Part shown: positions 1 to 53,943 of the stretch, one piece after another
Layout: every line of letters begins with the position of its first letter
Position numbering within the stretch: position 1 is the stretch's first letter
IMG/VR virus record: IMGVR_UViG_3300024999_000139
Span: 1 to 53,943 of that record
Direction: 5' to 3' (one strand)
Source of the DNA: a virus
Taxonomy: Duplodnaviria; Caudoviricetes
Length of the DNA stretch: 53,943 nucleotides
Made by a program: the position numbers and the translations under genes
The notes under the pieces: model-generated
The model's input: the letters and a program-made list of their open reading frames with translations, nothing else
Told to the model about the DNA's origin: nothing
The model's database searches: none

Positions 1-154
1 CGAAGTCATCTGCTAATTGTAAAACATAACGATAATAACTTCTAGTGGACTTCATTTGCTTTTCTAAAAATTCTTCCTTAACTTCTGGATCTACTTCAAA
101 TACTAATTTGTCTTCAGTTTGTGATTCATCATTAGTAATTTCAATTTTAGTCAT
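1..154 (-). CDS. 5' part of a gene running off the window; possible SPbeta YopR/MrpR(SroF)-like recombinase-fold repressor
   Basis: GGAGGTG RBS then ATG at 154; MTKIEITNDESQTEDKLVFEVDPEVKEEFLEKQMKSTRSYYRYVLQLADDF is open to the edge. The EVKEEFL...YxxxLxxA pattern recalls the MrpR N-terminus, and it directly follows the YopQ-like gene. Confidence 0.5.
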   Translation of the reverse strand, partial: MTKIEITNDESQTEDKLVFEVDPEVKEEFLEKQMKSTRSYYRYVLQLADDF

Positions 155-169
155 TTCAAAGCACCTCCA

Positions 170-1555
170 TTAAATTAATTTTTGAAAGAATTTATAAAGA
201 TTTGTACGTGTAGATTTTTTCATGTCTGATTCTTTACTTAATTTAATATCATCCCAAAATGAATTTTCCATACTAAAGTCAATTTTATCTAAAATCTCTT
301 CAAGTATATCTTCCCACTTTTTAACACCATATAAACGTTCAGATAATGCAATATATCCTGCAAACATATTTTTATGGTTGATATAACTTACCTTCTGAGT
401 TGCTTCAGGATGTTCCATGAATGCTTCAACATTCAATCCAATGATATAATCCATGACATTTGCTATATGCTTTGCAATTGGCCTTATTTGAAGTTTGTTA
501 GTTAGTCTATCCCCATAACACTCTTCGATAGCTGTAACCAAAGTTGACTTCTTTGCCATACCGAAATGTTCAAGTTCGAAATGACCAATTTCTTTGTCAT
601 TATCCTTTATTTGATCTGCAAATTCAGAGGTATCAATATCTTTAATTGCATCCACGACTACATTGCCAAGACTAGCAGTATCCATATTCTTAATATGCTC
701 TTGTTTCATTTTTTGTTGCTTATTGATTTCTACCATATACTTTTGTGCTCTAATCTCACTATAGTTTGTTACAACTAATAACCAATTAAACTGTATGTCA
801 GGGTTAACTGCGAAAGCTAGGCTATTTCCAACTTTCCGGTGAAATCCGTCAACAAGGTTTTTAGTTCCTGAAATAATAGACAGATCACCAGATTTTTCAT
901 CATAATATATTTCATCTGTACCATCTTTAAGAACATTTATTACTATAGTGGTTGGGAATTGATCTCCTGAAAGAACACCATCTCTAATTTCTTTTGCATT
1001 TGTTTTGTTTAAATGTATTCGTTTCATTCCATATACATCAATAATTGGGTCACGTTGCGTCTTAAAATTATAGATAAATTCATTTCCAGCATCTAATTCA
1101 GCAAAATGTTTTCCTGATATATATCCAGAATAAAATCCAGGGGCAATTCTGTTCATTTTAGAAAAAACAATAACTTCGTCTTTTTTATCTACTTTCTTTT
1201 CAAATTTATAATCATTTAAGTTCTCAATTTCAATTTCATTAAAATAATTTTTGGGATCAATTCTTAATATCTCTTCAATTTTCCCCAATGGTTCTTTATC
1301 TTCTGACTCCTTATATGTCAATGCATTATACATACTCATGGTAAAAATAAATAACATTATTAAATCTTTACTTTCATCAATATCTAATGTGGATAATTCT
1401 CTGTTTTTATTTAGAATACCAACTGCCAAACTACCCTTCATATTTCTTTTGTCAAACTCTTCAACAATTATTTTTCTTACCTTGTCGTTCGATGCATATT
1501 CTTTAATTAAAACGTTCAATTCTTGAATTAACTCAACTGATTTTTCTTTTAACAT
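170..1555 (-). CDS. DGQHR/DndB(ParB-Srx)-like protein, SPbeta YopQ(SroE)-like
   Basis: 461 aa with LVDGFHR motif and downstream EINKQQK; size and position match YopQ as I recall it. Confidence 0.65.
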   Translation of the reverse strand: MLKEKSVELIQELNVLIKEYASNDKVRKIIVEEFDKRNMKGSLAVGILNKNRELSTLDIDESKDLIMLFIFTMSMYNALTYKESEDKEPLGKIEEILRIDPKNYFNEIEIENLNDYKFEKKVDKKDEVIVFSKMNRIAPGFYSGYISGKHFAELDAGNEFIYNFKTQRDPIIDVYGMKRIHLNKTNAKEIRDGVLSGDQFPTTIVINVLKDGTDEIYYDEKSGDLSIISGTKNLVDGFHRKVGNSLAFAVNPDIQFNWLLVVTNYSEIRAQKYMVEINKQQKMKQEHIKNMDTASLGNVVVDAIKDIDTSEFADQIKDNDKEIGHFELEHFGMAKKSTLVTAIEECYGDRLTNKLQIRPIAKHIANVMDYIIGLNVEAFMEHPEATQKVSYINHKNMFAGYIALSERLYGVKKWEDILEEILDKIDFSMENSFWDDIKLSKESDMKKSTRTNLYKFFQKLI

Positions 1556-1596
1556 TTAAATATCACTCCTTCACATCACTATCATACTTATATAAT

Positions 1597-1626
1597 ATAA
1601 TACCATAGACTTCCTAATGATGTCAA
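1597..1626 (-). promoter_or_regulatory. sigma-A promoter for the YopQ/YopR-like genes
   Basis: TTGACA-18 nt-TATTAT with TG extension. Confidence 0.65.
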
Positions 1627-1644
1627 GAAATAATACTTATTTTT

Positions 1645-1687
1645 ATAATAAACTGCTCAGTGGCATGGTCTCAGAGCAGTTTATTAT
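1645..1687. terminator. intrinsic terminator-like hairpin
   Basis: 14-bp perfect inverted repeat ATAATAAACTGCTC/GAGCAGTTTATTAT downstream of 1706..2104. Confidence 0.7.
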
Positions 1688-1705
1688 GCTTCAAATGTTA
1701 AGTTA

Positions 1706-2104
1706 TTAGACTATACTAGAAGGAACAAGGTTTTGGGAACATGGACACATTCTCGTTCTTACCATTCTACAAGGCGTTAATGATAATTCTTTCTCATCTA
1801 CAACCAAATTATTGCCTTTGAATACCGTATGTTCATCAATTATTTTCTCTAAATTAAGACGTTCTATATGAAAGGAAAAATCCAATCCGGCAACTACTTT
1901 CTTTTCGTTTAAGAAAACCAATGCTTTCTCAGCATGTTCTTTGGTCGTATATCCCCTTGCTTCTTGGGAGAATGTTTTAAATGCTATGTATTGCCATTTT
2001 TTATTGTTTAATTTGCCTATACTTGATTTATTGATAAAGTTACCATCTTGATCTTTAATAACCCAAATTAATTGTTCGTTTTCTTCTTTTTTAAAACATC
2101 CCAT
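1706..2104 (-). CDS. hypothetical protein
   Basis: 132-aa ORF with AAGGAG RBS. Confidence 0.7.
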   Translation of the reverse strand: MGCFKKEENEQLIWVIKDQDGNFINKSSIGKLNNKKWQYIAFKTFSQEARGYTTKEHAEKALVFLNEKKVVAGLDFSFHIERLNLEKIIDEHTVFKGNNLVVDEKELSLTPCRMVRTRMCPCSQNLVPSSIV

Positions 2105-2184
2105 ACATTCACTTCTCCTTTAATTTTATTTTATGGAAAATTCTACAAATAGGGCTTTAATTCATTTAATACCTCCTTGTTAAT

Positions 2185-2213
2185 ATTATATCGTACATAT
2201 GTACGAGTTTCAA
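2185..2213 (-). promoter_or_regulatory. sigma-A promoter with a palindromic operator in its spacer
   Basis: TTGAAA-17 nt-TATAAT; spacer holds the perfect 16-bp palindrome TCGTACATATGTACGA (2191-2206). Confidence 0.75.
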
Positions 2214-2262
2214 TGAACAAAATTCCAAAAATTTGTGGATTATGTTCTATTATGTTCGGTGT

Positions 2263-2269
2263 TTCGACA
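2263..2269 (-). promoter_or_regulatory. Spo0A (0A) box
   Basis: exact TGTCGAA on minus strand; near-matches at 2311-2317 and 2320-2326. Confidence 0.4.
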
Positions 2270-2279
2270 TTGTTGTGTT

Positions 2280-2360
2280 TTATTTATTTATTAAAATAGG
2301 AATATTGTCATTTGACATAGGTCGAATGTCATAGCACTTTAGGACTATCTTTATGAGCAT
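2280..2360 (-). CDS. small ORF (26 aa) coupled to membrane protein 2
   Basis: AGGAGGTG RBS overlapping the upstream TAG; MLIKIVLKCYDIRPMSNDNIPILINK. Confidence 0.35.
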   Translation of the reverse strand: MLIKIVLKCYDIRPMSNDNIPILINK

Positions 2361-2372
2361 TGTTATCACCTC

Positions 2373-3206
2373 CTACGCATAATAATCTTCTTGACTGGCA
2401 ATATCATCCACATTATCACTATTAATAATATTTTCATAAACCTGCATTTTTTGTTTTTCTTTTGATAAAAAATAATTAATTACAATTAATAACCAAGTAA
2501 TCAAAATTACAGGAGTAGATGTAATTATTACAATAATGATAAATTGGTCAATGAATTGAAAACTAAACAAAATACTTTCACTTTCTATCAGTTTAGCAAT
2601 ATAAGTAATTATTGAAACTACAGACATTATTATCGCAGCAAAACTTCCCATAAAGAATTTACTCTTGATAATAACATCAAATAAATTTACTTTCACTTTG
2701 CCATTTTTCTTCATTATGATAAAAGTTATGATACACGTATAAAGAATTCTTGCAGGTAAACCCAATAGAAAATTATAGAAAAAAACATTATTAAAAAATT
2801 CTTGAGGCTTATGTAATAGTGAAAATATTATTGGACAATATGCATATTCCAATATTCCAGTGATTACAAAACCTGCTAGTGTGTAGATTGCTGTTTTTAG
2901 TATCAAGGGGATACTTATATTGTCGCTATTTTTAATTACTATGTAAATCATTGAAATAATCATTAGTGCCATTGCCGACAATATTACATCTATTTGAGGA
3001 ACAGCAATCACAAATCGTAAAACGCTAACTAATATAGATGTGGGCAAAGTTGCAATTAAAATCCATTTTAAATTTTTCTTCCACATATAGATATCAAAAA
3101 GATTATCTAGTTCTTTTAGGAATGTTAGAGTTATGATTGCGATAAATAATTCTTCAGGTATTCCTACAAATAGCATATTTAATATAGCATTGACAATGGT
3201 CTGCAT
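2373..3206 (-). CDS. polytopic membrane protein, putative peptide receptor with no kinase domain (paralogue of 5136..5975)
   Basis: about 7 hydrophobic segments, GIPEE motif, LPARIL, short acidic C-tail; no HisKA or HATPase motifs. Confidence 0.7.
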   Translation of the reverse strand: MQTIVNAILNMLFVGIPEELFIAIITLTFLKELDNLFDIYMWKKNLKWILIATLPTSILVSVLRFVIAVPQIDVILSAMALMIISMIYIVIKNSDNISIPLILKTAIYTLAGFVITGILEYAYCPIIFSLLHKPQEFFNNVFFYNFLLGLPARILYTCIITFIIMKKNGKVKVNLFDVIIKSKFFMGSFAAIIMSVVSIITYIAKLIESESILFSFQFIDQFIIIVIITSTPVILITWLLIVINYFLSKEKQKMQVYENIINSDNVDDIASQEDYYA

Positions 3207-3369
3207 AGGGATTCCTTCTTTCGTTTTTGTTTGATTTGTGGTGGTTGGGACTTATTATGTATTACTGTTGCTGTAAATATATCATAAATCATGGAAAATT
3301 TAATTGAATAAAGTATGACAAATATGGGAGTGGATAGGGGATGCGTGGACTATGAAAGAAAATTATATA

Positions 3370-4008
3370 TTATCTATGTATACTTTGTTCATCTAAGAGA
3401 GAATACAATCCGTAACCAACATTGCTTATCGAGAAAAGTTCTAGTAATAATCCAAAGCAACTTGCAATAATAATTATATTTAGATTAAAGAGTAAGAAAA
3501 TGGTCATTATCATTGCCCATGATATTAAGTAGTATAACGACCATTTTCTGAACTTTGATTTTTCAGAATCTTCTGTAATTGGTTTATTAGGTGTGTCGCG
3601 AGGGACATATTTTAAAATTATATATAGTCCCATCGCTAAACAAAATATAAATAATATTTGCATATCCATGTATGACCAATATTGCAGCGTGTGTTTAACT
3701 ATTAATGCAGATACTATGAATTGAAGGGTAGAAAATGTGATACATTTTGTATAGTCACTAAAATGAAAACCACCTCCAATTATTCTAAAACTACTAAAGG
3801 TTAATGTGATAATCATAGAGGTCATTAAGACTCCAAAGATAGACGCTAACGACACCATTATAAGTCCTTTTATTAATGCTCCTACGATTACCATGAAACC
3901 ATAAGTATAAACCTCAATTTGATCTTCTACAGTTGGATATTTATCATTTGGTACTTTTGTAGCTAATTTTTTAGCAAGATAATTTGATATAAATTCGATA
4001 AAATTCAT
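3370..4008 (-). CDS. agrB: AgrB-family peptide-processing membrane protease/cyclase
   Basis: IEVYTYG, RIIGGGFH...C catalytic His/Cys motif, PRDTPNKP. Confidence 0.92.
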   Translation of the reverse strand: MNFIEFISNYLAKKLATKVPNDKYPTVEDQIEVYTYGFMVIVGALIKGLIMVSLASIFGVLMTSMIITLTFSSFRIIGGGFHFSDYTKCITFSTLQFIVSALIVKHTLQYWSYMDMQILFIFCLAMGLYIILKYVPRDTPNKPITEDSEKSKFRKWSLYYLISWAMIMTIFLLFNLNIIIIASCFGLLLELFSISNVGYGLYSLLDEQSIHR

Positions 4009-4032
4009 TAAATTATTTAATCTTCCTTTCTT

Positions 4033-4860
4033 TTATCGTGCATAGGCTACCTGCTGACCTGCACTAGAATAATTATTTTGATATTGATTTTGCCTGATTG
4101 ATTTAACTTTATTTAGGTTTTTTAATGCTTCAATTGCTTCTTCTTCATTTACATGTATTTCTAAAACACCCTCCGATTTCATAAGAGCGATTTCAACTTT
4201 TAACATTAGGTTTGGTGGGCATTCCGATACCTTTTGAAACACTCCATTCTTTCCTATTAATCTCCTTTTTGATATTGTGTTTGGTAATTCACAACATATA
4301 ATTGAATCTTGGGGAATTCCGCACTCTTTACTGCTTGCAAAAACGTGAGTAGGCATCTTTGCTTTGGATCTACTGGTCATGGCGATTACGATGGAATTGC
4401 TAGAACACGCATTACCCTTGTTATTTTGAATCACAAGCACCATTCTTGGGCCTCCCACCTCACTATCTATCCCTTTGTCTCCAAAATCTGCGAAACAAAA
4501 ATCACCCCTTCTGACTCGAATATTTTTTATTTGCTCCAAATCATTATTTTCATACAATGAATACCCACATGCTATTTTCAGATCCTGCAATGAAACTCTA
4601 CCTTCTGAATTATTTGCGAAAACATTAAGAGTTTGAACGTTTGGGTAAGCATTTATTTTTTCACGAATAATTAATTCTATGTACCCTCCTTCAATTTTGC
4701 AGTCTGCTCCAAAATTATTAATAGTCCTATGAGTGCCTTTAGCATTCATAATTAAATTGGCTAATTTCTTAAAATCCTTTTTTGTATTTTCCTCAGAGTT
4801 AGTAGTGTTGGTTGATTTAGCAAATAATTTGTTGAACATAATAATGCACATCCTTTTCAT
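4033..4860 (-). CDS. XRE-like HTH fused to PemK/MazF endoribonuclease domain (start may be ATG at 4839)
   Basis: N-terminal helical domain ending LKIACGY; C-terminal RRGD...SEVGGPRMVLVIQN...IAMTS...PTHV. Confidence 0.8.
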   Translation of the reverse strand: MKRMCIIMFNKLFAKSTNTTNSEENTKKDFKKLANLIMNAKGTHRTINNFGADCKIEGGYIELIIREKINAYPNVQTLNVFANNSEGRVSLQDLKIACGYSLYENNDLEQIKNIRVRRGDFCFADFGDKGIDSEVGGPRMVLVIQNNKGNACSSNSIVIAMTSRSKAKMPTHVFASSKECGIPQDSIICCELPNTISKRRLIGKNGVFQKVSECPPNLMLKVEIALMKSEGVLEIHVNEEEAIEALKNLNKVKSIRQNQYQNNYSSAGQQVAYAR

Positions 4861-4901
4861 ATTTAATAAGATATAAATAATTTTCTTTATCTGATAGTAT
4901 T

Positions 4902-4931
4902 ATTATATCCTACTATGTATGAATATGTCAA
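4902..4931 (-). promoter_or_regulatory. sigma-A promoter for HTH-MazF and agrB
   Basis: TTGACA-18 nt-TATAAT. Confidence 0.7.
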
Positions 4932-4969
4932 CACAATTATTGTAATTGTTTATTAATTTATATTATGGT

Positions 4970-4999
4970 TATAGGGAAGAACCGAAGTCCTTCCCTATA
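4970..4999 (-). terminator. stable hairpin after agrD
   Basis: TATAGGGAAGGAC-TTCG-GTTCTTCCCTATA with a cUUCGg tetraloop; no clear U-tract. Confidence 0.6.
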
Positions 5000-5011
5000 T
5001 GTAGGAAATGA

Positions 5012-5128
5012 TTATTTCATGCAACTAGGAGTTTTTGGTTGATAAGAAATAAAATAAGAAGCAAACACGGTGGAGAACATGGAAGTAGCCATACATACAA
5101 CACTTGCAATAATAGCATATTTTTTCAT
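5012..5128 (-). CDS. agrD: AgrD cyclic-lactone autoinducer propeptide (not in ORF track)
   Basis: AGGAGGTG RBS; MKKYAIIASVVCMATSMFSTVFASYFISYQPKTPSCMK has a hydrophobic leader, SYFIS core and YQPKTP tail typical of clostridial AgrD. Confidence 0.9.
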   Translation of the reverse strand: MKKYAIIASVVCMATSMFSTVFASYFISYQPKTPSCMK

Positions 5129-5135
5129 TTTGTTT

Positions 5136-5975
5136 TCACCTCCTTTCATCTAAATCTTCTACATCAAGCATTACATCATCTTGCATAACAAGATTTTTGT
5201 AAGTCTGTTGTATTTGTCTTTCTTTAACCAACAAATAATTGATTAATAGTAACATCCAAAATAATATAATAGCAGGAATTACTAATGCACCCATTACGAT
5301 AAAACTTTGTTCAATCATTGATACTTTGTTTTCTAAAATTCTATCAGACCCAATAAGCTTTAAAACATAAATCGCAATAACATTAGACATTATCGTAAAT
5401 GAAATAAAAGAATACAATAAAAATCTATTTTTAGAAATAGTTTCAAATATTTTAATTTCAACGATATTGTTGTGTTGTATAATTAAATATATTACTATTG
5501 AAAATCCTAATATTCTGGACGGAATACTTAATATGAAGTTCCATAAAATATTGGTATTTAAGAAATCAAGAGGTTGATTCATTAAATATAGCATTATTGG
5601 ATAAGTACATCCTTCAAGAAAACCGAACATTATCAGACTAAAAATTATGCATACAAACAGTTTACAATAATCTCTTTTCTTGAATTCAAAACTATTTTTT
5701 CTTATTATATATGTAAATGTGATAATAAATATTATCAATGAACTTAATGAACATGTGACTTTTGGCAATTGTAATATATATTTTGTTGTATTTATATTTA
5801 CAGACATTGACAAAACAGGTATTATAATCCATTTTAAATTTTGCTTCCACATTCTTATGTCTAACATATCAAATCTTTTCAATAATATTAGCGTCATTCC
5901 CGTTAAAAACAATTCTTCTGGTATGCTCACCAAGATCGTGCTCAATAAAGCATTTATTACACCTTGCATATGCAT
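5136..5975 (-). CDS. polytopic membrane protein, putative peptide receptor with no kinase domain
   Basis: SIPEE motif, IPSRIL, about 7 hydrophobic segments, acidic tail; its stop overlaps the agrD RBS. Confidence 0.7.
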   Translation of the reverse strand: MHMQGVINALLSTILVSIPEELFLTGMTLILLKRFDMLDIRMWKQNLKWIIIPVLSMSVNINTTKYILQLPKVTCSLSSLIIFIITFTYIIRKNSFEFKKRDYCKLFVCIIFSLIMFGFLEGCTYPIMLYLMNQPLDFLNTNILWNFILSIPSRILGFSIVIYLIIQHNNIVEIKIFETISKNRFLLYSFISFTIMSNVIAIYVLKLIGSDRILENKVSMIEQSFIVMGALVIPAIILFWMLLLINYLLVKERQIQQTYKNLVMQDDVMLDVEDLDERR

Positions 5976-6019
5976 TGCCTCTTTCTTATCTATTTCTTAA
6001 CCTGTAACGAGTATATCAT

Positions 6020-6048
6020 AAGACAAGGTGCAATGCAAACATTATTTT
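6020..6048 (-). promoter_or_regulatory. sigma-A promoter for receptor-agrD
   Basis: TTGCAT-17 nt-TATACT with TG extension. Confidence 0.6.
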
Positions 6049-6050
6049 AT

Positions 6051-6671
6051 TTATTGATTTAACATTTTATTCATATGTATTTTACTAATCTCTTTAACTG
6101 AATAATAAACAATTATAAAAACAAATAATCTACATAGCACATCCCCAGGCGACCAAATACTTGTGCCGATATCAAATATGTCAGATAAAAATATTAGATT
6201 TGTTGTATGATCTCCAAGAACATGAAAATCTCCATATTTAGAAGCATTAATAATCATATTATATTGTGTATAACCAGTTGAATAAGATACTGATGGAAAA
6301 ATTGGCATAAGATTATTGTTAAAACTCATTACAATCTTATTCAATGTAAAGCCACACAACAAACTACAACAGGCGATAATATACTCCTTATACTTCTCGT
6401 ACCTAAACAAAACATCAAGTCCTAGAATCATATATGATCCTAATATAGCATTCTTTATTATGTGTTGATATTGAAGAAAATAGTAATTCTGATTCATTAT
6501 TGTGTATTGTAGATAGACGTAAAATATTGACATAAATATTATTGGATAGATACTCCATCTTTTTAATATTGGTTTTATGAGGTATGATTCTTTATGTATT
6601 TGGAGTTTTCCTAGTTTTATGTATAGTTGAATTTTAGAGAATATGAGTGATACTATCAGTGTCTCAACCAA
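6051..6671 (-). CDS. DUF5317-family membrane protein
   Basis: NxxxMP, H...TxLxFLxD, SPGD motifs. Confidence 0.75.
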   Translation of the reverse strand: MVETLIVSLIFSKIQLYIKLGKLQIHKESYLIKPILKRWSIYPIIFMSIFYVYLQYTIMNQNYYFLQYQHIIKNAILGSYMILGLDVLFRYEKYKEYIIACCSLLCGFTLNKIVMSFNNNLMPIFPSVSYSTGYTQYNMIINASKYGDFHVLGDHTTNLIFLSDIFDIGTSIWSPGDVLCRLFVFIIVYYSVKEISKIHMNKMLNQ

Positions 6672-8475
6672 TAGTTAACACCTCTTCTCTTGTCTCTATT
6701 GTATTTATGTATTCATTATAGAACATCCATCTTAAAGGTTCTTCTGTAATTGGATGTTTCCCCATAGACTGTCGTTTATTGTTACAACATTTAGATATAT
6801 TTTGCCTTCTAATATTATATTTACTTGAAGCTTCTGTTTGTGAATCAAATACCTCTCCTGTTGTTAAACATGTTACTTTTTTATTATAATTATGATTTTT
6901 TATATATTCATCATACCATCCTATAGTTTGATTTTTAATTAAATATTCATCGTAAAATATCCATTTAAGTAGTTCTTTTGTGACAGGATGTTTACCACAA
7001 TATTTTTGTTTATTGTAACAACATTGGGATATACCACTATCTTGTATACCATACTTTCTTTTTGCATCTTTTATAGAATTAAATATCTCACCAGTGGTCA
7101 AACACATTACTTTTATACTTAGTTTATTTTTTAATTTTTCTTTGCTTTTTTGTAATTCTTTATTAGGATCGTAATCGCACCAATTTAATTTAGCACCTTG
7201 TTTTAGATATTTTCTAATAGTTGCACTATGTAATTTAAATTTCTTTGATACTTTTGATATGTTGTCAGTTCCATCATCCCACATATTACAAACTAGTTTA
7301 ATAATATTACTACATGCATATTCATGTGCTTTCAACCAATCAATATCTTCCTCTTTAAAGTTTAATAATTTAGGTAATTTACTTTTCATAATACTATTCT
7401 TTATCCATTCTAATTCAGATTTTCTACAATCTATAATTATGTAATTCTTAATATTATTACTCCTAGCCAGCCATTCTTTATCAAAATCATTGTTTTGGAT
7501 ATCTTCTAATGAACCCCAGTTAATACCAACCTCTTCATAATGTTGCAATCCTCCAACTTCGCAAATTCCGTTAATCTTTTTTATATAAAAATCATATCTA
7601 TATTTTCTACACCATTTAAAAGCAGACTTATTTAGTTGCGTTATAAAATCTTTGTTTAATAACTGTTCTAACACATTAAACGTAAATTTTTCTGGATATG
7701 GTATATTGTCTGAACATTTAGGACAAGAAAATCCGTTTATTCTTAATTGACTTATCTCTCTTTTCTTTTCATATCCACAATCTGGACATCGCATAGGCAA
7801 TTTAATTTTTGAAGATCCAGCAGGATATTTTAATGCATCTTCTGGATTAACTAGATATTTAACTAAATGAGGATGAGTTGTAAAAATTGAATTGCATTTA
7901 ATACAATCAAGATTCACTCCACTACAAACATTTGTAAAACTCGATATATTTTTTAACTCTGATCCATGTTCTGGATGCTTCAAACACTTAAACCAATATC
8001 CTTTACCATTCAATCCCCTAGAACTATGACTAACATCTTTTGGAGATAATTTATTTCCATTTTTATCGATATTTAATTCATCGTCCCATCTGTCTAATAT
8101 CCAATCTGCAAATTCTTTAGGTAGATTGTCATAACACCATTGATAAAAAGTAATACTATCTTTTAATTTTGTCTTTCTTGTTTTTTCTCCTCCGAACAAT
8201 TGCATGGTACATTTGTGACAATAATATTTCCCATCATCTTTAACACTTTTTTTATAATTTCTCCATATTATTCCTTCTAATAACTCACCACACCCATCAC
8301 ATTCAACATCAACTTTAACACGAGAATTATTTAATAGGTCATCGATTTTTACTTCGAATTTATCACCCCAGTTAGTAAAAATATATCCTCTTTCTTCATA
8401 CCATTTTTTAGTTGTCCCGTTCCATTCTGTAATACCAATTTTACTTATTAACACTTGACAAAACTCCTTTGCCAA
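6664..8475 (-). CDS. free-standing homing-type endonuclease: Zn ribbons, PD-(D/E)XK/Vsr-like nuclease and NUMOD1-like repeats (likely start GTG at 8454)
   Basis: multiple CxxC, RYDFY...EVGGLQHY...NDFDK, two VxCLTTGExFxS...IS.CC repeats. Confidence 0.75.
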   Translation of the reverse strand: MAKEFCQVLISKIGITEWNGTTKKWYEERGYIFTNWGDKFEVKIDDLLNNSRVKVDVECDGCGELLEGIIWRNYKKSVKDDGKYYCHKCTMQLFGGEKTRKTKLKDSITFYQWCYDNLPKEFADWILDRWDDELNIDKNGNKLSPKDVSHSSRGLNGKGYWFKCLKHPEHGSELKNISSFTNVCSGVNLDCIKCNSIFTTHPHLVKYLVNPEDALKYPAGSSKIKLPMRCPDCGYEKKREISQLRINGFSCPKCSDNIPYPEKFTFNVLEQLLNKDFITQLNKSAFKWCRKYRYDFYIKKINGICEVGGLQHYEEVGINWGSLEDIQNNDFDKEWLARSNNIKNYIIIDCRKSELEWIKNSIMKSKLPKLLNFKEEDIDWLKAHEYACSNIIKLVCNMWDDGTDNISKVSKKFKLHSATIRKYLKQGAKLNWCDYDPNKELQKSKEKLKNKLSIKVMCLTTGEIFNSIKDAKRKYGIQDSGISQCCYNKQKYCGKHPVTKELLKWIFYDEYLIKNQTIGWYDEYIKNHNYNKKVTCLTTGEVFDSQTEASSKYNIRRQNISKCCNNKRQSMGKHPITEEPLRWMFYNEYINTIETREEVLTIG

Positions 8476-8521
8476 GTAAAAGATTTATTATTAATAATCA
8501 ATTAAATTATATCTCTCCTTC

Positions 8522-8572
8522 TTAAATTGCATAAGCAATATTATATTTATTTTTTACAATTCCAATCATCAT
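8522..8572 (-). pseudogene. 16-codon ORF resembling a MazF C-terminal remnant
   Basis: MMIGIVKNKYNIAYAI; shares TTGCATAAGCAA with the mazF 3' end near 9250. Confidence 0.4.
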
Positions 8573-8581
8573 ACCAATCAC

Positions 8582-18201: not shown

Positions 18202-20394
18202 TTACTCTTTCTCGCAATAAAACATTTCTCTAAGTGTAATAATATCTTTCCTTAATACCTCTCTAGTTTGCTGTCTTAACCATCCATAAAACTCATTTGC
18301 TAAAGGTGTAGTCAAGGAACTAGTATACTTAGTATATCCATTCTTAGAAACATCTTCTTTAACACTTCTCATATGTTTCCAGAAACCATAATACTGCAAT
18401 TTAACCTTTGTCATAAATCCAACCGTATCTTCTAAAACAAATCCCTCAATATACTGATTCTTATACTTGTAATCATCTGCGGTTACTTCTTCATACCATT
18501 GATAAAATTCTCTCCAATTATCTAAAACTTTTGCCTTTACTTTCAATGGAAGATTATATTTGTTAGAGAATAATTGCAACTCTTCATAAGATTTTACCTT
18601 ATGTTCATTAATATTATTTTCTACAATTTCCAATAACACTAAATGAGGAAAACTATATTTAATCATATGAGGATCATTCGTAGGATCAATAACTTCAAAT
18701 ACTAAAGTAGATTTCTGTTCCTTGAGATATTCTTTAATTTCAAATTGTTGTTTTTCGTCAAGAATATTATTAAATATATCCTTAAAATATCCTGCAAATT
18801 CACTATTAGGATTTGATTTTGAGCTAATTAATAATGTATCTCTAGAAGAATCATAACCTACTAACCCTAAGAATCCATTATATTTTACCCAAGCTGTCAC
18901 AGGAAATTGGAATACATTTTTAAGATTATCTAGTTTAGTGTTCTCTCGCTCATTGATATTGAAAAATTTTAGAAAACTTTTGGCAATTATCTCTCCGTTT
19001 TCAACATTAAAGAATAATCCTCTGGCCTTCATAGTTTGATCGTCCCAAATCTTCTTATAAAAAGCATCCTTTGTAAAATTAAATGAAGATATATGACCAA
19101 ACTTAGATTCTCTAATGTAGCGATTTTCACGCAATTTTTGTATTAATTCCATGTTAGAAACTACAATTTCTTCAGACTGAACAGGTTTAATTTCTTCCTC
19201 AATTTCCTTAAAAACATTATTTTTTACTTCAATAGTGTTAAATCCTTCATTATCGAGTGTAACAACCCTGAGATTTCCTCCAAACTCTATTTTTCCTTCC
19301 AAACAAAAACATCTTTTATTAATTTGGATTGGTGAATCTGCAACGTTACGATGCCCGTGTATCTGAAAGTGATTATCTGATGTGGAGTTTAAAAATTGAG
19401 CATTGACCACTTCCATATCCTTATATTCTCCAACGCCTTTAATCAACTGTTCTGTGGCTAAGAATTCAAATCTTTCTGGTATTGTGCTGATACCACCATG
19501 CGTAACAACTACAATTTTCTCATTGTATGTATAATAAGCTAATTGTCTTAATTTCCTATAGAATATTCTCAATTTCTTTTTATCTACTTGATATTTATTA
19601 AGTTCTCTTTTTGTTACTTGTTCAAATTCTTTGCTTTTACTAGGAATGTCATTAGCAAAGTCAAACAGCCATTTTTCATGATTTCCTTGTAAAAATATTA
19701 CATTGGGTTTATCCATAATAGTAAATAAGAAATTAAGTAATTCTGCATTTTCAATTCCTCTGTCAACATAATCTCCAACAAAGATATATAATTCATCTTC
19801 TTTTAATTCACTCTGTAAATATTCTTGCAAAACAGTATTACATCCATGTAAATCTCCAATATGATGAATCTTTTTATACTTAGAAAAATCTAAAGGAGAA
19901 TATGTAATTGTGTCCCAAAATTCCTCTGGTTTAATTGCTTTAACTCCACTAGGAATTTTTTGAGATTCAAATCTTGCATACATATTGTCAATCACAAAAT
20001 CAGGTACAACTTTATAATCAGGTTTTCTATTCCTATTTCTCTCTTTGCAAACTTCAATAGGAATATCCGTCATATCAACACAAATTATTCTATATCTATA
20101 TGTTTCTGCCATACTTTTGTATCTATTTAACTCAACAGTTTTAGAATTAGTTGCATCAACTACAACAAATTCTCCACGAATCATTCTTTGCTCTAAGATA
20201 TCAAATAGTAGTTCCCATACTTTTTTATCATTCTTCTGACTAACACCATATTTTCCATCTGAAGTCATAATAGGAGATTGTAAAAGTAGTCTAATATTAT
20301 CCGCACTTAAAGCATATTGTTCAAGATTATTTTCTTTGATGAAGGTTGATTTTCCACTCGCAGGTGATCCTCGAAACAATGTAAGTATTCTCAA
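18202..20394 (-). CDS. polynucleotide kinase-phosphatase-RNA ligase (RNA repair)
   Basis: P-loop GSPASGKST, metallophosphatase GDLHG/GDYVDRG/GNHE, ligase KYNG...EGFV. Confidence 0.88.
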   Translation of the reverse strand: MRILTLFRGSPASGKSTFIKENNLEQYALSADNIRLLLQSPIMTSDGKYGVSQKNDKKVWELLFDILEQRMIRGEFVVVDATNSKTVELNRYKSMAETYRYRIICVDMTDIPIEVCKERNRNRKPDYKVVPDFVIDNMYARFESQKIPSGVKAIKPEEFWDTITYSPLDFSKYKKIHHIGDLHGCNTVLQEYLQSELKEDELYIFVGDYVDRGIENAELLNFLFTIMDKPNVIFLQGNHEKWLFDFANDIPSKSKEFEQVTKRELNKYQVDKKKLRIFYRKLRQLAYYTYNEKIVVVTHGGISTIPERFEFLATEQLIKGVGEYKDMEVVNAQFLNSTSDNHFQIHGHRNVADSPIQINKRCFCLEGKIEFGGNLRVVTLDNEGFNTIEVKNNVFKEIEEEIKPVQSEEIVVSNMELIQKLRENRYIRESKFGHISSFNFTKDAFYKKIWDDQTMKARGLFFNVENGEIIAKSFLKFFNINERENTKLDNLKNVFQFPVTAWVKYNGFLGLVGYDSSRDTLLISSKSNPNSEFAGYFKDIFNNILDEKQQFEIKEYLKEQKSTLVFEVIDPTNDPHMIKYSFPHLVLLEIVENNINEHKVKSYEELQLFSNKYNLPLKVKAKVLDNWREFYQWYEEVTADDYKYKNQYIEGFVLEDTVGFMTKVKLQYYGFWKHMRSVKEDVSKNGYTKYTSSLTTPLANEFYGWLRQQTREVLRKDIITLREMFYCEKE

Positions 20395-20438
20395 TTTATT
20401 TTCCTCCTTCTTATTCTACCCAATCAAATTTGATTTTG

Positions 20439-20864
20439 TTAGGAATGTAAAAATTTCAAAGCCTTAACATATTTATCCTTCATTCTCATATATTTTTCAT
20501 CTGGTTCAGGTATTCTATCCAAACATAAATTATGTGATATATCAGCTAATTTCACCTTCAATGCTAACTGATTTGATTTTACTCTTATTAAATAATCTTC
20601 ATATTTTTCTTTAGTATTTTTCCTTTTAGTAATACAATCAACTGCATCAGCAATAATATTCCCAAACCATAGTCTTAATTCTTCTAGAGTAAATAAATTA
20701 GAGTCTTCTATAATATCATGTAATAATGCAACAATCTTTTCTTCTTCTGTATCCATTTGTAAAGACAAATATATTGGATGGTTAATGTATGGAGTACCTC
20801 CTCTATCATATTGGTCTTCATGTGCTACAATAGCAATATTAATAGCTAATTGTAATCTATTCAC
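20439..20864 (-). CDS. stand-alone RelA/SpoT-type HD hydrolase (Mesh1-like)
   Basis: AHxxQ...PYINHP...LLHDIIED...VKLAD. Confidence 0.85.
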   Translation of the reverse strand: MNRLQLAINIAIVAHEDQYDRGGTPYINHPIYLSLQMDTEEEKIVALLHDIIEDSNLFTLEELRLWFGNIIADAVDCITKRKNTKEKYEDYLIRVKSNQLALKVKLADISHNLCLDRIPEPDEKYMRMKDKYVKALKFLHS

Positions 20865-20911
20865 TGAATATCACTCTCCTGCTTTATAATCATCCTAAGT
20901 TCATATTTAAT

Positions 20912-23273
20912 TCAATCACTACAAAAAGTAATATATCGCCCTGTCACCCATTGGTTATTATCTAATAAATATTCATTAAATTCATCTTTGTCTTTACGAA
21001 TGTCTTTAATTGTTCTCATAATATATCCAAAAGTAAACCAATCTCCTATCTTATAATTCGTATCAAAATTATTTTCCAAAAACATCATTCCTTTAATTCC
21101 CAATATCCAACATTTTATAGACTCATTTTTACATAAAAACTATTCTATAAATCAACACATAACCCCAAACAATAATTAACATGCCCACATATCCTTTGAA
21201 TACATTCATAATATTATTGGTAAAAATAAACCATAACGATGCTACAACTATTGGAATTGCTGTCACAAAATCACACATGCTTTCTGTTATTGAAACTGCT
21301 TCCCAATTTAAACCAAAATACCATGATTCTAAAAGATTTATTAAAATACATATAGTAACTGAAAACATGTATTTATCTATGGTTAATTGCTTTTTAAACA
21401 TTATTTATCCTTTCTATTTCCTTAAATATCCCTTAATGGTACTGTCTCTAATTTACTTTCTGCTTTATCTTTTTGATACTTAATTAATACTTCTCTAACT
21501 TCATCTGATATATAATCATCATCATAATTCTCTTCATTTTTACTTGTCCAATTTAAACAAACATGATCTTGCCAAATGAAATGTCCATGACAATATAAAT
21601 CCCACACATTTTCTGATTTATAATTTTTATATGATTCTGAACAAGTTAAACAAGTTATATTATTTTCTTTGCATATTTTTCTAAGATTCATTAAAATCAT
21701 CCCTTCTCAATTTTAAGTTAAGTTTTACAACATATAATATTCCTTAATTCGTTTAATTCTTTCTAATACTTCTCTTGGATTGTCATAATCTGATTCGTAA
21801 AATGGCTCAAAATAAGACATAAATTCTTGCATATCATTTGGATATGGATCACTTACATGATGTCCTTTTTCATACTCAATATCAAATTCAAGATCAAAAT
21901 ATTGTCTTGCTTCTTTGATTAGATACTTAATATCTTCTACAATTTCATCATTGTATTTTTCCAAGATAAATCCAAATGTATCTTCATAATTTCTATAAAA
22001 TAATAGTCTTTTCATATTTTCCTCCTTCTTGCATCCCGCATTTTATTTCTCTACATCTCTTTATATGCTTTAATCATTTCCTCTCCATATTCTATATCTT
22101 TTCTAATTTCATCTTCTACTAATTTTTCATATTCCTCTACTTCTTTTTCACTCATATATTTTCTAGCAGTTGGATACACATAAGTAACATTTACTTGTTT
22201 TATTTCACCAGTAAATAATATATAGGTAGAAGTGATGAAATTTGCTATTGTTACAAGCCATAAAGTAGTCATAATCAGCTCACTTTTATCCATAATTCCT
22301 TCTGCTTTAATCAAATATACAAATAAACAACAAACTATTGCAACCAAAGAGAAACCCCATATTGCCCCAACAGGACTATGATTTAAATTATAGTTAAATC
22401 TCTTAAACATAATTATTTACTCCTATCATCTATATATTTTCTCATACACTTCAAACAATAATCTTTTTCTCCAGTATCAGGATATTTTGTAGTAATTATG
22501 TCATTAAAATCATGTATAATAGCATTGCAATTATCGCAAATCTCTTTCCACGTATACCAAGTACATTTATCTGGAACAATTGACTTATAATTATATTTAA
22601 CTATCATTATATCTTTCTTCATTTGCTTTTTCCTTTCTAAAATAACATAAAAACAATAGTTTATCGTAGTTTATGCTCAACTTCAACTAATCTCATTATT
22701 GCTTTATATAAATATGCAGTTGAACAAATACAATCAGTTCTCATATTTTTCATTAAACAATTTCTCCAACATGTATCAGTGCAATAATTTATAATGTCTT
22801 TGTATTCGTCACCAATCTTAAATTGAATCCTACCATCTATAATTTTCGTTAATTTATTTTCCATTTTTATCTTCCTTTCATCGAATGAATTATTTGCTAT
22901 GAATTATATTTCCCTGCTCTTATTTTACATCCTTCTTGATATTCACATTTATCTTTATTGAAGCATATGTGCCAATCACCATAACAATCAACTTCTACAA
23001 TATTAAATAAATGATGAAATTCTCCAAACTTTTTTAGGAATTCTTCTTCAGTCATAGAAATACCTCTCCATTCTAAGAAATATATTTGATAAAAGAATTT
23101 ATCCCTACACTCTTTTCTCCGTTCTTAGGATCATACCATTTCTGAGAAGTACACCAATAATTTACACCATCAACTTGTAATTGTCCGTTTGCATACTCAT
23201 CATAGATAATATCTCTCTTATCAAGAATTTCTTTTACTTTATCAAGTTTAGACATGTTTTTGTCGTTTAGCAT
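20912..23273 (-). other. cluster of small hypothetical genes (20912-21103, 21129-21401, 21422-21700, 21725-22015, 22051-22410, 22413-22622, 22661-22864, 23073-23273)
   Basis: co-oriented, tightly packed ORFs; two are membrane-type. Confidence 0.6.
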
Positions 23274-23297
23274 AATTAATTTCTCCCTTCTTATTAA

Positions 23298-24059
23298 TTA
23301 CAAATACTTCTCAATATAGTTTCTATCCTGTGTAAAAATAGGGATATCCTCATCAACCACCCATCTACTACGCATAACTCCGTCTTTATCATATTGCTCT
23401 TTTATAATACATACACCACGTTTTTGATATGTTGGTAAATCATTGAAATTAATTTCTTTCTCTTGAAATAACATTTATTGAATTTGATTGCAGGTTTTAT
23501 TTTGTAGTTGTTTGTGACTAAAGTTTGCCTGACCAACCATTTGTATAGCATTCCTAGTTGCGTCTTGTTGTCTCCAAATAAACGCATTGCACACTTCTTC
23601 TTTAGGAATATTATAGACTCTACTATCAAACATAGCAGTATTAAACCTTTTTGCATATTTATTAAAAGTCTCATTTGTATCTGATATCTCATTACTATTA
23701 ACTCGAAAAGCATTATTGAAAGCCATCGTTGCCATACTTGCAGATACAGAAACGATCTTTTGCACGTTTTTATCAAACCATGCTTGAGTTGTAAGAGTAT
23801 CATAATCAGTGAGCAGTAAAGTAATTTCATCGCTTTGGATATAAGCAATTTTACATCCCATAACATTTTCACAAAGATATTTTGCGGTGTCCCACATTGT
23901 TTTCATTAATACCATATCAAATGGTTTTTTAAATCCTTTAGTGAACGAGTGGAACGCTTTACCATCCAGACGAATTAAAGTTGGCATTCTTTTAGTTAGA
24001 TATCGTCTTTCAATATTTTCATAACCCTTCATGCGGTCTCCAAGATCATCTTTACTCAT
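23298..24059 (-). pseudogene. tRNA(His) guanylyltransferase Thg1-like, interrupted by an in-frame TAA at 23475-23477
   Basis: RLDGKAFH, QSDEI, FDSR, WRQQDATRN; the same frame resumes MLFQEKEINFNDLP...KRG...DIPIF to TAA at 23298. Confidence 0.85.
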
Positions 24060-24099
24060 ATTTATTTTCCTTTCTTTTATAACTTAAAATATTTGTTTG

Positions 24100-24444
24100 C
24101 TAGGAAATTAATAGTTCAGTATTTTCCCATTTATTACCTACAATTTTGATTTTTGATATGCGATAATAAGAATCATCCCTATTCATTTCCAAATAAAGTT
24201 CTCTTAAATCCTTTACAATATAATAATTATCCTGCTTAATATCGTCAATCCAAATCTCAAGAATATCATCTTCATAAACTTTTAATCCTTCTAAATCATT
24301 GATCCCTGCCCATTGCATCAATTCAATTTCGTTTCTTCTATACATGAAACCATTAGTAAAATAAGGATTAGAAGTTGCCCTCCAATCATATAACATTTTA
24401 TTTTCTTCTTTTAACCAACATCTAAATTTATACTCTCTACTCAT
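24100..24444 (-). CDS. YopX-family protein
   Basis: REYKFRCW...LMQWAGINDxxGxxVYEDDI...IVGNKWEN. Confidence 0.85.
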   Translation of the reverse strand: MSREYKFRCWLKEENKMLYDWRATSNPYFTNGFMYRRNEIELMQWAGINDLEGLKVYEDDILEIWIDDIKQDNYYIVKDLRELYLEMNRDDSYYRISKIKIVGNKWENTELLIS

Positions 24445-25671
24445 CTTGCCAATCCTCCCTCCCTTTAATATTCTCCCAATCTAAAAATTCCTCTTCTGCT
24501 CTTTTCCTACACTCCGGACAAAATCCTCTACCCATTCCATCTGTGCATAAATGAGCATTACCATTTTCACCACAATACCAACAAGAATAAAAACTATTTT
24601 GTTTTGAAGGATGCCAAGGACTATCGACACTATCTTTATCTACTAAGAATTTTTCTGCAAACTCTTCATCTGACATATTATTAATGTCTTCTTCAATTTG
24701 TTTCCATTGTTTATCTGTAAGCATTTTTATTTCTCCTTTTCAATCTTCTGTTTTAAATCATCATCTAATGCATCATTTTTCCAAAGTATTGCAAAATTAT
24801 CTTCCCATTCAGAAAGTTTATTATGTATTTTTAAACCTTTCCCTGTAAACCTACAATAATTTCTTTCTGCATTTGAAAACAATTTAGCTATAAGATCGAG
24901 ATAATATATAATCATTCTAAACACCTTGTTGATAAATAAAACTAAAATATTTTCCCGGATTTATTATGTACTTAGTATAACATTATTTATTAATTAATGT
25001 CAAGTATTTATTTTCGCTTTATGAATCAACCTCACAACAGTTTTCACATACTAATCTAAGATACCCACAGTCAGAGCAAACTATATCAGGAATTTTACAA
25101 CCTACATGATATTGTGAAATGTTACCATCACTCTCAATCTTCATCTTACACGCATTACCAATAGGCATCATTACTCCACAAGTATGGCAAATGTGAGTAT
25201 CTTCATTGATTTGTTTTGCATTCTTATCTATAAACATTCGCTACCTCCTATTCTTTAATCTATTATAAGTAAAATCTGCTTCTCTCCGAAATTCCATATC
25301 TTCTTCATACCTATTAGCGAAATCAACATGACTCATAAATAACAAATCTCTTACCTTTTCTTTTGCTTTGATGTCTCCAAATATACAATTTGCAACCGCT
25401 TCAACAATCTTATAATAAGTTTTTATACTTTTCATATTCATTATTTTACATTCTCCTTCGTCCAATAAAATATCAATTGAATTTACTTCAACCCCAATGC
25501 AACAAACTCTCCAGAACTCATTAACCGATACTTCTCTAAATCAACAACCTTACAATCTTTCCCATCAATAATTACTACATCACCACTTTTATAATCTTGA
25601 TCATTTGGAGTATAGGCCGACACAACTTTTCCTTTGGAATTATACAATAGCACATCCATTTTCATACTCAA
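24437..25671 (-). other. small hypothetical genes (24437-24724, 24727-24924, 25019-25237, 25241-25465, 25483-25671)
   Basis: co-oriented ORFs, two Cys-rich. Confidence 0.55.
24974..25003 (-). promoter_or_regulatory. sigma-A promoter
   Basis: TTGACA-18 nt-TATACT with TG extension. Confidence 0.65.
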
Positions 25672-25701
25672 ATTATTTTCCCACTTTCTTTTCTTTTATT
25701 T

Positions 25702-26385
25702 CTACAACAATACAACGTCATTATAAATTAATCTGTGTTTATCATCTACCCATTTATCTTCATGATAGTGACCAAAGTACCACTGTTTATAGTCTAATTT
25801 CTCTTCTAAGGCCTCAAAATACTTGTTAATTGATGTTAAACTCTTAACCCATAGTCCTGCCATCAACTTCTCAAAAACACTCTGAGAACAATCATGTGAA
25901 ATAACATAATCTACAATCCACCCACATTTATCTAAATTATCTAATCCCTCTTCATATTCTCTATTAGATGGCATTTCTCTTTTCCACCATGATTTTCCTT
26001 CTGTCCTGTGTTGCTTATCAATTGAATCAGCTCCACCAAATGTAAATATTTTTGTACCATTGATAGTATATACTTGACCTCTCATAAGATGGATCACACT
26101 GTCGTTAATAAAATGTACTTTCCCACCATTCCATTCAGATACTTTCATTTTATCAAGCATTGAATGGTTTTCATGATTTCCATCAATCCACAGAGTAGTA
26201 TAACTCTTCTTATGTAGCCAATTCAACCAATATTCTTCTTCTTTATCTCCGTTCCATACTAAGCCGAAATCTCCAGCAATAATCATATAGTCATCTTTAG
26301 TTAATTCTTTTTGTATTGGAAAATTCATCATATTAAATTTTGACATGCTCATACTTCCATGAGTATCGCCTGTGACAAAAATCAT
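25702..26385 (-). CDS. calcineurin-like metallophosphoesterase
   Basis: MIFVTGDTHG, GDFG, GNHE, GHYH; start reassigned to the ATG at 26385 (TAATG overlap). Confidence 0.88.
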   Translation of the reverse strand: MIFVTGDTHGSMSMSKFNMMNFPIQKELTKDDYMIIAGDFGLVWNGDKEEEYWLNWLHKKSYTTLWIDGNHENHSMLDKMKVSEWNGGKVHFINDSVIHLMRGQVYTINGTKIFTFGGADSIDKQHRTEGKSWWKREMPSNREYEEGLDNLDKCGWIVDYVISHDCSQSVFEKLMAGLWVKSLTSINKYFEALEEKLDYKQWYFGHYHEDKWVDDKHRLIYNDVVLL

Positions 26386-26571
26386 TAATAAACACACTCC
26401 TCGTTCCTACTATTAACAATTTCCACCAATTCACCATCGTACATAATATCAAAAACTTGCTTAGTCTTTACATCAATTTCCAAATCGCAGTTCATACAAT
26501 ATACTGAAAGATACCTTAGTGGTTTGTTTACTTCCGCACTTTGGGCATTGGCATATTTCTGTTCTTTTCAT
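26385..26571 (-). pseudogene. frameshifted small Zn-ribbon protein
   Basis: MKRTEICQCPKCGSKQTTKVS in one frame; YCMNCDLEID...YDGELVEI... continues in another frame. Confidence 0.55.
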
Positions 26572-26617
26572 TTATGTACACTCCTTGCTGTTCATTATTA
26601 ATTTATTTCTTATTTAT

Positions 26618-26646
26618 ACTATAACATGTCTTACAACATAATGCAA
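26618..26646 (-). promoter_or_regulatory. sigma-A promoter
   Basis: TTGCAT-17 nt-TATAGT with TG extension. Confidence 0.55.
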
Positions 26647-26710
26647 ATATAATTTTTCTTTAAATTGTTTTTATGTATGAGGATAATGAATCAGCATTAC
26701 CCTCTATATA

Positions 26711-27295
26711 CTACCTATTATTTTCCAAATTATAGATTTCTCTCATAGACATATTGCCAAATTTTTCTTCCATTTTATCTAAATAAGCACCAGACATTTT
26801 ACCCTTTTCTAATAGATAATCGTTTTCCCATTGTTCAAATTTTTCTTCGCTTAAATTCATAACTACAATTTCTTGCCATCGATAAAGATCGTTTTTGAGT
26901 CCAATACTATATTTTGTTGTCCTAACACGTTCAGCCATTCCTTTAAAACTTGTGCTATCTGGCATTTTTTGAACCATTTCCTCATTGAAAAGTATTGCGT
27001 CTGCATGATTGTAGATAAAATGTTTAAAGATTCCACTGATAAGATTTGTCATACTTGAAACTAAAAATGTTTCATTAATATCGTTTTCAATTAATGTTAC
27101 CATTCTATCTCTTAGGATAACTAACCCCTTATTATAATCTTCCTCAATCTCTTTAACACCGATCTTAAAACCAATTAAGCAAATTAGGCTTGCCATATCT
27201 GTAGCTTTGTTGTCTTGAGTATTTTCATCCCACTTTTTTAACGCATCAATAAATGTGTTAGTAGCATCGAATTTCATGTTTTCTCCACCTCTCAA
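26711..27295 (-). CDS. hypothetical protein
   Basis: about 188 aa from MKFD, GAGGTGG RBS. Confidence 0.7.
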   Translation of the reverse strand: MRGGENMKFDATNTFIDALKKWDENTQDNKATDMASLICLIGFKIGVKEIEEDYNKGLVILRDRMVTLIENDINETFLVSSMTNLISGIFKHFIYNHADAILFNEEMVQKMPDSTSFKGMAERVRTTKYSIGLKNDLYRWQEIVVMNLSEEKFEQWENDYLLEKGKMSGAYLDKMEEKFGNMSMREIYNLENNR

Positions 27296-27328
27296 TTTTT
27301 AAGTAGTATATTTTACTAACTTATTAAT

Positions 27329-27357
27329 AATATACCATGTATGTTTGGTATAGTCAA
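27329..27357 (-). promoter_or_regulatory. sigma-A promoter
   Basis: TTGACT-17 nt-TATATT with TG extension. Confidence 0.6.
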
Positions 27358-27416
27358 TAGTTTAAGAAAAATTATATTTGGATTATGGTTTATTGATTAT
27401 ATAAAATGAGTATTTG

Positions 27417-28452
27417 CTAGGAATTCACTTTCAACATCTCAACTAACAAACTCATAATCTTTTCTGTAAAAGCTTTATCATCTTCACGATCCATATATTC
27501 TGTATGCACAGTTAATAACAATTCTTCTGGTGGACTAAGGAAGTCCTCTCCATCATTTCCACTGCGTTTTACAATATCAAGTTGCCCGAATCCAATATCT
27601 GCACTCCAATAGATTCTCATCCCACCTTTGTTTCCTGTATGAGAACTCCAAAAATTAACGTTGTCTATTTGTAGATTAATATTGTTTACATCATATTTTC
27701 TAGGCATTAAACTTATCTCCTTTTTTTATTTATTTACTCATTTCTGTCCCTGTTTGTTTAAGATATTTAAGAACATATTCTATTCCATTAATTATATCAT
27801 CTGTAGAATACATTACTCCATGATCTATTTGATTTGTTGACATACATGGTTTAAAGCAACAACAACTATGGTGGGGAAGTTCACAATGTTTATCACATTT
27901 ATTATAATTAACAAATGCTCGAAGACTTTCTTTAGCTTTATATAAATTATCAATATCCATTTTTAAATTCTCCTTTCCATTTAAAATCAAAGTTTTAAGC
28001 TATCTACTATCTCCTCTAATAATCCTGTCTTCATCATCATAATTAACATCATATTCTTTTTGGCATTTAAGGCATTCTAACCAACAGGCTCCTACTAACC
28101 CAACATCTGATCTGTGTAATTTTTTCTTATCAGATGTCTCACCATATCTATTAATATCAAATCTCATCTCACTTGTTCGTTCTTCAATATATACTAAAAT
28201 TTCTCCACATTCACATTTTGGTTTTAAATATTTCATCTTATACCTCCTTTTAGATATGAACTATATTTTAGGTTCATAATTTCCAACAAATTTACATCTA
28301 GTACACCACACATGATTAGTCCAACCATATTCTAATGTGCTAATTAATTCTGAATGCAAAACCCCTCTGCAATTGGGACATGGTTTATCTAGTGTCTTTA
28401 CATTTGACATATCAGATTTTAACTCAAAAAATTTCTTGATGAATTTTAACAT
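27417..28452 (-). other. small hypothetical genes (27417-27707, 27730-27990, 28000-28236, 28261-28452)
   Basis: RBS-preceded ORFs; three are Cys-rich. Confidence 0.6.
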
Positions 28453-28695
28453 AAATTTAGTCTCCTTTTAAATTCGTTAAATTCCTCGATTTATTTCCCT
28501 CCATGTTCCCAAACATCTTCTTGCCCATTTTCATAAACAGTGACCATTGATTCACATATAATACAAACATATAAATGTTGTTCGTCATTTGAAATACCTT
28601 CAGATGAAAAGTGATCCATTTTCTCTTGGCAGTATTTACAAAACATAATTATTCCTCCTTAACCATATAGCTTAAAACTAGATTTTGCTAGGGTT

Positions 28696-29157
28696 TTAAT
28701 CTTCTTCCTTAACTTCCCACTCATCTCTCCAACCCATTATTTCTTTTATCTTTTGAGAGTTATTGTTTAAAAACTTTGTAGCAAAATTATCTGCATCTAA
28801 TTCGCTAATGCCTGTTTTCTTAATATATTGATAATAATGACGTAATTCGTGCAATAAAGCATGTAAAGAATAAAACTGTTTACTATGAAAGTTATAATCA
28901 TCATAATCTTGAGCAAATATAAAGACACACACTTTATCAAAGTAGGGAATATAAATACCTTCGACTTTACCTATAAGAATAGGAAGTATCCTTAATGAAA
29001 GTAACATTAATAAACAATGAAGAAATCCTAATTTTAGAAGGTCAAATCTATTTTCGCAAATAATAATTTCTTTGGGTATATATTCCTCACCTAGAAACTT
29101 CAGTATTTTGTTAAGTTGTTTATTGGTAATATACCGTTCATTGTTCTTAATTCTCAT
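28696..29157 (-). CDS. HExxH zinc metallopeptidase-like protein
   Basis: LLHELRHYYQ...ELDADNFA. Confidence 0.65.
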   Translation of the reverse strand: MRIKNNERYITNKQLNKILKFLGEEYIPKEIIICENRFDLLKLGFLHCLLMLLSLRILPILIGKVEGIYIPYFDKVCVFIFAQDYDDYNFHSKQFYSLHALLHELRHYYQYIKKTGISELDADNFATKFLNNNSQKIKEIMGWRDEWEVKEED

Positions 29158-29323
29158 TTATTTCTCCAAAGAAATTACTTTTCTATCGTAAGTTTAATAT
29201 TTAACTTATCACAATACTGACAACCAGTTATAGTATCGCCAAATCCAAACGGATCTTCTTGTAGTTCTGGTTTGTGGAATCCTAATAAACATAATAATTT
29301 TCTAATCAATTTTCAGTCCTCCA

Positions 29324-29635
29324 TTACTTAAAATCTCTCTCATATTTTTCTTCACCTAAAATATCTTTGGCAATAACCAATACCTCCTGCAATTGATTAA
29401 TATATTCCTCCAAGTTACAAATATGAATATAATCTGTATTGTCTTCAACATCCTGCGAGAATTCACTATCGTTTATATATCCATTATATCGCTTCCACAG
29501 ATTTACACAACCATCCCATTTGAAACTAAGTTCAAGTGTATTGTAATTTTTATCTCTCAGTTCAACTGATACAATTAGTTTTCCGTCATTTGTTTTATTT
29601 ATTTTATGTACATTCCAATGTTGATATTCTTTCAT
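29324..29635 (-). CDS. hypothetical protein
   Basis: 103 aa with RBS. Confidence 0.65.
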   Translation of the reverse strand: MKEYQHWNVHKINKTNDGKLIVSVELRDKNYNTLELSFKWDGCVNLWKRYNGYINDSEFSQDVEDNTDYIHICNLEEYINQLQEVLVIAKDILGEEKYERDFK

Positions 29636-29653
29636 TAATATTTTAACTCCTTT

Positions 29654-29995
29654 CTATCCACCATGTAACGATGGAATATTATAAATCCTCTTACTAAAAT
29701 CTTTTAATTCAATAGGTAATTCACCTCTATAACTTCTCTCACATTCTCTAACACACCATTTATTTAATCTTTCTTCTTTTGTTTCTGGTTTTCCTACCAT
29801 TTCAAATCCTTCATAAGTACCTGGATCAATAGGAGCTTCATCTAATTTATTGTCTGACAAATAAGCATAATCATCCTCATTATTATCATCAAATTGAATT
29901 TTTGGTCTACTATTCATACCCCATGCTTTATTACATTTTTCATCGCAAGCAACAATAATTCGTTGACCACAATAAGTTATATTCTTTTGAATCAT
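29654..29995 (-). CDS. Cys-rich hypothetical protein, paralogue of 34167..34508
   Basis: CDxKCxKAWG...DPGTYEG...WCxRECERS. Confidence 0.75.
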   Translation of the reverse strand: MIQKNITYCGQRIIVACDEKCNKAWGMNSRPKIQFDDNNEDDYAYLSDNKLDEAPIDPGTYEGFEMVGKPETKEERLNKWCVRECERSYRGELPIELKDFSKRIYNIPSLHGG

Positions 29996-30041
29996 TATAA
30001 TTTCTCCTTTTCACTTGGTTTAAAACCACACTTTTCTGGGA

Positions 30042-30485
30042 TTACTTTTTAATTTTCATCGTTACATTAACATCAATTTGTTTCATAAACCAAACATACC
30101 AAGGTTCAAATCCTTCATTGTTAGCATAATGTCCATCTCTATATAATATAAATTCTTTTTCTAGTTTTTCTGAATCTTCTAAAGACATAAAATTTCTTAA
30201 TATTGCTACTGTTTTCCACATAACCCCTTGTTCTGATTCGGTTTTAGGTTCATTAATATATTTATACATTTTACTTTCCTCCTTTTAACTAAACAAATCT
30301 TCAACTTTGCAATATAATACATCATCCTTATACAATTTATCTTCAACCACTTTTACAGATGTTGAAAATCCTCCTCTCAAAGATATTAAGCACTCATCTC
30401 CATCAATATATTTAGATACAACAACTGCTCTTATTCCTTGTGCAGATATAAACCTTTCAACTATTTTCTCAAAACCAATAATCAT
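30042..30485 (-). other. two small hypothetical genes (30042-30269, 30285-30485)
   Basis: RBS-preceded ORFs. Confidence 0.6.
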
Positions 30486-31363
30486 AATCTAATCTCCCTC
30501 CTATAATCCTCAATAAACCTATCTACTGCTAAATCCTTATCTTTCGCCTCAATCATAACATCAAATTCCAAATCCTTATACTTCTCAAAGAAATCTTTGC
30601 AATAATCAAAATCAATCATGTCAGAATGGCTTCTAAACGCATCAATACTCTTAGGTGAACTAAGATGTATCTTAGGTACTTTACTATCGCCCCAAGTGGC
30701 AAATATAGCTTCTAAATCTAATTCTATGCCATCATTATTACAAACAAAATGATGATAATCAAAACAAAGTCTGACTTCAGTTTTCTTGTGTATTTCCATT
30801 ATATCACCTACAGTATAACTTTTGTCATCATTTTCTAGCAAAATATGATTTCTTAATTTTACTGGCAAACTATTAAACACATTGATAAATCTTTGTATTG
30901 CTTCGGCCTTATTGCCATAAACACCACCAACATGAATGATGATATTGAAATGATCCAGACCCATAGTTTTAAGAATATTATAATGATAAAATAAATCTTT
31001 AATAGAATTATTTACAACTTCATCCCTATTGCTTGACAACACGCACATTTGAGATGGATGCATTGATAATATCATATTATTATTTTTTGCTATATTACCA
31101 ATTCTCTGCAAATCAGATTCAATCCAAGACATGTAATCAATATCTTTCATAATTTCATGCGTAACAAATGGAACAAGATCAGAACTGATTCTGAATAATT
31201 TAATTCCTTCCGAAATACAATGTTGAATTGTACGCTCAGTTTCGTTGATATTGTGAGTAATTGCTTGTTTTAATCTGTATTCACTAAATGATGCCAATCG
31301 GAATGTTTGGTATTTTGTATTGCATTTTTTACTCATACAAGCGAATCCTACATGTCTGATCAT
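30482..31363 (-). CDS. uvsE: UV-damage endonuclease UvsE
   Basis: GFAC, FRISS, HPSQ, IIHVGG, LENDD, FDYHH, HLSS, HSD, EAKDKD. Confidence 0.92.
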   Translation of the reverse strand: MIRHVGFACMSKKCNTKYQTFRLASFSEYRLKQAITHNINETERTIQHCISEGIKLFRISSDLVPFVTHEIMKDIDYMSWIESDLQRIGNIAKNNNMILSMHPSQMCVLSSNRDEVVNNSIKDLFYHYNILKTMGLDHFNIIIHVGGVYGNKAEAIQRFINVFNSLPVKLRNHILLENDDKSYTVGDIMEIHKKTEVRLCFDYHHFVCNNDGIELDLEAIFATWGDSKVPKIHLSSPKSIDAFRSHSDMIDFDYCKDFFEKYKDLEFDVMIEAKDKDLAVDRFIEDYRREIRL

Positions 31364-31389
31364 ATTATGTATTGCCTCCTTTGGGATAT

Positions 31390-31449
31390 AAACCTAATAT
31401 AATTATATTAACATTAAATAGATGTTTTTTCAATAATTATATTAGGTTT
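31390..31449. repeat. 17-bp inverted repeat upstream of uvsE
   Basis: AAACCTAATATAATTAT / ATAATTATATTAGGTTT. Confidence 0.75.
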
Positions 31450-31470
31450 TTGTGTTTGGTTGAAATAAGA

Positions 31471-32885
31471 TTACTTTTCAAAATAACAGTAAGGAGCATA
31501 ACCAGTTCCTAAATATTCAATATTTAATTCTCGGCAAGTTTTAATTGCATCTTCCTTGGTTAATTCCATCTTAATGAACTTTAATTGCGTCTCATCTTTA
31601 TTATCGTCTCTCTTATAAATATAAAACAATTTTTGCCCTCCTTCCCTCAAATAAATAATTTATCCTCTATTTAAATTATCTAACATTTTATCAAAAATAT
31701 GTCTCCGTCTTTCCATTTCATTTTTTGCACAAATTTTTAAATGTTCAATCATTTTTTGTTCGTTTTCAGGAGAATCATCTGTATCCCACAATTTTCTTTC
31801 GAAACTTCCAACACTTTCACTAAATCTACCCTTTTGAACAATTCCAATTTTGTCTTTTGGTATATTGACAAAACAATCAAAAACTAACTCACTATTACTG
31901 TTGAGTTTAATAACTTTATCGGTTTCTTTAATAATCGGTAATCTTGCCACCTCTATTTCCATTTTTGTATCAGTTAATCTTAGAGATACACCTAATATAT
32001 TCATAATATTTTCCTCCTATAAATCTTAATTTTCGTAGGTTTTACTTTCTTTTTTATCTCTTAAAACAAATAGCACAGTTAATCCAGAAATAACATATAT
32101 TAATGAAAAATTTACAACTGAGATTTTCAAGAACCCTGTAAATATAATTCCTGATAAAATATATGATGGTATTAAAAACCAAGACCTCATTTAAAAAACC
32201 TCCCTCCTAATTGTTTTAAAATTCATCTTTCCAATTATTATTCTGGATGTCTATCAGAAAATGTACCCATCCAACTTTTCAATATTTCCATCGCTTTAAC
32301 TTCTGATAAATCAGAAAATGCTTCCATTAAATAAGGTGTTGCTCCGAACATATTAGTTACACCACTTTCCCTAAGATTATCAAGAAACTCATAATATTTT
32401 TCGTTAGTATCCATTAATAATTCCACCTTTCAAAATTTCTTTCTTGCCCTATTCTACCATACCATCAATTAATAAGTCAATAATTTTTATAAATTTTATT
32501 TTTACATTTAATATTCTTAGTATTTTTACCTAAAAGTTTAATCTCATATCCATTGTCATTACAATATTTTTCTGCCTCTGGATAAGTATAAAATTCTTTC
32601 AATAATTCTTTTGTATCAAGATTTTGCAGTACCCATAACCATTTACCAGATTCATTTGTGAGAATAACTTTTACTTGCATATCATTAATCACCTTTCTAT
32701 TTAATAATTGTCAAAATAATATTACTGATGATCTCTGTTTTATTCTCATTCCCTCTAATAGAAATACCTAAACCTTTTGCAATTTTAATAACTTCTTTGA
32801 TCTTCAATGGTTTTAATATTTGTTTTACTTCATTGGGATTAGTTGAAAGTTTAATCGTATTGATAATATCTTGCATGAAATTCAC
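31471..32885 (-). other. small hypothetical genes (31471-31629, 31660-32004, 32238-32426, 32477-32692, 32697-32885)
   Basis: RBS-preceded ORFs; 32238-32426 has LRESGVTNMFGA, a motif I recall from phage proteins. Confidence 0.6.
32451..32480 (-). promoter_or_regulatory. sigma-A promoter
   Basis: TTGACT-18 nt-TAGAAT with TG extension. Confidence 0.55.
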
Positions 32886-32939
32886 CTCTCATGCCTATTA
32901 TACTACCATTTATTCCATTTTTCTACAACTAAATTCCAC

Positions 32940-33662
32940 TTAGCACGCTATATCTTCACAATACATTTCAGCCAATTGAAATATCTTCTTCTCAATTCTA
33001 CTTACGCTAACTTGACCACATCCAATTACTTCACTAACCTCTCGCTGACTTAATCCATGTAAAAATCTATATTCATAAACTTCCATCATTTTATCATCAA
33101 GCAAATTAAGAAAATCATTAATAATTATTTCATTATCCAAATCATTGCTCGTAGTCCCTACAATTAATGTTCCTAAAGCACTTCCTTTTGACTCTTTATA
33201 ACTAACACTCCTGTCCAAACTATCAAACCATCCTGCATCTAATATTTCCATTCCTGATTTGACTAATTTCAAAGGAATATTTAATTTCTCAGAAATCTCT
33301 ATTGGATTATCTTCCCTAACATATCCTGCTTTTCTGATTTTTACACTAGTTTCTTTCATTGGTCTTGGAATAGATATTAAATCATAATGATCACGAATAT
33401 TATTATGAATTTCACTAGTGATTACAGGAACAGCATATGTACTGAATTTAATATCATTTCCATTTTTACCTTTAAATTTAACAGGATTAAATTTTTCATA
33501 TGCTCTAATTAATCCTATAGTTGCAATACTTATTACATCATCTTTTTCCAACCCTTGATTATATAATTTAGGAATAAATCTCCATGCAATTTTGTGAGCT
33601 AAATCCATATTATTTGCAATGAATGTATCAGGGTCTTCTTTGATATGTGGATTAATTTTCAT
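32940..33662 (-). CDS. sigma-70 family sigma factor, SigF/SigG/SigB-like
   Basis: NMDLAHKIA, IGLIRAYEKF, FSTYAVP, SLD, LSQREVSEVIGCGQVSVSR. Confidence 0.9.
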   Translation of the reverse strand: MKINPHIKEDPDTFIANNMDLAHKIAWRFIPKLYNQGLEKDDVISIATIGLIRAYEKFNPVKFKGKNGNDIKFSTYAVPVITSEIHNNIRDHYDLISIPRPMKETSVKIRKAGYVREDNPIEISEKLNIPLKLVKSGMEILDAGWFDSLDRSVSYKESKGSALGTLIVGTTSNDLDNEIIINDFLNLLDDKMMEVYEYRFLHGLSQREVSEVIGCGQVSVSRIEKKIFQLAEMYCEDIAC

Positions 33663-33694
33663 TTTTATTTGTCTCCTTTATATGAATGAGTATT

Positions 33695-35684
33695 TTATAA
33701 TTTATCGTCTCTTGAACAATTAAATCCTTCTGGAACTTCTTTTAACGCTTCTTTATGAAGTAATATACAATATAGCTTTACAATATCAGGTTTCCCATCC
33801 TCACATGTCAGTGTTGAAAACCCACACAACAAACAACAATTTTTATCCATTATATATATCATTCCTCCTATCGAAATCTTCATTCATGTCATCTAATCCT
33901 TGATTCCCAATTTAACTTTTGCAATCTTTTTATCTAGATCACACAATTCTAAACTTAACTCTCCAACTCTCTTATTTAATGGCTTGAATTTCCATCATTA
34001 AATAAGTAATAAAAAGAAACAACAAACAAATAGTTCCAATAATATTATTTCCTTTAATAAAACTATATACAGATGATCCTCCAAACAATAATATTGTAAT
34101 AAGATTAGTATAATATTGTTTTATAAATTTTAACATATCTTTAAACCCTTCTTTCGCAAAATTCAACTAAACATCCCTATTCCTATAATTATATCTACGT
34201 TTACTAAAATCTTTAATCTCAATTTCACCTAATAAATCATTAATAGAACTTCTTTCACATTCTCTTGCACACCATCTATTCATTTCTCCTCCATCACATG
34301 TAGGTTTCCCCTCCATATCTAATCCTTCATAAGTCCCAGGATCTTCAGGAGCAATTCCTAATTCATCATCTGCTAAATAACAATAATCATTTTCGTCAGT
34401 TTCGCTTAATTGGATTTTTGGTCTTGAACTAGCTCCCCATGCTTTTTCACATTTCCCATCACAAAAGAGAATCATTTTTCTACCAAAGTATGTAATAACT
34501 TTTTGCATTTTTATTTCTCCTTTTATTTTGTATTGTTTTTCATATCTTCTTTATTCTGCATCCATTGTCTGTAGAAGCAAAATGTTGCATAATATAAAAG
34601 ACCAGATATGATTATGAAAATCGCAAACCAATCTGTTTTCATTGTTTAATTCCTCCCTATAAATTTAATATTTGCTTGGATTATTCCTTATCATCTACTG
34701 ATATTTGATGTTCATAATAATCATCCCATGCTTTTACATTCTGTGAAATCTGATCTCCACAAACAGGACAAAAATTAAACTGAATACTTTCACTAAAAGG
34801 CCAAATAACAACCTCTTCTCCCCCTCTAGATTTTATCACTTGTTTATATTCTACACCAACATAAGCGTTTCCTTCATAATTAAATACTTTTAAACTGAAC
34901 CCCATTTGACAACCATTACATAAACTACAAGTAGTATCATTTACAAACTCACAAATATTATTGTCTGCATATGTACTTCTTAATTGCCAAGTGATTTGTT
35001 TATTTTTATCTTTTAGAGAATCACAAAATTCACACATTTGTTTATCTCCTTTCTATTCTTCTCCCAATATTCTATTAACTCTTTCCTTCTCTTTATCCAC
35101 ATTAATATACTTAAACACATTAAGTCTTTCTACTAAAGTTTCTACCATATGCTTAACTTTCTTTAGTCCCTTATCATTGGATGCAATCATATATACAAGT
35201 GAAGCAAATTCAATTTGCGTTCTTTCTTTTCGTTCATTTTCATAAACGTCATTTAATCCTAAATATAGACTATTAGTTATCTTTTTAAAATAGTCTGGTT
35301 CTGCTAAACATTTTTCTCTAAGATATTGTTGAATTATAACTTCACTGTAGTCACTAAATTGTGAACTGACTACACCTTCAAACTTTTCGATCAAATTCAT
35401 TATAATTTTCCTCCTTAAATATAGATTAAAACGATTCATTTATGCTAAACCATCAAAATCATATTGCATTTAGGGCAAGCGTATAATTCAACAGTAACCG
35501 TAGATTCATAATCATAATCTCCATGATGGCATTCTTCAGTATTTTCAATCTTAAATTTACGATCTGATAAAATTTGTATAAACTTTTCATCACCTATAAT
35601 ATTAACATATCCATCTCTATTCCACTCACCTTTATATTCATAACCGCAAGCACCACATTTTTTCATATTAAACATCTCCTTCAA
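33695..35684 (-). other. small hypothetical genes (33695-33883, 33972-34166, 34681-35037, 35053-35439, 35445-35684)
   Basis: co-oriented ORFs, several Cys-rich. Confidence 0.55.
34167..34508 (-). CDS. Cys-rich hypothetical protein, paralogue of 29654..29995
   Basis: same length (113 aa) and shared motifs. Confidence 0.75.
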   Translation of the reverse strand: MQKVITYFGRKMILFCDGKCEKAWGASSRPKIQLSETDENDYCYLADDELGIAPEDPGTYEGLDMEGKPTCDGGEMNRWCARECERSSINDLLGEIEIKDFSKRRYNYRNRDV

Positions 35685-35688
35685 TTAA

Positions 35689-36060
35689 TTATACTCTCAT
35701 ATTCCACAAATCAATAGCATCATCTTCTGTTTTCCCATCATGTTTATCCACCCATGATCCTTGTGCTTCACATGATTTACATTCTACCCACATAGAACCC
35801 CATTCACCTTCATCTTGGACTTCTCCTGTTCCACCACAAAAAGGACATGGTTTAATTTCTTTTGGTTTATTTTCTTGTTCTAAAACTAAACGTGTTGCTT
35901 TTCCACAACAATTTAATCTATGAGAATAAGGGCCATAAGGAGAGATGAATCCGCAAGAATCACAAACTTGAGCATTCCCCCAACGAGTAATATAATCTTT
36001 AAGCAATTCTTTGTTTACATGTTTACTGACAATTAACGAATCTATATCAATTTCTTTCAT
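35689..36060 (-). CDS. protein with a C-terminal Lar-like (restriction alleviation) Zn domain
   Basis: IKPCPFCGG...VECKSCEA...AIDLWNMR. Confidence 0.7.
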   Translation of the reverse strand: MKEIDIDSLIVSKHVNKELLKDYITRWGNAQVCDSCGFISPYGPYSHRLNCCGKATRLVLEQENKPKEIKPCPFCGGTGEVQDEGEWGSMWVECKSCEAQGSWVDKHDGKTEDDAIDLWNMRV

Positions 36061-36518
36061 TTTTTATCACTCCTTCTTTCTTAATTCCATCCAACCACTT
36101 ACCCAATCTACTTTCGTTTACTGATAAAACACATTCACATTTTTTAAGTTTGCTAATATTTTTTGAATCCATAATAATACTGCAAACATTAATATGTTGG
36201 GAAACATAACTTACAGTTCCAAAATCAAGTAATGTTAAAATTGTTTCATCACTGGTGTCTTTTACTTTTATAATGTATTTCTTATCCATCTGTTTCAATC
36301 TCTCCATTTTTTGACAAATTTATAATTTCTACAATTTCTGCAATTGTGTGTAAATCAACTTCTTCATCTACGCTAAACCCTTCCGTCCCTAAATCCATGC
36401 CAATACACACATAAGGATTACCTCCATTGTCTTCAATATAATGTTCAACATCGTTAACATTGTGAATATGACCATCTCTATGCGAAAAGTAATAAATTTT
36501 ATCATCCATTATACTCAC
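36047..36518 (-). other. two small hypothetical genes (36047-36307, 36282-36518)
   Basis: overlapping co-oriented ORFs. Confidence 0.55.
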
Positions 36519-36571
36519 TCCTTTAATTTTTTTAACAGAACTTTAAAGTAACAGTTTAAGCTACTTTACTA

Positions 36572-37093
36572 CTAGCATTCCATATGTTTAACTAAAGTTC
36601 TAGCAACAATTTCAACTAGTTTTTGCTCTGGCGTTTCCATATTTTCTTGTTTTGATATTAACCCTACTATACCAATCACATCACCTTGATAGATTATTGG
36701 AGTTACAACTTGAGATTGATAATTAAACTCCTCTTTTACAATTCCTGTATAACCAACCTTTGTACGTCTTTCTTCCATTACTAATTGAGCTAAATTCCAA
36801 ATAGGTTTATTCAAAAATTCCTTCTTTGATATTCCTGCTACTGCTATTACATAATCTCTATCACATATTAGAGCAATGTATCCAGTAGTTTCAAATAGAG
36901 AATCTACAAAATTCTGAGCAAAATTACTTAATTCACCTAAAGGAGAATATTTTTTAAATAGGACTCCACCATCTTGAGCAAATATTTCCATAGGATCGCC
37001 TTCTCTAAGTCTTAAAGTTCTACGAATCTCTTTAGGAATTACTATTCTCCCTAAATCATCAATTCTTCTAATAATACCTGTTGATTTTGCCAT
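36572..37093 (-). CDS. spoVT: SpoVT-like regulator (AbrB-like N-terminus plus GAF)
   Basis: TGIIRRIDDLGRIVIPKEIRRTLRLREGDPMEIF...KKYSP...CDRD...PII.QGDVIG. Confidence 0.9.
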   Translation of the reverse strand: MAKSTGIIRRIDDLGRIVIPKEIRRTLRLREGDPMEIFAQDGGVLFKKYSPLGELSNFAQNFVDSLFETTGYIALICDRDYVIAVAGISKKEFLNKPIWNLAQLVMEERRTKVGYTGIVKEEFNYQSQVVTPIIYQGDVIGIVGLISKQENMETPEQKLVEIVARTLVKHMEC

Positions 37094-37142
37094 TATATAT
37101 CACTCTCTTTCTTAAAATTTATCATAGATTAAAAATATAATT

Positions 37143-37322
37143 TTATTCTATTTTTTCAATTACCCAATATCCACTAATTTCACTAAATGAAACATTACTA
37201 TGATTCTCTAATTTCTTACACTCATCAACTAACCATTTTTCGTTGTCATTGTCTAATAAAAATTGTTCCAATGTTCCTTTAAAAACATTTTCTCCATCAC
37301 ATGAGACCTGGATAATCATCAT
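37143..37322 (-). CDS. hypothetical protein (likely start MMIIQ)
   Basis: AAGGAAGTG upstream of MMIIQ; the longer track start at 37379 overlaps a promoter. Confidence 0.55.
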   Translation of the reverse strand: MMIIQVSCDGENVFKGTLEQFLLDNDNEKWLVDECKKLENHSNVSFSEISGYWVIEKIE

Positions 37323-37356
37323 ATATAACACTTCCTTTAATTTACTTCTTAGTAAT

Positions 37357-37385
37357 ATTATACGACATCCTGCAAGCAATTACAA
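37357..37385 (-). promoter_or_regulatory. sigma-A promoter
   Basis: TTGTAA-17 nt-TATAAT. Confidence 0.55.
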
Positions 37386-37399
37386 GATGTCGTGATTAA

Positions 37400-38122
37400 T
37401 TATTTTTGATTTATTGTGTATGTATCTAATCTCTTTTGTCCTAGATCACAATATGTATCATCTGTCTCAAAACCTATAAAATTCCTATCCAAACTCTTAC
37501 ATGCCAGTGCTGTAGTCCCACTCCCTATATATGGGTCAAGAATCACATCACCTTCTTTTGTAGATGCCATAATACACCTACTTGGTAATTCAATATGAAA
37601 TGTAGCAGGATGACCACTAATTTTACGCGAAACCTTTTTCATTTCCCAAACATCGGTAAAACATTGTTCGTTATTAAGTTTAGATTTTTTATCTTTATTT
37701 AAAACGAATAATAATTCATATACTGGAAAGAATCTTCTTTTGTCTACGTTGGCAGTTGATTTTAGATTTATGATTACAACCTGAGATATATTAAATTTAG
37801 ATTTATCAATCCATTCTAAAGGACTAATAATACCACCATTTACAATACGATTCTTATGATTATAAAACATAAATCCATCATCTTTTAAAACTCTATGACA
37901 CTCGTTTAATACATCTATTTGATTTTGTTGGTAAACAGATTCTTCAATCTTATCTTTATATTTATTATAGTCACCATATGTAACTCTTTTCCCATTTACA
38001 AAAGTATGAAAATCTCCACCAAGATTATAAGGAGGAGAAGTGATAATGTAATCTATTTTATCCTCTATTTGTTTAATTCCGTCTAAACAATCCATATTAT
38101 AAATTTTATTTAATTCTAATAT
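37400..38122 (-). CDS. orphan beta-class N4-C/N6-A DNA methyltransferase
   Basis: TSPPY before HPATF and DPYIGSGTT; N-terminus extends in frame to an ATA at 38122 (ILELNKIYNMDCL). Confidence 0.88.
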   Translation of the reverse strand: MLELNKIYNMDCLDGIKQIEDKIDYIITSPPYNLGGDFHTFVNGKRVTYGDYNKYKDKIEESVYQQNQIDVLNECHRVLKDDGFMFYNHKNRIVNGGIISPLEWIDKSKFNISQVVIINLKSTANVDKRRFFPVYELLFVLNKDKKSKLNNEQCFTDVWEMKKVSRKISGHPATFHIELPSRCIMASTKEGDVILDPYIGSGTTALACKSLDRNFIGFETDDTYCDLGQKRLDTYTINQK

Positions 38123-38235
38123 ATTAATCTCTCCTTTTCATTTTTTATAGTTTTACTCAAATCTAAAACCATTGCTACAAGCCACTTTCAGAGTTCGTTA
38201 CATCCTATAAAACTTAACTTTTAATCTATCGTATA

Positions 38236-39649
38236 TTAATTACTAGTAAGATATTTATTTAAAGTCAAGTCTATATTATCTTGTTTTTCTAATTCATCCG
38301 ATGGCATATCATAAACACTAATATATCCTCTTAACCATTCTCCTAACTCAAAGAAAAACTCTAAGTATAAATTGCATCCATCTTGCAACATTGGATATTC
38401 TTCTTCTAAATCTTCAACTATTCTTTCAATGTTTTCTGGATCTAATTGACCATGCCACTCCAATATATCATAAAAATTATCTAATCCTTCTACTTTTGTT
38501 AATATTCCATCATCATAAATAAAATTCTCAATAATATCTTCTTTAGTTTGCTGTATGCTTTTTATTTCTAAAAGTTGCTCTTTAGTTAAAGACATAGTCT
38601 TTTTGAAGACCATAAATGTGCCATATGATTCATAATTTGTTTCTCCATATGCATAAATCTCTATTACTGGAATGATTTTATCCTTAATAAATTGACCATT
38701 AATACGACTATACCCCATAGCTTTAGCATCATTGATTAGTTCTTGTTCTTTTTGTTTTATTCGTTGTAATTCTTTATTATAATCCATTGATTAACACTCC
38801 TTTTAATATTTATTTATCCTTTGAATCATACATTCTAAAGGGTATTTTACGTACCCCAAATTAAATACCCTATAAGTAATCCAAGAAAAACACCTTGTAA
38901 AATGCCTAAAACATAATTATGCAAAGTATAAATTCTCTCTGGCTTATCTTTATCTTTATCTTTATCTTTTATATTCATTAAATATCTATCACCTCATTAT
39001 ATAAAATCTTTAAACTCACCTTAATAACTCTTCCATCTTCCTTAAAATAACCATACTTAAACAAATCTCTAACACCAATACTTTCAACCACTAAACTCTC
39101 ATCACCTCTTAAAATATCTTCAATTTCATCAAATACAGCTTTCTCAGATTTATTAGAATAATGTAATAAAGTAAATTCTTCACCAATCGAAACAATATCA
39201 TAAGAACTATATTCTTGACCAACGTATAAATCAGTAATATAAACACAACCTTCATTTAACAAAACTTTATAAATATTATTCTTTAACTTTTTATATGCTT
39301 TCTTAACTTTTCGCTTAGATTGCAAATCTGAACCATCATATTTTGAGTATGTTAGACGTAATGGATATAATACTACGTCAAATGTTTTGGTAATTATTTT
39401 GTCGATTATGCTTTTGATATTTTGTTTTCTTGTGTATGTTGATATATTATTGTTCATTGTTTATTCATCCTCTACTTTCTCATCAATTTCATGACTCAAT
39501 AACCAAACCAATTTATCAAAATATTCATTATCTAAAATAGCCAATGCTTTTTTCAAAGGAATATCAACATCTTCCACTAAACTTTCAATAAATTCTTTAC
39601 GATTTTTATATCCTTTAGATTGATATATTTTGTTTATGTCTTTTGTCAT
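38236..39649 (-). other. hypothetical genes (38236-38787; 38847-38978, a 43-aa TM peptide with KD repeats; 38978-39457; 39461-39649)
   Basis: RBS-preceded or coupled ORFs; (TTATCT)x4 at 38944-38967 encodes KDKDKDKDK. Confidence 0.6.
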
Positions 39650-40384
39650 TTATTTAATCTCCCCCTCAATCTCAGCAACATTAAATCCTAATTCCTTTGC
39701 TTCATCAAAATCAAAACCTTCATCAGTGTGCATAATAAAAATTTTCCCCCTTAGTCCTTCAGGAATAACCTCTGTAAGCTTTCTCAATGACAAATGAACA
39801 TTGCCATCATAATCTGCTTTACAAGTATCTTGATACAAATAATCAATTTGTCCTGTTTTTAATGCATTAATAGTATTATCTTTAATATCACAAGAATCTC
39901 CACTATAATAAATAACCTCTTCATTTTCTTTTTCTTTAGTATTGTCAACCAACAATATTCCAAATGATGCAAGTTCCTTAACGTGATTTTCTTCAATATA
40001 AATTAATCTAATATTTAAACTTTCTATAGCAAAATTAGGATTTGCATTATTGTGTTCAAATTTACAATGTTCTTCAGTGACTCCCATATATTGTAACAAT
40101 CTAATAAAATCATTATCAGCAGAATGGAATATTGGTTTAATTTTCTTGATAAAATGACAATAAAATATTAAACTCCCTAGACTACCAATATGATCTGGAT
40201 GAGTATGAGTTACTGCAATATGGACTTCTGATATACCATCTAATAAATTTAGAGATAAGATTCTAGCGAAAGTTAACTCTCCACAATCGATAAGTAATAA
40301 TGTATTATTTTCTTTTATGTAGGCACTTGTGTTACCTAATTTAATATTGAATGCTGAACCTGTTCCTATAAATTTTAATTTCAT
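39650..40384 (-). CDS. MBL-fold metallo-hydrolase (RNase Z-like)
   Basis: GTGSAF, LIDCG, THTHPDH, YSGD, HL, MH. Confidence 0.85.
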   Translation of the reverse strand: MKLKFIGTGSAFNIKLGNTSAYIKENNTLLLIDCGELTFARILSLNLLDGISEVHIAVTHTHPDHIGSLGSLIFYCHFIKKIKPIFHSADNDFIRLLQYMGVTEEHCKFEHNNANPNFAIESLNIRLIYIEENHVKELASFGILLVDNTKEKENEEVIYYSGDSCDIKDNTINALKTGQIDYLYQDTCKADYDGNVHLSLRKLTEVIPEGLRGKIFIMHTDEGFDFDEAKELGFNVAEIEGEIK

Positions 40385-40413
40385 TTATTTTATACTCCTT
40401 TATTAATTTTTGT

Positions 40414-40596
40414 TTATCTACATATAAATTCACTTGCTAACTTCCAACTATATACTTCTTTGATATTATTCATAATACATTCTGCTCTAATAGTATCTTG
40501 CAAATCTTTAATGGCAGTATCTCTTTCTTCCTCAGAAAAGTTATATTTATCACTTTCTTCAAAATGAACATCAATTGTAATACTTAATCTTTTTAT
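40414..40596 (-). CDS. 60-aa hypothetical protein with ATA start (not in ORF track)
   Basis: AAGGAGG RBS; homologous to 46145-46441. Confidence 0.6.
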   Translation of the reverse strand: MKRLSITIDVHFEESDKYNFSEEERDTAIKDLQDTIRAECIMNNIKEVYSWKLASEFICR

Positions 40597-40614
40597 ATTG
40601 ATTCCTCCTTAAAT

Positions 40615-40642
40615 TATTGGGACGGAATTAACCGTCCCAATA
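40615..40642. terminator. hairpin after the replication-like gene
   Basis: TATTGGGACGG-AATTAA-CCGTCCCAATA. Confidence 0.65.
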
Positions 40643-40657
40643 CTCATTAATCTCTAA

Positions 40658-41731
40658 TTAACAATCTTCGTCATCATCTGTCCAGTCTATATAATCTGCT
40701 TCAGTCTCCCATCCCATTTCTTCTATAAAAGCACTATCATCTGTTCCAAAAGGATCTTCATTCTCATCATAAATTTTTGGTAAAGGAAGAGGTTTCTTAT
40801 TTTGCAAACCCCTTGGTTTTTCAGGTTTTTCTTTTTCTTTAAGAATATCATCTTTAGGTTTATATTCTAACTTCTCTTTTTCATCTAATAATTTTTGAAG
40901 TTCCTTTATTCTAGCATCCCTTATTTCTTCCTCAGACATTACTATATTATTTATTTTCTGCTGTACACTTCTTCTCTTATTGGAACTAATTTTATCCGTA
41001 TGTATCAATCCCTTAGAACTTACCTCTATTTCTAACTGAGCGTTAAAATTCTTTCTGTCATCCCACTTACCAATAAAAGTCGTACAATAATGTTTATCGG
41101 GAGTTAAATAACTATTATTGTATATTATTAATTCTAACTCGTCTTGTAATATTATATTGTATCTTTGAATGGTTCTAGAGTCGGATATTAATTTCTTCAA
41201 TTTTCCTTGTGCTAAATATCCTATACTGGCATCATTATTAGAAACCCTACAACATGCAATATAATATCTTATCATACTAAATTTATTAAGTTTTTTATCT
41301 TGCAAATAATCATATATTGTATCTATATTTTTATCAAAAACTTTAAAATACAATGTCTCAAGAGGTTTAGGTATCTCTACATAAAACATAGTGTCTTTAT
41401 TAATTTCTGAAAGTACAATATCTTCATATGATAAATTACACATCTTAGTTATGTATCTATTTTCTATTAATTCATCTATGATATCTCTTATTCTTGATAT
41501 TATTTTATGATTACTACTAGAATCATATTTCATATAATCAGCTAACATTTGCATCGAACAAATGGCAAGATTTTTATACTGCATATAATTTCTATACATT
41601 AAAGACAATATTGTTAATTCTTCATTAGAAATACTTAAATCATCATAAATGCTATTAGGTAATTTGATATAGTATTGAGTTTGTTCATCTTCTTCTTTTA
41701 TTATATTGTTCGTAATTGTAAAGCATCTCAC
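40658..41731 (-). CDS. probable replication initiator / wHTH DNA-binding protein
   Basis: YIKLPNSIY..LSIS..E...L N-terminus like phage initiators, acidic tail, next to iteron-like repeats. Confidence 0.5.
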   Translation of the reverse strand: MRCFTITNNIIKEEDEQTQYYIKLPNSIYDDLSISNEELTILSLMYRNYMQYKNLAICSMQMLADYMKYDSSSNHKIISRIRDIIDELIENRYITKMCNLSYEDIVLSEINKDTMFYVEIPKPLETLYFKVFDKNIDTIYDYLQDKKLNKFSMIRYYIACCRVSNNDASIGYLAQGKLKKLISDSRTIQRYNIILQDELELIIYNNSYLTPDKHYCTTFIGKWDDRKNFNAQLEIEVSSKGLIHTDKISSNKRRSVQQKINNIVMSEEEIRDARIKELQKLLDEKEKLEYKPKDDILKEKEKPEKPRGLQNKKPLPLPKIYDENEDPFGTDDSAFIEEMGWETEADYIDWTDDDEDC

Positions 41732-41761
41732 TTTCTTTTCTTAATTGCATTATTATATTAT

Positions 41762-41947
41762 TTATCTACCGTATCGGCTAAATCTACTTTGCAGACTAAG
41801 TAATTCGGTCATAGCCTCATTTAATTTCTCACTATTTTCAAATGAATAATAAACACTACCATTTGGCTCAGTGAACTTATAATACTTAAATCCTAAAAAT
41901 GACAATGCATCTGCTAAGTATTTTTTCCTTACAATAAAATATTTCAT
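41762..41947 (-). CDS. DUF5659-like small protein
   Basis: LADALxFLGF...YxFENSEKLxxA. Confidence 0.6.
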   Translation of the reverse strand: MKYFIVRKKYLADALSFLGFKYYKFTEPNGSVYYSFENSEKLNEAMTELLSLQSRFSRYGR

Positions 41948-41983
41948 AATAAAGCTCCTTTTGTTTATTAAACATTTTGGTGG

Positions 41984-42215
41984 GGAATATACGTTATATT
42001 ACATAATTTCCAAGTGGATAAAACACGGTATCCTTGTATTATAATTCTGGAGAATAACGCAAAATCCCCACCTTGAGTTTGGAATATAAGGTATAATTGC
42101 CACTTCCATTTTGGAATATAAGGCATTTTAACACCAGAATCCAAGAGTATAAAGAGTAAACTAATAATGAAGATTAAACAAAGTATAAAGATTAAAATCT
42201 AATAAAGAGTTATAT
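41984..42215. repeat. about 32-bp-period degenerate direct repeats plus A-rich tract (candidate origin)
   Basis: GGA-initiated cores at 41984, 42016, 42049, 42081 and 42113; TTTGGAATATAAGG exact at 42078 and 42110. Confidence 0.6.
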
Positions 42216-42325
42216 AGGTTTGCTAAAGCAAAACCAAATTGTTTTTCTCTATCATTATTACTTACTTTATGTTTTCTAATATTTTATTTACTATGTAAAT
42301 CCACTCAAAAACAATATTATATTAA

Positions 42326-42724
42326 TCATTTTACCTTTATCTCCCTTAATTTAAATGCAGTTCTAAAATCATGATATAGTCTATCTTGTTCATCTTCAGA
42401 CATATCTACGAAATCTAATCCTCCTTCTGTATAATCCTCTCTAAAAACTATAATATTCCCAACAATATGCCCTTTATGAGCATAAATATAATTGCCTGTT
42501 TTATTCATTGCTCCTAATCCCATATTATGCATTCCATTATCATCTACTGCAAAACATAATCTACCATATGCTTTATTCAATTCTGGAGCAACATCACCAA
42601 TATCAAACATTTCTCCACCTGTATGTTTTCTGATATTTTTGAAGAAATCTTTATTGTCACGATCAAACTTAATTTTTGCTATTTCATTCTTATATGTAAT
42701 TAATATTCCTCTTAATTCATTCAT
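42326..42724 (-). CDS. DUF3846-like protein
   Basis: TGG...VDDNG...N...IVGNIIV. Confidence 0.5.
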   Translation of the reverse strand: MNELRGILITYKNEIAKIKFDRDNKDFFKNIRKHTGGEMFDIGDVAPELNKAYGRLCFAVDDNGMHNMGLGAMNKTGNYIYAHKGHIVGNIIVFREDYTEGGLDFVDMSEDEQDRLYHDFRTAFKLREIKVK

Positions 42725-42930
42725 TATTTTTATCTCCTCCTTAAATTATTTATTCTTTGGTTGAAACATTCCGCAAATACAAGGGAAACCAGTTTCTTCA
42801 TTGTAATTATCTGGATTATTTTCTTCTGGGTTATCCACAATCAATTTGCAATATTTCACAGAAACCAAAAATTCTATTTTCACAATCCATTGTTTTTAAC
42901 CTCCTCTCACCTATATTTAATCCACATATA

Positions 42931-42959
42931 ATTATATCATTTCACTAACCATATGTCAA
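42931..42959 (-). promoter_or_regulatory. consensus sigma-A promoter
   Basis: TTGACA-17 nt-TATAAT with TG extension. Confidence 0.75.
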
Positions 42960-42995
42960 CATATTTTATTTATTAATTTGTATAATCTTTTCCTT

Positions 42996-43559
42996 CTAAA
43001 TCTCATCTGGATTAATAATAATAATTTCTTTCCCTTGTTTCTTAGCATAATTTACCGCATTAGCAGTTCCACTCTTACTACCATTCCATACAGCAATAAC
43101 AATATCTGAATTATTAACCATATAACGATTCCGAATCATCATCTTGGCAGGATGATATTCTCCTACTGCCACACCTTTAAAATCATATCCTTCAACAGTA
43201 TCAACAAATGTTAAAATATCGGCATGTTGTTTTTGATCATTATACCTATCAATATCTACCTTATTAAACCACTTCATTGCTTGTTTCTTAAATGGAATTG
43301 CTAATTCTAATTCTATTTTACATGAGTTTAATTTTACTACGGAATCTCTTATTTCTTTGCATATTTCGAAGCTCATCTGATCAATTCCAAGCGCAGAACC
43401 GTGTATAAATCTAATTGTTTGTATAGTAGGTTCTATGTTGTTTATTACCTCAATTATCTTAGTTTTTAATACTTTCATAATTCTTTGATTCTTTGGTGTG
43501 TTCCAATCATAACCGCCCAAGCGATCTGGTCTGTGGCCTGTAAAACATATTGTTTTCAT
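42996..43559 (-). CDS. YspA/DUF1273 SLOG-family protein
   Basis: CFTGHRP, GxALGID, RNRYMV, AVWNG..SGT. Confidence 0.85.
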   Translation of the reverse strand: MKTICFTGHRPDRLGGYDWNTPKNQRIMKVLKTKIIEVINNIEPTIQTIRFIHGSALGIDQMSFEICKEIRDSVVKLNSCKIELELAIPFKKQAMKWFNKVDIDRYNDQKQHADILTFVDTVEGYDFKGVAVGEYHPAKMMIRNRYMVNNSDIVIAVWNGSKSGTANAVNYAKKQGKEIIIINPDEI

Positions 43560-44989
43560 TATACAATCTCTCCTTTATTTAAATTAATATTATACATTTA
43601 ATCAAGACTCCCATACAAACGGTACATAATCATCTTCCTTTAATACAGGCCAAGCAGTATCACCTTCTCTAACTTGACTTTGTAAAAAATCACAAATTAA
43701 TTTTCCATAATAACTATTTAATCCTTCTGCTATGACATATTCACTATAGTCATCTAGATTGTAATTGCTTGTTGCTACAATAAATATGTGAATAGTGTCT
43801 ACCATGCTCATCTTCCTCAGATTCACCATCTTGCTCTACATATTCCCATTCTTCATTATCAACGATTAATTTTGATTCATTGTCTATTGCTTGCATTTGT
43901 TCGTTGGTTAATTCAATTTTCATTATGTAATCTCTCCTTCTGTTTTTATTCAATTTCCCATTTTCCGTTAATATCTTCTAATTCTAATCTATGAATAAAA
44001 TAATTTACATCATGAAAATTAGCAAATCTTTCTCCTTTAATTCTCTTACCACTATTTATTGCTGTCATAAAATCTACAGTCTCTCTAATTAATTCCCAGT
44101 CCTCATTAACATTTGGAATACAAAGACTACAACCATTTTTAATATCTTCGACTAGTATCCCATTTGATATTTTGAAAATCTTATTGTAATTATGTCCTTC
44201 AGTTAGAGATTTGAATTTAGCATCTAAATAAGTACGAGCGTATGTATATAAGTCACCTGTTTTCATTATATTTTACATCTCCTTTATTATTATTTTATTG
44301 AATCATATAAGCCAATTTCTTTGATAAAATTCCATACCTATTAACAATATCACAATCTAAATGAAAATCATCTAAACTTGTAATTTCTACCACAGCACTA
44401 CTCGGAATTGTATTACCATGTAAACTTCCAAGAACTGAATTTCTAGAAACTGATTTAGCATCTTTAATTTCTTGAATATATTCTTCCCAAGAATCAACCT
44501 CTATTACTCTGGATTGATGATCTTTGATTGTATTTTCTTCATCTATAGATAGATTTGTTTCGATAACTTTGATCATATTTTATTTCACCTCCTCTCAATC
44601 ATATAATCCTTTAACATATTCTTTTATTTGCAATCCAGTGAACCCTAATTTGTGTAGTTTATCTAGCATTATTTCAGCATCGTGTAAATCAAATATTATA
44701 GCATCTTCATGAAGTGGTGTTAGAGATGGCATACCATTATCATAATCTCCTTCATAGAAGAAATTGAGAAAATTGTATATTACATATTGTTTAGTCGTTG
44801 GTTTTACTTCCTTTCTATTATACCAATTTTGAATATTATAAGTTTTCCCACATGATTCGCAAAAATTAATCCTACCACTCATTCCAACTAAAACAGCATA
44901 TGTATCAAGTTCATCATCAATTTCTTCACCGCAATTAAAACATCTATCAAGCACTTGTTGCTCACCTCCTTTACATACATCCCTTAAAA

Positions 44990-45018
44990 ATTATACCATA
45001 ATACTAAATTAATTGCAA
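44990..45018 (-). promoter_or_regulatory. sigma-A promoter
   Basis: TTGCAA-17 nt-TATAAT with TG extension. Confidence 0.7.
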
Positions 45019-46144
45019 ATAATTATTTTAGTATTTATAAAAATTCAAATATCACATCAATTAAAATGTAAATTTTAAATACTAAATAACTACAACATTT
45101 TCCCTAGTACAATACACACATATCGGAACAACAACAGTATTTAATACATTTAACGTAATATTTTTATCTATAAATGCCTTAAAACACCTATGTCCTCTTG
45201 AATTATCAATTGGTTTAATCCAAGTATAATAAGTATCATTTTTTAACAATAAACTTATATTATCTTTGCTTTGCCAATATTTCTCGACATTTTCTTTGTT
45301 TTGATTATACAAATCTTCAAAGAATCTTGATGCTTTATCTCTATTATTTGTAAATACTCCAATTTTGCCATTATGAAATGGAATCATATGCTCTTCTTGA
45401 AACATATTAATTATGTAGTCTGTAGGTAAGGGATTGTAATCATTATCTAATGCTTCATAATCCGAATAAGCATCTCTTAATGTATAAATTTTTCCATTTT
45501 TATTATCCTCAATACTCATAGATCCATCATCAAGATTTGTTCCTGATATACTGTATCTGTATTTACTCAATAATTCAATTAATTCACTTCTAAAACTAAT
45601 AAAATTTAAATCATTTTTATTCATTATTATTCTCTCCTCTTTATTTTTTATTTATATTGATGTAAATTAAAACAATGCTTTTCTAGGACTCTTCACATTC
45701 TTCATTCCAACATTTTTTACAACCAGTGGGACACAAAGATGTATCAGCTTTCATTCCGAAATCCATAGGACATCCAAAAGTAATCAACTCGTCAGCATTA
45801 AACTTACCTAATTTTAATATTTTTTTCTAACTTTGTCATATTAATTAACTCCTTTCCGTCAATTCAAATAAAGATTTTAATCTAATATAATTCACTTTTT
45901 GATTTATAAATACCCAACAAACTTCTAAAACTAGACCTTAAATTATCTTCTGCTTCTTCAACCCATCTTGTTTTTAATTTCTTTAACACTACTTCAAGTT
46001 CTACATCTCTATTGATATGATAACTAAACATAATATCTTCTTTAAAATCTTGAGAAAACCAATAATCTCCTTCCTTTTTGAAATTAAGAGTTTGAAAAAT
46101 TTCATCTGTCATTTTCATTATTTGTAATACCCCTTCCTTTATTA

Positions 46145-46441
46145 TTATTTACATACAAATTCATTTGCTAATTTCCAACTTTTAATTTCTCTAATTTGAT
46201 TATCTTTTAATTCTATATAAATACTTTCTTATAATTCTTTAATAATCCTATCTCTTTCTCCAACCGTGAAGTCATATTTACCTTTCTTATAAGGTTGATA
46301 AATTGGAACTTTTGAAGCAAAAGAACAAATATTATAATCAATTTCGCATTTATCATATTTGCATTCTGGAACTAAATTTAGAATATCTGTGTAAGTTTTA
46401 GATAAATTACGTTTGCACCGTCTTATATCGAATCTATCCAT
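46145..46441 (-). pseudogene. gene with internal TAA at 46229-46231, paralogue of 40414..40596
   Basis: gapless alignment across the stop, which sits opposite a Gln (CAA). Confidence 0.7.
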
Positions 46442-49400
46442 TTTATTTATCTCCTTTATGATTTATCGTCTTAACCAACACACCTTTTTCATAATCATCT
46501 CTACCACTAGGACTCAATACCGTAAAATCCATTCCCATTAATTTCATTAATTCTAATCTAAAATTAGCCAACCATCTTTTATGTGCCATATAAGGATTGA
46601 TAAATGAAATAGTCTTATCTTTTTCCATCATTGCATTTAAAATTAATTTCTGATATGGGAGAAATTTAATATCTGGATTAAAATCTTCAATAAGTGGCAC
46701 AGGATTATTATCATAGTAATCTTTAAATTTTGCATATCTTTCTTTGAAACTTAGTTTGTCTTGATCTTGATAATTCATAAAAATAGCCTCCTTTCCCTAA
46801 ATACTATTAACAAGTTGAACAATTTTTCGTGCATTCATGTTTTCTATCTCACTATCCAACAACACATTCTTAAATTCTTCTTTACTAATAACACTCCAAG
46901 ACCCATATCCATCAGGATATTCATAAATTTCAATGTTGCATTCTTCCTCCCAATCACCAATCTTTTTCATATTATGTTTAGTAATTTTCTCTATATCCAG
47001 TGCATGTTCTAAGTAATAAGTTCCAGTAGAATGTGGATATTTATTAGAAAACATAGATGATAAATCTTTAATTGTTTGCTTATTTAATTCAAGAATACTA
47101 TTAATAGATTTAAGTTTATCACAGTATATTTTAACTTCTTGATATTCTTTATCTATCTCTTGGAGATATTTTAGATATTCGTTCAATTTCTTAGTTTTTC
47201 TACTTTCCACTTCATTCAAATACTTTTCTCCTGCTTGAATAAGACTTTGTTTCACAACATTTCCAATATCATTATAGCAACTATCACATATGTAATTTCT
47301 AACTAGATGAGCATTCTCTTCTGGTAAGGGATAATAATTAGTTACTGGATAATATTCTCTGTCATGAAGTTCTTCCTCTTGTCTTGCAAATACTTTGAAC
47401 TGATAATCACATAGATCACATTTAATAATTTCTGAATTACTCATTTGATTTTCCTTCTTTCATGTTTTATATTTTAATACCCTTTAAACTAATTAATACA
47501 TCTATGTATCTTGTCTGTCTCCAAATATTCACCGCCAGTTTTTAAAGCATATGACAATTGTTTTTCAAGATTGTCATTGTCCTCTTCAAGTTTAACCATA
47601 AAAGAAAATAACCTATTAAATGATTCTTGATTAATATATTTCTCTTTTTCGAAATCAGTTTTTTCTAATAATTTTTGGATTATTTTATCGCTCATTGTTT
47701 TCTATCCCCACATAAGGTTTATTTACTTTCCATACTAAACCGCAATCACAATGTAATTTGTCATAAATATCATTACTTGTAATAATTCCATTCACTATAT
47801 GTCCACAAGAGCATATTAATGAGAAAATATGTTCTTTATTATTCATATACTCCCTAATCTCCTCTCTATCCCTTGCTTTGTCTTCCTCAGTCATTGGCAT
47901 TATTCTTCCATGCGAATATTTACCATCTGTACGATCCATTTCTCCAAATGGAAGAATATCACGAAGTTTATCTGAAGAATTTGAATAATGGGTATTTGTT
48001 TCTTTAAGGATTGAGTATTTATTAAATTGTTCCATTATCTATTTCTCACTTTCTAACAAATTATTTTCTTCCAAAATTATGACTGCCTCATCTGAAATCG
48101 TGACTATCATCCAATCATTTTCATTCTTCGACCAAACATCATCTAAAGCATCAATCATTAAAGTCCCATCATTAAGCAATATACAATATTGTCCTTGTTT
48201 GTTGTAAAAATGAACTCCTTCCCAACATGGTTATAGTGATGATACAGGAAGTTCATTAGGTTAAATTAGATTAAACTATCACTTTAATTGGTAAGAAAGG
48301 AAATGATTAAAATCACAAAAATAGATTTAGTTTGTCTAAATACGTTATACAATTGAATTAGCGTCATCTTGCATTTTAATCAACCTCTTTCAAATATTTT
48401 CCTCTAAATGTCACTGGGATAAATTCATCTTCCCTTATAATCTCGTATCTTTTCACATATCCCAACGTATTCAAATCCAATATATCAAAATAGTATAAGT
48501 TTTCATTTTGCTTTAAAGCATCTTTAAGTGTAGTTAATTGATCTGACATAAAACATATGCCACTAAGACTATATTCTTCAATCATTATACAATTTCATCC
48601 TTTCTACATCGTTAATTCCATCTCTGATAATAATCTATTGGTCTGAGTTAAGGTTTCACTAATTAATGTCTTACAACCACCTTCTGGGCTGTTAGGTAGC
48701 ATTTCAGTAAGATATTTAATGTATGCTTCTAATGCATTGTATATTATGTTTTTCTCTTGTTTAGAAACTTCTAATGTTTGTGTAATTTTCATTTATTTAA
48801 TCTCCTTCTCTTTTAATTATTTTAATCCACGTATTATATCATTATACTGATGTAATAATTCTACCGCATTAGTTAAAGTTCTTACTTTACCTACATCATC
48901 CATTGAGACACTTCTTGAATAATCTTTTCTAATTTCAAGTAGATAAATGATAGTTTCTTGGATTAATAATTCTGTTTCAGTCATTGTTTTAAAATTCCTT
49001 TCTTCTCATCAAACTAACCTTCTTTTCTGATTATAATTTACTTTCTAATTCCTTTATTCTTTTTTCATATTTCTGTGTTAATAATCTAATGCTTTGTAAA
49101 AATGAAATCTGACTAATAATCCAAACAATTATTAATGAAATATGATTAATGTATGGTATTGCCATTGATAAAAATAGTAAAGGTAAAATCATAGCAAAGC
49201 CACCTAACCAATATCCTAAACTTCCTTTGCCGAATAAATCTTTCATAAATTATTCTCCTTTCTAAAATGAATAAATCTGACTATTGATTACTCTTTACTT
49301 CTATTTCTTCATCCACTTTTGATTCAATTTTATTCTCATACTGCTCTTTAGTAAGCCAACTGAAAGTAAAATATTTAGGATTGAACCCATCGGCAATAAT

Positions 49401-50854
49401 TTTATTAGTTATATGATCTTTAAGCGAACTACTGTCTAAATGGTTGGTTAATAGTTTTGTAAAGTCATCAAAAGTTAGTTCGGCAGAATATATAACTTTA
49501 TCCTTTATCAATGCACCATAATATGCTTTTAATTGATATATCATTTGATAACCTCCTCTTTCCATACATGATTATTTTTCATTTCCACTTCTCTTTTAGC
49601 TTTTGTTTTATATTGATTAACAAAATAAAGCATTTTTAAATATTCAATTGGATTTTGCATGATCATCCCAATTCCATTAAATTTTATAATACCAGCATGT
49701 ATTTGTGAATCTCTTGAATAATCGAATAAACTCCCTTTCCATCTGCTATTATCCCATTCGCATTTGTTAAACTCTTGGATAAAAATATTATTACTGCTTT
49801 TTCCATATCTCTCAGTGTGATCTTTTACTTGACTTATATGTACTCCATAATCAATAAGGAGTATAATACTCCCAATTGCCAATATAAATAATATAATAGT
49901 TAATAAAGTCATTTTATAAAACTTCCTTCCTCAATTGAAATTGCTGTTTTATTCAACGTCACCATATAATCCGTTAGGTGTAGGATGTAAATTATTTCTT
50001 AACCATAATTGATTCAAATCAAAAACTTCAATTATTTGTCCAACTATTAATTTATCTCCTATTTTTATATCCATCAAGTGATCTTCTTTTGTTGTATGAT
50101 AGTAAAAATTTAAATTGTCATCAAGATTATCTAATGATTCTAACATACATCCGCTATTTAAAAGACATCCATAATCTAGTAAATAATTAGGATCATATAA
50201 AAACTTAATACAATTTTCATTTGTGGCATCTTTTAAACATACAACACCATATCTCCCACCACTTGTTTTTACAATCATTCCATTTTTTAATTCTGATTTT
50301 TTCATATTGTATTATCCTATCTAATTTATTTATCTAACTTTTCTCCACAAAACGGACAATAACTAATATGTCTCATTACACAATCATTTAGGATATTGTA
50401 TAGTTCCCAACCACGAGACAAACTAAAATAAATAGTATAATCATTACATCTATGTGGTTGATTTTTACTTAATAATTCAAAATCATATTTACTTAACATT
50501 ATCAATTTCCTCCATATAATTTAATTCATCCCAATATTTTTTAATCCAAATATCACAAGTAGCATATAATTCATCATTTCTATAATAAATATTAGAAGGG
50601 AAAATTAAATCCTCTTTATCTTTGCATCCCAAATCTTTTAATCTTTTTTCACATATAAGTAAAATTTCTTCAATTCTTTCTGATAATTCTTTTACCTTGC
50701 AGTCAATTCCTACAATAAAACCTTCTGATGTCATAAAATTATTCATCTCTAATCGTCCTTTCTTTCTTATACTATAAATGCTAAGTTTTAAGTTAAGATA
50801 TGACTCTTAAACCATTATCACAAACGAATTTAAAAGTCATATCGTTTACATATT

Positions 50855-52099
50855 TTAATTACTCACAAATATATCCATAAACTCACTATTTCTTACATGA
50901 AACCAAAATTGATTATCATCTTTTTCAAACATTACAGCAATATGTTTATCTTTAGCTCTGCAAGGCAAAGTATCTCCATAAGCCCATCCTACTGCATATT
51001 GAAATAATAATTCCCTGCTATAAGATTCTGTAAGTGTTTCAAATCTACAAGGAATGCCAAAATCATGAATACTTCCTGCTGACCACTTTTGCCAATCAAA
51101 ATTTGAACTATCAATTTTTCTTAGTCTAGTTTTCTCAATGTTATATCTTGTGAATTTATTATTGTAATCAATACAGACATCCAAACAATTATTTTTGCAT
51201 ATAATGTCTTTATGAGTATCATGTTTTTTCATCCATTCTAGTCTTTCTTGCCTCATATTTTCTCCGACTCTACCTACAGGATTGCCTCCTTCTCGCATAT
51301 AGATAATACAAGGGAAATGATAATCTCCTGCAATTGCCATATCATCTAAAACTAATCCACATCTATGAGAATCTGTTTCTTGCAATCCTCTTACATTTCT
51401 TTGATTGTTTAAATTCTCAATGCGATATTTAAGAATAGGATATTTTTTATAAACATCTTTAGATACAGTCTTGGCAACTTCAAGTAATTGATTGTATTGA
51501 GCAGAGGAAATAATTCTAATATCCGAAACACCTAAACTAGAAGCAAACTCAATAGTATTTTTTAAATCACTTACAGTTTCTTCTGTGACTACAACCCCAA
51601 CAGTGACATAAGTAAGTTGAGAAATTTCTTTGATATTGGAAATAACTTTATCCCATGCTCCATTAATTCCTCCTGCCATTGCGTCACCAAAGGCACTACA
51701 ACAGGCATCTAAAGATATTGAGAAGTCATTTACTCCTGCTTCAATTAGTTTATAATATAAGTCCATTTCAGCATATCCATTGGTTGAAATAGCAATTCGT
51801 TCTACACCTTTTGATTTAATATATTTGACTAACTCTACTAAACCTTTCCATACTGTAGGTTCTCCACCTGACAGTCTAATATTTTTAAGATTATCTTTAG
51901 TCCATAAATCAACTATGTATTTTGCTCTTTCCAATGTCATTGTTCCCTTTAAGTCTGGTCTAAGTCCTCTGCAATAAGGACATTTAAAATTACAAGCATC
52001 TGTTAAGATCAATTCACATCTCATAAGTTGAGAGTCAACACTTGTTCTTTTGCACCTATTATCATTTAGTGTATAGAAACCGATATTTTCTAGTTTCAT
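50855..52099 (-). CDS. radical SAM enzyme with a Cys-containing C-terminal extension
   Basis: CNFKCPYC, SGGEP, STNG, SISLD. Confidence 0.88.
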   Translation of the reverse strand: MKLENIGFYTLNDNRCKRTSVDSQLMRCELILTDACNFKCPYCRGLRPDLKGTMTLERAKYIVDLWTKDNLKNIRLSGGEPTVWKGLVELVKYIKSKGVERIAISTNGYAEMDLYYKLIEAGVNDFSISLDACCSAFGDAMAGGINGAWDKVISNIKEISQLTYVTVGVVVTEETVSDLKNTIEFASSLGVSDIRIISSAQYNQLLEVAKTVSKDVYKKYPILKYRIENLNNQRNVRGLQETDSHRCGLVLDDMAIAGDYHFPCIIYMREGGNPVGRVGENMRQERLEWMKKHDTHKDIICKNNCLDVCIDYNNKFTRYNIEKTRLRKIDSSNFDWQKWSAGSIHDFGIPCRFETLTESYSRELLFQYAVGWAYGDTLPCRAKDKHIAVMFEKDDNQFWFHVRNSEFMDIFVSN

Positions 52100-52129
52100 T
52101 ATTTATCATTCTCCTTTTAATTTCAATTC

Positions 52130-52789
52130 TTATTTAACTAACTTAGGATAATCATGAATTCCCCACCATTGTTTATATTCCTTAACGGCATCATCAAATG
52201 TTTCATCTTCAATTTCCACAATACTATCAAAGAATTCATCACTCGCAGTACATCCACCATAACCTTCACCGATAAATATCATTTTACAGAAAGTATTCTC
52301 TTCTCTCATTGCTTGTAAAACTTTATAAGCATTATCATCCATATAAGGCCAAGACATAATTATAACATTAATATCTTTACCATACTTTTTAACTGCTTCA
52401 ATAGCATCAATATTTTCAATATCTGTCCAATAATTTTTACTTTGATTCCAATTATTTTGACCATCCCATGAAAAATCATCTGTTGGCTTTATGTCAATGC
52501 CTTGTTGTTTTAATGCAAAACTTAAAGATCCTGTACCAGACATAACTTCTAAACATTTTCTATTCCCTATCCATTTTGACAAAGGAATAATCCAATCTAA
52601 AGATACAAGAGAAAATCCCATTTGCTTAATAAATTTATCACGCAAACTCCATTTGTTAATATTATTAAACATGTGTTTAGGATAGGAATTAGGAATTTGT
52701 TTTTGATTAACTTGAGATATGATAGAATCAATGATGTCATTTTCTTCTTTAGAATTTTCTTGGTTTGATAATGAATACATTTTTACCAA
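52130..52789 (-). CDS. class I SAM-dependent methyltransferase-like protein
   Basis: LEVMSGTGSL, MSWPY, IGEGYGGCTA. Confidence 0.7.
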   Translation of the reverse strand: MVKMYSLSNQENSKEENDIIDSIISQVNQKQIPNSYPKHMFNNINKWSLRDKFIKQMGFSLVSLDWIIPLSKWIGNRKCLEVMSGTGSLSFALKQQGIDIKPTDDFSWDGQNNWNQSKNYWTDIENIDAIEAVKKYGKDINVIIMSWPYMDDNAYKVLQAMREENTFCKMIFIGEGYGGCTASDEFFDSIVEIEDETFDDAVKEYKQWWGIHDYPKLVK

Positions 52790-52812
52790 CTCCTTAAATT
52801 ATTTATATTAGT

Positions 52813-52842
52813 ATTATATCATATTTGTTGAAGAAATGATAA
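52813..52842 (-). promoter_or_regulatory. extended -10 sigma-A promoter
   Basis: TGnTATAAT with a weak -35 (TTATCA) at 18 nt. Confidence 0.5.
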
Positions 52843-52857
52843 CATAAATTCAACATT

Positions 52858-53742
52858 TTAAGACAAATTCTTTGAATTATTATCTTTTGCAATCACAATT
52901 CCACCTATAAAAAATAAACCACAACCAAAAATCATTATTACTTCAATAGGAAATTCCCTATTTCCAGTTTTTATCATCCAAAACATAATTATAAATTCAA
53001 TGATTGAATAAATTATTCCAATACTAAGAACTATTTTTGTAGTCTTTTTCATAATTAACACACTCCTTCAATAATTTTATTTCTACAAGTTTCAGCAAAT
53101 TCAGTATGCTTATCGTTCAAACCATAATATTTCTTACATATCTTGTTGTAAAAGTTTCCATCATTTCCATTAACATTGCCAACAATTGTATATTCAACTT
53201 TTGATACAGTTAAGTTATTTTCTTCTACAATCATTTTACAGTGACCAAACCTGTGTTGATATTTATTGTTTCCTAGATTAACTCTACAATATTTTGTAGC
53301 ATGAATCATTGCACTAATTTTACGTTTAATAATTGGAGTGGTTAGCGATTTGCCACCATGAATATGTTGTTGGTATTCTTGGATTACACGTTTTGGGATG
53401 AAGTATAGTGGATACATTTATTTATCATCCTTCCAATCTAATAATATCTTAATAATCTTTTCACGATTAGTTAGTTGTTTCATTTTAATTTCCTCCTTTC
53501 TTAATTTAGGCTAAAACTATGTCTTTCTTTCTGAAAAGAACTCCTCCCTGATTTACATTGTCTCTTTGTAATATTTCATTTTCTAAATACTCTACTTTGT
53601 AATATTCTTCATAATATCCTGTAATTTTTACTTTTTCTAAATGGGATTTTAATTTACCTGTTCTGGTTATTATAACCCATGGGTAATCAGCTTCTTTTAC
53701 ATGTGCAATTGTTCCAATTTCAATTTTTGCCATAGTTAACAT
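52858..53742 (-). other. small hypothetical genes (52858-53061, 53055-53417, 53506-53742)
   Basis: co-oriented ORFs. Confidence 0.55.
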
Positions 53743-53943
53743 CCTTTCCTAAAAATACTAAATTTACTTAGCAGTTTCTTTCATCTTTTGAGTCTTAATA
53801 ATCTTTAAATTTATCCTAATCTAAACTGGTATATATGTAATTTCTCCTCTCATACTTATTTTTGTGTCTAATATCTAATTAATTAAATAATAAATATTAC
53901 TTCAATCTTCTATCCCAGTCCCTTTTAAAACATCGTTCGCATA

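Follow-up and report, generated by a model that had tools for sequence, protein, structure and literature searches.

An XRE-type HTH–MazF fusion within a kinase-free agr-like peptide cassette of large low-GC phages

A fragment of a large phage genome encodes a protein in which a divergent XRE-type helix-turn-helix (HTH) domain, an acidic/aromatic linker, a MazF/PemK domain and a conserved C-terminal extension follow one another in a single chain. We tentatively propose—as something possible rather than probable—that this fusion is the cytoplasmic regulatory or output arm of a kinase-free agr-like peptide cassette in a clade of large low-GC phages. Of the cassette's products, the fusion is the best candidate for an intracellular arm because its placement between agrD and agrB is strict and ancient, its promoter is common with agrB, and neither a kinase nor a regulator accompanies it. 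An effector role of the fusion is plausible; its likely origin is an XRE-type antitoxin that became fused to its own MazF toxin, yielding a single-chain toxin-antitoxin.

The window—that is, the whole 53.9-kb stretch of DNA that was analysed, with ~28% G+C—corresponds to a viral record judged 39% complete. Nearly all of the ORFs of at least 100 aa listed for it lie on the minus strand. Phage-type functions are represented by a Pnkp/RNA-ligase fusion, a sigma factor, and radical-SAM and endonuclease proteins; neither tRNA nor tmRNA genes were found in the window. The close relatives of the locus lie on viral contigs of 94–230 kb. Two of these, of 227 kb and 167 kb, were assessed as 100% complete, the smaller one having terminal repeats. 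Genes for tyrosine and large serine recombinases in the relatives make a temperate or plasmid-like way of life possible, one in which switches such as the one proposed here matter. The sequencing runs that contain the locus (window positions 2300–6100) are all of DNA and come from groundwater and sediment metagenomes; no RNA runs were listed for the same interval.

Table 1 Features of the fusion locus. Positions refer to the window.
Feature	Position	Strand	Remarks
TM277, TM279 paralogue	2373..3206	−	36% identity to TM279
AgrB peptidase	3370..4008	−	PF04647, E 4e-36; 24 nt downstream of fusion
XRE-HTH-MazF fusion, longest ORF	4033..4860	−	275 aa; stop codon included in coordinates
Conserved C-terminal extension	4036..4176	−	helix at residues 239–261, N/Q-rich stretch, terminal QVA[YF]A
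MazF/PemK endoribonuclease domain (predicted)	4177..4512	−	catalytic Arg (GGPR) and Thr (AMTS) present
Acidic/aromatic linker	4513..4560	−	CGYS-x-Y-x-NND-x-EQIKNI; pLDDT 56–76
Divergent XRE/Cro-C1-type HTH	4561..4797	−	residues ~22–100; by fold and profile kinship
Sigma-70-type promoter-like site	4902..4931	−	TTGACA-18-TATAAT; 12/12 match
Perfect palindrome	4933..4949	.	ACAATTA-N3-TAATTGT (7-3-7); abuts −35; candidate operator
GC-rich hairpin	4970..4999	−	UUCG-type loop; after agrD-like gene; conserved
UACAUA hexamer	4998..5003	−	5' foot of hairpin, 8 nt after agrD-like stop
AgrD-like precursor	5012..5149	−	probable start 5128, giving 38 aa
TM279, kinase-less multi-pass membrane protein	5136..5975	−	acidic cytoplasmic tail; receptor candidate
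DUF5317 membrane protein	6051..6671	−	first gene of conserved cassette
Free-standing second MazF (MazF2)	9244..9624	−	126 aa, ends KVAYAN; one per phage record

Architecture of the fusion protein

A sequence-only reading of the window had described a minus-strand ORF at 4033–4860 as fusing a DNA-binding-like N-terminal domain to MazF. This ORF exists, with one correction: its likely true start is Met8 at position 4839, which shortens the product to 268 aa. A ribosome-binding site (RBS) lies ~10 nt 5' of this codon and is conserved among relatives. We placed the start there on account of this RBS, of the N-termini of the relatives, and of an Atlas record that matches the 268-aa product exactly.

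For the N-terminal domain, Pfam returned no family on residues 1–115 even at E 10, and a profile of the domain found no credible solved relative among PDB sequences. A weak match to TusA (E 0.034) and one to a nitroreductase (E 0.57) were dismissed as chance. In the AlphaFold2 (AF2) model of the full-length fusion, the HTH region reaches a pLDDT of 81–92; modelled in isolation from a 10-sequence alignment, the domain forms a five-helix bundle (pLDDT 84), confident in only one of five models. A VIA-align search against 48,161 chains, independent of Foldseek, returned XRE/Cro-C1-type HTH domains in its top rows. The best match was CapH-NTD (Z 9.1, rmsd 1.9 over 65 residues), with further scores of 8.9 for an XRE regulator, 8.6 for C.AhdI, 8.4 for SinR, and 8.1 for the P22 c2 and 434 repressors; the values for CapH-NTD, C.AhdI, SinR, P22 c2 and the 434 repressor span 9.1–8.0, and Z scores in the 8–9 range are common for helical models. 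Foldseek rows were mostly XRE-type regulators as well, weak and with E values from 0.03. The peptide receptors ComR, PrgX and ElrR were among the VIA-align matches.

The profile also connected the domain to known families. Searched against 1.84 billion representatives, it retrieved 576 proteins at E ≤ 1e-3, and Pfam assignments for the 146 of these that were scanned (ranks 5–150) included 67 HTH_3, 17 HTH_26, 12 HTH_19, 11 HTH_31 and 10 Peptidase_S24 proteins. From the fold matches together with the profile kinship to HTH_3 proteins, we assign the N-terminal domain to the XRE class as a divergent member, on sequence and model evidence, with DNA binding as a prediction. The sequence-only reading had made its proposal hinge on this domain being an HTH, and XRE-type it is by both fold (Z 9.1) and profile (HTH_3 in 67 of 146). 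The same profile search uncovered seven more distant clusters of fusions.

The second domain is that of a MazF/PemK-family protein. PF02452 (PemK_toxin) matches residues 117–228 with an E value of 1.3e-17 and 64.4 bits (cut-off 23.1), PHROG 1936, a ‘MazF-like growth inhibitor’, matches the MazF domain too, and among PDB sequences the closest are B. anthracis MoxT, B. cereus MazF and B. subtilis EndoA (E ~1e-16), on which the AlphaFold model superposes with a TM(target) of ~0.9. The matches listed by Foldseek for the AlphaFold model are MazF/PemK-family endoribonucleases, with 40–42% identity to Bacillota MazFs and, for 4hke, an E value of 2e-11, a TM(target) of 0.91 and an rmsd of 1.7. In the PDB alignment, the Arg of GGPR corresponds to Arg25 and the Thr of AMTS to Thr48 of the Bacillus MazFs; according to the accessible portion of PMC7354611, mutagenesis identified these two as the catalytic pair of the B. 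cereus and B. subtilis enzymes.

Both positions are retained across the family. In an alignment of 30 relatives, the catalytic Arg is present in 29 rows, and the Thr position is occupied by Thr in 25 and by Ser in four, the sole exception being an outlier with tandem MazF domains. The seven distant clusters have the Arg without exception and likewise keep Thr/Ser at the second position. The GN and E/K/R motifs of Bacillota MazF are present in the fusion as well. The earlier observation that the domain keeps the GGPR Arg and the AMTS Thr is thus borne out by the Pfam score, by the Arg25/Thr48 equivalence and by 29 of 30 rows at each position, and to judge by its sequence the MazF domain is apparently intact and catalytically competent. 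Its RNA specificity may nonetheless differ from that of UACAU-type MazFs, because the equivalents of three positions that touch UACAU in Bacillus MazF are replaced: Pro15 and Gly18 by Asp, and Pro26 by Met, all three among the positions conserved in UACA(U)-type MazFs as far as the available part of PMC8634880 goes.

Between the two domains, the linker follows the consensus CGYSNYxNNDxEQIKNI in the family of the window and reads YSE-D-EED-SW in the seven distant clusters. From its composition, this segment is a candidate built-in neutralising element; along with the extra C-terminal helix, it is one of two candidates for neutralisation in cis within the fusion, and both are conserved. The C-terminal extension as a whole measures ~47 aa. 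Its terminal QVA[YF]A is resembled by the V[AV]YA(N) that ends the free-standing MazF2.

The agr-like cassette and its conservation

Read along the coding strand, the genes follow the order MazF2, a variable ORF, a homing-endonuclease-like gene, DUF5317, TM279, AgrD-like precursor, fusion, AgrB and TM277. The part of this arrangement that is conserved comprises DUF5317, a kinase-less 7-TM protein, the AgrD-like precursor, the fusion and AgrB, sometimes with a second TM protein, and a free-standing MazF lies upstream. Across nine phage homologues of AgrB, the R, GG, H and C positions are invariant, the last two being H82 and C89, which we take to be the catalytic pair. The AgrD-like ORF matches the AgrD model TIGR04223 with an E value of 0.0067, its 16.6 bits falling short of the cut-off of 19. 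All 12 AgrD-like precursors share an S-x4-[YHN]-Q-P motif, whose conserved Ser precedes [YHN]QP by five residues. In a register that we assumed by analogy with clostridial AgrD, 12 of 12 have Ser instead of Cys as the presumed ring residue.

TM279 is a seven-TM protein without a kinase. Pfam, NCBIfam and PHROGs assigned neither TM277 nor TM279 to any family, sensor families included, a tblastn search of TM279 against GenBank phages gave no match, and no kinase domain was detected among 35 TM279 homologues (177–310 aa). The cytoplasmic tail of TM279 and TM277 is acidic and strikingly conserved (KEKQIQQTYENLVMQDDVMLDVED). One language-model neighbour, with a score of 0.91, bears the label ‘sensory transduction protein kinase’, which we treat as a lead only. 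Both proteins are candidate receptors. A complex prediction with two copies of the fusion and the TM279 tail (residues 243–279) returned a score of 0.00, a ‘no answer’ that counts neither for nor against their interaction.

Eleven loci were retrieved by seeding with the fusion: nine full-length ones (six viral, three metagenomic) and two in which the fusion is only ~33% identical to that of the window. A TM279-like gene is found in all eleven, and AgrB in ten, the eleventh contig ending before the AgrB position. In each of the nine full-length loci the TM279-like gene adjoins the fusion and AgrB is present wherever the contig reaches, and in the two divergent loci the cassette is unchanged. 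Seeding with AgrB instead, in a scan specific to this AgrB clade, yielded 14 viral loci (three of which look like the same phage as locus L001); the fusion and a TM gene are present in 14 of 14, and DUF5317 in 13. As a control, 231 other loci were fetched via a plain MazF domain, and none of them contained an AgrB, TM or DUF5317 match. Within 18 contigs, no fusion of this family occurred outside the cassette. The position of the fusion in the cassette is hence strict and ancient, while synteny by itself is no proof of a functional link.

Two claims of the sequence-only reading bear on this arrangement. It would have given up the idea if the fusion had been neither linked to agr genes elsewhere nor affected by the receptors; as to linkage, it recurs in 11 of 11 and 14 of 14 loci, as opposed to 0 of 231 plain-MazF loci. 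It had further placed the fusion where a response regulator would sit in an agr operon. That part does not hold: with the order TM, agrD-like, fusion, agrB, TM, the fusion is not found where a canonical agrBDCA operon has AgrA.

The cassette was sought in reference collections, too. Megablast of window positions 2000–10000 against GenBank phages gave no match, and the full-length fusion is missing from GenBank phages, with none of 49 matches covering at least 80% of it. The best 80 matches of a GTDB genome scan lacked the fusion family and consisted of MazF-domain matches only; one of the loci (L160) turned out to be an ordinary MazE-MazF pair. A viral scan with the distant fusion P0084 alone produced no match.

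Domains of canonical agr signal transduction were searched for in five records, namely the window and four relatives, two of them complete, and LytTR, Response_reg and HATPase_c_5 were found in none. Since these five records contain no kinase, receiver or LytTR domain, the cassette needs an unconventional output, for which the fusion is the obvious candidate. Each of five records encodes exactly two PemK genes. In the window, no MazE/AbrB or RHH ORF adjoins either MazF gene; PF04014 or PF01402 was found in neither of the two 100%-complete relatives, and an RHH domain in none of the five records. An AbrB/SpoVT-type (AbrB/MazE) domain occurs in the window only, within a 173-aa protein 32 kb away. 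The earlier assertion that there is no antitoxin gene accordingly stands in so far as no canonical one is present beside either MazF or in the two complete relatives, but has to be qualified by this one distant AbrB/SpoVT-type protein.

Expression signals and a candidate RNA target

The promoter-like site upstream of the fusion (4931–4902) is conserved in an alignment of ten loci, nine of which retain the −35 element. Between the fusion stop and the agrB start lie 24 nt that include an RBS, and neither a promoter-like nor a terminator-like site was found in this interval. From the short gap with its RBS, the lack of such sites inside it and the 12/12 promoter-like site upstream, we reasonably infer that fusion and agrB are co-transcribed, apart from a TM279-agrD unit.

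Abutting this promoter is a perfect palindrome (4933–4949), which shows no conservation in diverged loci; its matches within the window stay at chance level (2 found versus 2.4 expected). What does recur in most loci is an inverted repeat, present as TAAGATAT over the −10 element and as ATATCTTA in the leader. The palindromes at 2191–2206 and 9623–9665 that the first reading had singled out for DNA-binding assays are indeed there, and no common motif was found among these two and the one at 4933–4949.

The hairpin that follows the agrD-like gene shows covariation across 11 loci, with compensatory changes in 7 of 11 pairs, and is a candidate terminator or 3' stabiliser. At its 5' foot, 10 of 12 loci carry TACATA, 0–13 nt downstream of the agrD-like stop; these loci span at least four sequence-divergent groups, including ones with different surroundings and a different hairpin. 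In a preprint (bioRxiv 10.64898/2026.08.06.743204), U^ACAUA is given as the strict cut site of the B. subtilis, L. monocytogenes and S. aureus MazFs.

On the sense strand of the window, UACAUA is over-represented, with 52 copies observed compared to 29 ± 5 in simulations or 37.8 under a Markov model; the antisense strand has 27. The hexamer is denser between genes (14 intergenic copies versus 6.4 expected), and four copies fall in the spacer that separates a Shine-Dalgarno sequence from the start codon. We rejected the idea that the phage avoids the MazF site in its own sequence, as sense-strand UACAU counts 102 against 88 expected and UACAUA 52 against 29–38, and no depletion of the site was seen in the cassette genes. 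Because UACAUA is not rare in the phage, its conserved copy beside the agrD-like gene could serve another purpose.

Possible roles of the fusion

We infer for the fusion DNA binding, an RNase activity and its specificity, gating, and a link between signal and activity, which could combine as follows. An XRE antitoxin, consisting of a DNA-binding domain and an acidic neutralising tail, would have joined its MazF toxin. MazF-driven dimers would then put two HTH domains on the fusion-agrB promoter, such that the fusion would autoregulate this promoter and thereby set AgrB and signal output. The RNase, once released, would cut selected RNAs, with the UACAUA between the agrD-like ORF and the 3' hairpin as a candidate target, a cut that would destabilise the receptor-agrD transcript. 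The signal might gate the fusion via the acidic tails of TM279 and TM277, neither of which has a kinase, or via a peptide that binds within the MazF groove; turnover directed by the terminal QVA[YF]A might add a further layer of control. In a stricter version of this scheme, which we consider unlikely, the AgrC-like membrane proteins, whose kinase was lost or never acquired, would act as membrane-anchored antitoxins, with their acidic tails tethering a DNA-binding MazF; the cyclic lactone peptide made by the phage would release or capture it, so that the signal would lead directly to site-specific RNA cleavage and promoter control. Were this version true, a signal from the population of infected cells could time lysis, lysogeny or host shut-off.

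The order of HTH, linker and toxin is what would be expected of an antitoxin-toxin operon that lost a stop codon, and the acidic/aromatic linker resembles the neutralising tails of antitoxins. Both features favour an alternative that we place on the unlikely side, namely that the fusion is a complete toxin-antitoxin in one chain, or an RNase for host shut-off, that accompanies the agr genes without working with them, its HTH serving autoregulation and its function—addiction, superinfection exclusion or host takeover—being independent of the signal. The classification of PHROG 1936 under moron/host takeover points the same way, as do the recombinases of the relatives, whose possible temperate or plasmid-like life would gain from addiction, and the second, antitoxin-less MazF that lies nearby in every record. 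Hitch-hiking modules, however, tend to move around, whereas this fusion holds its agrD-agrB position down to ~33% identity, has a promoter in common with agrB and was not encountered outside the cassette in any of 18 contigs.

The fusion might also be a transcription factor and nothing else, its MazF barrel dimerising or sensing peptide and having no physiological role as an RNase. Cytoplasmic peptide receptors are built with an XRE HTH in front of a ligand-binding domain, and three of them, ComR, PrgX and ElrR, turned up when the HTH fold was compared with known structures. Antitoxin peptides are natural occupants of the MazF groove, and an action of quorum peptides on E. coli MazF has been reported (PMC3668371). 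Retention of the catalytic Arg and of Thr/Ser in 29 of 30 rows and in all seven distant clusters would be unexpected if catalysis were dispensable, and makes this reading decidedly unlikely; the earlier suggestion that the MazF fold merely serves dimerisation is disfavoured by the same retention. Very unlikely, in our estimate, is a role as modulator of the host's MazEF, in which the fusion would titrate host MazE, be restrained by this antitoxin, or pair with host MazF in mixed dimers, placing the phage protein under the control of the host's stress state. The 40–42% identity of its MazF domain to chromosomal Bacillota MazF, the lack of a phage antitoxin in the two complete relatives and the cross-neutralisation of non-cognate MazEF pairs announced in the title of PMC10893535 agree with such a role, but nothing in the sequence speaks specifically for it, and it leaves the HTH and the agr linkage unexplained.

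Set beside known systems, the cassette combines familiar and deviating parts. Agr-type peptide quorum sensing is understood to operate via a histidine kinase and a LytTR regulator. With the agr system, the phage cassette shares an AgrB peptidase with invariant His and Cys and an adjacent small AgrD-like precursor; unlike canonical agr, it has neither the AgrC kinase nor the LytTR regulator AgrA. The agr3 locus of phage phiCDHM1, as described in the accessible part of PMC3901668, consists of AgrB, AgrD and the kinase AgrC. The two resemble each other in that their agr genes are phage-borne and, within that part of the source, come without AgrA; they differ in that phiCDHM1 has the AgrC kinase, where the cassette here has kinase-less membrane proteins and the HTH-MazF fusion.

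As for the toxin moiety, the fusion has the fold, the Arg25/Thr48 equivalents and 40–42% domain identity in common with Bacillota MazF/EndoA. Bacillota MazEF, though, includes a separate MazE, whereas the fusion lacks MazE, bears an XRE HTH and the ~47-aa C-terminal extension, and is phage-encoded within a peptide cassette. CapRel(SJ46) and EzeT are toxin-antitoxins fused into a single polypeptide. Like these, the fusion unites a toxin with a presumed regulatory or neutralising segment in the same polypeptide, and no antitoxin is encoded separately; the fusion differs from them in its MazF toxin class, its domain order and its place on the phage side rather than in host defence, and its neutralisation in cis is a conjecture from sequence. 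In the main texts of the literature on phage agr, on MazF with agr, on HTH-fused toxin-antitoxins and on orphan phage MazF, neither the architecture nor the cassette is described, and no natural MazF-agr cassette or XRE-MazF fusion was found in the literature searched. In PMC3879964, the word ‘fused’ is absent and ‘fusion’ has one, unrelated use.

A clade of large phages thus retains the peptide-making half of agr and has kinase-less membrane proteins and an HTH-MazF protein in place of the transduction half, an architecture that hints at a way to connect a peptide signal with the cutting of RNA, or with the control of genes, in which no kinase takes part. To our knowledge, circuits that lead from a peptide to an RNase have so far been built only synthetically. 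The cassette is a test case for the control of antitoxin-less or single-chain MazF toxins, with the conserved UACAUA beside the agrD-like gene as a specific, testable target. If the link between the agr-like genes and the fusion is functional, the cassette would amount to a naturally occurring circuit that links an RNase to a diffusible peptide, and would represent a new output logic for communication among phages or between phage and host.

Repeats and palindromes at promoter-like sites

The loop of the inverted repeat at the free-standing MazF gene holds that gene's ribosome-binding site, and in most loci the promoter of the fusion (the predicted XRE-HTH-MazF protein) is flanked by a similar -10/leader inverted repeat (TAAGATAT...ATATCTTA). 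The palindrome upstream of ORF 1706-2104 sits exactly between the -35 and -10 elements of a promoter-like site scoring 11/12.

Features located in the window
Feature	Position	Strand	Details
Perfect 16-bp palindrome TCGTACATATGTACGA	2191-2206		upstream of ORF 1706-2104
V-[AV]-[YF]-A(-N/R) hydrophobic tail	4036-4080; 9244-9265		fusion; free-standing MazF
UACAUA	4998-5003		also counted genome-wide
AgrD-like precursor	5012-5128	-	compared with 11 related loci
Homing-endonuclease-like gene, 603 aa	6664-8475	-	NUMOD/treble-clef; phrog_4538
Perfect 14-nt inverted repeat	9623-9665		across -10-like TATAAT and ATG of free-standing MazF gene
Polynucleotide kinase/phosphatase-RNA ligase fusion, 730 aa	18202-20394	-	phrog_8238, E 4e-221
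AbrB/MazE-type protein, 173 aa	36572-37093	-	N-terminal SpoVT-AbrB domain, E 6.8e-12

UACAUA sites and an RNA-repair enzyme

Genome-wide counting revealed the Bacillota MazF site UACAUA to be over-represented on the sense strand (52 copies observed versus about 29-38 expected), with 27 copies on the antisense strand. Its intergenic density was 2.6 times the intragenic density, and four copies were placed between Shine-Dalgarno sequence and start codon (near 43929, 31371, 26578 and 18103). MazF-type cleavage yields 2',3'-cyclic phosphate and 5'-OH ends; these are the substrates of the polynucleotide kinase/phosphatase-RNA ligase fusion, an RNA-repair enzyme.

Variable neighbors and a joined protein

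The homing-endonuclease-like gene lies between the free-standing MazF gene and the DUF5317 gene, a spot at which it is present, absent or fragmented depending on the relative. Among the five records searched, the AbrB/MazE-type protein was found in the window only. P0082, a predicted metagenome protein of 148 aa, carries an HTH domain from a fusion homologue, directly followed by the last transmembrane segment and acidic tail of a protein of the type of TM279, the kinase-less membrane protein considered a receptor candidate; it could be a chimera created during assembly or else a recombinant that arose naturally.

MazF tails and the presumed peptide ring

The V-[AV]-[YF]-A(-N/R) tail, preceded by a low-complexity stretch, forms the C-terminus of both MazF paralogues and of the related proteins encoded by other phages. 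These tails, which may resemble ssrA-type tails, could serve as degradation or docking tags.

All AgrD-like precursors, in the window and the 11 related loci, carry Ser instead of Cys five residues before [YHN]QP. With the register presumed by analogy with clostridial AgrD, Ser at the presumed ring position suggests that the ring of the peptide would be a lactone and not a thiolactone.

Follow-up and report, generated by a model that had tools for sequence, protein, structure and literature searches.

A predicted serine-ring AgrD precursor in a phage cassette that joins agrB to a seven-helix membrane protein and a MazF fusion

The window, by which we mean the whole stretch of DNA analysed here, is a 53,943-bp virus record from IMG/VR with a CheckV completeness of 39%, in which every gene lies on the minus strand; the DNA runs that hold this stretch carry the labels groundwater and sediment. 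It encodes a cassette with the following features, given in the order of transcription.

6051..6671, minus strand: DUF5317 membrane protein (Pfam DUF5317, 4e-17), the conserved first gene of the cassette, syntenic in most loci
5136..5975, minus strand: 7-TM membrane protein of 279 residues, the conserved upstream partner of agrD
5139..5143, minus strand: Shine-Dalgarno sequence GGAGG, overlapping the end of the 7-TM gene and 10 nt ahead of the agrD ATG
5012..5128, minus strand: predicted agrD, an open reading frame (ORF) of 38 codons plus stop with 34 distinct orthologues
4970..4999, minus strand: hairpin with a UUCG loop and a 13-bp stem, directly after agrD, called from its folding energy
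4902..4931, minus strand: predicted promoter TTGACA-18-TATAAT, a 12/12 match to the sigma-70-type consensus, ahead of the MazF-fusion gene and agrB
4033..4860, minus strand: MazF-fusion protein of 275 residues (Pfam PemK, 1.3e-17)
3370..4008, minus strand: agrB, 212 residues (Pfam AgrB, 4.1e-36), starting 25 nt past the MazF-fusion stop
2373..3206, minus strand: second 7-TM paralogue of 277 residues, 36% identical to the first copy, with no peptide gene behind it

We compared 26 non-redundant complete cassettes with this order, in 7 of which the second 7-TM gene follows agrB; at the level of the cassette, relatives of the window were seen only among metagenome and viral contigs. Neither megablast of positions 2300..6100 nor tblastn of AgrB and the 7-TM protein against the phage collection gave a match at E 1e-5, and a search of viral contigs with AgrB alone returned no confirmed locus. 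Four relatives are complete according to CheckV (166–230 kb, two with terminal repeats). LytTR (PF04397) and HATPase_c_5 (PF14501) domains were found neither in the window nor in five related records, the four complete ones included, and HATPase_c (PF02518) was found neither in the window, which represents 39% of a genome, nor in the four complete relatives. The canonical agrBDCA layout, with AgrC and AgrA beside agrBD, is absent from the window and the relatives examined; complete large phages carry agrB and agrD without a kinase or LytTR, and a MazF fusion and a 7-TM protein always accompany them. The cassette around agrD is the part not described before in the literature that we found, as full-text searches of the accessible literature returned no description of it or of the 7-TM family.

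Some features of the surroundings are recorded here in their own right. Tyrosine recombinases occur in three of the four complete relatives (G002, G003 and G005 among the records), one genome also holding serine recombinases, and for this reason these large phages may, judging from gene content, be temperate or plasmid-like. Ahead of the window's cassette lies a 603-residue protein (6664..8475) with zinc-ribbon and NUMOD-like matches below the Pfam cut-offs and the look of a homing endonuclease. At another locus (L002, entry coordinates 1699..3252 and 6662..7390), a 242-residue ORF without a Pfam match takes the place of the second 7-TM gene, which marks this spot as a site of gene exchange.

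An earlier, sequence-only reading had proposed a 38-residue ORF with the segment FA-SYFIS-YQPKTP, and its sequence is as claimed, the ATG frame and the stop having been confirmed: 38 codons run from 5128 to 5015 on the minus strand, the TAA stop occupies 5014..5012, and the C-terminal part of the product reads ...VFA-S-YFIS-YQPKTP-SCMK. The leader MKKYAIIASVVCMATSMFSTVFA comprises residues 1–23 (5128..5060), the core SYFIS residues S24–S28 (5059..5045) and the follower YQPKTPSCMK residues Y29–K38 (5044..5015). Translated in all six frames, the window holds a single [SC]x4[HY]QPxxP motif, against a mean of 0.01 in 200 mononucleotide shuffles, two of which held a match. Translational coupling to the upstream membrane gene, likewise part of that reading, is confirmed, with the TGA stop of the 7-TM gene (5138..5136) falling inside the Shine-Dalgarno stretch GGAGGTGA at a spacing of 7 nt from the agrD ATG. 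A AAGGAGGTG-like stretch precedes the ATG in 26 loci, a few of which show small variants, and the orthologue N-termini all begin MK(K/N/V); a longer, 45-codon start at 5149 was rejected, not being conserved among the orthologues. The exact peptide was absent from a collection of 5.8 billion proteins, in which a word search with the single peptide returned no candidate.

Both the UUCG hairpin after agrD and a separate promoter for agrB had also been noticed from the sequence alone, and both were recovered. The hairpin (4999..4970) has a folding energy of −19.4 kcal/mol (z = −5.4), matched by none of 200 shuffles; it is kept in all 26 loci, with the UUCG loop in 18, and its stem sequences vary yet stay paired (for example, GGGAAGGAC/GUUCUUCCC versus GGAGAGGAC/GUUCUCUCC). 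No T-run follows it, and because of this a consensus scan of the 5-kb region called no intrinsic terminator; rather than simply end transcription, the hairpin may stabilise the 3′ end or be a site of its processing. The perfect TTGACA-18-TATAAT at 4931..4902 (minus strand), ahead of the MazF fusion and agrB, is the only 12/12 promoter match within 2000..7000, and a regular expression found the same motif in 15 of the 26 loci.

Using the 7-TM protein as bait, we fetched 66 loci, 53 of which have an AgrD-like ORF directly behind the 7-TM gene; two more (L037 and L067) have such an ORF with a GTG or TTG start that the regular expression missed, and most of the remaining loci without one end at that spot. 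Distinct peptides were counted because several of the viral and metagenome contigs are represented by two loci, and the resulting alignment holds 35 peptides, namely the window's own and 34 distinct orthologues from phage and metagenome contigs. Leader and follower are conserved in it, and the four residues after the ring position vary (YFIS, FFVT, WLGA, WFFA, AFWT and others); this is, on the aligned sequences, the pattern of a coding gene under selection with one variable block.

The sequence-only reading had suggested a search with an AgrD/cyclic lactone autoinducer profile, and the outcome was favourable for the family and short of the threshold for the window copy. The NCBIfam model for cyclic lactone autoinducer peptides (TIGR04223), which is the only family with broad support across the alignment, matches 32 of the 35 members at E ≤ 1 (best E 7.8e-13), and for the window peptide the score is 17.2 bits (E 0.004), with the curated cut-off at 19 bits. 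Its nearest orthologues (76–79% identity) reach 23.8, 26.4 and 26.6 bits, nine of ten chosen members pass the cut-off when scored singly (L007 scores 12.4), and the top score, 43.4 bits, belongs to a Ser-type copy. PF05931, which we take to be the staphylococcal AgrD model of Pfam, gave no match at E ≤ 1. A profile search of the protein collection returned 21 relatives of the peptide, one of which carries the NCBI name 'cyclic lactone autoinducer peptide [Clostridium thermosuccinogenes]'. The aligned peptides have the three-part organization of an AgrD precursor (MKK and a hydrophobic leader, A-S/C, four variable residues, (Y/H)QPxxP), a hypervariable core between conserved flanks as in AgrD, and linkage to an AgrB with invariant His and Cys. 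Assignment of the window peptide as an AgrD-family precursor is supported by these sequence comparisons.

AgrB is encoded 1 kb downstream of agrD and is present in all 26 complete cassettes. R75, G79, G80, H82 and C89 are invariant in 25 sequences, and His82 and Cys89 are presumably the catalytic pair, which in S. aureus AgrB consists of a His and a Cys seven residues apart. Between agrD and agrB, again in 26 of 26 complete cassettes, lies the MazF fusion, in which a helical N-domain of no named family precedes a MazF/PemK domain (residues about 110–229). A PDB profile match to MazF/EndoA (E 2.9e-26) and a fold match to MazF (Foldseek E 4e-11, TM 0.91 by target length) indicate, from sequence and model, that this 275-residue neighbour carries a MazF/PemK domain and is a predicted endoribonuclease. 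As for the idea that its N-domain may be an XRE-type helix-turn-helix (HTH), the domain has no profile similarity to the HTH_3 neighbour of the bacterial loci described below, and the Foldseek matches listed are all MazF. A second, plain MazF-like gene lies 4.4 kb upstream, at 9244..9624 (Pfam 4.8e-14), and no antitoxin turned up for this gene or for the fusion.

That the peptide follows the clostridial AgrD pattern with Ser at the ring position, as had been claimed from the sequence alone, agrees with the alignment, the ring column being Ser in 32 of the 35 peptides, Cys in three (L023, L036 and L006) and nothing else. At this column the C. thermosuccinogenes peptide is of the Cys type, and metagenome copies nearly identical to it (L059 and L066) are of the Ser type. 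Bacterial chromosomal surroundings hold Ser-type copies too (L065, adjoining gyrB; L067, trp genes; L069, spore-germination genes; and L078), and among eight bacterial genome loci with a peptide, the first copy is Ser-type in two and Cys-type in six. Serine, not cysteine, is the usual ring residue in one clostridial and phage clade, and the window peptide brings a phage lineage into what is so far a small group of AgrDs with a serine ring.

Two published systems guide the reading of the core. According to Verbeke et al. 2017 (PMC5322536), the product of Clo1313_2818 in C. (Acetivibrio) thermocellum is a tail-less Ser-lactone pentapeptide, identified by LC-MS/MS against a synthetic standard, which corresponds to S25–F29 and is followed by Y30 in the precursor; the cyclic form, not the linear one, slowed growth. 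That precursor shares with ours the A|S cut, which in C. thermocellum came from SignalP, and a five-residue core from Ser, then Tyr and a Pro five further, and it likewise stands outside a canonical agrBDCA operon; it differs in lying on a bacterial chromosome, where the authors found no AgrB nearby, whereas here a phage carries AgrB within the cassette (PMC5322536). In R. cellulolyticum, the ring of Rc-AIP1 is CWFWSY (Molloy et al. 2021, PMC8251862), and in Ruminiclostridium precursors from our genome loci, CWFWSY is followed by YQ(K/R)(E/D)CP. Rc-AIP1 and the clostridial cAIPs share with the predicted window product a tail-less ring, a cut directly before YQ, a signal-peptide-like leader ending in small residues and a free N-terminal amine that permits an acyl shift to a homodetic cyclopeptide, although Rc-AIP1 has Cys and a six-residue ring where the window peptide has Ser and five (PMC8251862). 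Since both published cuts fall directly before (Y/H)Q, the window ring would be SYFIS, and the V-x-A|S site at the end of its leader fits the −3/−1 rule for signal peptidase I. These parallels support a predicted tail-less SYFIS lactone, or, because the ring Ser would then have a free amine, a head-to-tail lactam after an O-to-N shift; by analogy, a serine ring in the window peptide is plausible. Standard residue masses put the [M+H]+ of cyclic SYFIS at about 598.287 and that of the linear peptide at about 616.298.

The same source describes Ser rings as occurring 'in rare cases' and shows the S-to-N shift for Rc-AIP1, its authors leaving the O-to-N rearrangement of Ser lactones open (PMC8251862). 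The lactone with a possible O-to-N shift that the sequence-only reading put forward is thus a sound reading but not a new one, the question having been posed already by Molloy et al., and the 32 Ser peptides among our 35 provide natural test cases for whether tail-less Ser lactones become lactams. Its further suggestion of a distinct, phage-private chemistry is not supported, given the Ser-lactone pentapeptide known in C. thermocellum and the Ser copies in bacterial contexts: serine chemistry is neither new nor phage-specific, and any privacy of the signal more likely stems from the hypervariable ring sequence. Known Ser-ring peptides of the AgrB/FsrB-type pathway, in which Ser also replaces Cys as the ring nucleophile, differ in that they keep an N-terminal tail, blocking an O-to-N shift, and are sensed by AgrC/FsrC kinases.

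On this evidence, we hold with good confidence that this ORF functions as an agrD gene, carried by a large phage from anaerobic environmental samples, and that AgrB would turn its product into a SYFIS ring. The cleavage sites, ring chemistry and signalling role we infer as follows. The precursor would insert in the membrane via its hydrophobic leader, and the phage AgrB, acting as a Cys protease, would cut between Ser28 and Tyr29, remove the follower and transfer the acyl group to the Ser24 side-chain oxygen. Cleavage of the signal-peptidase type behind VFA23 would then free the tail-less five-residue ring, the lactone could rearrange to a head-to-tail lactam via its free amine, and the free ring would build up outside, where either the 7-TM protein or a host kinase would read it. 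Several observations sit less easily with this account: the window peptide falls below the TIGR04223 cut-off and has no Pfam AgrD match, its leader with VFA|S also fits an ordinary Sec signal peptide, the follower Cys is kept in 31 of the 35 peptides without explanation, and, unlike in agrBD operons, a hairpin, a promoter and the MazF gene separate agrD from agrB.

Among agr loci of other organisms, those of the Rc-AIP1 type have agrB directly adjacent and no interposed 7-TM gene in the eight loci fetched, judged by ORF sizes only. The agr3 locus of C. difficile phage phiCDHM1 resembles the present cassette in pairing agrB and agrD in a phage with no response regulator, as described by Hargreaves et al. 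2014 (PMC3901668), but that phage is a myovirus and encodes an AgrC-like kinase with a HATPase_c domain, whereas the present cassette lacks a kinase and contains a 7-TM protein and a MazF fusion instead. Brevibacillus phage Davies likewise has kinase-less membrane proteins beside agrB and agrD; it differs in its gene order (membrane, membrane, agrB, agrD), in having no MazF fusion and in being a temperate phage of 46 kb, and by profile comparison its membrane proteins do not resemble the 7-TM family (hhalign probability below 1%). Davies gp47 (L068 28164..28283), the 39-residue 'hypothetical protein' encoded right behind the annotated agrB, has no Cys; if it is the AgrD suspected by Hargreaves et al., it too would be a Ser-type peptide or else would not cyclise. 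The arbitrium system of Bacillus phages (AimP/AimR) relies on a linear hexapeptide that is imported and bound by a cytoplasmic receptor. It shares with the present family phage-encoded secreted peptides with lineage-specific sequences, and the cassette may act alike; there is no homology, the AimP_fam model matching one of the 35 peptides, and that weakly (E 0.055).

The 7-TM protein matches no Pfam or NCBIfam family. Its AF2 model (pLDDT 84) has seven long helices and a cytoplasmic helix; Foldseek against the PDB gave no match at E ≤ 0.001, and a wide VIA-align search reached at best Z 7.7 over 99 residues with unrelated helical proteins, which is within helical-bundle noise. An exhaustive profile search found 242 clusters of the family at E ≤ 0.001, and the best 150 of these are all of at most 326 residues, so none of those 150 is fused to a kinase. 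In the protein atlas, the 7-TM protein falls in a cluster of 637 members, 76% of them viral, and the second-nearest cluster in a feature search (score 0.91) bears the automatic name 'putative sensory transduction protein kinase', which we treat only as a lead. Comparison with 12 multi-TM HATPase_c_5 kinases by hmmsearch and hhalign gave probabilities of at most 16%, against 100% for a control (A1 vs A6). A CAAX/Rce1-type protease was considered for the 7-TM protein and rejected, with a match of the paralogue only, at E 0.69, and no His among the invariant residues of the family. In the acidic cytoplasmic tail of the 7-TM protein, the sequence QQTYxNLVxQDDxMLDVED is conserved. The predicted complex of this tail with the MazF fusion scored 0.00 in a run without controls, a result that counts in neither direction for an antitoxin-like docking.

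The 7-TM family extends into bacteria. Profile A1 found nothing in genome contigs, and a profile built from bacterial-type members found 11 loci there. In Ruminiclostridium hungatei, a family gene is flanked by an AgrB recognised by Pfam (E 8.9e-39) on one side and a Cys-type agrD on the other, and the agrB/7-TM/agrD order of ORFs recurs in related Bacillota MAGs; in phages, DUF5317 precedes the 7-TM gene, and agrD comes directly after it. Of 12 bacterial-type loci tested, 9 have a small XRE-type HTH_3 gene just past agrD and convergent with it (L074 7138..7554 and eight others), a candidate for the output regulator of an agr variant that lacks a kinase.

Among the phages, the 7-TM gene is the most variable gene of the cassette. 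We compared 19 pairs of loci in which the MazF fusions share 85% identity or more: in the 16 pairs with different rings, 7-TM identity is 42–65%, against 65–92% for AgrB and 77–89% for DUF5317, and in the three same-ring pairs, one of them a duplicate record, it is 84–100%. The contrast is inverted in some pairs: in L041/L042, which has the same ring, the 7-TM proteins are 95% identical but AgrB only 73% and MazF 79%. Staphylococcal agr loci have a hypervariable block, and the likeness of the 7-TM pattern to it favours a receptor or another ring-specific role. The case for a receptor is weakened by the spacing of 7-TM and agrD, since genes 7 nt apart co-inherit anyway, by the duplicate among the same-ring pairs, and by the finding of no likeness to the sensor domains of the 12 AgrC-type kinases and of no PDB fold match. 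Judged from these comparisons, the 7-TM protein is most likely the specificity partner of the ring; that it is a kinase-less receptor, setting pherotypes among related phages, is a guess.

Alleles of the second 7-TM paralogue assort independently of the first copy: among L024, L040 and L050, the second copies are 87–90% identical and the first copies 39–49%, and their flanks differ too. The idea that the second copy listens to another phage's ring found no support, its best identity to any sampled first copy being at most 51%.

A true AgrD could instead be addressed to the host, with the ring read by, or blocking, a host AgrC/AgrA pair and the 7-TM protein serving export, leader removal or self-protection. 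The lack of LytTR, HATPase_c_5 and HATPase_c in the window and the four complete relatives fits such an audience, as do the 5–18 HATPase_c_5 matches, several of them on multi-TM proteins, in each of the bacterial genomes with a 7-TM/agrD pair; the place of the bacterial 7-TM gene between agrB and agrD would suit a biosynthetic helper. Yet nothing would require an export or leader-cleavage helper to diverge along with the ring, whereas the 7-TM protein is the most variable of the cassette and tracks the ring, and leader and cleavage site are conserved. We regard a host audience as possible, though somewhat unlikely.

At the other end stands a system owned entirely by the phage, in which the parts considered above would act jointly: kinase-less signalling with the 7-TM protein as a new type of receptor, allelic receptor and peptide pairs as pherotypes among phages of 166–230 kb, output via the MazF fusion (in the bacterial cousins, via the XRE regulator) rather than by phosphorylation, and an orphan second 7-TM protein that hears a foreign ring. 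As a whole, we consider this combination doubtful. Should the 7-TM protein prove to be a receptor, it would represent a second route to sensing cyclic autoinducers and a phage communication system built from agr parts.

Export of a linear peptide by the Sec pathway, as a Phr- or AimP-like pheromone or a small secreted or membrane peptide, with AgrB uninvolved and the likeness to AgrD reduced to a short motif, is very improbable. The secreted product would then be the linear 15-mer SYFISYQPKTPSCMK in place of cyclic SYFIS. MKK, a hydrophobic core and V-x-A|S do fit the signal peptidase I rule, agrB belongs to another transcription unit, and profiles of Sec-exported pheromones give scattered weak matches (Phr_nterm in 2 of 35 peptides, best E 0.13; AimP_fam in one, as noted; NprX in one, E 0.55). 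Against this, the AgrD model matches 32 of the 35 down to E 7.8e-13, AgrB accompanies the peptide in every complete cassette, and Ser and Cys alternate at the ring column. Phr/AimP-type peptides have their active part at the C-terminus, whereas here the C-terminus is conserved and the variable block consists of exactly four residues ahead of an invariant follower. A precursor of identical layout, moreover, yields a cyclic product in C. thermocellum (PMC5322536).

Finally, an AgrD whose ring does not form through Ser24, whether by another nucleophile, by Cys36 in a larger ring or disulfide, or as an uncyclised competitor for AgrB, is highly unlikely: lactone formation by an AgrB of this clade is a prediction only and Cys36 has no part in the standard model, but the Ser24 column is the only one to alternate between Ser and Cys, the ring position of Ser28 varies, and the follower Cys occurs in Cys-type copies as well, the one named by NCBI among them, and is therefore a feature of the follower rather than a ring residue. 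A ring through Cys12, the case that the sequence-only reading had set against its own proposal, is excluded because Cys12 is unique to the window copy among the aligned peptides and not shared by its orthologues.

Two minor observations concern the peptides themselves. The follower Cys (PxC[ML]K; Cys36, 5021..5023) is kept in Ser- and Cys-type peptides alike (31 of 35), and the standard AgrD model gives it no role. On one bacterial contig (L072, 4831..4950 and 5380..5559), the 7-TM gene is followed by two AgrD-like genes in tandem: a Cys-type copy, then a Ser-type copy whose HQP motif is duplicated.
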